DNA from: a virus
Taxonomy: Duplodnaviria; Caudoviricetes
IMG/VR virus record: IMGVR_UViG_3300037851_000323
Span: 1-48,360 of that record
Strand: one strand, 5' to 3'
DNA: 48,360 nt
Shown: positions 1 through 48,360 of the stretch, piece by piece
Layout of the letters: each line of letters starts with the position of its first letter
Numbering within the stretch: the stretch's first letter is position 1
Notes under the pieces: model-generated
What the model was told of the DNA's origin: nothing
Database searches by the model: none
Seen by the model: only the letters and a program-made list of their open reading frames with translations
Made by a program: the position numbers and the translations under genes

Positions 1-269
1 TGACTCTTATTCTCTTCGCGGGTAAGTGTGATACTCAGTGTGAGCAGTGTAAAAAGGGAGAACTCCCGAAGAATCTTTGTGATGCTTTAATTGCTGCGGG
101 TCAATGTCCGACTCCAGAACCTACTCCAGAACCTACTCCTGAACCTACTCCTGAGCCTACTCCTATACCTTTACCAACCCCAACTCCTGTCCCAATTCCT
201 ACTCCGGGAACCCTTTATCCCTCCTGTCCGAAAGACCCAGCAGAGGGGGCACAGATTTATATAAACAAT
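1..269. repeat. Terminal redundancy / circular overlap, left copy (matches 48068-48360)
   Basis: tgactcttattctc...tatataaacaat occurs at both ends. The left copy has 4 PEPT-coding 12-mers and the right copy has 6. Confidence 0.95.
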
Positions 270-710
270 AAATGCTTTGCCTCTAATACAGATGGTAATT
301 GTAGAAGTTATGACTCTACTCCGCGCATCCGGGGAGATAAGGACTTTTGTTTTGCAATTCATGGAGTTCTCACGAATGACTGTCACCTTGAGGGTTGGGC
401 AAAGAGAGCTGAATGCGAAAGAGAGTTAATGGGTGGTTGTCCTGTTTGGGAGGGAGTTTGTTATTCTTCTACCCCTAATGAATATGAATGCCCAATAACA
501 TTTGATCATCTTGGTTCTCCATGTGAAGGTTGCCGTGATAATCCCGATACACCAGAATATGAAGGGAAGCCTTCTTGGTGTGGCTTACAGAAGGATTCGG
601 TTGGCAATTATATTGCTGGCTATTTTGCTGTGGCTCATGGTCGTGGAAAGATTAGAGCCTGCATTCCATCTAATGATGTGTGTGGACCTTGGCTCGATGT
701 AAATTACTAA
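3..710 (+). CDS. 3' part of a Cys-rich secreted protein or lipoprotein with a PEPT linker (starts at ATG 48043 and crosses the circular junction)
   Basis: The frame is open from 3 to TAA 710 and includes track ORF 429-710. Translation: ...AGKCDTQCEQC...PTPEPTPEPT...YDSTPRIRGDKDFC...CGPWLDVNY. Confidence 0.85.
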   Translation, partial: TLILFAGKCDTQCEQCKKGELPKNLCDALIAAGQCPTPEPTPEPTPEPTPEPTPIPLPTPTPVPIPTPGTLYPSCPKDPAEGAQIYINNKCFASNTDGNCRSYDSTPRIRGDKDFCFAIHGVLTNDCHLEGWAKRAECERELMGGCPVWEGVCYSSTPNEYECPITFDHLGSPCEGCRDNPDTPEYEGKPSWCGLQKDSVGNYIAGYFAVAHGRGKIRACIPSNDVCGPWLDVNY

Positions 711-728
711 AACTTAATGGGATAGATA

Positions 729-1949
729 ATGTTAGATTTTTCTAGGGTTATATGGTCCAGTGAAGAAACGAAATCTCTCTGGAAGCCTAGAGTAGATAGG
801 GTAAATAAAGCTATACAGCAACTAGAATTAACCGCTGTCTATAAGAATATGAGAAGGGCTGCACTCCAATTTGATTATTGGCCTAATAATCCCATGGGCT
901 TTGTCACTATAGGAGTAGGTACTTCGGCCAAGTGGAAAGGAATCTATTCAGCTAGGGGAGAAGATCCCAAAGTTGGTGAAGCCTTTAGTGTTAGAACGGT
1001 TACTACTCGGCTTGATCTTATTCCAGATTTTATGAGAGCTTGGACTAAGAGAGATGATGATACAATAGGGATATTCTTAGGTTATCCTCCTTGCTGCATT
1101 CATTTCTTTGGTGAAACTTGGAATAAGGGATTAATTGATCCTACTGAGCAGATGGCTGGAGGAGATACCTTATCCATTAGTCCATATCTTAATCCTCTTC
1201 TTCGCTGGTTGGGAGTACGTCCGATCTTTCATATGCCTTGTTCATTCAAATGTAATAGTTCTATTACTTTAGGCAAGAAATATATGGATTTACTTCCAGA
1301 TCCAGAGAAATCATGGGCTCTTGATCTTTTATCCCTCCCTATTAAATACGACACTCTTAATGGTATTGGAGAGATTACTACTCCCCTATTCAAATTAGCC
1401 TTTGCTTCACAGGGTAAGAGAAAATTCGAGTTTTCCGGCTACATCGTTGATGGGGCAGTAGGTGGTAGGGAATTTCCATATACAGAGGACTTCTGGACTC
1501 TTAATGGTTTCAAGGGGCCAGAGTCTTTAGTTTGTGCTCATGAGTCTATATTAGAACTAATACCAAAAGATGAGGGTTTTGTTATTGACTTTGGTTGTGG
1601 TAATGGGATGCTTCTATCTATGATAGATTGTGAGTATCGAACTGGTATTGATATCAATATAAAAGCTATCAAGCAGGGCAGGAAATTCTTTCCTAATATC
1701 AATTTTATTTATGGGAATATAAATGAGATAAATATCCCACAGCATGATCTTTCTATTATCTCTATAGAAAGATTTGTGGAGTCTCCCAATCCCGTGATGC
1801 TAAAGGATAAGTTAACAAAAGATGTAATCGTCTATTCCTACTCCGATGGAGAGGATCAGTATGAGGAGAGATTTAATAAATACTTTAGTGATTGGGTTAA
1901 GATAAAGCATGAAGCATATGCCGACTACATTAGGAGACCCAATGGCTAA
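729..1949 (+). CDS. DUF483-like Cys/His domain fused to a class I SAM-dependent methyltransferase
   Basis: LGYPPCC and HMPCSFKC motifs in the N-terminal part. The C-terminal part has VIDFGCGNG (SAM motif I) followed by GIDIN. Confidence 0.65.
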   Translation: MLDFSRVIWSSEETKSLWKPRVDRVNKAIQQLELTAVYKNMRRAALQFDYWPNNPMGFVTIGVGTSAKWKGIYSARGEDPKVGEAFSVRTVTTRLDLIPDFMRAWTKRDDDTIGIFLGYPPCCIHFFGETWNKGLIDPTEQMAGGDTLSISPYLNPLLRWLGVRPIFHMPCSFKCNSSITLGKKYMDLLPDPEKSWALDLLSLPIKYDTLNGIGEITTPLFKLAFASQGKRKFEFSGYIVDGAVGGREFPYTEDFWTLNGFKGPESLVCAHESILELIPKDEGFVIDFGCGNGMLLSMIDCEYRTGIDINIKAIKQGRKFFPNINFIYGNINEINIPQHDLSIISIERFVESPNPVMLKDKLTKDVIVYSYSDGEDQYEERFNKYFSDWVKIKHEAYADYIRRPNG

Positions 1950-2268
1950 ATGGTTTAATGATACTGAAATTGAAGGACTCAGTCCTGAACTTGTCGAGAT
2001 GTTAGATGAGGCACGAGAGGGAGCCAATACTCCCTTTGTTATTACAGCAGGTTATGCCAAGAGTCGGGGAAAACACATCGAACACTCGGCCCACCTTAGA
2101 GGGCTCGCCGTCGATATCAGGTGCTGGGACTCTTGGTCACGTTTTAGAATAGTATGCGCTCTCTTGGAAGCTGGCTTTACTCGTATTGGAATATACGATA
2201 AGCATATCCATGCTGACATTGATACTGAATTACCTGAAAGAGTTATTTGGGTAGGAACATCTAAGTAA
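1942..2268 (+). CDS. Peptidase M15 (Zn DD-peptidase fold) endolysin
   Basis: SAHLRGLAVD and HIHAD Zn-ligand motifs. AGGAG RBS precedes ATG 1942. Confidence 0.85.
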   Translation: MAKWFNDTEIEGLSPELVEMLDEAREGANTPFVITAGYAKSRGKHIEHSAHLRGLAVDIRCWDSWSRFRIVCALLEAGFTRIGIYDKHIHADIDTELPERVIWVGTSK

Positions 2269-2277
2269 GGATACAAC

Positions 2278-3261
2278 ATGGCTAGTTCACGTTTCGAACC
2301 ATATCAGAATCAAAGGTATGAGAGTAATCTTACTCCAATTCAGGACAAAAGTTATTCTCAACAGAGAACACAATTGATGATGCATGGGGATATAGACCCC
2401 AGTGTACGGAGAATGTATGGCCCCTATAACACTGCATACAGTAATCTATATGGGACATATGGACAAGATGCTAACAGATATGGAACTAGAGGGCAGGAGA
2501 GAGAGGATTTTCTCGGTGGTGCTTTAGGAGATATATGGGCTGGGATTAACGCTGGAGCCTATTCTCCTGGACATGCATCTTATGATGCTGGTAGACTTCC
2601 CGAATTTCAAAAATGGTGGGAATCTCTCCGAGGCGGTCAAGGCACCACGGCATTGAAAGACTCTGCCGGAAATGATCTCCGTGCTTATACCGATATAGCA
2701 AACCTCGGTCTTATGAGTGATGCTGAGAAGTATGCTATGAGGGAGCGGCCCGCATCTCAGGCGCGCTCCTCTACTAGTGCCCTCTTGGAGCAGATGAGAA
2801 ATAATAGTGGTTGGGGATCTAACCCTATGGCTGTCCTAGCCGCTCAAAAAGGTCTACAAGATAGTCTTAGATCGGGTAACCTTGCAGCTAATGAAGCTAT
2901 TGCTAAACAGCTTACCGAAGAGAAGAAATGGGGTTACGGACAGATGGAGGGTGCTCAGGGTCAGGTTCAGGGTCTTGAGCAGGAGATGGTTGCTGGTCGT
3001 AATGCTGCCAATGCTGCTAATGCCAACCGTGGTGCAGCTGACCTTGCCATGAAGATGGGATTCCTTAATCAGTATGGTGACCTGATGGGTAATTCTATGG
3101 ATTGGGAGAGAATGCGTCAGGGGGCTCTTGGTGGTTCTGGCTCTGCTATTGGTGGTGGTGTTGATGTTACTAGTAAGATGGTTGAACAAGGCAAGTCCAA
3201 ACCCTTTATGGATTACTTTATGAGTCTGGGTAGTATGGGTAGCTCAATGGGTGGAAGGTAA
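2278..3261 (+). CDS. Putative internal virion / DNA ejection protein
   Basis: 327 aa, rich in Gly/Ala/Gln/Met with helical character, located in the late arm after the tail genes. Confidence 0.5.
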   Translation: MASSRFEPYQNQRYESNLTPIQDKSYSQQRTQLMMHGDIDPSVRRMYGPYNTAYSNLYGTYGQDANRYGTRGQEREDFLGGALGDIWAGINAGAYSPGHASYDAGRLPEFQKWWESLRGGQGTTALKDSAGNDLRAYTDIANLGLMSDAEKYAMRERPASQARSSTSALLEQMRNNSGWGSNPMAVLAAQKGLQDSLRSGNLAANEAIAKQLTEEKKWGYGQMEGAQGQVQGLEQEMVAGRNAANAANANRGAADLAMKMGFLNQYGDLMGNSMDWERMRQGALGGSGSAIGGGVDVTSKMVEQGKSKPFMDYFMSLGSMGSSMGGR

Positions 3262-3266
3262 TAATT

Positions 3267-4262
3267 ATGTCTAGATTTTTCTTCCCCTATAATAAGTATG
3301 ATGAAAAAGATCCCGAAACTGAGAAAGAACGGATCTATCGTGAGATGGAAGAGATTGCTGCCAAACAGCAAAAAGTACAGAATGAAACCATTGAAGCTAG
3401 TGAAATTGAACCTGTACGATCTAATTCTGACCTAGTAGAGAATCGTGCAAAGTTAGCAGACATCGATCCTGTTGAGGCCAGATTAGATGAATGGGCTTCT
3501 CGTATGCCAGTTAGAAATGCTTATGATAAGCCAAGTGGTGGTCGTAAATTTATGACTTTTCTCAATACTCTAGGAATGCCTGCTGATAGGATGCAGGAAA
3601 CTGAAGATAGAATGAATTATAAGGAATTCTATCAAGATTTAGCTGATTGGGAAAGAGAAGGCAAAGCTCTTGGTGAAGTAGCTGATCTTCAAAAGTATAG
3701 CATTGCCCGTGATCGTATTGATGCGACAAATGAAAGAACCAGAGCTACTCGTGATATAGCAGGAATCAGAGATACTACTGCTAACCGAGGTCTGGACATA
3801 CGTAATAAAGAAAGAGAGGATCGAACTAACTTAGCTCTGAAGAGATTTGATCTGGATTTAGCTAGGTCTAAGTCCTTGGATGAGGCTAGAATAGCTGAAA
3901 GAAAATATAAGGAAGCTATGATCGGTCTTGGTTATTCTCGTCTCGAAATTTCTAAACTAGGTCAAGCCTCAGCTGCAAATTATCGAGATCGTATGGCTAG
4001 TGTTGCTGAAGGAAAGATTAAAACCGGACCTACTGAAGCCTCGCAGAAAACTGGACGTGAAAATGCCTTTAATGAATTTGCAGATGCCAACCCTGAATGG
4101 GCAGCTGAATTTATTGAAGAAGGTTCATATAACTTTAAACCCTTTGAAGATCCTTGGTTTGAAGATGAGGATGAGGCTAGAAAAAGATGGACAAAAGCTA
4201 GAGAGATGTGGTACCGGTTGCTTAGGAAGCATGGTATTAATCCTGTAGATACAGAGGAATAG
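3267..4262 (+). CDS. Putative internal virion / ejection protein (coiled coil)
   Basis: 331 aa charged helical protein, adjacent to the previous gene. Confidence 0.45.
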   Translation: MSRFFFPYNKYDEKDPETEKERIYREMEEIAAKQQKVQNETIEASEIEPVRSNSDLVENRAKLADIDPVEARLDEWASRMPVRNAYDKPSGGRKFMTFLNTLGMPADRMQETEDRMNYKEFYQDLADWEREGKALGEVADLQKYSIARDRIDATNERTRATRDIAGIRDTTANRGLDIRNKEREDRTNLALKRFDLDLARSKSLDEARIAERKYKEAMIGLGYSRLEISKLGQASAANYRDRMASVAEGKIKTGPTEASQKTGRENAFNEFADANPEWAAEFIEEGSYNFKPFEDPWFEDEDEARKRWTKAREMWYRLLRKHGINPVDTEE

Positions 4263-4264
4263 GA

Positions 4265-4492
4265 ATGAAACCTCTAGAAGAATACGTAAGAACTAAATTG
4301 AAGAAAAACAATAACTGCTGGGTTTGTAACCTTCCTCAACGTGATGAAATCAACAATGGTATAAGAGCAGGTTTACGAGCCGCTCCAATAAGGGAGTGGT
4401 TAATAAATGAAATAGGTGTTGATCCGCAGATTTGTACCATTCGAAAGATTAGTTATCATATAGGGAATTCACACCATGAAAAGTCTTCTTGA
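4265..4492 (+). CDS. Small putative Zn-binding / HTH protein
   Basis: CWVC near the N-terminus and C-terminal H-x4-HH. Overlaps the start of the phosphoesterase gene. Confidence 0.55.
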   Translation: MKPLEEYVRTKLKKNNNCWVCNLPQRDEINNGIRAGLRAAPIREWLINEIGVDPQICTIRKISYHIGNSHHEKSS

Positions 4493-5309
4493 TTTCTCAT
4501 TAAGTAACCCTTCGCAGCCCGGAAAATTTAATATCATCCAAATGCAAGATCGTGGGGATGGTTGGACAGTGATGGGCTTCGTTGCTGATACACACTTATG
4601 CTCAAAACATTGTAGACTAGATGTTCTTAACAGTCTATATGATATATTTAAAGCTGAGGGTGTAAAGGATGTTTATCATGGTGGTAATTGGATTGAGGGA
4701 GAGTCAAGGATGAATCGTTATGATATCTCAGTTTTTGGGATGGATAACCAGCTTGATTTTATGATTGACAACTACCCTTCTCGAGATGGTATTATTACCC
4801 ATTATGTCGCGGGTGATGATCATGAGGGTTGGTATCAGCAAAGGGAGTCCATCCATATTGGTGCATATCTTGAAATGAGAGCTAAAAAATCAGGGCGGAA
4901 TGATCTCCATTATTTAGGATATCTTGAAGCCGACGTTGCTCTCAAAGCTCCCGGTACTTGGGCAGCCGTCCCAATGAAGATAATGCATGGAGGTGGTGGA
5001 GCCACATATGCATATAGTTATGTCCTACAAAAAGTTGTTGAAGCCTTTCAGGGAGGTGAGAAACCCTCTATCCTCTGTGTAGGACACCACCATAAATTTG
5101 ACTATAACTATACTCGTGAAGTGCATGCCTTTATGCCTGGATGCACGGAGGATCAAAGTATCTTTATGAGAAAGAGAAAGATTGCGGCTCACGTTGGTGG
5201 TTGTATAGCCTGGGTTCAGCAAGATAAACGTGACGGTCATATTACGCGCTTCCGAATTGAGTGGATACCGTTTTATGACAAGGCATTCTATGAAACCCGG
5301 TTTGATTAA
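4476..5309 (+). CDS. Calcineurin-like metallophosphoesterase
   Basis: DTH, GNWIEG, GDDHE, MH and GHHH metal-ligand motifs in the canonical order. Confidence 0.85.
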   Translation: MKSLLDFSLSNPSQPGKFNIIQMQDRGDGWTVMGFVADTHLCSKHCRLDVLNSLYDIFKAEGVKDVYHGGNWIEGESRMNRYDISVFGMDNQLDFMIDNYPSRDGIITHYVAGDDHEGWYQQRESIHIGAYLEMRAKKSGRNDLHYLGYLEADVALKAPGTWAAVPMKIMHGGGGATYAYSYVLQKVVEAFQGGEKPSILCVGHHHKFDYNYTREVHAFMPGCTEDQSIFMRKRKIAAHVGGCIAWVQQDKRDGHITRFRIEWIPFYDKAFYETRFD

Positions 5310-5589
5310 ACCAGCCGTTAAAATACTTTTTGCGGCCCTTGGAAATGAATTGCCTAAGAGCCGCGTTAAGGGTATGGCTCAGGGAAGAACTATTTGGATT
5401 GATCCTAGACATCCTTGGTTAGCACACACTCTTCTCCATGAATTATTACATCTTAAGCATACTAATTGGTCTGAGACAAAGATTCGGGAGATGACAACGA
5501 AATTATGGAAGAGGGCTACTTGGAAGCAGAAAGCCTCTCTCCTTAAGGTACTAGCTACAGCAGAGATTGAGGAAAAAGAAAATGGCTAG
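5290..5589 (+). CDS. Small HExxH zincin-like metallopeptidase domain protein
   Basis: IWIDP...HTLLHELLH...E motif. ATG 5290 is more likely than the track start at 5230. Confidence 0.6.
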   Translation: MKPGLIKPAVKILFAALGNELPKSRVKGMAQGRTIWIDPRHPWLAHTLLHELLHLKHTNWSETKIREMTTKLWKRATWKQKASLLKVLATAEIEEKENG

Positions 5590-8500
5590 CGTTCCTCCAT
5601 ATAGTGGGCGTTATAAAAGATTAGTTGATGGCCAGATTGTAGAGTTAGATCCTAATGAAGTTTTAGCATTAGGGCCAGCGGCTACTGAGGCCGATATAGA
5701 TGACTTGGCCAGACGTAAAGCTGAAGCTTTCCGTGAGCCTGCATTTGGAGAGGTGCGTGCTCCTGAAATAAGCTTTGAGGCTGAACGTCCTCAAATATCA
5801 GTTGATCCTCGAGGACGTTCAGCTGAACTTCCTCAAATATCACAAGCTGGACCTGAGACTTTCAAATATGATCCAGAAATGGGTCCAAAGACACTTGAAG
5901 ATGTTCAAAGAGAAGAACTTGCTAGAAAAGCTCAAGCGGCTATAGATGCAGAAAATTTCTGGAAAAATGAAGTTCCAGAAAAGGGAATCTTAGCAGCACA
6001 TATACCAGGGGCGAATCCTGAAGTTCCTACACTACTAGATGCTTTTGCTGGTTTAATTATGCCATTAGAAAGGGGGTCTGCAAGCAAGACTATGGCCGAG
6101 AATGTAAGGAAGGATTTTGTATCCGAGCTTCAAAAAAGGATAACAAGCCAGGATCCAAGACAGGATCCAAGATCCCTTCCTGATATGCCAGTATATGGAC
6201 CGTTTAATATTGATCCAGTAAAAGATATTGAACCGGTAAAAGATATACAAGCCGAAACTGAAGCTATGGCAAGAGCTACCTCCGGTCAAGCCACTGATGC
6301 GGAACTTGCTGCTTTAAGAAGTGAATCATTTGGTCCATTCAATGTTCCTGCTGATACCTCTGGACCAGTCGGAGTTTCCCTAAAGTCTGGTTATACACCA
6401 ACCCCCACTTCTAATGTATTAGATTCTTTGAAAAAGGTACATGGAAGCGTAGCGAAACGTATTCAAGAATTAACAGGTAGAACTGAACCCGGAGAGTTAG
6501 ATTTAATATATAATCCTAAGCGACCACTAGGTGAATATCGAGGTCTTAGAACTTTAGGAATAGGCCGAAAAAGAGGTTCAGATACAGCTGCCATTAATAT
6601 TGAGGCCAATGCCTCTATTACAAAGGATCCAGAAACTTTTGCTAGGATTGTATTTAGAAATTTCTTAGAGGAAATAACTCATGGTACTGGTCTGCATGAG
6701 CTTCCAAAGGAAGGAAATACAATACCAGCAAATAGAAACCTATCGGGTGTAGATATTGAACTTCCCCCAGAAGCTAATATTCATAATGCTGCAGGGGATA
6801 CTCTGAGAATGAATCTTCCAACACAGGAGGGAAGGCTTTACAATGATCTTTATATGTATATGCATGATCCTGTAATATTAGCAGCTCAGGATAAATTTAT
6901 TAATGATATAAAGAAATCGGGTGTTTTTGAAAGCCTAAAATCTATAATTGAGGATTCAACTCTTCCTCCAGAAGCCATAGATGATTATATTAGGTTCCAT
7001 ATTGGCGAAGCTACTCCTGGGTTAGATCCCAAATTAGTTAAAAAAGCAGCAAGGGAAGCAGATATTGATATTGATTTAACTCCTTTAAAGCAACCCCTTC
7101 AGTTAAATAGTCTTGATGACTCCATAAAAGGTACAGCTCCTTCCGCTCCAACAGAGGCACCTCCTCCTGATGCCACGGTTACATTTAGAGATTTCGCAGA
7201 AGCTCGAAAGTTAGTTGATCCTAAAATATCAGGAAAGGACTTGTTAAAGCAATGGAAAGAATTTAGGGACAAGCAAGAAAAATCTACTGAGGCCACCAAG
7301 GTTAAGACAAAGCCTCCACAGTTAGGCTCCCTATCTTGGTTCGATCGTGTTGCTAGGCCAGTTGTCCATAATTGGGGAAAGGTTAAACCTGAACTTGGTC
7401 AAACCGCTAGAGCTTTCATAGATAGAAAAGAAAGACTTACAGGGGACTTAATTTCTGAATATGATAAAATTGTTACTGGGTTGAATTCTGAACAGAAAAA
7501 TCAGATTCGTCAATGGCTTGAGAACCAGTATCAGGGACCACTTACAAAGGAACTAGAAGGTCCAGCAAATCGTATTAAGTTATTAAATAAAGTTGCTTTT
7601 GATTTAGCTGAGGGAGCGGATGTATTAAAAAAGGAAAGGACATACTATTTTCCACACAGGTTTGCTGTCGGTAAAGGACCAAAGCCTGAGATTGTTATTA
7701 GATCTACAAGCAAAGGAATAGCCATTACTGAGTCCTCCTTTGAAAAGAAAAGAAGGTCTAATAGAAAGGACTATATTAAAGACTTAGATGTTCTTAAAGA
7801 GTATTACTATGATGTAGCAAAACGAGTTGCTATTGCTGAGGCTTTTGGTGTTAGAGGTCAAAAGATTGCCGCGGCACTAAAAGGAGCTAAAACTAATAAA
7901 GAAACTTTTAACTATTTAGCAGAGTCCTTTAAAGCCTTGACAGAGCATTCATCCCGTCGCTCTCCTTATGCTATTCGACAGGCTATGAAGGTTATCTCTT
8001 GGCTCCAGCTTCCATTTGCCGCACCATTACAAGCTGGCCAGATAACAAATACAGCGGCTTATGGTGGTGTAGGTAGGTCTGCTGAGGCTCTTTGGCAACT
8101 AGCAAAAAAGGCTAATAGACAGGAAAAGTTGAAAGAGGCTTTAGCATCAGGAGCCCTCAACCCTGATATTCTCATGGAAATTTCTGGTAGGTCTGGAGAC
8201 GGTCAACCTATACTTGGTAGACTACCTCCAGCTATTCGTAATTCTCTGTGGGGCATCCCGACAGCGGATCGTGCTATGCGTGTTCACGCTTACACTGTAG
8301 GCACATTCCTTGCGAGAGATGCTAGAGCTGGAGAGGCAGAAGCGGTTAAGATGATACAGTCTTTAGGTCTTGATCCCTCAAAAGCTTCACCGGCTGAAGT
8401 AGGACGTGTACTCTCTGACAAGACTCAGTTTAGGACAGGCCCCGGAGAGATTCCTCTATGGGCTTCTAGTCCTTATGGTCGTATGATATTCCAGTATAAG

Positions 8501-9052
8501 AACTTCTTATATCGGTATACAATATTTGCTGGGGGTATGCTTAGGGATGCTAAGCAAGGAAACGCAAAACCCCTGGCTACGTTCATGGCTGCCGCACCCG
8601 TCGTGGGTGAATTAGTAAATGATCTAAGAGCCTTACTTAAAGGTGACTCTTTATCTGATGAAGAGAAACGTAAGAATTGGACAGATGAAGAGTGGCTTAA
8701 AGCCTTTACATCTAGAAGGGTTCCTTGGGACAAACCAGCTGCCCGTCTATTTCAGAACTGGTTAACAACTGGAGGCTTGGGTATTCTCCAACCATATGTT
8801 GAACAAACTTTCTTACGTGATTCTCCTGCAACACTAGGAGAATTAGCTGGTCCAGTACCTTCAGTAGCAGAAAAAGGTTTAAGAGCTGTTGGGACTAGCG
8901 TACATAAGGGCGATGTCACACCTCTCGCCAAGTTTGGGATATCAGAAGGTGTGCCCGGATATGGTAAGAAACTTTCAAGAGAGCTTTTCTCAGAAGATGA
9001 GGGACGTAAATCATCTTCTAGGGGAAGGCGACGTAGATCCAAGCGGAGATAA
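5582..9052 (+). CDS. Large internal virion / ejection protein (polyvalent-protein-like)
   Basis: ~1156 aa. Helical C-terminus with WASSPYGRMIFQYKNF, resembling the C-termini of large podovirus ejection proteins. Degenerate EEITH motif and Arg-rich tail. Confidence 0.55.
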   Translation: MASVPPYSGRYKRLVDGQIVELDPNEVLALGPAATEADIDDLARRKAEAFREPAFGEVRAPEISFEAERPQISVDPRGRSAELPQISQAGPETFKYDPEMGPKTLEDVQREELARKAQAAIDAENFWKNEVPEKGILAAHIPGANPEVPTLLDAFAGLIMPLERGSASKTMAENVRKDFVSELQKRITSQDPRQDPRSLPDMPVYGPFNIDPVKDIEPVKDIQAETEAMARATSGQATDAELAALRSESFGPFNVPADTSGPVGVSLKSGYTPTPTSNVLDSLKKVHGSVAKRIQELTGRTEPGELDLIYNPKRPLGEYRGLRTLGIGRKRGSDTAAINIEANASITKDPETFARIVFRNFLEEITHGTGLHELPKEGNTIPANRNLSGVDIELPPEANIHNAAGDTLRMNLPTQEGRLYNDLYMYMHDPVILAAQDKFINDIKKSGVFESLKSIIEDSTLPPEAIDDYIRFHIGEATPGLDPKLVKKAAREADIDIDLTPLKQPLQLNSLDDSIKGTAPSAPTEAPPPDATVTFRDFAEARKLVDPKISGKDLLKQWKEFRDKQEKSTEATKVKTKPPQLGSLSWFDRVARPVVHNWGKVKPELGQTARAFIDRKERLTGDLISEYDKIVTGLNSEQKNQIRQWLENQYQGPLTKELEGPANRIKLLNKVAFDLAEGADVLKKERTYYFPHRFAVGKGPKPEIVIRSTSKGIAITESSFEKKRRSNRKDYIKDLDVLKEYYYDVAKRVAIAEAFGVRGQKIAAALKGAKTNKETFNYLAESFKALTEHSSRRSPYAIRQAMKVISWLQLPFAAPLQAGQITNTAAYGGVGRSAEALWQLAKKANRQEKLKEALASGALNPDILMEISGRSGDGQPILGRLPPAIRNSLWGIPTADRAMRVHAYTVGTFLARDARAGEAEAVKMIQSLGLDPSKASPAEVGRVLSDKTQFRTGPGEIPLWASSPYGRMIFQYKNFLYRYTIFAGGMLRDAKQGNAKPLATFMAAAPVVGELVNDLRALLKGDSLSDEEKRKNWTDEEWLKAFTSRRVPWDKPAARLFQNWLTTGGLGILQPYVEQTFLRDSPATLGELAGPVPSVAEKGLRAVGTSVHKGDVTPLAKFGISEGVPGYGKKLSRELFSEDEGRKSSSRGRRRRSKRR

Positions 9053-9054
9053 AT

Positions 9055-9561
9055 ATGCCTTACAACTTTGCACCTGTTACTAGAAGAGAGCGTGGGGGAG
9101 GATGGGGGAATAACTACTACCCGAGACAACCTGAATGGGGACCACGTAATTCGAAAGAAAATACCATTCCCAGCCCAGGAGGTTATACCGGTCCAGGAAG
9201 TTTTACCTACTCCAAGAATAGTGGCCCCATTCTTCAATCACGTCCTGGTGGATTTAAGAATAGTGGTCCTATTCCTGAGGGTCAACCACGTCCAGGGGGT
9301 TTTATCCCCCCAAGAAATGATAGGCCGTCGTACTCACCTCCTCCTAGCACTGGGGGTTATGATCCTGCTCCCGGAGGTTTTATTCCTCCAGGAGCTACTT
9401 CGTCTAATAATACACCAGCAGGGGTACCACCTCAAACTATTGCCTCAGTATTTAATCCTAACCTTAATCTCCAACCTATTTCTGGAGGAGGCCCAACCCC
9501 TGACTCTAATCAACAGAAATTAAATCTTGCTGATTTTCTCAGTGGTTGGGGACGAGGATGA
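9055..9561 (+). CDS. Pro/Gly-rich low-complexity protein
   Basis: 168 aa with repeated PGGF/PGGY and two KNSGPI units. Starts 2 nt after the previous stop. Confidence 0.6.
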   Translation: MPYNFAPVTRRERGGGWGNNYYPRQPEWGPRNSKENTIPSPGGYTGPGSFTYSKNSGPILQSRPGGFKNSGPIPEGQPRPGGFIPPRNDRPSYSPPPSTGGYDPAPGGFIPPGATSSNNTPAGVPPQTIASVFNPNLNLQPISGGGPTPDSNQQKLNLADFLSGWGRG

Positions 9562-9665
9562 TAAGAAAGACTGGAAACGGATACACCGTATATTCCGAGT
9601 CTGGAAAGAGAATGTCTAAATCTTTATCTAATAAAGTTGCTAAGAAAAGATTGCAACAAACATAA
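9558..9665 (+). CDS. Small basic hypothetical protein (35 aa)
   Basis: MIRKTGNGYTVYSESGKRMSKSLSNKVAKKRLQQT, with ATGA overlap with the previous gene. Below the ORF-track cutoff. Confidence 0.5.
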   Translation: MIRKTGNGYTVYSESGKRMSKSLSNKVAKKRLQQT

Positions 9666-9679
9666 GAAGGGTTGGGGAA

Positions 9680-9907
9680 ATGAGTGATACAAGTAATATT
9701 AACAATTGGGAAAAATATAAAAAGAAGGCTAAGGAACAACCTTGGAAGCGAAAGCCTGGTATGAGAGAGGCTTGGGAGAATGAAGAGGGGATTACAGAAG
9801 AGGAGCGTAAAAAACGTAAAAAGACTCCTCAGTCCGATGATTATTCTCTTTATACCTGGGATAGAGAAAGAAAGAAGCGAACCGGAAAAGGCTGGGGTGA
9901 GCCTTAA
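9680..9907 (+). CDS. Small charged hypothetical protein, last gene of the plus arm
   Basis: 75 aa ORF whose stop overlaps the convergent gene. Confidence 0.55.
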   Translation: MSDTSNINNWEKYKKKAKEQPWKRKPGMREAWENEEGITEEERKKRKKTPQSDDYSLYTWDRERKKRTGKGWGEP

Positions 9908-10449
9908 ATAATTAGCTTCAGAACTTCATTATACGTATCGGCCCGGATGACATTTGAGTCCGGGCCATTTTCATTCCAAGCTCTCTCAAAGAGAATAACA
10001 TTCGCATGAGGGTAAGCCTCAGCATAGTTATTTGCGTAGTTATAGTTATCCTCAATAAAATAGTCAACCTTTACTAATTCCTTCTCTAGTCCTGAATAGA
10101 AGAAGTTGAAGCCCGTGGGTGAGAAATACATGAAGCGATACCACCAATCAATAGTGACGCGCCAGCATCCCTCTGGGCGAGCGGTGAGAACGACAATATT
10201 ACCCTTCTTCCGTAGTTTGTGTACGAAGCTAACCGCGCCTGGATATGGTGAGGCTTTTTCATAGGAGACTTTCACTCCTTCATTCCAAAGCCAATCCCAA
10301 TCTTCTTTCCGTACATTATCTTTAATCCAATCCCAATAGGGAGATTCAAAAGATGGGTCAAAATTATAGCCACGTTCATTGAATAGAGTTAAGACAGATC
10401 TATGCCAATCACATACGACACCATCTAAATCTAATCCTATTCTAATCAT
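9904..10449 (-). CDS. HAD-family 5'(3')-deoxyribonucleotidase
   Basis: DLDGVVCD motif I, LTAR motif II, K...DYFIEDN motifs III/IV. Confidence 0.85.
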   Translation of the reverse strand: MIRIGLDLDGVVCDWHRSVLTLFNERGYNFDPSFESPYWDWIKDNVRKEDWDWLWNEGVKVSYEKASPYPGAVSFVHKLRKKGNIVVLTARPEGCWRVTIDWWYRFMYFSPTGFNFFYSGLEKELVKVDYFIEDNYNYANNYAEAYPHANVILFERAWNENGPDSNVIRADTYNEVLKLII

Positions 10450-10657
10450 CTTAAAACTCTCTTGGCTTCGATGCTAGGCTACTAGCTTACAATACCCTCA
10501 AAATGCCCTAATTTCCCTTCAATTAAGTTTGGTGCCCTGCCTGCGGCGCCTAGTATAGCCTTAAAACCTGAACGCGCCTGAAGGAATTTACGGCCTTCAG
10601 ACAAATCCTTTAAAATCAGTAGCTTAGAATACTTCATTTGGCGCAAAATTTTCCATT

Positions 10658-10804
10658 TTAGTTATTATGTTTTAGTTCGACAAGTTCTTTCTTAAGATTA
10701 TCAATCTCAACTGTCATCTTATTAATCTGCTTAAGCATCTGAAAAATAACAACGTCTTTCTCACCTAACATCTGCCATAGTTCCTGTAAAGTTATAGGCT
10801 CCAT
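10658..10804 (-). CDS. Small coiled-coil hypothetical protein (48 aa)
   Basis: MEPITLQELWQMLGEKDVVIFQMLKQINKMTVEIDNLKKELVELKHNN. Overlaps the end of the upstream gene. Confidence 0.5.
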   Translation of the reverse strand: MEPITLQELWQMLGEKDVVIFQMLKQINKMTVEIDNLKKELVELKHNN

Positions 10805-10980
10805 TTTTTATCTCTCACATATTCATCTAGATACTTTTGAGCGATTGCCCAAGCTTCCTCATTTCGACAAACATCTCTTAATTCTTCTACAAGTTTTAAA
10901 GCCTCTGGTGAAACTTGATATCTCATTTTCGTAGGCCTGGGCTCATGGGTATGGGCATGCACTGAATCTATATGTTCCAT
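10792..10980 (-). CDS. Hypothetical protein
   Basis: Fills the gap between adjacent minus-strand genes. Confidence 0.55.
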   Translation of the reverse strand: MEHIDSVHAHTHEPRPTKMRYQVSPEALKLVEELRDVCRNEEAWAIAQKYLDEYVRDKKWSL

Positions 10981-11546
10981 CGCCTTTCCCATTCCTTAGA
11001 AGTTGATACATGATCAAGCATCTCATCTGGATCAGCCGCATCTGGATCCATACCAAAACTAACATTTATCTTAGAATAAACATGAGCGGCTAGATAAGAA
11101 CAGATGGGACGAGAATCAATAAACATTAACTTAGAGAAAACTTTCTTTCCCCTAAAGAGAGCCCTATCAGCTAGGTGCATTAGAAGTTTCCACCATCCAT
11201 AACGATTTCCTATATAAGCATTGGCCTCTTCAATAAATATTTTATGTTCATAAATATTTAATGGATGAACCAAACGGTATACCTTAATCTCTTGTCCCTT
11301 GGCAACATCATCTTTATGGGCAGACCACCACTCCCACCGTTTAACATGCCAAAGGGCCTCAACAACCTCGGCCAACTTTACATCACTCGGTGGGGGAATA
11401 ATCCATCCGCTTGACACAACTATACCCGTATGATTGGCCCAAGTTCCATTAGTTTCTCCCGGATCTGTCTCAGCCCATCGAATGAGACGTCCAAGGAGAG
11501 ATGGAGACTTAGTAAAAAATATATCTCCTACCTCAGCCCAAATCAT
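10968..11546 (-). CDS. Permuted papain-like amidase (NlpC/P60, YiiX/YaeF-like)
   Basis: GDIFF...NHTGI (His first), IGNRYG, and C-terminal ICSYLAAHVY (catalytic Cys last). Confidence 0.75.
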   Translation of the reverse strand: MIWAEVGDIFFTKSPSLLGRLIRWAETDPGETNGTWANHTGIVVSSGWIIPPPSDVKLAEVVEALWHVKRWEWWSAHKDDVAKGQEIKVYRLVHPLNIYEHKIFIEEANAYIGNRYGWWKLLMHLADRALFRGKKVFSKLMFIDSRPICSYLAAHVYSKINVSFGMDPDAADPDEMLDHVSTSKEWERRWNI

Positions 11547-12724
11547 ATATCATACTCCTTTCTCTCTAAGAAACCTCCATACTGCTGGAGCAATGTCTCT
11601 GTAGCGGCATAAAAGGTTTCTTTACCCCTATTCATTTTCTTTATAGCATTACTATATTCCATTGTTAAACTCATTCTTTCAAGATCCACAGCGTCAAAAT
11701 CCCCCCAGTGTTTTGAAAGGATTTCTGCTCTAGAAATGAAGCGACCTCTGGCAGAGAGCAAACAATCAATGAAGATTCTGAGCTTAGGCGCAAATTCTCC
11801 TGAGCCTTTACCCTTCGTAACGCTGGCGGCAGACTGTTCAAAACTACTACATACTTCGAGGGCTTTGATGACATCTTCCTTCTCAATAATTAACTTAGGT
11901 GCGCGTGAAATAGCAAGCACCATTGCTACCTTCATAATATGATCCGACATTCTATTAGCCATGCCTGTTACATCAGGACGCTTTTCCGGTTCATACTTAT
12001 TATACCAATCTACATAAAGCTCACGCGCTCCAGTTGTAGGAATTATTGGACCTTCGAGTCGTGCCATTTCCTTTAATGGTTCAACTAGTTTAGGTATATC
12101 CATAATGGTGTGGGGAAAAGGATTCTTACAATGCCTAGCCCACTCTTCAACAACAAGGGTACGACCCATAAATCCGCCAGTAATATCCTTAGTTTCTAAC
12201 ATATCAGAGAGATGCGTCTGATTGACGGCACCTAGCATGGATACACCCAATCCCTTAAGCTCTTCTTTACCCGATCCTTTAAGGGTATAGCTCCATGTTG
12301 GATTATAGTGCCCATCATAGAGATCTGTAAGGATTGTAAGAGCCTCTGGATCTCTGATGAGAACTGTTGACATCTCTCCACTTGCAATAAGGCCGCACGC
12401 ATCTGTAACTGGGGGTTGACCTGATCGAGTATAAGTTGTTGCAAGTTCCTTAATGATTGCCTGGATAGAGTTCCTTCCAGAGATAAGCCTAGTATTTCCA
12501 ACCTCCCTGACTAATTTTGTAGCTAGTGATATAGGGTTCCCTTTCCTAACCCCGGAAGGTGCTACACACATGACATAGATATTAGGATAAAGTTTTGGCT
12601 CTCGGTCTAGCCATACCTTGTTTTTTAGTATTGCGGATATTGCCGCTACTGTGGACCAGTAAAAGAAGCGGCGAGGAGACTCAAAGTCCTCTGTCAATTT
12701 CATAATGTCGTCGATGTAGGACAT
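11543..12724 (-). CDS. DUF3987/YfjI-like P-loop ATPase, probable replicative helicase or primase-associated protein
   Basis: YPNIYVMCVAPSGVRKG Walker A-like motif, LTDLYDG and GGFMGR. Lies directly downstream of the DNA polymerase. Confidence 0.7.
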   Translation of the reverse strand: MSYIDDIMKLTEDFESPRRFFYWSTVAAISAILKNKVWLDREPKLYPNIYVMCVAPSGVRKGNPISLATKLVREVGNTRLISGRNSIQAIIKELATTYTRSGQPPVTDACGLIASGEMSTVLIRDPEALTILTDLYDGHYNPTWSYTLKGSGKEELKGLGVSMLGAVNQTHLSDMLETKDITGGFMGRTLVVEEWARHCKNPFPHTIMDIPKLVEPLKEMARLEGPIIPTTGARELYVDWYNKYEPEKRPDVTGMANRMSDHIMKVAMVLAISRAPKLIIEKEDVIKALEVCSSFEQSAASVTKGKGSGEFAPKLRIFIDCLLSARGRFISRAEILSKHWGDFDAVDLERMSLTMEYSNAIKKMNRGKETFYAATETLLQQYGGFLERKEYDI

Positions 12725-15108
12725 TGTTCTCGCTTCCATTTCCTAAGGTCTTTATAATTATATCCAAGCTCTACCTCTCCTGGAATAATTAACTTTCCTC
12801 TCGGTAGGGAGCAACTTGAGAAATCTATTGGGCGCTCAAGCTCTCTTAGGAAGAGTTCAGCATGAAACTTAATAGATTCTGGATTATCCGGGATTTCTGT
12901 TAAGAAAGCATCATGTGATTCTAGCAAAAACCTGATGTTAGGAATCTCTTTCTCGATTCGATACATAGCCGATGTAAGATGATCCTTAACTGTCCCCTGT
13001 GGAATAGTCGCGTATGCTTCCTTAAACAGATCATGGCCCCATCTCTCAAAGAATACTCTTGTTCTACCATTAGGATTCCGTAGGGTTCTGCTTTCCTCTA
13101 GTTTCTTAACAATTTCACTATGAAAAATTCCTCTGATCTTTGGGGAGCGCTGATGGAATATCTCGAGATTTTTTCCAGCCCGCCACTCTGATATATTGAC
13201 GTCAATACCGAACCTTCTTGCACTTGTATTTACTTCTAACATATGGGTATGCTTCTGCATGTCATAGTTTCCTGCATGCCGAAGCGTCTTACCCATGAAT
13301 CTCTGGTCTTGCGTAACATCCTCGAACTTACAGCCAAAAATCCAGCAGGCTGTAACACGATGGATGTCAGTTTTTTCAAACAGCTCTAACATCTCCTCAT
13401 CATTAGCAAGAATGGCAACGACGCGCGCCTCTGCTTGAGAGAGATCCGCATTCATGAAGATATATCCGGGAGAAGGAACAATCATGGCTCTGATGTCTTT
13501 GCCGAGTTCTCCATGCTTAGTGATACTGTGGAATGAAAGCCCAATTTTATGAGGTCTAACCGGAGCTTTGAGAATAGCTGTAGAGCTTCGTCCAGTTTCT
13601 GTGCCTCCAATCCGGTACCCAGCCCTGAGCTTTCCATCATAGTCCATTTGAACTGATAGTTTACTCTTAGCATTCCTAATTCTCCTAAGATCAATAATAA
13701 GGTTCAGGCCCTTCACTTGCTCTGGCTTTTTTCCATGATTGGCTAAAAGTGCAACCAGAGTCTCTTCCGAAACATTCTCTCGTTTCGGCATTCCAAGAGT
13801 TGTGAATACAAAGAGGGGAACATCCTTCGTGTTAGATGCGACATTAACATGGAAGCCAGCAATCTCATTAAGTTCTGTTTGATACTTAATCTCGAGATCC
13901 GTATACCTCGAGAAAAGCTCCTGCCTTTTTTCATAATCAATTCTTAATCCCCTCTCTTCCATCCTTCGATAAAGACCATGTTGGGGCATGATAAAGTCGA
14001 AAAAGAAATCCTTAAGCTCACGTTCTTCGAGTTCCTTAAGTTGTTCCTCCATACACTCATACTGGACAACACAATCCTTAGCGTTGTAAAGGTAGTGCCT
14101 ATCAAGAGAATCTTTTTTAGGGTTATACTCCCTTCCTTCATCTTTGTAAAAGGGTTCTCTTGTATAGATAGAACTGATGAACTCTAGCTTTTTAGGAAAC
14201 TCAGGATTAAGTACATGCTGTGCCAGCATAGTATCGAAATAAACCTGCTCATCCTTAATCCTTATCCGCATGGGATTCAGAAGTTTGCTATGATCGAATT
14301 TAAAGTTCTGTCCACATATCTTCAGCTTTGGATTTTCAAGAAACCTTGCCAACATTCTCCATATTTCTCTCCTCTCTGAGTCAGTCATCAGGATACTACC
14401 TTTAAGATGACTTAATGGGATAGTAGGAACGGAGACGGCATGATTCTTATTAAACGCTAACCCTATACATGTTGGAATACATTTGATAACTTCAATATCA
14501 ACCATCACTTTATCAAGATGTTTATATGCATCCAAGAAGTTATATAGTTCATAGGATGAGCGAATAATGCCCAGTGTCCTATTAGGCAAGTCTAAGTCCG
14601 GCCTTTGACTCTCCTTAATTGCTCTTGAAATATCCGCTTGGATATATGCTTTCTGCTGATATATAGTTGTTCGTTTGAAAAGTGAGGCGGGATGTATAGA
14701 CGAAACGACTTTATAGTTACCATGTATGGAAGAAAGGATAGAGCCGCGCCACTTAGTAATACCCTCTTTTCCCGTGAGGGTAGAGAGTGCTAGATTTCCT
14801 AGAGCCAGAATACAATTTGGCTTAATTGTATCAATCTCCCTCCAAAGCTCAGCAATTCCCTCTTCGATGGAATGTCCTGTTAGGCTTGCATTTTCAATGT
14901 CATCACCAGGACACCTATACTTGAAGACATTTGTCGTATAAACTTCATTACGATTCATGCCTCCATTGCGAAGCATTTCATCTAGTTCTTTCCCAGAAGA
15001 TCCTACAAATGGACGACCCTGTATTACTTCTTGTTTGGCGGGAGCTTCACCTATAATTAATAGTTTGGCATTGGCTGCTCCATAGCCTCCTACATATTCT
15101 CCTGCCAT
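12700..15108 (-). CDS. polA: Family A DNA polymerase with N-terminal uracil-DNA glycosylase (family 4-like) and 3'-5' exonuclease domains
   Basis: UDG: GEAPAKQE..GRPFVGSSG, HPASL. Exonuclease: DIE, NFKFD, YNAKD. Polymerase: TETGRSS, DLSQAEAR (motif A), RFMGKTLRHAGNY (motif B), SHDA (motif C). Confidence 0.92.
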   Translation of the reverse strand: MAGEYVGGYGAANAKLLIIGEAPAKQEVIQGRPFVGSSGKELDEMLRNGGMNRNEVYTTNVFKYRCPGDDIENASLTGHSIEEGIAELWREIDTIKPNCILALGNLALSTLTGKEGITKWRGSILSSIHGNYKVVSSIHPASLFKRTTIYQQKAYIQADISRAIKESQRPDLDLPNRTLGIIRSSYELYNFLDAYKHLDKVMVDIEVIKCIPTCIGLAFNKNHAVSVPTIPLSHLKGSILMTDSERREIWRMLARFLENPKLKICGQNFKFDHSKLLNPMRIRIKDEQVYFDTMLAQHVLNPEFPKKLEFISSIYTREPFYKDEGREYNPKKDSLDRHYLYNAKDCVVQYECMEEQLKELEERELKDFFFDFIMPQHGLYRRMEERGLRIDYEKRQELFSRYTDLEIKYQTELNEIAGFHVNVASNTKDVPLFVFTTLGMPKRENVSEETLVALLANHGKKPEQVKGLNLIIDLRRIRNAKSKLSVQMDYDGKLRAGYRIGGTETGRSSTAILKAPVRPHKIGLSFHSITKHGELGKDIRAMIVPSPGYIFMNADLSQAEARVVAILANDEEMLELFEKTDIHRVTACWIFGCKFEDVTQDQRFMGKTLRHAGNYDMQKHTHMLEVNTSARRFGIDVNISEWRAGKNLEIFHQRSPKIRGIFHSEIVKKLEESRTLRNPNGRTRVFFERWGHDLFKEAYATIPQGTVKDHLTSAMYRIEKEIPNIRFLLESHDAFLTEIPDNPESIKFHAELFLRELERPIDFSSCSLPRGKLIIPGEVELGYNYKDLRKWKREQCPTSTTL

Positions 15109-15220
15109 ATTCAAACCCAATAATAAACTATAGGTGCTTCTTTTACCTTCTCACAACGCAGCAATCTTGACAGAGGCGTGCCACAATCGCGCGCCGCTTT
15201 GAGCTTGTCGAGTAGCGTCT

Positions 15221-15397
15221 TCACTTGCTCCGCCTCTCCGCTTCGCCCCAAACGATGATACCGCTTGGCAGCCCAATTGCCTCAAGCCGAAGCCGTTCGT
15301 TGACGGTTCGCAGGATTGCGAACCTCACCTTTGCGTCGTATGTCTGCTCGAACGCACTACGGCAACGCCAGTAGTGCGAAAGACCCCAAGCATTCAC
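15221..15397 (-). CDS. Hypothetical protein in a GC-rich patch
   Basis: GTG start 15397 preceded by GGGAGG. 58 aa. Confidence 0.45.
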   Translation of the reverse strand: MNAWGLSHYWRCRSAFEQTYDAKVRFAILRTVNERLRLEAIGLPSGIIVWGEAERRSK

Positions 15398-15440
15398 GGC
15401 AAACCTCCCGCCTCTATATTGGGTACGATGCCAACAATGT

Positions 15441-15752
15441 TTATGTATTATGTTTTCGCCAAATGAGAAAGGCCCACGCAGCAATCTTGAGAATATCTTC
15501 TGGATTCTTTCTAGCATGATACCTCTTTACTTTATAAACAATCTCTCCTAGAGCATGACCGTCTCCAGCAATTTGCTCAACAAAATCAAAGAGGTCATTG
15601 GGACCATCTACACCAGTCTTATTATAAGACTTCTGAGCAGCCGCTCCGTCTAATAGAGCCCTAATTGCTTTGGCAAAGTCATCAAAGTTAGGCCCCCTAA
15701 CACCAGCCGCATCCCTGGCTGCTTTATCAAAAAAATCTTCTTCATTGCTCAT
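15441..15752 (-). CDS. DUF3310-like small phage protein
   Basis: GEIVYKVKRY...EDILKIAAW resembles the KY..R...EDL.KA..Y signature. Confidence 0.5.
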   Translation of the reverse strand: MSNEEDFFDKAARDAAGVRGPNFDDFAKAIRALLDGAAAQKSYNKTGVDGPNDLFDFVEQIAGDGHALGEIVYKVKRYHARKNPEDILKIAAWAFLIWRKHNT

Positions 15753-16969
15753 TTTTTTAATCTCTCATCTATTCTTTCTTTAACCCTTCTGTCCCGCTCG
15801 ATGAGAATGTACCTACGACCTGTCTTGACACATGCTGCTCCAACAGATCCAGAACCCGCAAATGGATCAAGCACGATATGCCCAGGATATGTGCAATCCA
15901 TAAGTATATTTTCGATAAGAGAGACAGGTTTTTCATTGGGATGTACCAACTTTTGAGATGGCACAACCGAATAGCTTTTGACACGACTGAGCTGTTGGGG
16001 ACAGGTAAGTACAGGCTTCCCCTTAACTGCAAGGAGGATAAGTTCTGTGTCCCGCGCGTAATCCCATGCTGCGGTTCCACGGGAAAGGACTCCTGTTTTA
16101 TGCCAGATAAGTGGACCCCCCGACAGTGTGAACCCATAATTCGGGAGGAGTTCTCTGTAGTCAATGTAATCCTCCGTTCCTACAAACATATATAGAAAAG
16201 AATCTGGTTTTAGAACACGATAAATCTCTCGGAATGTGGGCATCGTCTCCTCATCCCGAACAAACTTATCATTTTTGAATTTTATCCACGGTGGGTCCGT
16301 GATGCAGGTGTCGATATAATCATTAGGAATTTGTTTAAGTATGTCGATTGCAGATCCAAGATATACAACATTAACGTCGCCTTCAATAGGAGCCGCTCCA
16401 TATAGCTCGGCCTCAATTCTCTTCGCTTTCGCACGGACAAGCTTGAGAGCAGTCCTTCTATCTTGTACGTTTCTGAGTGAAGGATCCGAAACAACCGCAT
16501 CAGCGAGCATGATAGCTTCTGAAACCCCTCCAATGCTAAGAGCGAGTTCATTGGCTGTATCTGATATTGACCAACCTTGTTTCTCTGTACCCTTCTTTGG
16601 ACGACCGGCTTTGCCTTTGCCATGTTCAGTCTGTCTTTCATCGTGAAGCCGCTTAATCAAGTCTGATTGATCCCACCATGTTAAGTTAGTTCGTCTTAAG
16701 TTTTCATGAATAGAATCAATCAAAACCCTGTGATCATCAGCTTCTACTACCTCTGCCTCGATTTCTGTGAGTCCCAAAAGACTGCAAGCAGCAATGCGAC
16801 GGCGGCCGAAAATAACAGTGTACTTGCAATTATTGTCTTCTGTCGAGGGGTTAGGGCGGACACGTATTGGTTGAAAGAGACCTTGAGTTTTGATAGAATC
16901 TGCGAGTTCTTTGAGGTCATCATCTTCTTTAATCTCCTCCGACTCAATATCTGATAGTTTAATTTTCAT
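15749..16969 (-). CDS. ParB-like N-terminal domain fused to an amino (N6-A/N4-C) DNA methyltransferase
   Basis: ParB: ELADSIKTQGLFQPIRV, GRRR, ENLRR, HTH. MTase: TDPPW, HPNEKP, DPFAGSGS. True start is ATG 16969, since the track start lies inside the tRNA. Confidence 0.88.
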   Translation of the reverse strand: MKIKLSDIESEEIKEDDDLKELADSIKTQGLFQPIRVRPNPSTEDNNCKYTVIFGRRRIAACSLLGLTEIEAEVVEADDHRVLIDSIHENLRRTNLTWWDQSDLIKRLHDERQTEHGKGKAGRPKKGTEKQGWSISDTANELALSIGGVSEAIMLADAVVSDPSLRNVQDRRTALKLVRAKAKRIEAELYGAAPIEGDVNVVYLGSAIDILKQIPNDYIDTCITDPPWIKFKNDKFVRDEETMPTFREIYRVLKPDSFLYMFVGTEDYIDYRELLPNYGFTLSGGPLIWHKTGVLSRGTAAWDYARDTELILLAVKGKPVLTCPQQLSRVKSYSVVPSQKLVHPNEKPVSLIENILMDCTYPGHIVLDPFAGSGSVGAACVKTGRRYILIERDRRVKERIDERLKK

Positions 16970-16984
16970 TAATATCCTCTGATA

Positions 16985-17068
16985 TGCCGGGAGCGGGACT
17001 CGAACCCGCACGATCTTTTTGATCCGAAGATTTTAAGTCTTCTGCGTATGCCATTTCGCCATCCCGGC
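16985..17068 (-). tRNA. trnL: tRNA-Leu (anticodon UAA), no encoded CCA
   Basis: Acceptor stem GCCGGGA/TCCCGGC, anticodon arm GAAGA-CTTAAAA-TCTTC, long variable arm, T arm GCGGG-TTCGAGT-CCCGC. Confidence 0.93.
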
Positions 17069-17072
17069 AGGG

Positions 17073-17098
17073 AAAAGGAGGAAGCAATAGCTTCCTCC
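17073..17098 (-). terminator. Hairpin plus short U-tract immediately upstream of tRNA-Leu (terminator or processing signal)
   Basis: Minus strand reads GGAGGAAGC-TATT-GCTTCCTCC-TTTT. Confidence 0.6.
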
Positions 17099-17105
17099 AT
17101 AAAGA

Positions 17106-17219
17106 CTAGTCCTCCTCCTCCTCCTCCCAGATTTCTTCATCCTCTTCGTAAGAATCAACCTCGTCTTCTTCGAGTTCTTCCTCTATGATACCATCGAGAT
17201 CATCTGGATCACTAGTCAT
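17106..17219 (-). CDS. Highly acidic 37-aa peptide, in frame with the upstream SSB
   Basis: MTSDPDDLDGIIEEELEEDEVDSYEEDEEIWEEEEED: 23 D/E and no K/R. Confidence 0.55.
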   Translation of the reverse strand: MTSDPDDLDGIIEEELEEDEVDSYEEDEEIWEEEEED

Positions 17220-17222
17220 ATA

Positions 17223-17612
17223 TTAGCCCTCGAGTGCACGGAAATCGGCAACATCATTAGTCATACGTCCCTCATATGGACGAGGCTTAACAAATGCCTG
17301 TAGCTTACGACCAACAGCAGAGGATAGGTCGAACGTACCTCCTTCATCAGAGACGGAACCGCCACACGCCTTAATAAAATTAACAGCAAAACCTGGGGCC
17401 TTTTCCGTAAAGTAACGGCGAAGAGGAACACCAGATGCCTTGTTCTTATCAGGATCTGAAGAAGGAAGCCCAACCAAATCAACGATGATGTTAGTGCTAT
17501 CTCCCTTAGCATTAGGCTCCTCATTGACAGAGGTAACCTCGACCAGATACCAACCCTGATCTAGTACGGTGCTACGCTTCATATCGGATGCAGAAATCGT
17601 TAGTTTAGCCAT
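17223..17612 (-). CDS. Single-stranded DNA-binding protein (DUF669-like OB fold)
   Basis: GWYLVEVTSV...YEGRMTNDVADF pattern. Position after the AAA ATPase and nuclease matches the usual recombination trio. Confidence 0.65.
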   Translation of the reverse strand: MAKLTISASDMKRSTVLDQGWYLVEVTSVNEEPNAKGDSTNIIVDLVGLPSSDPDKNKASGVPLRRYFTEKAPGFAVNFIKACGGSVSDEGGTFDLSSAVGRKLQAFVKPRPYEGRMTNDVADFRALEG

Positions 17613-17657
17613 ATATTGAATCGTACCTTTCTATAACTGACGGACTCGTCAGGCGGA

Positions 17658-17876
17658 TCATTCCGCGACCTTTCGGTTTCGTCCAATCATAGGATAGGAA
17701 GTGGTAGGGGCGGATGGAGTTGAACCATCAACCTCACGATTATAAGTCGCGTGCTCTACCATTGAGCTACACCCCATCATATATCCATTCCAACATTCTT
17801 TATTACATACGGGAATGAGACGATTTATGCTATGAATATAAAAGGTTGTCTCATTCCCGCATGTAATACAATTCAT
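17658..17876 (-). CDS. Small Cys-motif protein whose ORF runs through tRNA-Ile
   Basis: CITC...CNKEC in the first half. The 3' half coincides with the tRNA. Confidence 0.4.
   Translation of the reverse strand: MNCITCGNETTFYIHSINRLIPVCNKECWNGYMMGCSSMVEHATYNREVDGSTPSAPTTSYPMIGRNRKVAE
17702..17776 (-). tRNA. trnI: tRNA-Ile (anticodon UAU) with encoded CCA
   Basis: D arm GCTC-AATGGTA-GAGC, anticodon arm CGCGA-CTTATAA-TCGTG, T arm GATGG-TTCAACT-CCATC, 3' ACCA. Confidence 0.9.
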
Positions 17877-17877
17877 T

Positions 17878-18696
17878 TTAGAGTTTTACCGCGTTAGCTT
17901 CCTTAATAGCTTTTTGGATTTGAGAGTAAAGACACTTATCCTTACTATCATTTGGATTCATAGTAACGTCAAACTCACGAGGAAGAGGAAGAACCGTCCC
18001 TGCGAACATCTCTTCATCCCCTTGAGTTAATATCTTAAATCGAGGAGGTTCTGACACTACGAAACCACCTCGTTTCTCAAAGAAATAAATCTCATCAAAT
18101 CCAACAGGAATACGAGCCGCGACCTTTTTACCGGCTGTCATTAGTTGCTTGGTAATCGTCGTTTTCCCTGTCATAGTATTAGTATTCTCAATGACAAGGA
18201 AGTGAGCCGTCATAATAAAATTACAGGGGAGGATATCTACAATCTGAAGGATTTGAGACATACCACGAGCCTCACCTCCGAAGTCCTCTACCCCTGCAAT
18301 TTCAAGAACTCCACGTTTCTTTCCTTTAGTCTCCTGATTTCCTCCGCGTAGAGAAATCATGTAAGAAATAAGGTTCTCTCCTAGCATAGTTAAACCATCA
18401 AAGATAACAGTATCATAGGGACAATTATCTTGGAGGTTCTCAATATCCCGTAGGAGTTTTTCAAAATCTGTAGGTTTGGAAGTATAGTGTCTACGCTCAA
18501 TAAGATTTAGCTTATTGGGATAGAAGTTAACAATAGGAGCGGCTCTTCCATCTAGATCCATTAGAAGGACACGCTTATTTTCCGTGCAAGTTGGAGCATA
18601 GACCCATGATGCTGCTTGGACAGTCTTAGAGGTCTTAGGCTTCCCAATGAAAAGAGCCTTAAATCGTTGGCCCATTTTGAAATCTGACATTAGCAT
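17878..18696 (-). CDS. AAA ATPase (Sak4-like recombination ATPase)
   Basis: GKPKTSKT Walker A, LLMDLD, VIFDGLT Walker B, MTAH, FDEIY. Confidence 0.75.
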   Translation of the reverse strand: MLMSDFKMGQRFKALFIGKPKTSKTVQAASWVYAPTCTENKRVLLMDLDGRAAPIVNFYPNKLNLIERRHYTSKPTDFEKLLRDIENLQDNCPYDTVIFDGLTMLGENLISYMISLRGGNQETKGKKRGVLEIAGVEDFGGEARGMSQILQIVDILPCNFIMTAHFLVIENTNTMTGKTTITKQLMTAGKKVAARIPVGFDEIYFFEKRGGFVVSEPPRFKILTQGDEEMFAGTVLPLPREFDVTMNPNDSKDKCLYSQIQKAIKEANAVKL

Positions 18697-18864
18697 TTAA
18701 CTAATCTCTTTAATTTTAATATCTTCTACTGAACCCAAGTATCCATCAGCGAAGTGTAAGAGGTTATCCTCTATTTGATCTTTGGCATCTCCTGTGTAAT
18801 TTGATGTAATATAATCCTCTTCATCATAGATTATGATAAGTTCAACCTTTATCTTTTTTAGCAT
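18697..18864 (-). CDS. Small hypothetical protein (55 aa)
   Basis: MLKKIKVELIIIYDEED...; abuts the ATPase start. Confidence 0.5.
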   Translation of the reverse strand: MLKKIKVELIIIYDEEDYITSNYTGDAKDQIEDNLLHFADGYLGSVEDIKIKEIS

Positions 18865-19001
18865 ACTTCTTTTTCTTTCCTATTCAACCTCTGAGTTTGC
18901 AGATAAAGTTTCACCCTTAGATTAAGTGATCTTACTTCTGGACACAATTCCTTTGCTAGGTTTAGCTTCTTTTTCCTTTTGGTTTCTCTCTTATTAAACA
19001 T
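18858..19001 (-). CDS. Small basic hypothetical protein (47 aa)
   Basis: MFNKRETKRKKKLNLAKELC...; overlaps both neighbours by a few nt. Confidence 0.45.
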   Translation of the reverse strand: MFNKRETKRKKKLNLAKELCPEVRSLNLRVKLYLQTQRLNRKEKEVC

Positions 19002-19278
19002 AAAGGATAATCTTTCTGATTCCTGCCTCTGCAATTCTAATCATGCATTCAGGACAAGGATGCCCATTTCCAATGCCCGTCTTCTTAATCATCAAGGTAT
19101 AAAGAACCGCTCCCTTAGCAGATTCTCCTGCTTCATACAATGCTGCCTCTTCAGCGTGCATATTGTGATTAATTCCCACCCCAAGAATTCTTTTCCCTTG
19201 TGCTACAATTGCCGCGTGCTTATACCGTGGATGTGGAGAATGAGAGGATAGCTGCATCAGCATGCTTCGGAATCTCAT
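18994..19278 (-). CDS. Cytidine/dCMP deaminase-fold protein
   Basis: HAE and PCPEC zinc/catalytic motifs, with AGIRKI at the C-terminus. Confidence 0.85.
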   Translation of the reverse strand: MRFRSMLMQLSSHSPHPRYKHAAIVAQGKRILGVGINHNMHAEEAALYEAGESAKGAVLYTLMIKKTGIGNGHPCPECMIRIAEAGIRKIILYV

Positions 19279-19406
19279 ATTTACTCCAGCAAAGAGACGC
19301 GTTAGAACTCATAACTCCAAGAGTCATAATTTCTGCGGTTAAAAGAGAAGCAAGAGCAAAAATATCTTCTCTACTTCCATATGCCTGGATACATTCACGC
19401 TCGATT

Positions 19407-20249
19407 CTAATTCTCATTGAAGACATCGTGGGTTTCCCCAATTTTGAAGAAACGGGAGAGATATTCTGGGCGTAGCTTGGGTGCAGTAAGACAAATATCC
19501 TTAAAGAAACAGCCCGAATACTCATCACATTTAGTAAAATCTGGGGGATACTGTTTCAGTTTATTGCAGTTATTAATATAGATTGCACGCGCAACTGTCC
19601 ACTCAACCCAATCGTCCAAAACCTCTTTAGTGTAAGGCAGAAAATGGCGTACAAATTTCTCTTTAGGGGGAAGAGTCTTCTGAAAACCAATTTTATTAAC
19701 CATTGCCATACGCTTGGCTCCAAAGGTTTGTCCTACTACGGTATAACCCATAAACTGATTGGACAAACCCGAGGGTTCAGAATTCCTTGATCCTGTTTTA
19801 TGATCCGTAACAAGAATAATATCCTGAAGCGGATTCTGGAAAACAACATCAAACTTTCCCTCAAAGATTATCTTATAATCATCATCTTCATATAAGACAT
19901 ATGCAAAGGGGGCTTCAACAGCAATAGGAATGAGGGGATCATCTTTGTAATAGGTGAAATATTCCCTTGCCGTTTTGATGCAGAGAGCTACATCTTCTGA
20001 GATCAAACCTGTATCAATCGCTGAGGATTGAAGCTCTTTTAAAGCCTTCTCCGTTCTCTGTTCCCAAGGAATCCCATTCATTTGGTCTTTGTAGTAGCTT
20101 TCCATTGCGGCATGAATAACGGTACCTTTATCAAGGGCTGGGGCAGAGGACATGGGTTGTCTAAGTTGGTTTACAGTATAATCATACTTCCGCATACATG
20201 AGGAGTAATTTAATGCTGTAGACCAAACTGTAAGTGTTTCTTGACTCAT
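19407..20249 (-). CDS. PD-(D/E)xK exonuclease (RecB/Cas4-like)
   Basis: GTVIH, VEAPF, GKFD, DHKT, QFMGY. One N-terminal Cys plus three C-terminal Cys (CDEYSGCFFKDIC). Confidence 0.82.
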   Translation of the reverse strand: MSQETLTVWSTALNYSSCMRKYDYTVNQLRQPMSSAPALDKGTVIHAAMESYYKDQMNGIPWEQRTEKALKELQSSAIDTGLISEDVALCIKTAREYFTYYKDDPLIPIAVEAPFAYVLYEDDDYKIIFEGKFDVVFQNPLQDIILVTDHKTGSRNSEPSGLSNQFMGYTVVGQTFGAKRMAMVNKIGFQKTLPPKEKFVRHFLPYTKEVLDDWVEWTVARAIYINNCNKLKQYPPDFTKCDEYSGCFFKDICLTAPKLRPEYLSRFFKIGETHDVFNEN

Positions 20250-20392
20250 ACAAAATACATTTCCTTAAAACCTAGAATATGCCTCAAGGCTCTCCGCACC
20301 ATGCAGAGAGCCAATTCCTTATCTGATGTCCAGTCTTTCTGTAGGTCACTAAGGATTTCACTGGCTGCTTTAGAGAGAATATCTTCAGCCAT
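20246..20392 (-). CDS. Hypothetical protein
   Basis: ATG 20392 preceded by GGAGG. Stop overlaps the nuclease start. Confidence 0.5.
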   Translation of the reverse strand: MAEDILSKAASEILSDLQKDWTSDKELALCMVRRALRHILGFKEMYFV

Positions 20393-20633
20393 CGTATTCC
20401 TCCGAAGAAATCCCCAGCCTAATATAATTACCATATCCATGTCTAAGTTGAGAAGCATAATCCATAGCTAGTTTAAAATCTCTATAGATAAAAGTCCTAT
20501 GAGCCGCTTCATTAAAACTCTGATTAATCTTTCTCTTTAGGAGTCCAGTCTCAGTATTCTTAAGTCTAATCCAAGTCTTATGATCGCATGGTTTAGACAG
20601 TAAATATCTACAAGTCTCGAGCGTCATATTCAA
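20385..20633 (-). CDS. Hypothetical protein
   Basis: GGAGG RBS upstream. 82 aa. Confidence 0.55.
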   Translation of the reverse strand: MNMTLETCRYLLSKPCDHKTWIRLKNTETGLLKRKINQSFNEAAHRTFIYRDFKLAMDYASQLRHGYGNYIRLGISSEEYDG

Positions 20634-20675
20634 TACCTCCTACAAAGCCTATGCAATAGCACAGGCTCAAACGAG

Positions 20676-21509
20676 TTATTGACAGACAAAGTAGGATATA
20701 TGAGAAATTTCCTTTTGGCACGTACCCATTGCTACAAAACCCTCACAAGTATTATAGGAGCAGAGGATTTGATTAGCATAGACATTTAAGTAATAACGAT
20801 ATTTAGTTCCGGCCTTTACAAGAGCGACCTTAGCAGCAGATGATGCTTGACTACAATAGCTAGAAAATTCATTAGGTTTCGAAGCTAGCTTATAAGGTCC
20901 GGGAAAAACATTTGCATTAACCCATGCCGTCTCTGTTGCATCTCCAGAATTGGGGAGGCTAAATCCTTGAGGATGATTAGATGATGCAGGTGTATTTTCA
21001 CAGGATGGAGATGGAGATGGAGATGGAGATGGAGATGGACAGGGACTTGGGTCATGTAAATTGATAACCGCTCCCTTGAAGAATCCACTTCCACCTAAAG
21101 TATAAGGATCTGCTGGACAAGTAATATCAGAGCGAACGGCATCAAGCTGAAGAATTGATTTACCACAAATTTTAATCGACATTGGAACGATAGTAGTTCC
21201 ATTTGGAGCGGAAAATGGATAAGAGCCAAGTAAAACTTGATGGGCAAAATCAGCCGCATCATATACGCAGACCTTACCTTCCGTTGTGTAATTGCGATTC
21301 GACACTATCGTAAGCTTTCCTGTCCCATCTTCAAACCTAAACTGAATATCAGGAGTGTCTTCTATGGGCGCCGCCGGGTTTGTTATTGTCTTAACTGCTA
21401 CCGGCTCAGGAGTAGATAGCTCTATTGGATCATCTGGTACTGAAGGTCCACTATCACAGGACTGAAACACCAGCAATAGACCCAACACTACTAGGGCTTT
21501 TCTACTCAT
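20676..21509 (-). CDS. Putative lipoprotein with a (Pro-Ser)n linker and Cys-containing domains
   Basis: MSRKALVVLGLLLVFQSC signal peptide/lipobox-like N-terminus, CPSPSPSPSPSPSC linker, C-terminal VKAG...ISHISY. Confidence 0.7.
   Translation of the reverse strand: MSRKALVVLGLLLVFQSCDSGPSVPDDPIELSTPEPVAVKTITNPAAPIEDTPDIQFRFEDGTGKLTIVSNRNYTTEGKVCVYDAADFAHQVLLGSYPFSAPNGTTIVPMSIKICGKSILQLDAVRSDITCPADPYTLGGSGFFKGAVINLHDPSPCPSPSPSPSPSPSCENTPASSNHPQGFSLPNSGDATETAWVNANVFPGPYKLASKPNEFSSYCSQASSAAKVALVKAGTKYRYYLNVYANQILCSYNTCEGFVAMGTCQKEISHISYFVCQ
21005..21038. repeat. (GATGGA)n hexamer tandem encoding the Pro-Ser linker
   Basis: atggagatggagatggagatggagatggagatgg. Confidence 0.8.
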
Positions 21510-21706
21510 AGGAAATAATAAGTACCTTTTAACTTTGGACAGTCCCACCAATACTTATGGGCTTTTTTCTTGCACTCCGGGCATTCAAGCACAGAGCGCA
21601 GATTCGAAAGGTCATACTCTTTTCGCGGAGATAAGTCTGCCTTGCATAGTAGGCACGTATAATCGTCGCTATGATATTTACCGCAAAAAGGGCAATGATT
21701 ATCCAT
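21506..21706 (-). CDS. Small zinc-finger protein
   Basis: CPFC, CLLC and CPEC motifs. Confidence 0.55.
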   Translation of the reverse strand: MDNHCPFCGKYHSDDYTCLLCKADLSPRKEYDLSNLRSVLECPECKKKAHKYWWDCPKLKGTYYFL

Positions 21707-21715
21707 AATTGCACC

Positions 21716-21910
21716 TTATTCAAATATAACTCCCTCCTCTTCTAGATTAAGAAAAAAGTAGTTATCAATATGGTTCAAAAGCAGTGATCTCTGACTTTTT
21801 GTTAATTGTTCTTCACAATACTTATCCGTCTTATTCATACCAGCATAAATAGCATTCTCAAGAGCAGTCGATAAGATATCATAGGGATTTTTATTAATTT
21901 TAATTTTCAC
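21716..21910 (-). CDS. Hypothetical protein
   Basis: 64 aa ORF tiling with its neighbours. Confidence 0.55.
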   Translation of the reverse strand: MKIKINKNPYDILSTALENAIYAGMNKTDKYCEEQLTKSQRSLLLNHIDNYFFLNLEEEGVIFE

Positions 21911-22592
21911 TTTTGCACCCAGCCGGCTTCATCACCGGGACATTGATCCATTTATTAGCCATCCACCAATCCCATCCTGTAGAATCGTAATTAACGGCAT
22001 GACGATAGCCTACCAAACCGATATTCTTGGCGTAGAGGTAGCGTTCTCCCAAATAGTCCCATTCAATAACTTCAGTCTCTCCTAGATCGCCACCGAGGTC
22101 TTGATACCTATGATCCACGAGGCCGACCTTGGCATAGTGATGTCTCACATCTCCTATGTCGCAGGAATAGAGATTAAAGAGTCGTAGGACGCTAGTCCAA
22201 GAGTAAGTCTCTCCGATCCGCATGGAAGCCTTAGCCCAGACGAAGTTGTCGAGGGTATAGTATCGGTCTAGACGCCAAGTGCGATCCTCGAGAAGGAAGA
22301 TATCTCCATCCTGTTTGATTTTGCTATAATGTTGTGGTTTATCCGTGCCCCACGACCAGCAATATACAATATTGTCTTCCCTAGCATAAACGAGAGTACC
22401 AATCTGACCCGTCAAGGCGCGGCCGGGAATAGGTCTTGGCATCATAAAATCTGCCATTTCCACCGGTTCCGTTCGATCAATGATGGGTTTCTTTGGAATC
22501 GAAATATCTTCTTCTATATTTGTCGGGGAGGAGATTCCCTTATTACATCCAATAAAAATAATTATTCCTAAAGCTACAATGTAATTCCTCAT
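21900..22592 (-). CDS. Putative lipoprotein
   Basis: MRNYIVALGIIIFIGC lipobox and a beta-rich body ending YAKNIGLV. Confidence 0.7.
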   Translation of the reverse strand: MRNYIVALGIIIFIGCNKGISSPTNIEEDISIPKKPIIDRTEPVEMADFMMPRPIPGRALTGQIGTLVYAREDNIVYCWSWGTDKPQHYSKIKQDGDIFLLEDRTWRLDRYYTLDNFVWAKASMRIGETYSWTSVLRLFNLYSCDIGDVRHHYAKVGLVDHRYQDLGGDLGETEVIEWDYLGERYLYAKNIGLVGYRHAVNYDSTGWDWWMANKWINVPVMKPAGCKSEN

Positions 22593-24142
22593 GATTTCAC
22601 CATAATATCCATCAATTCACGCATAAAATCAGATTGCTCCCAATCACCAATGTCATCCCCAACAGCTTTATGATGAATCTCTCGCTTTTTCTCTACAAGC
22701 TGAGCGTGGGCCTCGTCATATGTCTTACGCGCGACCATATAAGTTACTTCTACGTGGTCCGCTTTTGATCCAATTCTGGTGAATCTAGCTTCGGCCTGCT
22801 CTTCATTTGCAGCATTCCATTGTCGCTCAACCATGACAGCCCGCGAACAGAACTGAAAATTCTTTCCCTCACCGCATCCACGGGTAGACGCAATAAGAAT
22901 TCTTGCTCTTTCATCCTGCCTGAACTGGCACTCCAGTATTGAACTATCATACGAGCTAATTCCGCCCCGGATGCGGATACAAGGGGACAGATTTCTAGCT
23001 TGTAAAATTTTGTTAATTCCGGATTCGAGCATATCTCCGACAGCAATGTGCTCGATGAACAAGACAAGTTTTTCATTTCCTTCCCCATTCTGAGAGTCGA
23101 GGAAATCTTCTACAAAATCTATAGTAGGTTTGACCTTGGAAAGACCAATAATTTGATACATTAGCATCAATTGCTGCCTGGCTTTTGCTTTCTGTTCAAA
23201 TTTCTCTTGGACGGTTTCTCCCTTTGTAAGATGAGCAACCTTCCATTGTCCAAGCACGGTGCGATACTGCTTATCTACATCTTTATCTAATTCAAGAAAC
23301 CTAAAATTCCTCTGAATTGATGGAAGATCGGGAGCAACTTCTTTCCTTGTATAACCAAGAATAAAATTCTTAGTTATGGTACGAAACTCTGTAAGGTTTC
23401 TAGCTCCCCCATGACTAAAACCGTATCCTGTCCAATAAGAATCGACATAACGGGATATGAACGACGCCTCAGAGCGAAAGATATCTGGTCTGACAGCATG
23501 GAGTATTGGGTAATACTCCGCCATATGATTTTTAACTGGAGTACCTGATAGTCCAATGACATAATCCGCTCTTAATGCTACGTTCATGGCTGCTTGGGTG
23601 CGAGCCGCGCTTGTATTCTTTAGGTTTTGAACCTCATCCAAAATTACAGTTTTGAATGTTTCCTTTTTATGCCATTCGCATAGCTTCAACGTATCCATTG
23701 AGATAACGACGATATCAAAGCTATCCTTATGTAGAGGTTCCTTAGATGACTCAATCCTCTGAGCCATGATTCCAGCCCATTCAAAAAGCTCTAGAAACCA
23801 CTGAACAGTTAGGGAAGCCTTGCAAACTACTAGAGTTCTACCCATTTGAGATTCATAACGCTTGAGTAGATTACAAACTATAATAGTCTTACCTAGTCCC
23901 ATTTCATGCGTCAAAATACAGCGCAAACCTGACGCATGTGCAAACTCGCATGATCTCGCTTGAAAGGGATACATCTTGAGACCTTTGCGAGAAAGAACGT
24001 CCTGCCAATCCGTATAGACTGGCAGGACGTCTTCAGTAATCTCGTGACCACATTTAAGCTTGATAGTATTCTGTCCGTTAAGACCGAATACCTCAGATTC
24101 CTTAAGTGTTATACGCTTACATTGTGGGCAGATTGGCTTCAT
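22589..24142 (-). CDS. SNF2-family (SF2) helicase with N-terminal Zn ribbon
   Basis: HEMGLGKT, ILDEVQ, LSGTPVKN, GEGKNF, EQAEARFTRIG. CPQC...CGH at the N-terminus. Confidence 0.9.
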   Translation of the reverse strand: MKPICPQCKRITLKESEVFGLNGQNTIKLKCGHEITEDVLPVYTDWQDVLSRKGLKMYPFQARSCEFAHASGLRCILTHEMGLGKTIIVCNLLKRYESQMGRTLVVCKASLTVQWFLELFEWAGIMAQRIESSKEPLHKDSFDIVVISMDTLKLCEWHKKETFKTVILDEVQNLKNTSAARTQAAMNVALRADYVIGLSGTPVKNHMAEYYPILHAVRPDIFRSEASFISRYVDSYWTGYGFSHGGARNLTEFRTITKNFILGYTRKEVAPDLPSIQRNFRFLELDKDVDKQYRTVLGQWKVAHLTKGETVQEKFEQKAKARQQLMLMYQIIGLSKVKPTIDFVEDFLDSQNGEGNEKLVLFIEHIAVGDMLESGINKILQARNLSPCIRIRGGISSYDSSILECQFRQDERARILIASTRGCGEGKNFQFCSRAVMVERQWNAANEEQAEARFTRIGSKADHVEVTYMVARKTYDEAHAQLVEKKREIHHKAVGDDIGDWEQSDFMRELMDIMVKS

Positions 24143-24314
24143 ATACAGGAAAGGCAGTTAGGATGTCAACAGCGGCGTCCCTATTTGGTGTAGAGAATTG
24201 AAGGGGTTTAGGCTCGTCCTTGAAATAAATGAGAATGATATAGTCACCATTCTCATCAAGACTTGTGTGTGAGAAGATAGGTGTCATTATTTTAGCCTCT
24301 TTTTATTCAAGCTC

Positions 24315-24488
24315 TTATTTTAGCTTCTTTTCATTCTCAAGCTCTCTAAGACGCTTTAGAAGCCGTTCCTTCCTATGCTCCTCTGTTTCCTTTCCAGCAG
24401 GGGGCTTGTATCCAGCGGAAATACGTCTGTCACATTTGGCAAGGCGACGGCTGATACGGGCAATTTCAGAGTCAATATACACCATCAT
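24315..24488 (-). CDS. Small basic coiled-coil protein (57 aa)
   Basis: MMVYIDSEIARISRRLAKC...; GGAG upstream. Confidence 0.5.
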   Translation of the reverse strand: MMVYIDSEIARISRRLAKCDRRISAGYKPPAGKETEEHRKERLLKRLRELENEKKLK

Positions 24489-24527
24489 TTTACAATCTCC
24501 CTCATTTAGAGTATAGATGAAAGAGCT

Positions 24528-24650
24528 TTATTCGTCAAGCTTATCATAATCAGAGTACATTGCACTATTGAAGCCTTCACTCCATCCATTGCTTCGTCCA
24601 ATGAGATAGGCAAAAGCAACTATGACGAGCCAAGATAAAGTGGTTTCCAT
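24528..24650 (-). CDS. Small membrane protein (40 aa)
   Basis: METTLSWLVIVAFAYLIGRSNGW...; TAATG coupling to the upstream gene. Confidence 0.45.
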   Translation of the reverse strand: METTLSWLVIVAFAYLIGRSNGWSEGFNSAMYSDYDKLDE

Positions 24651-24895
24651 TAGATTTCTTCCTTTTCTATTTCCTTTTCCATCTCGGCGATTCTGATACC
24701 TCGTCCGAGTTTTGCAATACCAGTAGGGGTGAGATAGAAGGAACGGGGAGTAACTGAGCGCCGTGGCAGCTTCATAAACTTCTTTTTCTCGAGGTCAAAG
24801 TTGGGAATGGGGCGGAGATCCTCGGCCGCACCTTCGACACCAATTTTTGCTATAAGATTGAGTTTCCAGCCGTTCTGAACCTTTCCAATCTTCAT
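24650..24895 (-). CDS. Hypothetical protein
   Basis: 81 aa; ATGA coupling. Confidence 0.55.
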   Translation of the reverse strand: MKIGKVQNGWKLNLIAKIGVEGAAEDLRPIPNFDLEKKKFMKLPRRSVTPRSFYLTPTGIAKLGRGIRIAEMEKEIEKEEI

Positions 24896-25128
24896 TTCTG
24901 AGCCTCTAGCCTATCAAGAATAGAGTGAACGAGGGATGTCCAGCCATTAGGATGGAAGTGAATAACATCTTCAATTCCGAAAACTCCCGTCTGATCTTCT
25001 GTATTCCATATTGCAGCATCATAGAGGGATACATCAAACAGTTTCGCACCTTTATTGTGAGTGTAAATGTGTCCAATTGGGAATCCGTTAACGTCTGCTG
25101 TGATTCGCAGCATTGAGAATTCTCCCAT
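24892..25128 (-). CDS. Hypothetical protein
   Basis: 78 aa ORF tiling with its neighbours. Confidence 0.55.
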   Translation of the reverse strand: MGEFSMLRITADVNGFPIGHIYTHNKGAKLFDVSLYDAAIWNTEDQTGVFGIEDVIHFHPNGWTSLVHSILDRLEAQK

Positions 25129-25459
25129 TTATTTTTTTCTTTCCAAACTTCAATGCTTCTTGATGACTTTCAATGTAAATGTCAATATGATGTCCCTTTA
25201 TCAGTCTTCCTGTATCCTTACAGGAAAACACTCCTAAACCCTCAATCCAAATATGACGGTTTAGGAGTTTCTTGTCACAGGCTGCAATACCCGGACGAAC
25301 AGGAAAACCGGATTTTGTAATACCATGCGTGTTTCCCGTGCAGAGGATACAAGCACAGTATGCTGTGACAAGAAACTCGGTTATCACATCAGCAGCAGAA
25401 CTGGCAGGGGATGGCGTCGATTGAGAATGCTGCACGCCGCTTTGGCATTCCCGAGCCAT
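25088..25459 (-). CDS. 3D (Asp-Asp-Asp) domain protein, MltA-like cell-wall domain
   Basis: VTAYC..C...GITKSG...GIAACD...DTG..IKG..IDIY signature. Confidence 0.8.
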   Translation of the reverse strand: MARECQSGVQHSQSTPSPASSAADVITEFLVTAYCACILCTGNTHGITKSGFPVRPGIAACDKKLLNRHIWIEGLGVFSCKDTGRLIKGHHIDIYIESHQEALKFGKKKINGRILNAANHSRR

Positions 25460-25568
25460 GACGCTTTACGGCTCTTCGCTGTGTACGGCCGCAAGAGATG
25501 CACTTTGGAGCCTTTCTGGCTCGGTGTCCGGGACGGATGAACTTGGGCTTCCGTGTTGCCTTAGCCAT
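25389..25568 (-). CDS. Small basic Cys-containing protein
   Basis: GGAGG RBS; CISC...CQFCC. Confidence 0.45.
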   Translation of the reverse strand: MAKATRKPKFIRPGHRARKAPKCISCGRTQRRAVKRHGSGMPKRRAAFSIDAIPCQFCC

Positions 25569-25869
25569 TGTCATTCCTCCTATATACTGGTCTACGAGAA
25601 TACGACTCGAATCCTTCACATCTCATCTGGTTCAACGTTGCTACCAGGGTGCTGTACTTCTCGGAGCATTTCGTACAAAGGATATTTGGAGTATGGCAGT
25701 TATCCAATGTCTTTTGATCTAGCTTATTCATCTCTTTGCAACCTTTGCAAAGATAGATCAAATTTAGAGCATTGGAATCTCTCCATGTAGTCTTACATCC
25801 CCTACAGTGGATACATGGTTCATCCTGCTTGATTCGTATACGACTAAAAGAGTGTATATGTTCAATCAT
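25561..25869 (-). CDS. Cys-rich hypothetical protein
   Basis: Several CxxC motifs. Confidence 0.45.
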   Translation of the reverse strand: MIEHIHSFSRIRIKQDEPCIHCRGCKTTWRDSNALNLIYLCKGCKEMNKLDQKTLDNCHTPNILCTKCSEKYSTLVATLNQMRCEGFESYSRRPVYRRNDNG

Positions 25870-26094
25870 TACCCTGTCCCATACAAACTAAGCAGGGCTC
25901 ATCGTTAAAACGAATATACTTTAATGCTTCATACTTACCACAATATGTCCTATGGACCATATCTGAAATTTTTATCCATATATGTCCATCTCGAAATAGA
26001 TACTCAAATCCCTCATCTGTTGAAAGGATCATAAACCCCTCTAGATTGGCCTCGATTTATAATCAAAGCCAATCCAGAATTGTTTCTGCTTTGG

Positions 26095-26268
26095 CTAGAG
26101 TGTGGTAGTGGTGGTGGTATTGAAGTGCTCAAAGAGCATCCATTTGCCCTGGCTGAAGGTGATGTTAATGTAGTGGTCCGTCTCGGTGTGGTGCGGCTCC
26201 AGATAGGAGCAATCGGTCCTGCTGATCTCCACGACGTAGCACCTTGCCGACTCGTAGAACTTGCTCAT
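26095..26268 (-). CDS. Hypothetical protein with GC-richer codon usage
   Basis: AAGGAGG upstream of ATG AGC AAG (MSKFYESAR...). Confidence 0.45.
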   Translation of the reverse strand: MSKFYESARCYVVEISRTDCSYLEPHHTETDHYINITFSQGKWMLFEHFNTTTTTTL

Positions 26269-26290
26269 CACATCCTCCTTCAAATTTGGA

Positions 26291-26761
26291 TCAGGCGTGT
26301 TCGGCGCAATTGGTCTGTTCGGCGACCCACTTTTCGGCATCCTCCTTTGACATTCTAAGGATCTTCATCGCGGCTGCTACCTTCTTATCATTAGCTGTCA
26401 CTGGAATCCACTTGGGTTCCGTGGTCTTCGCCTTCCGCACGTTTTCCGGTTTGACAGTTTTGGGTCTGTACTGCCTATCCAGCTTAGCCAATGCCTCGCG
26501 CTGCTCGATTGAGAGTTGAAGCTTGCGGTTCTCGAGAGCGACGCGCGCACTCGTTGATGCAACCTTTACGATTCGAACGAAATCATCAAGCTTATGAACC
26601 CAGTCGAGGAGTTCCTTATCATCCATCTCGATGATTGACTTGACATTCTGGATGTCAAGGTTTGTAGGCTTTAGCTGAAAAGCATTGAAGAGCTCAATGT
26701 AAGTCTTCTCGTCGAAGTTCTGACGGTCTGTCAGGAATTTCGCGTCATCTTCGTTCAGCAT
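26291..26761 (-). CDS. Early hypothetical protein (coiled coil)
   Basis: 156 aa with GAGGA RBS, downstream of a consensus promoter. Confidence 0.7.
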   Translation of the reverse strand: MLNEDDAKFLTDRQNFDEKTYIELFNAFQLKPTNLDIQNVKSIIEMDDKELLDWVHKLDDFVRIVKVASTSARVALENRKLQLSIEQREALAKLDRQYRPKTVKPENVRKAKTTEPKWIPVTANDKKVAAAMKILRMSKEDAEKWVAEQTNCAEHA

Positions 26762-26874
26762 GTTTATCCTCTAAATTCCTTAGGAAAGATGGTAATGTTA
26801 GGAGATAGACAATAGGAGAGTGCAAACTTTGCGCTTACCGCAAGATTTGCGTCCTTGCTAAGCATCTCAAGTAT

Positions 26875-26903
26875 AATATAGGCTTAGACTTAGGTTTTGT
26901 CAA
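26875..26903 (-). promoter_or_regulatory. Sigma70-type promoter
   Basis: TTGACA-17 nt-TATATT on the minus strand. Confidence 0.75.
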
Positions 26904-27396
26904 GTGTATCATGGCATACGCCTGGGTCATGGGAGTATTCATAACATTCCCCCGAATATGGACCTTTAATGTTTGCCATGATGTTTGGTCCGGGGCCGCC
27001 CCATCCATAAACACCTCCCATAAGATCCTCTAGACTCTGCTCGCGTAGGGGCCCGGGGGGATTTTTCCAGTATGCTTTAAGATTATCTAATTCCTTCTCT
27101 TTAAATGGAACCGGTTTAACACAGGCGGCATCGGCCCGCCGGCCGCTCCCTCGTCTAGAGCAAACATTGCATAACATATGCTTTAATTTTATTTCATACT
27201 TTCCTATTACTACTAATCTATGAATGCATTTAGTACATCTATGGATATGTCCCATGATCTCTCTTGTTGGTACTCTCTTTCCACAAGCGTCGCATACCCA
27301 GTTATATATACCGTGCATATCGCTTCGGCTGAATCTGTGGTTTGGATAAATCCTATTCTTTCCTAGGAATGGATTCTTGTCGTAGCACTTGGTCAT
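26890..27396 (-). CDS. Cys-rich hypothetical protein (Zn-finger-like)
   Basis: CDAC, CTKC and CNVC motifs. Likely start is ATG 27396, because the track's N-terminal extension is the inverted-repeat arm. Confidence 0.55.
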   Translation of the reverse strand: MTKCYDKNPFLGKNRIYPNHRFSRSDMHGIYNWVCDACGKRVPTREIMGHIHRCTKCIHRLVVIGKYEIKLKHMLCNVCSRRGSGRRADAACVKPVPFKEKELDNLKAYWKNPPGPLREQSLEDLMGGVYGWGGPGPNIMANIKGPYSGECYEYSHDPGVCHDTLDKT

Positions 27397-27423
27397 AGTC
27401 CTGCTATCCTTGATATATCCTGC

Positions 27424-27760
27424 TACCCTTGATTTGCCTATTGATTTGCCCATGAAATGCCCATGATCCGCCCATGATTTTTTCCGGCTAAATCCTTTCA
27501 TTTCAACGCTTTAGCCGCTAGAGCGCCCCTCTATATATAGTATGGGCAAGGGATACTGGGTTGTCAATTATGAATGATTATATATAATTATATATATATA
27601 TGAAATATATATAAACAGCCCCTTCCCGACCATGCCTATAACCTATGTATATACACCCCCGGATTCCCCGGATCTCGTTGATTTCAAAGGGTTTAGCCCG
27701 GGGAAATCATGGGCAAATCCTGGGTATATTAAGGTTAAATCATTGGGCAAATCATGGGTA
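27424..27760. repeat. Long imperfect inverted repeat (~85-bp arms 27424-27508 and 27676-27760) with AAATCATGGGC-like iterons around an AT-rich core; origin-like
   Basis: Reverse complement of the left arm cgttgaaatgaaaggatttagccggaaaaaatcatgggc... aligns with the right arm cgttgatttcaaagggtttagcccggggaaatcatgggc... The core contains (TA)n runs. Confidence 0.8.
27539..27567 (-). promoter_or_regulatory. Sigma70-type promoter inside the inverted repeat
   Basis: TTGACA-17 nt-CATACT on the minus strand. Confidence 0.55.
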
Positions 27761-27792
27761 TTTAGTATGTCAGCAAAATTAATATTTATGAC

Positions 27793-28007
27793 CTCGAGAT
27801 GTATCTATGCTCTCGAGCTCTCGAGATGTCATTGAAAAGCCCTCGAGAATACATGCTCTCGAGAATACATCGACGATCAAATCGACGATCAATATCGGAC
27901 CATTATATCAATCGGACCATTATAGATATTGTTGCATTTGAGACAAAAAAGAGGCCGGAGGAGATTGACCCCCGGCCCCGATACGATCAAAAGCCCCGAT
28001 ACGATCA
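27793..28007. repeat. Cluster of 5 CTCGAG palindromes and four different short direct duplications
   Basis: CTCGAG at 27793, 27812, 27820, 27842 and 27858. Doublets: ctcgagaatacat, atcgacgatcaa, atcggaccattata, cccgatacgatca. Confidence 0.75.
27945..27979 (-). terminator. Rho-independent terminator after the first early gene
   Basis: Minus strand reads GGGGCCGGGGG-TCAATCT-CCTCCGGCCTC-TTTTTT. Confidence 0.8.
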
Positions 28008-28415
28008 GCCGGCCAGCACCTTGGCCAGCGCCTGCTTCTGGGAAGCTCCGTTCCTCCGAGCCTCGATGTAGACCGTCTGCTGCGCTTCGCTGAAGTCGAG
28101 GTTCGCCAGAGACTTCAGTTCCTTCTTGAGAGGATCAGCGGTCAGTCTGCTGCGCTCCGTCTGCGTCGCGTTGCCTCTGCGTCGCAGGTCCGAAGCGTAG
28201 TTGAGCAGGCCGTTGAAGACATCCGCTCCGAGGGTGTCGAAGAGGTCCGAAGCCTGCTCTTTCGACGCGACCGCGAAGACGGGCTTGGTGAAGGGCACCA
28301 CAACGTCTTCGTGGATGCCCTTGTCGGGATCCTTGCGGATCATCGCTTCGTCGCCAACGTGCGAGACGAAGGCGCCCGTCACCGTGCCCAGAACGTCCCA
28401 ATTGATGTTAGCCAT
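28005..28415 (-). CDS. First early gene; unknown protein with GC-rich (host-like) codon usage
   Basis: GGAG RBS before ATG 28415. Third codon positions are predominantly G/C. Has its own promoter and terminator. Confidence 0.8.
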   Translation of the reverse strand: MANINWDVLGTVTGAFVSHVGDEAMIRKDPDKGIHEDVVVPFTKPVFAVASKEQASDLFDTLGADVFNGLLNYASDLRRRGNATQTERSRLTADPLKKELKSLANLDFSEAQQTVYIEARRNGASQKQALAKVLAG

Positions 28416-28525
28416 CTGTTTGCTCCATGTCATCATGTTTGAACGGGTCTTGCATCTGGTGCCCGTTCTCGACCAGCACGTCGGTTTTCAAAGATCCGGG
28501 GGTCTTTCTCGCCCCCCGCACCCCA

Positions 28526-28554
28526 AATATAGGCTTTTGGCCTCAGTTTGTCAA
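28526..28554 (-). promoter_or_regulatory. Sigma70-type promoter of the early arm
   Basis: TTGACA-17 nt-TATATT on the minus strand. Confidence 0.8.
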
Positions 28555-28746
28555 GTCGGGGGGTCCGGCGATCCTGGAGGGCCGGGCCGCTCCCCGCTTG
28601 TTGGATCCCGAAATTCAAAATCGCCGAAGCCTCCTCCAATTTTTTGAAATGATGCGGCTCGGAGGAGCGGTCCCCCTCCCCCAGTCCCCTCCGAAAGGGT
28701 CCCCCCAAGACCCACCGCGCGCAAATGTGTTTCCCTCGAGATACAC

Positions 28747-28847
28747 GGACCTAAAAAGAGACGGATCTAAAAAGAGATAGATCTAAAAAGAATAGACCTA
28801 AAAAGGAATGGATTTAAAAAGGGTCCCATATCTAAAAAGGGTCCCAT
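28747..28847. repeat. Six ~16-bp tandem units with a TAAAAAG core upstream of the terminase genes
   Basis: TAAAAAG at 28752, 28768, 28784, 28799, 28815 and 28833. Confidence 0.85.
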
Positions 28848-28924
28848 CTATCATATATATTCATTAATTCCCTGATATATTTAAAGAGATTGGAACCTTT
28901 CGTTCGCTGAATAATTTTTAGGAC

Positions 28925-28953
28925 TTGACAAATAAAATGAAAAACTTTATACT
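28925..28953 (+). promoter_or_regulatory. Sigma70-type promoter of the packaging/structural arm
   Basis: TTGACA-17 nt-TATACT, followed by an AGGAGG RBS. Confidence 0.8.
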
Positions 28954-28973
28954 TAAAACAGGAGGGGAGATGT

Positions 28974-29528
28974 GTGGCTATAGATGGTAAGATCGTTTCG
29001 GGAGATAACATCGGCAACAGGGAACGCACGTCTGACACACGTCTCTCTTCCCCTAAAAATGTTCTCAATATTCTCCCTGTTGTCGAGCGGCGCCCCTTAA
29101 ACGGCCGCGTCATTGGAACAAAGTCTCCGGAAATTCCTCCTATGGTTAGAAAGATCATAGGGGAAACGGCTAATCAGGGGGATAGATTAGAAGTGGTAGC
29201 AGAGGCGTTTGATGTGAGCCGCTCCTCTGTTGCGCGTGCAAGGAGAGAACATTCTGAATTAAAGGATGATATTGATAAAGAGATTCATAATCTTGCAGTA
29301 GACCGAATCGCTGGAATGTTTGAGAGTTGCTTAATTCCAGAGCATATTGCAAAAATGGAGCCGAAGGATGCTACTAAAGCAATGAAGGATCTTGCTAAGG
29401 TAGCAGAAACGTTTGGTGGGAAAAAGGGAAACGTATTTAATGGACCGACAATCGTGATTTACAGCCCGTCTATGCACACAGAAGAAGATTACGATGTCAT
29501 TGACATCGAAGCAAAGGAATTAAAATGA
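28974..29528 (+). CDS. terS: Putative terminase small subunit (HTH)
   Basis: HTH-like LEVVAEAFDVSRSSVARAR. First gene of the arm, two genes before terL. Confidence 0.5.
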   Translation: MAIDGKIVSGDNIGNRERTSDTRLSSPKNVLNILPVVERRPLNGRVIGTKSPEIPPMVRKIIGETANQGDRLEVVAEAFDVSRSSVARARREHSELKDDIDKEIHNLAVDRIAGMFESCLIPEHIAKMEPKDATKAMKDLAKVAETFGGKKGNVFNGPTIVIYSPSMHTEEDYDVIDIEAKELK

Positions 29529-29839
29529 GTGGTGTAAGAGAGGAATGGCTGCGAGCCGCATCTTCTAGTCCTGTCGTTCGTTTATCTGAAACAGAATACG
29601 AAGTCCTTCTACGTTTTGTTAGTCGTTGTGCAAAGAGCCAAGAGCATACTGATGTACCAAATGATGACCTTGAAGCGTTTGATAAAAAGATTGATGAGGA
29701 ATATAGGAAGGCAAAGGATATAGAAGTTGTATATATTGATGACGAAGATTTCTTAATTCCTGATATTGATTATTCTGAACTTCCATCAATTGAGTATGAA
29801 ACGACTTCAGAATTGGATTATATTTTAGGCACGAGCTAA
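29525..29839 (+). CDS. Acidic hypothetical protein
   Basis: 104 aa, coupled to both neighbours. Confidence 0.6.
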   Translation: MSGVREEWLRAASSSPVVRLSETEYEVLLRFVSRCAKSQEHTDVPNDDLEAFDKKIDEEYRKAKDIEVVYIDDEDFLIPDIDYSELPSIEYETTSELDYILGTS

Positions 29840-31503
29840 TGGTTCCCGAAAACGCTGAGATTTGGAAGCCGAATAAAAGACAGGCAGAATTCTTAGCGAT
29901 TCCTTACTCTGTTTTTGAGGGTTTCTATGGTGGGGCCGCAGGCGGTGGCAAAAGCGAAATACTTCTAGCCGAACCCTGTGTTAAAGGATTAATTAATCAC
30001 CCAAAATTTCATGGCATTATATTTCGCCGAACCTTTAGGCAATTAGAGGAATCATTAATTCCTAGAGCTAAAGAGTTTTATGGTTGGGATGGCACTACTC
30101 GCTTTGGTGGACGATATAATGACCAAAAGAAAGCGTTCACGTTTCCTTCGGGAGCAACGATTCGATTCTCTTACCTTGAGACGGATGATGATGCAAAAAG
30201 CCATCAGACTGCTCAATACAATTATGCCGCCTTCGACGAACTTACCCACTTCACAGAATATCAGTATACATACGTTACTACTCGTGTTAGAACGTCCGTG
30301 CCAGATTTGCCAGCATATATTCGCTCTGCTTCAAACCCAGGCGGGGTTGGACACACCTGGGTTTATAAGCGTTTCGTAGAACCGGCAGAGACTGGGCATG
30401 TATTACTCCAGCGGAAGTTGCCAAATGGGAAGTATAGTAAAGCAGTATTCATTCCTGCCTTCCTTACAGATAATACAAGCCTCACTAATGCAGACCCCGA
30501 TTATATCAACCGTCTTAACATTCTTCCGGAAGCCGATAGGCGCGCCCTTTTATATGGAGACTGGCATGCCTATTCGGGTCAGGTTTTTACGGAGTTTCGT
30601 GCTGTCCATTTACCTACTGAGCCTGACAATGCTATTCATGTAGTTGACCCCTTCCTTATTCCAACATGGTGGCCTAAAATAATTGCAATAGATTGGGGAT
30701 ATAGTGCAATGACCTGGGTGGGATGGGCAGCAATCTCACCTGACATGGTTACGTATCTATATAGAGAATATGCTCAAAAACGTAAGTATATTACGGAGTG
30801 GGCATCTGATGTTGCTCGACTCTCGCAATTCGACGGTAACATCAAAGCAGTATGTCTTGACCCCTCCGCATGGCAACATCGTGGTGATCCAAAGCAGATA
30901 TACCAGCAATTCGAAGAATCCTCCGGCTTCAAAGTCGAAAAAGCTGTGAATGACCGGACTGGTGGTAAAATGCTTATGCATGAATATTTACGCTGGCAGC
31001 AGAGGCCAGCTAGATACATCCCAAAAGAAGGATTCAATCAAGACTTGCATGATAGGATCTTCCGCATGTACGGAGAGGAAAGGGCCGAAGAATATAAGGC
31101 AATGTTTAAGCAGCAACCTCCAGAGGCTAATCTCCCCAAGCTCAGAATATTTCGGGGAGCCGCTCCAGAATTTATAGGAGCCATTCAGGCTTGTATGGCA
31201 GATGATAGGCGGCCTGAAGAAGTTGCAGAGTTTCCAGGTGATGATCCTTACGATGGTGGTCGATACTTATTACAGAGAGTACATCGTTACTTCCAAGAGG
31301 CACAGGATGAGTTTACAGCGCGGAAGAATTTGGATGATGTGTTAAAGTGTGCTCATAGTACATTTGATATGTACATGGCAATGAGGAAATATGACGCTGA
31401 GACAAAGAATAAAGAAGTGGCTCCAAGAAGACTCTATTCCCCAAGCCAACTTCGAGGTAGAGTATCTAAGACTGGAAAACTCCCGGCTTATTTCTATCAT
31501 TGA
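29839..31503 (+). CDS. terL: Terminase large subunit
   Basis: YGGAAGGGKS Walker A, AFDELTHF Walker B, ASNPGG motif III, AIDWG nuclease Asp, C-terminal DDPYDGGRY. Confidence 0.95.
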   Translation: MVPENAEIWKPNKRQAEFLAIPYSVFEGFYGGAAGGGKSEILLAEPCVKGLINHPKFHGIIFRRTFRQLEESLIPRAKEFYGWDGTTRFGGRYNDQKKAFTFPSGATIRFSYLETDDDAKSHQTAQYNYAAFDELTHFTEYQYTYVTTRVRTSVPDLPAYIRSASNPGGVGHTWVYKRFVEPAETGHVLLQRKLPNGKYSKAVFIPAFLTDNTSLTNADPDYINRLNILPEADRRALLYGDWHAYSGQVFTEFRAVHLPTEPDNAIHVVDPFLIPTWWPKIIAIDWGYSAMTWVGWAAISPDMVTYLYREYAQKRKYITEWASDVARLSQFDGNIKAVCLDPSAWQHRGDPKQIYQQFEESSGFKVEKAVNDRTGGKMLMHEYLRWQQRPARYIPKEGFNQDLHDRIFRMYGEERAEEYKAMFKQQPPEANLPKLRIFRGAAPEFIGAIQACMADDRRPEEVAEFPGDDPYDGGRYLLQRVHRYFQEAQDEFTARKNLDDVLKCAHSTFDMYMAMRKYDAETKNKEVAPRRLYSPSQLRGRVSKTGKLPAYFYH

Positions 31504-31729
31504 GAAATTTATGGATCATAAATATATCCCAGACCCCGGCATGCCTGCGCGTGTGAAGACGGGGGTTATGTCATGGACTCAGGGAAGGAAAATTGCACAG
31601 GATAAATTGAAGGAGATAAATAATGTGGTTAAAGATATTACAGGGAGTATGGGTGGTGGCAAAATCAACTGGTCTGGACAAGAAGGTCAAGGATTGGGTA
31701 ATGAAAAAAATAGCGAAATCAAAGAATAA
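31391..31729 (+). CDS. Hypothetical protein
   Basis: GAGGA RBS; overlaps the 3' end of terL. Confidence 0.45.
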   Translation: MTLRQRIKKWLQEDSIPQANFEVEYLRLENSRLISIIEKFMDHKYIPDPGMPARVKTGVMSWTQGRKIAQDKLKEINNVVKDITGSMGGGKINWSGQEGQGLGNEKNSEIKE

Positions 31730-31787
31730 ATATGATGACAAAGCTATGAAAGCTGTTTCCCTATACCTAGAAGTAAAGGATAATTAA
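31623..31787 (+). CDS. Small basic hypothetical protein (54 aa)
   Basis: AAGGAG RBS; MWLKILQGVWVVAKSTGLDKKVKDW...; ends 1 nt before the portal ATG. Confidence 0.5.
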   Translation: MWLKILQGVWVVAKSTGLDKKVKDWVMKKIAKSKNKYDDKAMKAVSLYLEVKDN

Positions 31788-31788
31788 T

Positions 31789-34089
31789 ATGCCCTGGGAA
31801 CCGTTATCTGACGACATGGATTTGATGGAAGAAGAACAGAGCTTTGCCTCTGCGAATCCAATGGAAGAGAACACCGTTTCTGAAGATGCGGCTCCCCTTC
31901 CTCCCACAGCTCCTGATCCTATCGAGGTTAATAGAACCATTCTGTCTGTCATTAAAGAATTTGAAGAAGATGATAGGTCTGCCCATGAGGTGTTGTCCCA
32001 GGAGTGTAGGAAATATGAACTCTACTGGCAGAACATTCAAGATATCATTTGGGATAGTTCGTCTCGAGATTGGGTATCAGCTTCTGGGGTACTCCAACAC
32101 ACTCAGAATCTGGATATCGACCCCTCTATCCTTGATAAGACTATTGGTATCTATAGATCATATGGTGAGATTGTCGCAGCCGCATTGTCCACCACAACTC
32201 CAACCGTAAGATTCCCCCCAGCAGATGCAGACTCTGGTGCAGACCTGGTAACTGCCAGAACATCTAATGCAATCTCAGATTTAATTCAGAAGAATAATGA
32301 TGCACAGCTTCTCTTCCTCAAGGCTCTGTATACAAAGTTCAACCAACATTTCGTCGCTGCTTATCATACGGTCATAGTAGACGATGCATATGGTACAGTA
32401 AAGCGACCTAAGTTTGGTGTTCGTGAAGAAATGGTTCCCACGGGGATGCAGATATGTCCTGATTGTGGCGCTCCTCGTACCAGCATAGTATGTGAGACTT
32501 GTGGATCAGCTTCTCCAGAAATTCCAGAGATGGCTCCTGAGCAAGTACCTTTTGTTGACAAGATACTTCAGGCTCCAAAGGGCCGTGTTCGTATTGAGAT
32601 TTTTGGTCCCCGACAGGTTAAGGTTCAGCCTAATTGTAGGGAGGTTTCAGACTCCCCTTATTTAGTTCTCGAGTCTGACCTTCACGAAACGAAGATTAAG
32701 GAACTCTATCCCGAATTTAATATTTCGAGTGGTGGGACTAATGATGACGTTCGCACCATTGATAGAAGACCAACTACTGATTTAGTAGATACGAGAAAGA
32801 TTCATACGCTGAAGAGATGTTGGCTCCGTCCTTGGGCTTTTAGTACACTTCCTAACGAGGATATGAGAATCTTTCTGAAGACCTCTTTTCCTGATGGAGT
32901 CTTTATTACTTATTGTGAGGATCAAGTATTAGATATTAACAATGAGAGTCTGGATGACTTTTGGACCTTTCTAAGAGATCCATTTGCAGAATATATACAT
33001 GGTGATCCAAGAGGTAAGTTCTTAATTCCTTTACAGGATATGTTTAATGACACGGAGATGTTGGCGCTCGAAACGATCCTACATAATATTCCAGAAATGT
33101 TTGCGGATCCAAGAGTCCTCAACTTCAAGAACTATAGTGAAAAGGAAGGACGTCCAGGTCAGGTTAATCAAGCAGTAGCCCCGGAGGGAATGAATCTTGC
33201 CGCAGGCTTCTATCAACCACAAGGCGCAACATTATCGAAAGAAGTTGATATCTTCCTTGGTAGGCTCCAAGAACTCGCGCAGTTTGTTGTTGGCGCTCCC
33301 CCCTCTATTTGGGGCGGTGAATCCCAAGGTGGTTCGGGCACTCTTGGGGAATATCAGCAGAGCCGCGCCCAAGCGCAGCAGAGACTAAGTACAGACTGGA
33401 AGATGCTTAATAAGTGGTGGGCTAAGATTATGACGAAGTGTGTCAAGCTCTACCGCGAGTTTATGAAGCAGCTTGCTATGAAGGTACAAGATCCAGTTTA
33501 TGCTGAGAAATTTGTACAGAAGTCTGGTGAGAATTACATTAATATTTGGATTCGCCTTGAGGAAATGACTGGAGAAGTTGGAGAAGCAGAGGCAGAATCC
33601 TCAGATCAATTCCCTGTTTCTTGGGAGCAGCAAAGAGGTCTTCTCTTTGAACTCTTGCAAGTTCAGCATCCTATATTCCAGGGTATCCTTTCCAATCCCG
33701 AGAATATTGGAACGGTTCGAGACATCCTTGGAATGTATAAGCTTAAGATTCCGGGAGAGCAGGATAGGGATAAACAGCTTGCTGAAATTCAACAGATGCT
33801 TATAGGCTCACCTGTAATGGTTGAGCAGGTTATTGATAATCATCAAGTACATTGGGCTACTGTTGCATCTTGGGCTAATAGTATTACAGGTAGAGATATC
33901 AAACTTACGAACCCAATGGGTTATCAGCTTGTAATGCAGCATGCTTTGCAGCATCAGATGATTATGCTAGCTCAGATGCAACCACCTGAAGCAGGTCAAG
34001 GGCAGGCTCCCTCCGAAGGCCCTGCTGAGAAACAAGGCAGCTCCGAGCGTCCGGATACGGGAGGAGCTAAAGGGGAGCCCCCGAGGTAA
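31789..34089 (+). CDS. Portal protein with an inserted Zn ribbon
   Basis: 766 aa between terL and scaffold/capsid. Helical, with a Gln-rich C-terminus as in P22-like portals. CPDC...CETC insertion. Confidence 0.8.
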   Translation: MPWEPLSDDMDLMEEEQSFASANPMEENTVSEDAAPLPPTAPDPIEVNRTILSVIKEFEEDDRSAHEVLSQECRKYELYWQNIQDIIWDSSSRDWVSASGVLQHTQNLDIDPSILDKTIGIYRSYGEIVAAALSTTTPTVRFPPADADSGADLVTARTSNAISDLIQKNNDAQLLFLKALYTKFNQHFVAAYHTVIVDDAYGTVKRPKFGVREEMVPTGMQICPDCGAPRTSIVCETCGSASPEIPEMAPEQVPFVDKILQAPKGRVRIEIFGPRQVKVQPNCREVSDSPYLVLESDLHETKIKELYPEFNISSGGTNDDVRTIDRRPTTDLVDTRKIHTLKRCWLRPWAFSTLPNEDMRIFLKTSFPDGVFITYCEDQVLDINNESLDDFWTFLRDPFAEYIHGDPRGKFLIPLQDMFNDTEMLALETILHNIPEMFADPRVLNFKNYSEKEGRPGQVNQAVAPEGMNLAAGFYQPQGATLSKEVDIFLGRLQELAQFVVGAPPSIWGGESQGGSGTLGEYQQSRAQAQQRLSTDWKMLNKWWAKIMTKCVKLYREFMKQLAMKVQDPVYAEKFVQKSGENYINIWIRLEEMTGEVGEAEAESSDQFPVSWEQQRGLLFELLQVQHPIFQGILSNPENIGTVRDILGMYKLKIPGEQDRDKQLAEIQQMLIGSPVMVEQVIDNHQVHWATVASWANSITGRDIKLTNPMGYQLVMQHALQHQMIMLAQMQPPEAGQGQAPSEGPAEKQGSSERPDTGGAKGEPPR

Positions 34090-34094
34090 AAATA

Positions 34095-34427
34095 ATGGCT
34101 GAATTGGGAAAGCTTTACACGTCAGTACGTTTAGGTTTAGATACGGGAGATAGTAGTAAGACTCTCATAGCCGCACCTGGAACAGGAATGAAGATTCGTA
34201 TATATAGAATCCTGTATATTCCAGTAATTCAGGCTAATCAATTAATTACTATTGCAACAGGAGCTACTACATTTTTAAGAGTTCCGGCTAATATTAATAT
34301 TGGTTATCCAATTGATACGGGTTGGTTAAATGGTGGTATTCTTGGTGTTGCTGCTACAGCATTAATAGCAACTCCTGCTTCTGCTGGACCAGCTGGTGAT
34401 ATCTTCGTGGTTTATACAATTGATTAA
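34095..34427 (+). CDS. Putative small virion structural protein
   Basis: Beta-rich, Ala/Gly/Thr-rich protein in the head module. Confidence 0.5.
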   Translation: MAELGKLYTSVRLGLDTGDSSKTLIAAPGTGMKIRIYRILYIPVIQANQLITIATGATTFLRVPANINIGYPIDTGWLNGGILGVAATALIATPASAGPAGDIFVVYTID

Positions 34428-34470
34428 GAGATTCCGTTTCATCGAGGATCCGTAACAAAGGAAAAATAAT

Positions 34471-35505
34471 ATGTCACAATTAATAGCTGGGATAGGTGAT
34501 ACCGTAAAATTATGGGATACATCAGCTACTCCAACAGCGGATGACGTATCCGATTATGTATTCGTACCCGGTGGTCGTAGGGGTGGGAGGAAAGTAACTA
34601 TTCGATATTACTTTGGTACTCAGCCTTCTGCTTTTACCCTAACTCTTCAGAGTTCTCCTGATGCATCAACTTGGTCCACCCTTGCAACGTATACTAACCT
34701 TGCAGGAGATGCGGCTGTTGTAGACGCTGGAAATCTTTATGTCCGTGGTTATATTACGGCTAATACCGGTGGTGCGAATCTTACATTAGAGTTGACTCTA
34801 GGTACACAGATTAAGGCAGACGATTCTCTCATGGTTTCTTCCAGAATGGATATGTCTGGTCTTAACGTGGCAACGGCTGACACAGATGGTTTCGTATACC
34901 GTGCTGGAACATCAGCCGCGCCTGTGTCATCTTCAACTACTGCTGGTAAGTTCGTTTCTTGGTATTTTACCTCTGCTGCCACGTCTGGTTCAATAGAGGG
35001 TTTCTATGTTCGGACTTATCTATCTGGTGCTGGTACAGGAACGGTTCAGGCTCTTCGTGCATTTACTTCTGTTAATAATGTGGCTGCTAGTAATGCTCGT
35101 GGTGCTCATATCTCCCTAAACTTCCAAGCTACAGGTAGGGTCACTGGTCTTGGTACTGCACTTGAATGTACCCTTCACATTCCTAACCAGGCTTGGTCTG
35201 CTTCTGCTGGTACTCTATCAGCGATTAAGGCGGCTATTAATTCTGATGGGGCTAGTTCTGACCCTGTGAATAGTAGACTGTCTGTATTCAATGTTGTTAG
35301 TCAGGGTGATGCCACTGGAGCAGCAGATGTTGATACAGATTGCTCTCTCTTTGATATTCAGGGATTTGCTGCTGCTTCTGGAATAACAAATATGATTAGC
35401 TCCACTAGTCTTGCAGAGCTTCCCGCTAGTGGTATTGGCATACGTATTAAAGTTAATGATGTTATTTATTACATTCCCGCGGTAGTTTCAACAGAATGGA
35501 ATTAA
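34471..35505 (+). CDS. Putative head decoration / fibre-like virion protein
   Basis: 344 aa, Ser/Thr/Ala/Gly-rich. C-terminal IRIKVNDVIYYIP resembles fibre termini. Confidence 0.5.
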   Translation: MSQLIAGIGDTVKLWDTSATPTADDVSDYVFVPGGRRGGRKVTIRYYFGTQPSAFTLTLQSSPDASTWSTLATYTNLAGDAAVVDAGNLYVRGYITANTGGANLTLELTLGTQIKADDSLMVSSRMDMSGLNVATADTDGFVYRAGTSAAPVSSSTTAGKFVSWYFTSAATSGSIEGFYVRTYLSGAGTGTVQALRAFTSVNNVAASNARGAHISLNFQATGRVTGLGTALECTLHIPNQAWSASAGTLSAIKAAINSDGASSDPVNSRLSVFNVVSQGDATGAADVDTDCSLFDIQGFAAASGITNMISSTSLAELPASGIGIRIKVNDVIYYIPAVVSTEWN

Positions 35506-35508
35506 GAT

Positions 35509-35808
35509 ATGGAATTATCTGTTTTTGAGAGGTTAGTTCTTTTAAATATTCTTCCGAAAGAAGGAAACGTTGTAACAGTACGTATCATTCATGATCTTAG
35601 GAATCGTTTAGGTTTTACCGAAGAGGAATTAGAAAAGATACAATTTACATCGAATGAAAAAGGTACCTCTTGGAAACAGAACGTAAATGCTGAGATAGAG
35701 ATTAAAGGACAGGCCCTTAAAATTATCTGTGAAGCTTTTGATAAACTAAGTAACGATAATTTACTAACAGTGGAAATTTTACCTGTTTATGATAGATTCA
35801 TGAGTTAG
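35509..35808 (+). CDS. Hypothetical protein (possible fibre chaperone)
   Basis: 99 aa, directly after the fibre-like gene. Confidence 0.55.
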   Translation: MELSVFERLVLLNILPKEGNVVTVRIIHDLRNRLGFTEEELEKIQFTSNEKGTSWKQNVNAEIEIKGQALKIICEAFDKLSNDNLLTVEILPVYDRFMS

Positions 35809-35822
35809 GAGGATATTTTATT

Positions 35823-37067
35823 ATGCCAGAAGACATTAATCCTGTAACTGATATTGGTGAACAGGACACCGAAGTCTCTGATGATCGCTCTGATATGGAC
35901 ATTCTGAACGATGTCAAAGATGATAAAGATGATAAGACTGAGGAAAAGGTAGAGTCTAAACCGCTTAAAGAGGAAGAGGAAGAGGAAGAAGAGGAAGAGG
36001 AAGAGGAAGAAGATAAGGAAAAAGCTGAACCTGAAGAGGAAGAGGAAGATATTGAAGATGAGGTTCCTTTACCTTCTCCAGAGTACAAAGAAGTAATTAA
36101 GAAATATCCTCAACTCTTCAAAGATTTCCCTGGACTCAGACACGATTTTTTCCGTGTTAAAGCTTTTGATAAAATCTTTACCTCTGTTGATGAAGCGCGT
36201 GAGATCGCCCATCAATATGATGGTTATCAGCAACTTGGTAAAGTTCTCGAGATTGGAGATGCTGAGAATCTTTTAAAGAATCTTGGTACTTGGAATAAGC
36301 AGAGTATGGTAAGATTAGCAGGTAGCTTCCTGCCTTCTCTGTTTAAGGTAGATCCTCAGACTTACTCTAATGTTGCTACTGATATGGTAGCACGTATTCT
36401 TAGATCAGCACAGGCACAGGCTAAGTCTTCTGGCAACAAGAATCTTTATCATGCCGCAGCACATCTATCAATGTATCTCTGGAACAAAGAGGATATACCA
36501 GAGATTGCTCCACAAACAACTCCTGAAATAGAGGAGCAGAAACGCCAGCTTCAAGAACGAGAACGCAAATTTTTTGAGGCTAGACATCAAGATTTTGTTA
36601 CAGACGTCAAGGATACTGGAGAGCGTCTTCTCAGGAAGGAAGTAGCTCGTGGACTTGACCCTGATAATGTTCTTCCTGACTTTGTTAAGGAAACCATCTT
36701 AGATCGAGTCATGGCACAAGTTGATGACATGATGGGAGAAGATGAACAACACATTCGCAATATGAATGCTTTGTGGGAGAGAGCTTCTCGAATGGGTCAT
36801 GGTAAAGATTTTAAGACACGGTTGATTCAAGCCTATATCGGCCGTGCCCGAAGTCTTATTGGTCCCGTTCGAAGGAAGTTTGTTTCTGAAGCTCTGGCTA
36901 GAGTAAATAAGAGAGCTACAGAGAAAGATACAACTACAACTAAGAAATCTGTTCCTGGTGGTAAAAGTCCAAGTGGAGGAGGGAAGCCTCCCTCTCCCAG
37001 GGAAGTAGATTGGTCCAACACATCGGACTTAGACTATATGAACAGAAAAATAACTAGAAGGAAGTAA
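35823..37067 (+). CDS. Capsid scaffolding protein
   Basis: Very acidic N-terminus with a poly-Glu tract, coiled coil and basic C-terminus. Immediately precedes the capsid gene. AGGAGG RBS. Confidence 0.7.
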   Translation: MPEDINPVTDIGEQDTEVSDDRSDMDILNDVKDDKDDKTEEKVESKPLKEEEEEEEEEEEEEEDKEKAEPEEEEEDIEDEVPLPSPEYKEVIKKYPQLFKDFPGLRHDFFRVKAFDKIFTSVDEAREIAHQYDGYQQLGKVLEIGDAENLLKNLGTWNKQSMVRLAGSFLPSLFKVDPQTYSNVATDMVARILRSAQAQAKSSGNKNLYHAAAHLSMYLWNKEDIPEIAPQTTPEIEEQKRQLQERERKFFEARHQDFVTDVKDTGERLLRKEVARGLDPDNVLPDFVKETILDRVMAQVDDMMGEDEQHIRNMNALWERASRMGHGKDFKTRLIQAYIGRARSLIGPVRRKFVSEALARVNKRATEKDTTTTKKSVPGGKSPSGGGKPPSPREVDWSNTSDLDYMNRKITRRK

Positions 37068-37071
37068 CATC

Positions 37072-38337
37072 ATGGCTCAGACTGAGGTTATGGTCAATGC
37101 TACGGAATTAGAGCGGGTCCGTGAGGATCTCCCTGTTCTGTTCGATCGACCTGTAACTTTCTACTCGACTATTGAAAAACGTAATGTCGAGCAGGTTTCC
37201 AACAAAGCCCTTCGTATTCCTGCGGAGATGTATCCTGGAGGCAAGGGCGGACACTTCTCTCCTGCTGGTGGTTCTCTTGGTCTAGGTACTGGACCCACGT
37301 TCGATCAGTTCACTACTAGCGTGGTCCACCTCAAGTATGCTATTCAGTGGGAAAAGAAGGCAGAGTGGGCTACGGATTCTAACCGTAAAGCTGTCTTACA
37401 GTCCACTCGCTATCTCATCTCCAAAGCCCTCGTAGAGTTCCGTCGTCTTTGGGACTGTCTCTATGTTGGCTCTGATGGTCACGGTAATCTCGGGACCGTT
37501 TCTGCGGTATCAAATGCCGGTGGCTATGATACTGTCACCTTAAACTCTGATGGTTTTGGTGCTAAGTTGCTTAGATATGCTCAGGATATTGCATACTTTG
37601 ATAGCACCTATACTACCAACCGCACCGCTGGTACGGATAAAACCATCGAATTCCATGATACTGTTAATAAACAGATTAAAACCACTACTACTGCTGGTCT
37701 GGCGGCGACCGATATTGCTGTTATTGGTGGTCTTGGTAATGTGACGGGTACGTCTGTAGTCTCTGTTAATGGTGTGCCCTATCACCACTCCAATGCTAGC
37801 TCTGGTACTTATCAGGGCCTAAACCGTGCCACGTATCCCCAGATTCGTGCAAATGGTATTAATGCTAGCTCTGGCCAGCTTGCGCTAAGCTATGTTCGTC
37901 GTGCACTTAATGCCATTGGAGATCGTATTGGCGAGGACCAGATGAAGAAGCCAGTTGCCTGGATGCATCCTTGCCAGAAGCAGGCTTATGAGGAGCTTGG
38001 TCAGACGGTTAGCATCCTCAACAAACAGGCGAAGACTGAGGGACTCGATCTATTCTATGGCGACAACCTTCAGATGGCCGGTGTCCCAATCAAGACACAC
38101 TATGCTTGGGATAAGACCCGTATCGACTTCCTAGTTAGTGAAGTCTGGGGTCGTTCGGTTATGCACGAACTCGACTGGTACACGGTTGAGGGTCGTCGAT
38201 TCTTCGAGCTTCGCGATACGGATGGCTCTGTTATGACTTCAACAGTTAGCTATCTTACCGCGTCGCAGCAGTCGTTCGTAACTCAGCCACCTGCAATCAG
38301 CTATATTTATAGTCTTGCAATTCCGACTGGTTACTAA
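37072..38337 (+). CDS. Major capsid protein
   Basis: 421 aa after the scaffold, followed by a hairpin. GSDGHG and YQGLNRATYP segments resemble HK97-fold capsid proteins. Confidence 0.8.
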   Translation: MAQTEVMVNATELERVREDLPVLFDRPVTFYSTIEKRNVEQVSNKALRIPAEMYPGGKGGHFSPAGGSLGLGTGPTFDQFTTSVVHLKYAIQWEKKAEWATDSNRKAVLQSTRYLISKALVEFRRLWDCLYVGSDGHGNLGTVSAVSNAGGYDTVTLNSDGFGAKLLRYAQDIAYFDSTYTTNRTAGTDKTIEFHDTVNKQIKTTTTAGLAATDIAVIGGLGNVTGTSVVSVNGVPYHHSNASSGTYQGLNRATYPQIRANGINASSGQLALSYVRRALNAIGDRIGEDQMKKPVAWMHPCQKQAYEELGQTVSILNKQAKTEGLDLFYGDNLQMAGVPIKTHYAWDKTRIDFLVSEVWGRSVMHELDWYTVEGRRFFELRDTDGSVMTSTVSYLTASQQSFVTQPPAISYIYSLAIPTGY

Positions 38338-38350
38338 TACTTGAGGTATG

Positions 38351-38370
38351 GGAGGAGCTATTGCTCCTCC
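38351..38370 (+). terminator. Hairpin after the capsid gene (terminator/stabiliser, weak U-tract)
   Basis: GGAGGAGC-TATT-GCTCCTCC. Confidence 0.55.
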
Positions 38371-38380
38371 TATACATATC

Positions 38381-38917
38381 ATGGCAACTGATATTGATAT
38401 CATAAATAAATGGCTTAAGAATCAATACGGGACAGATCTCAGGTCTCGTCCCTGGTATCGTATTATCTGGTCTGAGAATGAAACAGAGAAACGAACGGGG
38501 ATCTTTAACGATTTCACGGACTCTGGATTATATATCGGATACCACCAAGGTTTACGTGAGGTTAAAAAATATGCTAACCCTATTTATAAGGATAGATGGA
38601 TTCTTGAGAAACTAATTTATGGTCTCAATAATAAGGAGATTTGGGGAGATACTGCGAGGGATGGGATATATGAACCCATCTGGGTCTTCCGAGGACCGGG
38701 AGATACATACCAGAAACCAACGACTAAGACTGTGGATTTTATTGTCCAAAGTTTACTCGCAGAGAAACCCAAACTTACGCAATCTGATACAGATTATGAG
38801 GAAGAGCAGAGTCTAGAAAAAGAGAAACGAGAGGAATACGAGCGTTTGGGTGGTAGTGAAGATCGTCCTCTTATGGATGGACAGGGTATAGTAGTTCCTA
38901 AAAATTATGGAGGTTAA
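38381..38917 (+). CDS. Hypothetical phage protein
   Basis: ATG 38381 after the hairpin; YRIIWSE and DRWILEK segments. Confidence 0.65.
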   Translation: MATDIDIINKWLKNQYGTDLRSRPWYRIIWSENETEKRTGIFNDFTDSGLYIGYHQGLREVKKYANPIYKDRWILEKLIYGLNNKEIWGDTARDGIYEPIWVFRGPGDTYQKPTTKTVDFIVQSLLAEKPKLTQSDTDYEEEQSLEKEKREEYERLGGSEDRPLMDGQGIVVPKNYGG

Positions 38918-39522
38918 TGATGCCGTGTACAGTAGCGTCCCTAGTACCATTTCCAGTTAACGAGCCAATTAAGACTGGCCTCGTTCCGGGAAGATTTCCG
39001 ATTGGGGCGTCGGATGGAAAAAAGCCTGTTCTAATTACTATCAAGAATGCTGTCCGGGCTCAGTACAATGAGAACTATAGCATCATTGATATGCCTGTAC
39101 CTGCTGAGGAGGTATCTGCAAGCATTGTCAATGATTACATTCTAGGTCAGTTACTTACCAGTACAGAGCAAGGTCCGGCTATCTTCTGGGTAAATGGGGA
39201 ATGGAGCCAAGCTGATTTTGAGAAGAAGTTTGAAAAAGAAATCAAAGAGGCTCAGGCTAGACAGATTAAATGGTTCCAAAACCTAGTTAAAGCTGCTGAC
39301 GATATTTGGCAGCAACATCATCAGCATAAGTTTATTGCTGATCTTCAGCGAACGGCTGCTCGATTCCTTAATTATAAGCGGGAATGGCTTGAAGACTCAG
39401 CTGATAAGTCTGTTAAGTGTCCTGCCTGTATGACTATTATTTCTTCTGAGGCTGCTATTTGTTTTGCTTGCAAGGCAATAGTAAATCCAGAGAAGGCTAA
39501 GCAATTCCAGTTTGCGAGTTAA
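38917..39522 (+). CDS. Hypothetical protein with C-terminal Zn ribbon
   Basis: CPAC...CFAC motifs; GGAGG RBS. Confidence 0.7.
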   Translation: MMPCTVASLVPFPVNEPIKTGLVPGRFPIGASDGKKPVLITIKNAVRAQYNENYSIIDMPVPAEEVSASIVNDYILGQLLTSTEQGPAIFWVNGEWSQADFEKKFEKEIKEAQARQIKWFQNLVKAADDIWQQHHQHKFIADLQRTAARFLNYKREWLEDSADKSVKCPACMTIISSEAAICFACKAIVNPEKAKQFQFAS

Positions 39523-39524
39523 TT

Positions 39525-40217
39525 ATGGCTCTCCTGGCATCTGAAGTGATAACAATGGCCGTTGAGACGTATCTAAACGACCCAAGTAAAATTGTTTTCA
39601 ATGATACAGTGATGCTTCCTTTTATTAAGGAGGCGGTATTGGATCTCGAGAGTGCAATGCTTGAAGCAGGTATTCCATATATGGAAACCAACTCAAGCAC
39701 TCTAGCTCTAACAGCTATTACATCTGTTGCTATTTCAAGCTCATCGAGTCCTGCTCTACCATCTGATCTCTTAATTCCTATTCTTCTAGAAGAGAGGAAA
39801 ACAGGATCAGGTGCTCAGTTCGTTCCCATGATAGAACGGGAGCGGCTCCCAGAACGGGCACAGTATGAGACATTACAGGATTGGTGTTGGGAGGACGATC
39901 AGATTAAGCTTGTAGGTGCAACTGCGGCGACTGATGTTAAGATTGAATATCAAAAGTCTTTAGGTGCCATTTCTGCTACGACTAGTTCAATTTATGTTTT
40001 AGGCTCTAAGAAATATTTAGCTCTTAGAGCATCATCAATAGCTGCTTTAACAGTTGGTAATAACCCAGAGCGCTCTTTTCAATTAAAAGCTGAAGCTTCT
40101 ACAGAGCTGAGTAGGTTCATTGTGTCTCGAATTAAGGAGACACAGAATTATCCCGCAAGGAGACTTCCTTATGGGTACGTAAGACGTCAGCTTAGATTAC
40201 TAAGACAAGGGAGATAA
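39525..40217 (+). CDS. Putative head-tail adaptor
   Basis: N-terminal helices (YLND...LPFIKEA), LPSDLL and C-terminal helices, as in podovirus adaptor proteins. Confidence 0.6.
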   Translation: MALLASEVITMAVETYLNDPSKIVFNDTVMLPFIKEAVLDLESAMLEAGIPYMETNSSTLALTAITSVAISSSSSPALPSDLLIPILLEERKTGSGAQFVPMIERERLPERAQYETLQDWCWEDDQIKLVGATAATDVKIEYQKSLGAISATTSSIYVLGSKKYLALRASSIAALTVGNNPERSFQLKAEASTELSRFIVSRIKETQNYPARRLPYGYVRRQLRLLRQGR

Positions 40218-40221
40218 GACA

Positions 40222-40581
40222 ATGGCCGCTGCGGTGTTTACATTAACAAAATCCGGCAGTCGTAACCTCGGTGGTGGGGCTATGATCGTTTATGGTACAA
40301 TCACTACGGATACTGGTGATTATGCAACAAATGGCATTGCTCCATCCCCCACGTTTGCATCACTCGATAGAATTTCTGGTAGGGCTCCTGATCTAGTTCT
40401 TTTCTCAAATGATGGGGGATATAACTTCTATTATTCCTCCGCTAAGATTGTTGCATTAGCTCAGCGAGATTCAGCAGGAACCACTTATGATCTTAAGGCT
40501 TTAGCTGAATATCCTAATGCCACAGCTTTTACTGCTGTAACGGTTAAATTCGTAGCTTTCTGGTTCCCCAAGGTTCCATAA
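40222..40581 (+). CDS. Putative virion structural protein
   Basis: 119 aa, GDYATNGI segment, located in the tail module. Confidence 0.5.
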   Translation: MAAAVFTLTKSGSRNLGGGAMIVYGTITTDTGDYATNGIAPSPTFASLDRISGRAPDLVLFSNDGGYNFYYSSAKIVALAQRDSAGTTYDLKALAEYPNATAFTAVTVKFVAFWFPKVP

Positions 40582-40582
40582 T

Positions 40583-42496
40583 ATGCTGTCCCCAATCATT
40601 TCCTATAAGGGCCGATACGGCCGTGACGCAATGGATGATGGTGTTCCCTTCGATCATGCAATTGATGAAGAGAACATTGACTTCACGGATGTCTCTTCTG
40701 GTACGCGTAATGGATTCGTTCCTTATCTAGAGGCAGGAGGTGGTTGGAATGGTGTATGTCTTCGTGCACATGTATTCGAAAGGGTTGGGGAGGCACCACA
40801 GATTCTAATTTTAGATGATGGTGGAAATATTTACTCCTCGATTAGCTTTGCCTCTCCAATCCTTACTTTCGCTTCACCCCCTGAAGACTTTGCAATTGTA
40901 TCAATGTATGGTCGCTGTTATATATGTCCGCATACTGGTTTAGCGGGAGCTACAGCAGAGAAAGTTTATGTATATACTGGTACTGGTGTAGCTAGAGAGG
41001 CGGGGGGAGCCGCACCTACAGGCCATACCCTTGCTGGTGTAGAAGTAGCTGATGGCAAGATGGAAAAAGGTACTCGACTCTTTGCCATATGTTATCTAAC
41101 GGATACTAGTCATTACACTCCTCCCGGTTTGGAAACTGCTGATGTATTAAGCTTTGAAACTACAGCGGATAATAAGAAATTAACAATCTCAGGATTAAAT
41201 AAAGTAGGTATTCCCTCCTATATTACTCATGTTCGTGTTATAGCTACTCCCGTTCTTGGGGAAACTTATAACGGAAATCCTAAGGAACAATCATGGTATT
41301 TTGTTCCTGATGCATTGGTTACAACTGGAACAGATACGGTTACAGTAGACTTCTATGACGCTGATTTAATCGCATCTGCTGATTATCTCCAGTATCAGAA
41401 ATCTACCATTCCTGCTGGCTGTGCATTGGTTGATTTCAATGGTCGAATGATAGTAATAGGAGATCCTGCATCTTCAGCTAAACCCTGGGTTTCTTCCCCC
41501 ACAGAGTGTGAATCCTTTTCTGACTTAGATGGATACATGGTGGTCGAACCGGGAGAGGGGGGAGCATGTAGAAATGCTGCCTCAAGTCGGGGGATACTAT
41601 ATATAACGAAGTCTCAGAGAATCTATTCTGTAGAAGAGAATGGAGCTAGTCCAACTACTTGGACCTGTTCTCGCTTAGATGCTGCAATGGGGGCTGAGGC
41701 AAATGGATTATCTAAGATCCTAAATTCTACGGGAACGGCACAAGATGCAATATTTCTAGCTGATAGATCAGGAATCTTTATGTTTCCTAATCAAGTTGAA
41801 CTTACTTGGAAGATTAGGAATCTTTGGAATTTAATCTATCAGCCATATTTCTACAAGGTTCAACTTCGTTTTGATCCTATCAGAAGTAAGATATATGCTA
41901 ATCTTCCCCTTGGTTCTTCAACCGAATGCAATTATTTATTAGTAGGGGACTTTTCTTTAGGATTAAGTAAGGAAAATATCCGTTGGTCCCTTTGGACAAT
42001 TTATTCTGATGCTGCCCAAACTACTGTATTAGCTACGACTTCTATTTTCATAATGGTTGATAATTCGACTAAGTTATCTTACATTCTGTTTGGTAGCTCG
42101 TCTGGTAGTATTTACAGGATATCTTATTCCGCTAGAAGGGATCAATTAGCCACTAGTACCTTTAGACATATCAAGTCCTTTATTCGCCTTGGTTTCTTCC
42201 CACCAGAGTCTAGTGGGAATGTTAATCAGTTGACCGAAGTGAGATATAGAATTAAAGGTTATGGCACTCTAACCTCTGATTTATATGGCCTTGATGATAG
42301 CGTCTCCTACTCATTTCCAGACATGACTCTAGCCACTTCTCCGGGTAAAGAAATATTACGACCTTGCAATCTAGTTAATGAAAAGGGCTCTTTGAAGCTT
42401 ACGGTGAATGGATCTACTTCTGGGAGTGGACACTATTTTGTTCTCTTTGGGATTCGTATTGATACTAGTCCTATTTGGGCATCGAGGCCAAGATAA
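40583..42496 (+). CDS. Putative tail nozzle / tubular protein (beta-propeller)
   Basis: 637 aa, beta-rich, FNGRMIV and WVS repeats, located after the adaptor. Confidence 0.6.
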   Translation: MLSPIISYKGRYGRDAMDDGVPFDHAIDEENIDFTDVSSGTRNGFVPYLEAGGGWNGVCLRAHVFERVGEAPQILILDDGGNIYSSISFASPILTFASPPEDFAIVSMYGRCYICPHTGLAGATAEKVYVYTGTGVAREAGGAAPTGHTLAGVEVADGKMEKGTRLFAICYLTDTSHYTPPGLETADVLSFETTADNKKLTISGLNKVGIPSYITHVRVIATPVLGETYNGNPKEQSWYFVPDALVTTGTDTVTVDFYDADLIASADYLQYQKSTIPAGCALVDFNGRMIVIGDPASSAKPWVSSPTECESFSDLDGYMVVEPGEGGACRNAASSRGILYITKSQRIYSVEENGASPTTWTCSRLDAAMGAEANGLSKILNSTGTAQDAIFLADRSGIFMFPNQVELTWKIRNLWNLIYQPYFYKVQLRFDPIRSKIYANLPLGSSTECNYLLVGDFSLGLSKENIRWSLWTIYSDAAQTTVLATTSIFIMVDNSTKLSYILFGSSSGSIYRISYSARRDQLATSTFRHIKSFIRLGFFPPESSGNVNQLTEVRYRIKGYGTLTSDLYGLDDSVSYSFPDMTLATSPGKEILRPCNLVNEKGSLKLTVNGSTSGSGHYFVLFGIRIDTSPIWASRPR

Positions 42497-43932
42497 TGGT
42501 ACAGCAAGCGCGCTCCAATAGGATTAAAGCAGACCTTGTACACCTCGAGAAACTAAGCCCCTCAGTTCACAAGGCTCTTGTCTCAATGCAGAGGGATATC
42601 TCTGAGTTATATGAAGAATTACATCCTATTGAGGCAATAGTTGGAGAGTACGCAATAGCGGTATCAGACCGGCCGGATCTTCCAGCTACATTTAGCTATT
42701 CTTTTGGTCCTTATTCTGTTAATTTTCAGTGGACTTCCGTATCTACAGCTTTATTCTATGAACTTAGAGTTGGGGGGTCAGACTGGGATACAGCTACTTT
42801 TGTGGTTCGGACGCCCAGTCTTGGAGCATCAGTTGATCCCTTAGCAATAGGTTCATATACTTATAGACTAAAAACAATCACATCCGCTGGAATATATAGT
42901 GAGTTCAGCACAGACCTGGCTGTTTCCGTGGTTGGGCCAGCCGCTCCATCTCTTGCCTCACAAGTTATTGATAACAACGTATTACTTTGGTGGACCAACC
43001 CAAGCTCAGAGTTTTGGATAGATCATTATATTCTTTCAGTAGATAGTGTAGATTTCTCCCAAACAACAGCTCTTTTTGCTTCTCGTTTTGAGATGCTATC
43101 CGGGACTTATACTTATGGAATTAGGGCAGTAGATACATATGGTAATGAAGGAGTAGAGACAACTGTAACACTCTTTGTAAACCAGCCACCAGATTTTACA
43201 CTGTATAATTCATATACTATGGATGGCACGGCTACAATGACTAACTGCTTCTTTGAAGATCCATATTTCTATGGAGCGGTTGATCTTACTGACACCCCTG
43301 CTATTCGGTCTGGAACATATGCGACTCCCGCCGATCAGGTAACAGCCGGTTATGCTGTGGTTTATCAGCCCAACTTGCTAACGGCTACAATCGAACAGAA
43401 GTTTGATGCAGGTACTATTTTAAATGCCTTAATCATTACTACTTCATGGATTGAAGAAATAATACCAACAGCCACTGATTTAGATATATCAGTTGAGATG
43501 AATATATCAGATGATGATGTTGTTTGGTCTGGTTGGACTTCTGGTGCATCCCAATATTTTGATCATTTTAGGTATTTCAAGATTAGGGTATCCTTTACTG
43601 CTGATAATGCTGATGACTTTGTTAAACTATCAGAGATTAAATCGGTTCTATCCGTAAAACGAGAGGTTGATAGCAATACAATCTTCTGTGATTCAACTGA
43701 TGCAACTGGTACAGAAGTAGATATGCCAGGAGATGTATCACTTGGACATGGCTCAAAAACGTTCAAAGATATAGATAGTATTACCGGAGAGGCTCTGACA
43801 ACAGAACCTGCTACGGTAGTCATAGATTTTGTTGACATACCCAACCCGACATCTTTTTCTATTTATGTCTTTGATGCCGCTGGAAGAAGAATAGATGCTA
43901 ACGTCTCCTGGAAAGTTAGGGGAGCAGTCTAA
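42496..43932 (+). CDS. Tail protein with Fn3-like domains
   Basis: W..V....YELR and GTYTYGIRAVDTYGNE Fn3-type motifs. C-terminal VSWKVRG. Confidence 0.65.
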   Translation: MVQQARSNRIKADLVHLEKLSPSVHKALVSMQRDISELYEELHPIEAIVGEYAIAVSDRPDLPATFSYSFGPYSVNFQWTSVSTALFYELRVGGSDWDTATFVVRTPSLGASVDPLAIGSYTYRLKTITSAGIYSEFSTDLAVSVVGPAAPSLASQVIDNNVLLWWTNPSSEFWIDHYILSVDSVDFSQTTALFASRFEMLSGTYTYGIRAVDTYGNEGVETTVTLFVNQPPDFTLYNSYTMDGTATMTNCFFEDPYFYGAVDLTDTPAIRSGTYATPADQVTAGYAVVYQPNLLTATIEQKFDAGTILNALIITTSWIEEIIPTATDLDISVEMNISDDDVVWSGWTSGASQYFDHFRYFKIRVSFTADNADDFVKLSEIKSVLSVKREVDSNTIFCDSTDATGTEVDMPGDVSLGHGSKTFKDIDSITGEALTTEPATVVIDFVDIPNPTSFSIYVFDAAGRRIDANVSWKVRGAV

Positions 43933-45473
43933 TGCCTAGCACTAATTATTGGGTACGTTGGGACCCAACAAATAAGAAATGGGAATTCAGTATCAATCAG
44001 GGCTCCTCTTGGTCTGATCTCGTCGAAAACCCTACTTTTGAGGTTACTAAATTTAATGAGATAGCCGCACCAGCAGTTTCAGATGAGGGTAATGCTAAGC
44101 TTTATATGGATAATGCTACTCATCAACTCATGCTTTCTGAGAATGGTGGAGCTTATGTTCCTATAAAAGCAGCTTTTGAGATTTATACTGCTGACTCCAT
44201 GACTGTAACGACAGGGGGTCTTGGTTCTGGTACTGTAACAACTACACATACTTTGGATGAGACATCTGTTAGGATAGATGAGGTTGGTGGCTCTCCTGGT
44301 ATGGATGTAGAGTTAACTATTAATACAGGTAAGATAGTATCTTTATCAGAACTTATTGTACATTCTTATTACTCTGCTGCTTCTAGTGGTCATTCTGTAG
44401 CTATTCAATGTTACAATTATACTACCGCTGCTTGGGTTACTTTCCATACTCTTGTACCTGCTACTGGTCTAGAATATAATGCATTTACTCTAGATTCCAA
44501 TTATCTCAGCTCTGGTAATGCTAGGATGAGATTCTATCATACCGCTTCTGGTAATATCAACCATGATCTTTATATTGATTATGTAGCATGGCGGTCTGCT
44601 GATATCTCCGCTGGTCTTATATATGTTAAGAAGACTGGGGATACCATGACGGGGGACTTGACCCTCACTAGCGCGACAACTTTAAAGCCACAAGTATCTA
44701 TTACTAATACCAATGCGGATGCTAATTCTGCTTCTCTTTACTTTGCTAAGTATAGTGCTAGTCCTGCTGATAATGACTTATTGGGCCTAATTCGTTTCTA
44801 TGGCTATGATGATGCCGGTACCCCAAACACCAGGAATTATGCACAGATCTATGGTTATGCTAAAGATGTATCTACAACGACGGAAGACGGAGCTATAGCA
44901 TTTGAGTTGATAACAGCTGGAACTCTAAGTAGTTGTCTTATTTTGATGGAAGGAAAGAGCGGCTCTGCACCAGCTAGCTTCTGTGACTATACCCCACAGA
45001 CAACCGCTCCGAACATCAGGCTCTACGCGCATCCGCTGGGAGTAAAACTTAGGGCTGATAGTGTAGCGGCGGTTACTATCACTGGCGGTTTGTCTTATGC
45101 CTACATCTTTGATGCAGTAGACTATGATGCCAGCTCTTCTCAACTCTATGCAGCTACTTGTGGTGGGACAGCAAACGCTGGAATATATGTTGTTCAGACT
45201 GGTTATTATCGCTGGAGTGTAATTGCTACAGTAGAGGTTCCGGCATCTACAGATATTGCTTGGTATGCAGCCCTTACAACATCTACTACTGTAGGAAACT
45301 ATCTTGGAATTCAAGTAGAAAGAAATGATGCAACCTCGGCTAAGTACAAGACAATGTCTATGAGCGGAACCGCCCTTATACCCGCTGGATACTACATTAT
45401 GTTTATGACTAGCATTAATGCTGCCCCACCAGACAACAACTGGTCAACATGCTCTATTGAAAGGCTAAACTAA
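43932..45473 (+). CDS. Tail fibre / receptor-binding protein
   Basis: YVKKTGDTMTGDL fibre motif and a C-terminal C1q/TNF-like beta domain (IYVVQTGYY). Confidence 0.7.
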   Translation: MPSTNYWVRWDPTNKKWEFSINQGSSWSDLVENPTFEVTKFNEIAAPAVSDEGNAKLYMDNATHQLMLSENGGAYVPIKAAFEIYTADSMTVTTGGLGSGTVTTTHTLDETSVRIDEVGGSPGMDVELTINTGKIVSLSELIVHSYYSAASSGHSVAIQCYNYTTAAWVTFHTLVPATGLEYNAFTLDSNYLSSGNARMRFYHTASGNINHDLYIDYVAWRSADISAGLIYVKKTGDTMTGDLTLTSATTLKPQVSITNTNADANSASLYFAKYSASPADNDLLGLIRFYGYDDAGTPNTRNYAQIYGYAKDVSTTTEDGAIAFELITAGTLSSCLILMEGKSGSAPASFCDYTPQTTAPNIRLYAHPLGVKLRADSVAAVTITGGLSYAYIFDAVDYDASSSQLYAATCGGTANAGIYVVQTGYYRWSVIATVEVPASTDIAWYAALTTSTTVGNYLGIQVERNDATSAKYKTMSMSGTALIPAGYYIMFMTSINAAPPDNNWSTCSIERLN

Positions 45474-45474
45474 T

Positions 45475-45699
45475 ATGAAGAAGATAAGGGGAACCATAGA
45501 CCTTCCAGACCCAGTCTATGATGCTATCAAAACTAAGATACCTGATCCTGATGCTTGGGCGGATACAGTTTTAACAAATAAATTAAAACAGAAGATTAGA
45601 GAGCTTGAAATATTAGAAGATAGGAGAAGGATATCAGCAATTAAGAATGCATCTCCAAGTGTTAAAACTCAAATAGATACACTTTTAGGACTTATATAA
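45475..45699 (+). CDS. Small hypothetical protein (possible fibre chaperone)
   Basis: 74 aa directly after the fibre gene. Confidence 0.55.
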   Translation: MKKIRGTIDLPDPVYDAIKTKIPDPDAWADTVLTNKLKQKIRELEILEDRRRISAIKNASPSVKTQIDTLLGLI

Positions 45700-45700
45700 T

Positions 45701-46159
45701 ATGGCAAACATAGATTGGGATACACAACCGGCCACGGCAAACACAGATACGTGGGCAAATTATACTGCGTATCTGCGGAATCGTGACGACCATCTTGGGA
45801 CGATGGATTATTCCGTAGGTGTTACTGATTCAGACATTCCTACTGGTTTCATTCAGTTTGTCGTAGCTTCTAATAAGTTTCAGCGTTGGTCTGGGTCTGC
45901 TTGGGTTGATATTGTCCTTTCTGTAGCTGGTGGTGGTACAGCCCTAACATCTGTTGGAGATATGATTTCACAGAATGCTAACGCTATAGCTATTACTGGC
46001 GGGACCATAGCAGGTCTTACATCCCTCAGTCTTTCTGGAAGCATAACCTTTGCTGCTGATGGGACATATAGTATTGGTACCTCATCCGCACAGGGTAGTA
46101 TGGCATATTTCAAGAATGGTCTAAAAATTCCTGTCGGGACAGATAAGTGGGCTACATAA
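45701..46159 (+). CDS. Short tail-fibre-like protein
   Basis: FQRWSGSAW, LSVAGGGT and QNANAIAITGGTI are motifs common in phage fibres. Confidence 0.6.
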   Translation: MANIDWDTQPATANTDTWANYTAYLRNRDDHLGTMDYSVGVTDSDIPTGFIQFVVASNKFQRWSGSAWVDIVLSVAGGGTALTSVGDMISQNANAIAITGGTIAGLTSLSLSGSITFAADGTYSIGTSSAQGSMAYFKNGLKIPVGTDKWAT

Positions 46160-46837
46160 ATGTCAAAGATACCTGGTTCAATTTGGGTAGAAGATACTGA
46201 ACTTCATGTAGTTATATCTGATGGTAGAGAATTTATGTGGGAGGGATATAGTGTTGGTGCAGCTGCGGGTCAACCCGGATCAGTTTGGATTGAGGGGGAG
46301 AACCTCCATTACATAGATGCTCTAGGGGCAGATCGATATATTGAGAGTGCTGATCTTGGTGCTAAATCTGGACTTGCTGGTTCCATCTGGCAGGAGAGTA
46401 CATATATAGGTTGGTTAAGTGCGACTCAGCATAAATATGTGGGCCATGCAGATGTTGCACATTCTGACCATGATGATAATACAACCCATGAGGATGTAGC
46501 TTACTCGGATCATACGGATCATACTGATACTCATGGTGATACAAGTCATAGCGACGTAAGCCACTCTGATACTCATACAGATACCTATTATTCTACCGAC
46601 CATGTTGATACTTATACTGACCATAATGACGTAGGTCATGCAGATGTACATGGTGATGTAGCACATAATGATACACATACTGATACTCATGGTGATGTGG
46701 CTCATGAAGATATTACCCATGTAAATACCCATGGGGACGTAACTATACCTCATGGAGACGTTGAACATACTGATGTTCCACTCTATACAGACCATGGGGA
46801 TGTACTTCATGATGACAAGCCTTTTGAGGTTACGTAA
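46160..46837 (+). CDS. His-x-Asp repeat protein, candidate radical SAM substrate
   Basis: Three N-terminal GS(I/V)W(V/I/Q)E repeats. Residues 96-219 hold 23 HxD, 3 YxD and 1 HxN triplets. Confidence 0.85.
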   Translation: MSKIPGSIWVEDTELHVVISDGREFMWEGYSVGAAAGQPGSVWIEGENLHYIDALGADRYIESADLGAKSGLAGSIWQESTYIGWLSATQHKYVGHADVAHSDHDDNTTHEDVAYSDHTDHTDTHGDTSHSDVSHSDTHTDTYYSTDHVDTYTDHNDVGHADVHGDVAHNDTHTDTHGDVAHEDITHVNTHGDVTIPHGDVEHTDVPLYTDHGDVLHDDKPFEVT

Positions 46838-47847
46838 TGAGTGTTGAGCTTAAACCCCTCAGCCAAGCATGTAATTTATCCTGTAAGTATTGCTATCAGG
46901 CTAGTATCCGTTCGTCTGAAATTAGGCCTAAATATGATCTCGTGAAGATGCTTGAGTCTGCTAAAAAGCAGAAGTGTAATTTTACTCTATATGGGGGTGA
47001 GCCGCTCCTTCTTCCTTTTGCTGATTTAGAGAAGGTGTTTAAGTTTGGTTATGATAATTTCAAACAAAATGGAATTCAAACTAATGGAGTATTAATAACT
47101 GATAGACATTTTGAGCTCTTTAAAAAGTATAATGTTTCTTTAGGCTTTAGTATAGATGGCCCAGGGGAATTGAACTCTGCTCGATCTAGAGAAGTATTCA
47201 CAAACTATTCTATTAAGAACTTTTATAGAGCCCTGAAGGAAGGCTTTAGTGTTTCTCTTATTACGACGCTGACAAAGGTTAATTGTAAGCCTGAGTTAAT
47301 TAAGTGGTTTTCCGAACTTGATGACATGGGTCTTAAGAATCTGAACCTTCATTGGCTTGAAAATGATAATAAAACTGGACTGAATATTTCACAGAGTGAA
47401 CAGATTATCTTTATGGGGTGGTTACTGGAAGCAACAGAAAGATTCAAAACATTACGTTGTGATACCTTTACAGATATGATTAAACGTTTATTTACAGGAG
47501 CGGGTGGCACCTGTATTTTTAATTACTGTGATCCATATAATACAACTGCTGTACAAGGTATAGGACCTAATGGTGAATTACATAATTGTGGTAGAGTAAA
47601 CAAGGCTGGTGTGGATTTTGTTAAAGCTGATGATAATTATCTTATGAGAACTGAGGCTCTAAGAAATACGGAGCAGGCAGAGGGAGGATGTAAGGGTTGT
47701 AAATATTTTTATGCTTGTACAGGTTTCTGTCCTGGTACGGGAATTAATGGTGATTGGAGGAATCGGACTGAACACTGTGAAACCCTCAAGACTATCTTTG
47801 GGTGGTTAGAGGTAGAGCGTATTGTGGTTTCGGTTTACAACAAATGA
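46837..47847 (+). CDS. Radical SAM/SPASM-domain maturase
   Basis: CNLSCKYC (CxxxCxxC), GGEPLL, QTNG and SIDG motifs. SPASM cysteines: C-x4-C...C...CKGC-x5-C-x3-C...C. Confidence 0.92.
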   Translation: MSVELKPLSQACNLSCKYCYQASIRSSEIRPKYDLVKMLESAKKQKCNFTLYGGEPLLLPFADLEKVFKFGYDNFKQNGIQTNGVLITDRHFELFKKYNVSLGFSIDGPGELNSARSREVFTNYSIKNFYRALKEGFSVSLITTLTKVNCKPELIKWFSELDDMGLKNLNLHWLENDNKTGLNISQSEQIIFMGWLLEATERFKTLRCDTFTDMIKRLFTGAGGTCIFNYCDPYNTTAVQGIGPNGELHNCGRVNKAGVDFVKADDNYLMRTEALRNTEQAEGGCKGCKYFYACTGFCPGTGINGDWRNRTEHCETLKTIFGWLEVERIVVSVYNK

Positions 47848-48050
47848 TAGATTTATTTATTGGTGCCGGTTTAACAGCCGCCCTAGGAACGGGTGGTTAT
47901 TTTGCAACTAGAGTTATTAGAAATGGAAAAGACATAGCTGTTTTAGACACCAAATTAAGCGATCATGAAGAAGATCATAGACAGCTTGACAATCGTTTGG
48001 ATAGGATAGAAAATAAATTAGATAGGGTGGTAGAAAAAATAAATGCGTAA
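47844..48050 (+). CDS. Small membrane protein with coiled coil (holin-like)
   Basis: ATG 47844 (ATGA overlap), one hydrophobic helix, then RLDRIENKLDR. Confidence 0.55.
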   Translation: MIDLFIGAGLTAALGTGGYFATRVIRNGKDIAVLDTKLSDHEEDHRQLDNRLDRIENKLDRVVEKINA

Positions 48051-48360
48051 ACTATTCTTAATTCCCTTGACTCTTATTCTCTTCGCGGGTAAGTGTGATA
48101 CTCAGTGTGAGCAGTGTAAAAAGGGAGAACTCCCGAAGAATCTTTGTGATGCTTTAATTGCTGCGGGTCAATGTCCGACTCCAGAACCTACTCCTGAACC
48201 TACTCCTGAGCCTACTCCTGAGCCGACTCCAGAGCCTACTCCAGAGCCGACTCCTATACCTTTACCAACCCCAACTCCTGTCCCAATTCCTACTCCGGGA
48301 ACCCTTTATCCCTCCTGTCCGAAAGACCCAGCAGAGGGGGCACAGATTTATATAAACAAT
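48043..48360 (+). CDS. 5' part of the Cys-rich secreted protein or lipoprotein that continues at the window start
   Basis: MRKLFLIPLTLILFAGKC signal peptide; frame open to the window end. Confidence 0.85.
   Translation, partial: MRKLFLIPLTLILFAGKCDTQCEQCKKGELPKNLCDALIAAGQCPTPEPTPEPTPEPTPEPTPEPTPEPTPIPLPTPTPVPIPTPGTLYPSCPKDPAEGAQIYINN
48068..48360. repeat. Terminal redundancy / circular overlap, right copy
   Basis: Matches 1-269 except in the PEPT tandem, which is 24 nt longer here. Confidence 0.95.

Follow-up and report, generated by a model that had tools for sequence, protein, structure and literature searches.

Radical SAM peptide maturases have so far been linked to bacterial natural products and to one defence system. 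Triceptide synthases (3-CyFEs), represented by OscB/GrrM, YxdB, HaaB, YhhB, HtkB and MicB, are SPASM radical SAM enzymes that act on aromatic-X-X3 motifs repeated within each substrate (PMC11002830, PMC11499958, PMC12912966). The residue at +2 is Asp or Asn for OscB (Trp-Asp/Asn) and Asp for YxdB (Tyr-Asp), and the specificity residue is D214 in HtkB and H204 in HaaB. Phe is also a cyclophane substrate (PMC11002830, PMC11499958), and Tyr-Asp cross-links and cross-links to His C2 are each known (PMC11002830); a His-Asp cyclophane was not found in the accessible text of the triceptide literature (PMC11002830, PMC11499958, PMC12912966). The HXS anti-phage system HxsA-D likewise combines radical SAM modification of a His-x-X repeat protein with an accessory protein and is described as a periplasmic bacterial defence with two enzymes, five basic HxS repeats and a +8 Da change at one site (PMC13128918). 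For the Thermus phages Cumys and phiMa, three linked genes were noted and a role in DNA modification was suggested, in a paper whose main text does not mention RiPP, histidine or tail fiber (PMC11437467).

We analysed a 48,360-nt stretch of DNA from a freshwater phage (hereafter the window), in which an ORF rich in His-x-Asp (HxD) triplets adjoins a radical SAM enzyme gene (Table 1). A first-pass annotation had read this pair as a RiPP-like system that modifies a structural protein. The stop-start overlap it reported between the two genes is present in the sequence and probably couples their translation; in most viral relatives the corresponding genes overlap or lie no more than 20 nt apart. 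Because the contig ends overlap, the genome circle places a third gene, encoding a DUF483/methyltransferase protein, 949 nt downstream of the enzyme gene. The intervening Pro-Glu-Pro-Thr-type gene has a similar counterpart at the same place in the nearest relatives, L161 and L162. Assignment of the HxD gene to a tail/fibre block was upheld through homologues, although in the window neither Pfam nor PHROGs annotated any gene between 40583 and 46837 as a tail gene. As had also been stated, Pfam annotated no transporter or leader peptidase beside the module in this stretch. Scans for promoters and terminators found no more than expected by chance. No RNA sequencing runs containing this sequence are listed, and the single DNA run listed may itself be the source sample.

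Table 1. Features of the module and its surroundings in the window.
Feature	Position	Strand	Basis or remark
Gene A, 152-aa fibre-like protein, predicted trimer anchoring the cap	45701..46159	+	Homologues and model
Gene A C-terminal docking peptide (residues 140-152)	46118..46156	+	Consensus L-V/I-x-P-V-G-x-D/N-K-W
HxD protein ORF, 225 aa	46160-46837		
Head of HxD protein, three G-S-x-W repeats, pseudo-three-fold beta domain (residues 1-95)	46160..46444	+	AlphaFold2
Tract of 27 aromatic-x-Asp/Asn triplets, presumed substrate (residues 96-219)	46445..46816	+	Counts, shuffles, mirror score
C-terminal anchor (residues 221-225)	46820..46834	+	P221 in at least 90% of 66 sequences
TAATG stop/start overlap	46835..46839	+	TAA 46835-46837 over ATG 46837-46839 (sequence)
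Radical SAM/SPASM enzyme, 336 aa, no RRE	46837..47847	+	Pfam Radical_SAM, E 1.6e-16
Pro-Glu-Pro-Thr-repeat, Cys-rich protein	48043..48360, resuming at 3-710 where the contig ends overlap	+	Between enzyme and DUF483 gene
DUF483-like four-Cys domain fused to SAM methyltransferase	729..1949	+	Third module member

The enzyme has the full SPASM Cys set that the first-pass annotation described, with CxxxCxxC at C12/C16/C19 and further Cys at 226, 231, 251, 285, 288, 294, 298 and 314; none of these eight C-terminal Cys varies among 49 homologues, and across 143 each is conserved to at least 94%. It has no RRE because the CxxxCxxC motif sits too near the start, and Pfam detected only Radical_SAM and Fer4_12. 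Other conserved residues are R25, R116, H172, R253, K256, R271 and R308, with H172 invariant among clade homologues. We found 855 homologues, and 47 of the 120 listed carry their own tail with at least two HxD motifs; the window enzyme belongs to a short subclade without the C-terminal extension and self-HxD tail that many relatives carry. Scanning viral contigs with the single protein recovered no relative, whereas an alignment query did. Residues 2-300 align to an anaerobic sulfatase maturase structure (E 1.7e-10), and anSME (PDB 4k36/4k37), an RRE-less SPASM enzyme acting on protein, is the closest solved structure by sequence. Among the best 25 of 70 families, the enzyme scored far under every listed cyclophane-synthase cut-off (bits/cut-off: AmcB 64/425, YhhB 53/445, GrrM 49/310, FxsB 36/370), and the anSME model was about as weak (TIGR03942, 72.5/349). 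Four clade relatives also fell far under the cut-offs (XyeB 39-45/450); the top NCBIfam matches of the clade were anSME, AmcB, DynA, YhhB and GrrM; in contrast, the highest scores of other phage SPASM enzymes were on the PapB/thioether branch. Pfam detected no sulfatase among the 45 window proteins, and identity as an anaerobic sulfatase maturase was rejected on this result and the TIGR03942 score. Identity with HXS was likewise rejected, given the HxD/N motif, the single enzyme and an HxsB model score of 37/370 bits.

Enzyme homologues do not usually occur without an HxD/YxD neighbour. In this clade an HxD/N-repeat neighbour accompanies the enzyme at 45 of 47 loci from viruses, 64 of 80 from metagenomes and 20 of 30 from cellular genomes, counts that are not independent because duplicates are included; among metagenomic loci flanked on each side by 2 kb or more the fraction rose to 35 of 36. 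For comparison, a tract was found at 0 of 50 distant SPASM loci from genomes and, with HxN counted, at 5 of 30 viral control loci. Ten of the 30 cellular clade loci had no tract by the criterion, and five of these, with ample flanking sequence, show no precursor; in these five genomes a DNA pattern of three tandem HxD gave 20 matches versus 15 for a control pattern. This search for conserved adjacency, which the first-pass annotation had suggested, revealed tight co-occurrence, and we conclude that the enzyme and the HxD/N-repeat protein form a real module. DUF483 is a third gene that travels with them, occurring at 43 of 47 viral, 28 of 30 cellular and 60 of 80 metagenomic clade loci and at 0 of 80 controls. 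In the window protein the DUF483 domain matched Pfam at E 8e-4, below cut-off, together with Methyltransf_25, and the protein had an Atlas feature score of 0.91 to DUF483 clusters. Of 123 ORFs with DUF483, 61 have a methyltransferase motif after that domain, and 8 are fusions in which DUF483 comes after the enzyme. Fold searches with DUF483 gave a best Foldseek E of 0.36 and a best VIA match (Z 5.5, rmsd 4.0, 96 aligned) to a protein of unknown function.

The module is also present outside this phage lineage. In tblastn searches all three window proteins matched Cumys and phiMa, and phiLo was matched by the enzyme and DUF483 only; these cultured Thermus phages carry module genes. Precursors in cellular relatives are 63-155 aa long, some with leaders that appear twin-arginine-like by eye. 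Cellular members of the enzyme clade may already appear in the networks or supplements of Sugiyama et al. 2022. The DUF483 partner, the cultured phages with the module, the cellular versions with short precursors and the printed mention (PMC11437467) had been overlooked in the first reading.

The triplet count of the first-pass annotation proved exact, with 23 HxD, 3 YxD and 1 HxN starting at residue 96, and every His in residues 96-220 (24 of 24) has Asp or Asn at +2. In 100,000 shuffles that kept composition, the number of such His averaged 6.3 (sd 1.9) and never exceeded 15. Tyr 143 and 144 have no Asp at +2, and the three His of the head lie outside the motif. Substitution analysis of 59 viral tracts confirmed that the motif is aromatic-x-Asp/Asn, broader than His-x-Asp: at position -2 of tract Asp/Asn without a His there, Tyr (5.0x), Phe (6.7x) and Trp (3.8x) were enriched, whereas Arg (0.67x) and Gln (0.55x) were not, although both are single-step neighbours of His codons. 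Pro never occupied the X position in these 59 tracts. Because the motif itself was used to choose the tracts, their high percentage of His with Asp at +2 is partly circular.

The spacing of the triplets is symmetric. Exact mirror pairs hold 24 of the 27 triplets (12 pairs, each with start positions that add up to 312-313, and a turn near residue 156), and the mirror score was significant (p = 0.0003). The mirror z of 3.6 versus a direct-repeat z of 0.8 ruled out plain head-to-tail duplication of the triplet spacing. Such pairing implies an antiparallel hairpin, and its register sets each His across from the Asp of the partner triplet, which makes bonds between the strands, or metal sites, serious alternatives to a local ring. 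Mirror symmetry was significant in about half of the head-bearing proteins (23 of 41 and 42 of 74) and in 1 of 13 cellular precursors; the presence of triplets in non-symmetric cellular precursors and on enzyme tails points to the local triplet as the recognised unit. In the near-identical phage pair L161 and L162 the differences are almost confined to the tract (36% identity, compared with 98% for the head and 100% for the enzyme). AlphaFold2 gave the tract a pLDDT of 47-54 and the last block a pLDDT of 94 with a strand at 222-223; in this model the C-terminal anchor seems to fold back onto the head, closing the hairpin. An Atlas search with the HxD protein returned nothing above 0.78.

The folded head of about 95 aa that the first-pass annotation expected was recovered by AlphaFold2, with 98 residues at pLDDT of at least 90 arranged in three beta units. 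We found 397 head relatives at E <= 0.001, part of which match via the tract only, and some heads have no HxD tract at all. Fold searches with the head gave nothing clear with Foldseek (best E 0.06) and, with VIA, bacteriocin LlpA as the best match (Z 4.0, rmsd 4.7, 93 aligned), with weaker lectin rows. BFVD gave one match, a 342-aa protein of 37% identity with the same length as phiMa_29. Nothing meaningful came from PDB sequence searches that used profiles of DUF483, the head and the fibre end, or two window proteins encoded upstream.

Gene A, immediately upstream, encodes a fibre-like protein. PF07484, the phage tail collar family, is present in 4 of 18 longer gene A homologues, and the Cumys equivalent follows an annotated tail collar fibre gene. 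A trimer of gene A was modelled with a pLDDT of 95, and its docking peptide is the predicted interface with the head. The complex of the head and the gene A trimer scored 0.93 versus 0.02 for the best control. Of 157 solved complexes 116 reach the mark used, as do 2 of 215 mismatched pairs, and these frequencies apply only roughly to this case. Contact agreement between runs was at least 97% and partner pLDDT at least 89, and in the model W9, W43 and W77 each contact one fibre chain. We predict that the head caps the trimeric fibre tip via the fibre C-terminal peptide. Among 65 head-bearing ORFs the docking motif closes the upstream gene, or stands in frame before the head, in 40. It is present for 36 of the 56 with two or more GxxW repeats and for 4 of the 9 with fewer, with no clear co-variation between losing the head Trp and losing the motif. 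HxD tracts also occur in homologues fused to a tail fibre, to central tail fibre J and to two structural proteins of the virion. Of the 34 loci scanned, 22 had tail, connector or virion matches. Homologue fusions, neighbourhoods and the cap model together favour a target in the virion rather than a secreted peptide, as first proposed. The HxD protein is very probably a virion fibre component, best read as a gp38-like adhesin that is enzymatically rigidified.

Our preferred explanation, which we hold at slightly better than even odds, is that the radical SAM/SPASM enzyme, probably with DUF483, cross-links the His/Tyr-x-Asp triplets of a predicted fibre-tip cap. One cap molecule is predicted to bind three fibre C-termini via its three Trp repeats, and the return of its last residues to the head would cause the tract to loop out. 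In the infected cell the enzyme, with its conserved Arg/Lys holding the acidic tract, would take hydrogen from the Asp/Asn C-beta, which would then bond to the aromatic ring at position -2 (His C2 or Tyr C3), a triceptide-type change of -2 Da per triplet. DUF483 may present the substrate or make a second modification. The stiffened strands would pair antiparallel with His facing Asp, perhaps around metal ions, and the result would be a rigid needle serving as a gp38-like receptor-binding adhesin. More tentatively, and with somewhat less confidence than in the local reading, we suggest that many unrelated bacterial and archaeal viruses share an interchangeable adhesin of this kind: a poly-cyclophane hairpin needle with dozens of enzyme-closed His/Tyr-to-Asp rings, its strands zipped antiparallel (possibly via metal held by imidazole and carboxylate), on a three-Trp cap that fits any fibre with the docking peptide. 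The cellular short-HxD RiPP-like clusters would then be offshoots. If the cross-linked cap reading is right, peptide-antibiotic-type chemistry serves virus particle assembly, host recognition may depend on a chemically built needle, virions can contain dozens of cross-links made by an enzyme and overlooked in ordinary proteomics, DUF483 gains a role, and peptide engineering gains a highly processive enzyme and a cross-link between His and Asp. This reading is directly testable because cultured phages of the laboratory strain Thermus thermophilus HB8 carry the module and the cap-fibre model points to residues for mutation.

One alternative explanation, unlikely by our estimate yet the strongest competitor, keeps the module and the virion target and changes the chemistry, either to His-Asp stapling across strands or to Asp/His alteration without a three-residue ring; with DUF483/methyltransferase, the latter could be methylation, decarboxylation, epimerisation or an added carbon. 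The mirror register that sets every His opposite a partner Asp, the methyltransferase motifs and enzyme fusions of DUF483, and the position of the enzyme outside the named cyclophane families are consistent with such chemistry, as is the His-x-Ser motif of HxsA, which bears +8 Da rather than -2 Da (PMC13128918). However, cellular peptides that lack the symmetry and the tails of enzymes contain triplets as well, about half of the DUF483 proteins have no methyltransferase motif, and the strict +2 spacing, any X but Pro and aromatic substitution amount to the triceptide definition as given in the accessible text (PMC11499958). The replacement of His by Tyr, Phe and Trp, but not by Arg and Gln, as in triceptide motifs, supports a cross-link.

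We consider it improbable that the tract is an unmodified metal-binding needle while the enzyme and DUF483 act elsewhere, for example in DNA base modification. Phe is unable to ligate metal, and the replacement of His by Phe or Trp is left unexplained on this reading, as are HxD tails on the enzyme itself and the near-obligate linkage across unrelated phages and archaeal and bacterial loci. Paired antiparallel triplets would nevertheless form 2-His/2-Asp sites, the tip of T4 gp37 holds seven irons through His (PMC6957217), and the five cellular loci without a visible precursor fit an action elsewhere. Cyanobacterial homologues near deazapurine genes (PMC11437467) point to DNA modification, but no deazapurine genes were found among 74 neighbours from 22 cellular loci (a partial selection) or among the 45 window proteins. 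A conventional RiPP role is more improbable still; in it the modified tract would be cleaved off the head and diffuse away as a peptide or metallophore, outside the virion. Short cellular precursors, some with apparently twin-arginine-like leaders, and the cleavage of characterised triceptides ahead of the first ring (PMC12912966) speak for release, whereas the missing transporter and leader peptidase annotations beside the module, the predicted return of the chain to a head predicted to dock on the fibre, and the fusion of tracts to large tail proteins speak against it.

With the cross-linked fibre cap as the preferred reading, several known systems can be compared with the window. The gp38 of S16 is a monomer docked by Trp residues. 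The gp38 adhesins of T2, T6 and S16 are encoded right after the fibre gene, attach to the fibre tip by an N-terminal domain and, as in the HxD protein, have a variable distal part and a conserved extreme C-terminus (PMC3157838, PMC10175313); one of these sources describes gp38 as apparently trimeric (PMC3157838). The HxD protein is predicted to share the placement of its N-terminal domain on the C-terminus of a trimeric fibre encoded just upstream. No PHROG or PDB sequence matched the HxD protein, and the fold searches gave no clear match to a solved structure and listed no gp38, although a shared fold may exist. The distinguishing features of gp38 are its glycine-rich motifs, and the accessible text mentions no maturase for it (PMC3157838, PMC10175313). 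The iron needle of T4 gp37 offers a likeness in its His-based metal sites (PMC6957217). Like triceptide synthases, the window enzyme has a radical SAM core, SPASM Cys and an adjacent substrate with aromatic-X-X3 motifs, but it falls outside the curated cyclophane families (AmcB, YhhB, GrrM/OscB, FxsB, XyeB), and its substrate has 225 aa, a folded head, 27 motifs and a DUF483 partner, whereas triceptide substrates are described as cleaved, exported peptides (PMC11002830, PMC11499958, PMC12912966). The folded 95-aa head and the lack of an annotated protease or transporter nearby also set it apart from a released triceptide RiPP. The closest relative is the 'rSAM module' of Cumys and phiMa (Cumys_13/12/11), whose genes are true orthologues, with an enzyme 42-45% identical to that of the window and the same head, fibre C-terminal motif and DUF483 partner; the window differs in that its enzyme has no self-HxD tail and its DUF483 is methyltransferase-fused and 949 nt away. 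The first-pass annotation knew of no virion-modifying system of this type; in the literature covered, no phage was found to use a radical SAM peptide maturase on its own particle, but the gene trio was already in print (PMC11437467). What is new here, relative to these systems, is the cap-fibre model, the mirror pairing, the tract-only divergence of near-identical phages and the aromatic substitution pattern.

The window carries a terminase, a family A polymerase and an SU10-like adaptor (Pfam and PHROGs matches, the last marginally below cut-off), as befits a tailed-phage genome, and the sole sequencing run matching its DNA was a freshwater metagenome, which may be its source. Because its ends overlap each other, the DUF483 gene falls after the gene for the radical SAM enzyme. 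From residue 96 onward the HxD protein contains 23 HxD, 3 YxD and 1 HxN triplets, and each of the 24 His within residues 96-220 is followed two positions later by Asp or Asn; in 100,000 composition-preserving shuffles such pairs averaged 6.3 and never exceeded 15. Its stop overlaps the ATG of the 336-aa enzyme, in which a CxxxCxxC motif begins at residue 12 and eight further Cys are invariant across 49 homologues. The triplet counts, the gene overlap and the SPASM Cys set had all been claimed in the first-pass annotation, and a recount of the ORF and inspection of both genes agreed with it.

Features of the window and their coordinates
Feature	Position	Strand	Remark
Gene A, upstream fibre-like	45701-46159		conserved terminal peptide
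HxD protein	46160-46837		225 aa, triplets from residue 96
Radical SAM/SPASM enzyme	46837-47847		336 aa
DUF483-like domain fused to methyltransferase	729-1949		949 nt past the enzyme, across the overlapping ends
Terminal overlap	48043-48360 / 3-710		Pro-Glu-Pro-Thr repeat number is not the same at both ends (ambiguous assembly or varying length)
Family A DNA polymerase	12700-15120	-	uracil-DNA glycosylase-like domain at N-terminus
N6/N4 DNA methylase	15749-17011	-	fused to ParB-like domain

A protein search returned 855 enzyme homologues, and three cultured Thermus phages (Cumys, phiMa and phiLo) encode the enzyme at 42-45% identity. In order, Cumys and phiMa encode a tail collar fibre, a 97-aa protein whose C-terminal end resembles that of gene A, a 342-343-aa protein that carries 53-54 HxD and shares the head (residues 1-95) of the window HxD protein, the enzyme and DUF483. 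phiLo encodes a protein with 72 HxD on the opposite strand, at a distance of 4.4 kb. We fetched samples of 77 viral and 80 genome loci (both among the matches listed) and 80 metagenome loci, duplicates included, and a profile cleanly separated a clade scoring 230 bits or more from distant SPASM enzymes at 128 bits or less. A tract, defined as at least four His-x-Asp/Asn per 60 residues near the enzyme, accompanied the clade enzyme in 45/47 viral, 20/30 genome and 64/80 metagenome loci (among the matches listed, duplicates included); the two exceptional viral loci have only 0.4 and 1.4 kb of upstream sequence, and a tract was found in 35 of 36 metagenome loci having 2 kb on either side of the enzyme. 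DUF483 was present in 43/47, 28/30 and 60/80 of these loci, respectively, and in 0/80 controls (among the matches listed). Among the control SPASM loci listed, tracts were found in 0/50 genome loci and, counting HxD only, in 0/30 viral loci; counting HxN too gave 5/30, all genuine Tyr-x-Asp/His-x-Asn or His-x-Asn repeats adjoining other SPASM enzymes. Counter to the rule, 10 of the 30 cellular clade loci listed had no tract: three of these contigs are short or truncated, at two loci there are candidate precursors with three motifs, and in five no precursor was seen near the enzyme. Across the genomes of those five, a DNA pattern for three HxD in a row gave 20 matches and a control pattern 15. 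We conclude that the three-gene module is real and widespread.

Complete head-HxD/enzyme/DUF483 trios also occur in archaeal assemblies (L107:687-4089, Nanohaloarchaea; L109:6704-10267, Halorubellus) that are probably proviral, and two loci (L038:5491-8950, L044:6281-9663) each have two clade-type enzymes with long HxD tails and two HxD proteins. In a quick, unrooted tree, 21 cellular enzymes without head proteins and the homologue P0023 formed one branch (SH-aLRT 92) sitting among viral enzymes; the other four cellular rows, which come from loci with head proteins, may be proviral. Short HxD precursors, some with leaders that look twin-arginine-like by eye, lie in cellular clusters (L081:7719-7952, L083:7764-7973, L085:7761-7952, L084:10784-11206, L087:10219-11022, L088:7106-7558) that are candidates for a RiPP family so far undescribed; Bryobacterales clusters include enzyme-DUF483 fusions. 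At L086:5328-7982, L095:2-2629, L097:4549-7521 and L104:5112-7982, bacterial proteins of 875-990 aa with a C-terminal HxD tract adjoin the enzyme; the two scanned had no Pfam match. DUF483 itself is predicted to fold with a pLDDT of 93 and keeps four Cys; among 123 such ORFs, 61 have a methyltransferase motif and eight follow the enzyme in frame, and PDB profile and structure searches gave no clear structural relative.

Where Asp or Asn in 59 viral tracts lacked His at -2, that position held Tyr, Phe and Trp 5.0, 6.7 and 3.8 times as often as composition predicts, and Arg and Gln were rarer than expected. The corresponding enrichments were 6.1, 7.1 and 5.4 in 111 protein-search tracts and 8.5, 2.0 and 0.7 in 26 cellular tracts; Pro never occupied X. 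Judged by these residue statistics, the tract motif is aromatic-x-Asp/Asn. Several Arg/Lys and H172 are conserved in the enzyme and would fit an acidic substrate. Of the 120 homologues listed, 47 bear triplets at their own C-terminus, which the window enzyme does not, and in bacteria triplets make up precursors of 63-155 aa. The enzyme passed none of the best 25 NCBIfam cut-offs listed and is outside every named cyclophane-synthase family; the best matches for it and four relatives were anSME, AmcB, DynA, YhhB and GrrM, and PapB was the top model for three other phage SPASM enzymes. We infer that it would work as a cyclophane synthase, and it very probably modifies the triplets.

Two other arrangements were seen alongside. 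In a different phage system (L060:3003-7794, also L061 and L062), the gene for a 450-511-aa Tyr-x-Asp/His-x-Asn repeat protein lies downstream of baseplate-like genes and ahead of three genes of radical SAM type, of which the last has DynA and anSME as top models and is outside the clade. At L065:3609-6971 and L072:3173-6955, a distant radical SAM enzyme is directly preceded by a phage protein (1120 and 1260 aa, with 38 and 32 CxxxC repeats, respectively), which may be a parallel of thioether type.

The tract is arranged as a mirror: 24 of the 27 triplets can be matched into 12 pairs, each with start positions adding up to 312 or 313 (p = 0.0003, spacing shuffles), and the other three are one extra, one at the turn and one opposite Tyr143. 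The symmetry was significant in 23/41 head-bearing locus proteins, in 42/74 database proteins with a head and 19/27 without, and in 9/20 viral and 1/13 cellular headless tracts; a direct-repeat control was much weaker. In an antiparallel hairpin of this register, every His would face the Asp of its partner triplet, which would fit metal sites or the pairing of rigid rings. It is possible that bonds instead join the strands, since the same register places His across from the partner Asp. Triceptides are defined by a bond from an aromatic residue to C-beta between residues i and i+2 (PMC11499958). OscB joins Trp to Asp or Asn and YxdB joins Tyr to Asp; His C2 is the site used by HaaB, YhhB and HtkB (PMC11002830, PMC11499958). 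The motif alone cannot reveal the chemistry, because a His-x-Ser repeat protein carries +8 Da after radical SAM-dependent maturation (excerpt of PMC13128918; those of PMC12912966 and PMC9062424 give context only). A fibre-tip protein with enzyme-made i/i+2 rings is, as a full reading, somewhat better than an even bet.

With near-duplicates and short loci omitted, 34 of the 47 viral loci supplied 112 proteins for a PHROGs scan, and 22 loci had tail, connector or virion matches, many of them weak. The tract forms one protein with an annotated virion part at four loci: a tail fibre at L020, a central tail fibre J at L010 and virion structural proteins at L014 and L046. PF07484 was found in 4 of 18 longer homologues of gene A, and its conserved peptide closes the upstream gene, whatever the length, at 40 of 65 head-bearing ORFs. 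In the AlphaFold2 prediction the head consists of three beta repeats, with a pLDDT of at least 90 for 98 residues, and the tract is at about 50; the last residues were placed confidently, which would imply that the chain returns to the head. When three fibre C-termini were modelled together with one head, the complex scored 0.93 vs 0.02 for the best control, against a mark, only roughly applicable here, that was reached by 116/157 solved complexes and 2/215 mismatched pairs. Runs shared 97% or more of their contacts, the pLDDT of the partner was at least 89, and the final 13 residues of each fibre copy contacted one of W9, W43 and W77; the model supports binding of fibre C-termini by the head. 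Loss of the GxxW repeats goes together with loss of the end of the fibre peptide motif in the nearest relatives (L161, L162 and L193), but over all loci the two losses showed no clear co-variation. L161 and L162 are 98% identical in the head and 100% in the enzyme vs 36% in the tract, which would fit a receptor-binding part that can be exchanged; the Cumys and phiMa tracts are 94% identical, with a minimum in the middle. The HxD protein is probably a virion part, most likely a component of the fibre tip.

Three-Trp heads with Cys-rich extensions and no HxD tract occur in P0256, P0265, P0162, P0211, P0213 and P0227, without NCBIfam matches, and the head may therefore be a general fibre-tip display module. 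The tail fibre and HxD genes of one locus (L047:233-6983) come directly after a diversity-generating retroelement with Avd and reverse transcriptase.

The Cumys/phiMa three-gene module is described in PMC11437467, where the excerpt proposes DNA modification. In the full-text literature searched, mainly openly available papers, we found no paper on a phage His-x-Asp target or on enzymatic cross-linking of a virion protein, and within it the function of the module is undescribed; supplements, which such a search would not show, may list cellular clade members. The system is directly testable because cultured phages carry the module. T2/T6 gp38 combines a domain for attachment with a distal part that varies and an extreme C-terminus that is conserved (PMC3157838, PMC10175313), and the HxD protein is laid out likewise; the His-iron needle of T4 gp37 (PMC6957217) parallels the tract in layout, and homology to either was undetectable by sequence and fold searches. 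The aromatic-x-Asp/Asn pattern agrees with the i/i+2 definition of triceptides (PMC11499958, excerpt), and we lean modestly towards a system in which triceptide-like chemistry is applied to a gp38-like part.
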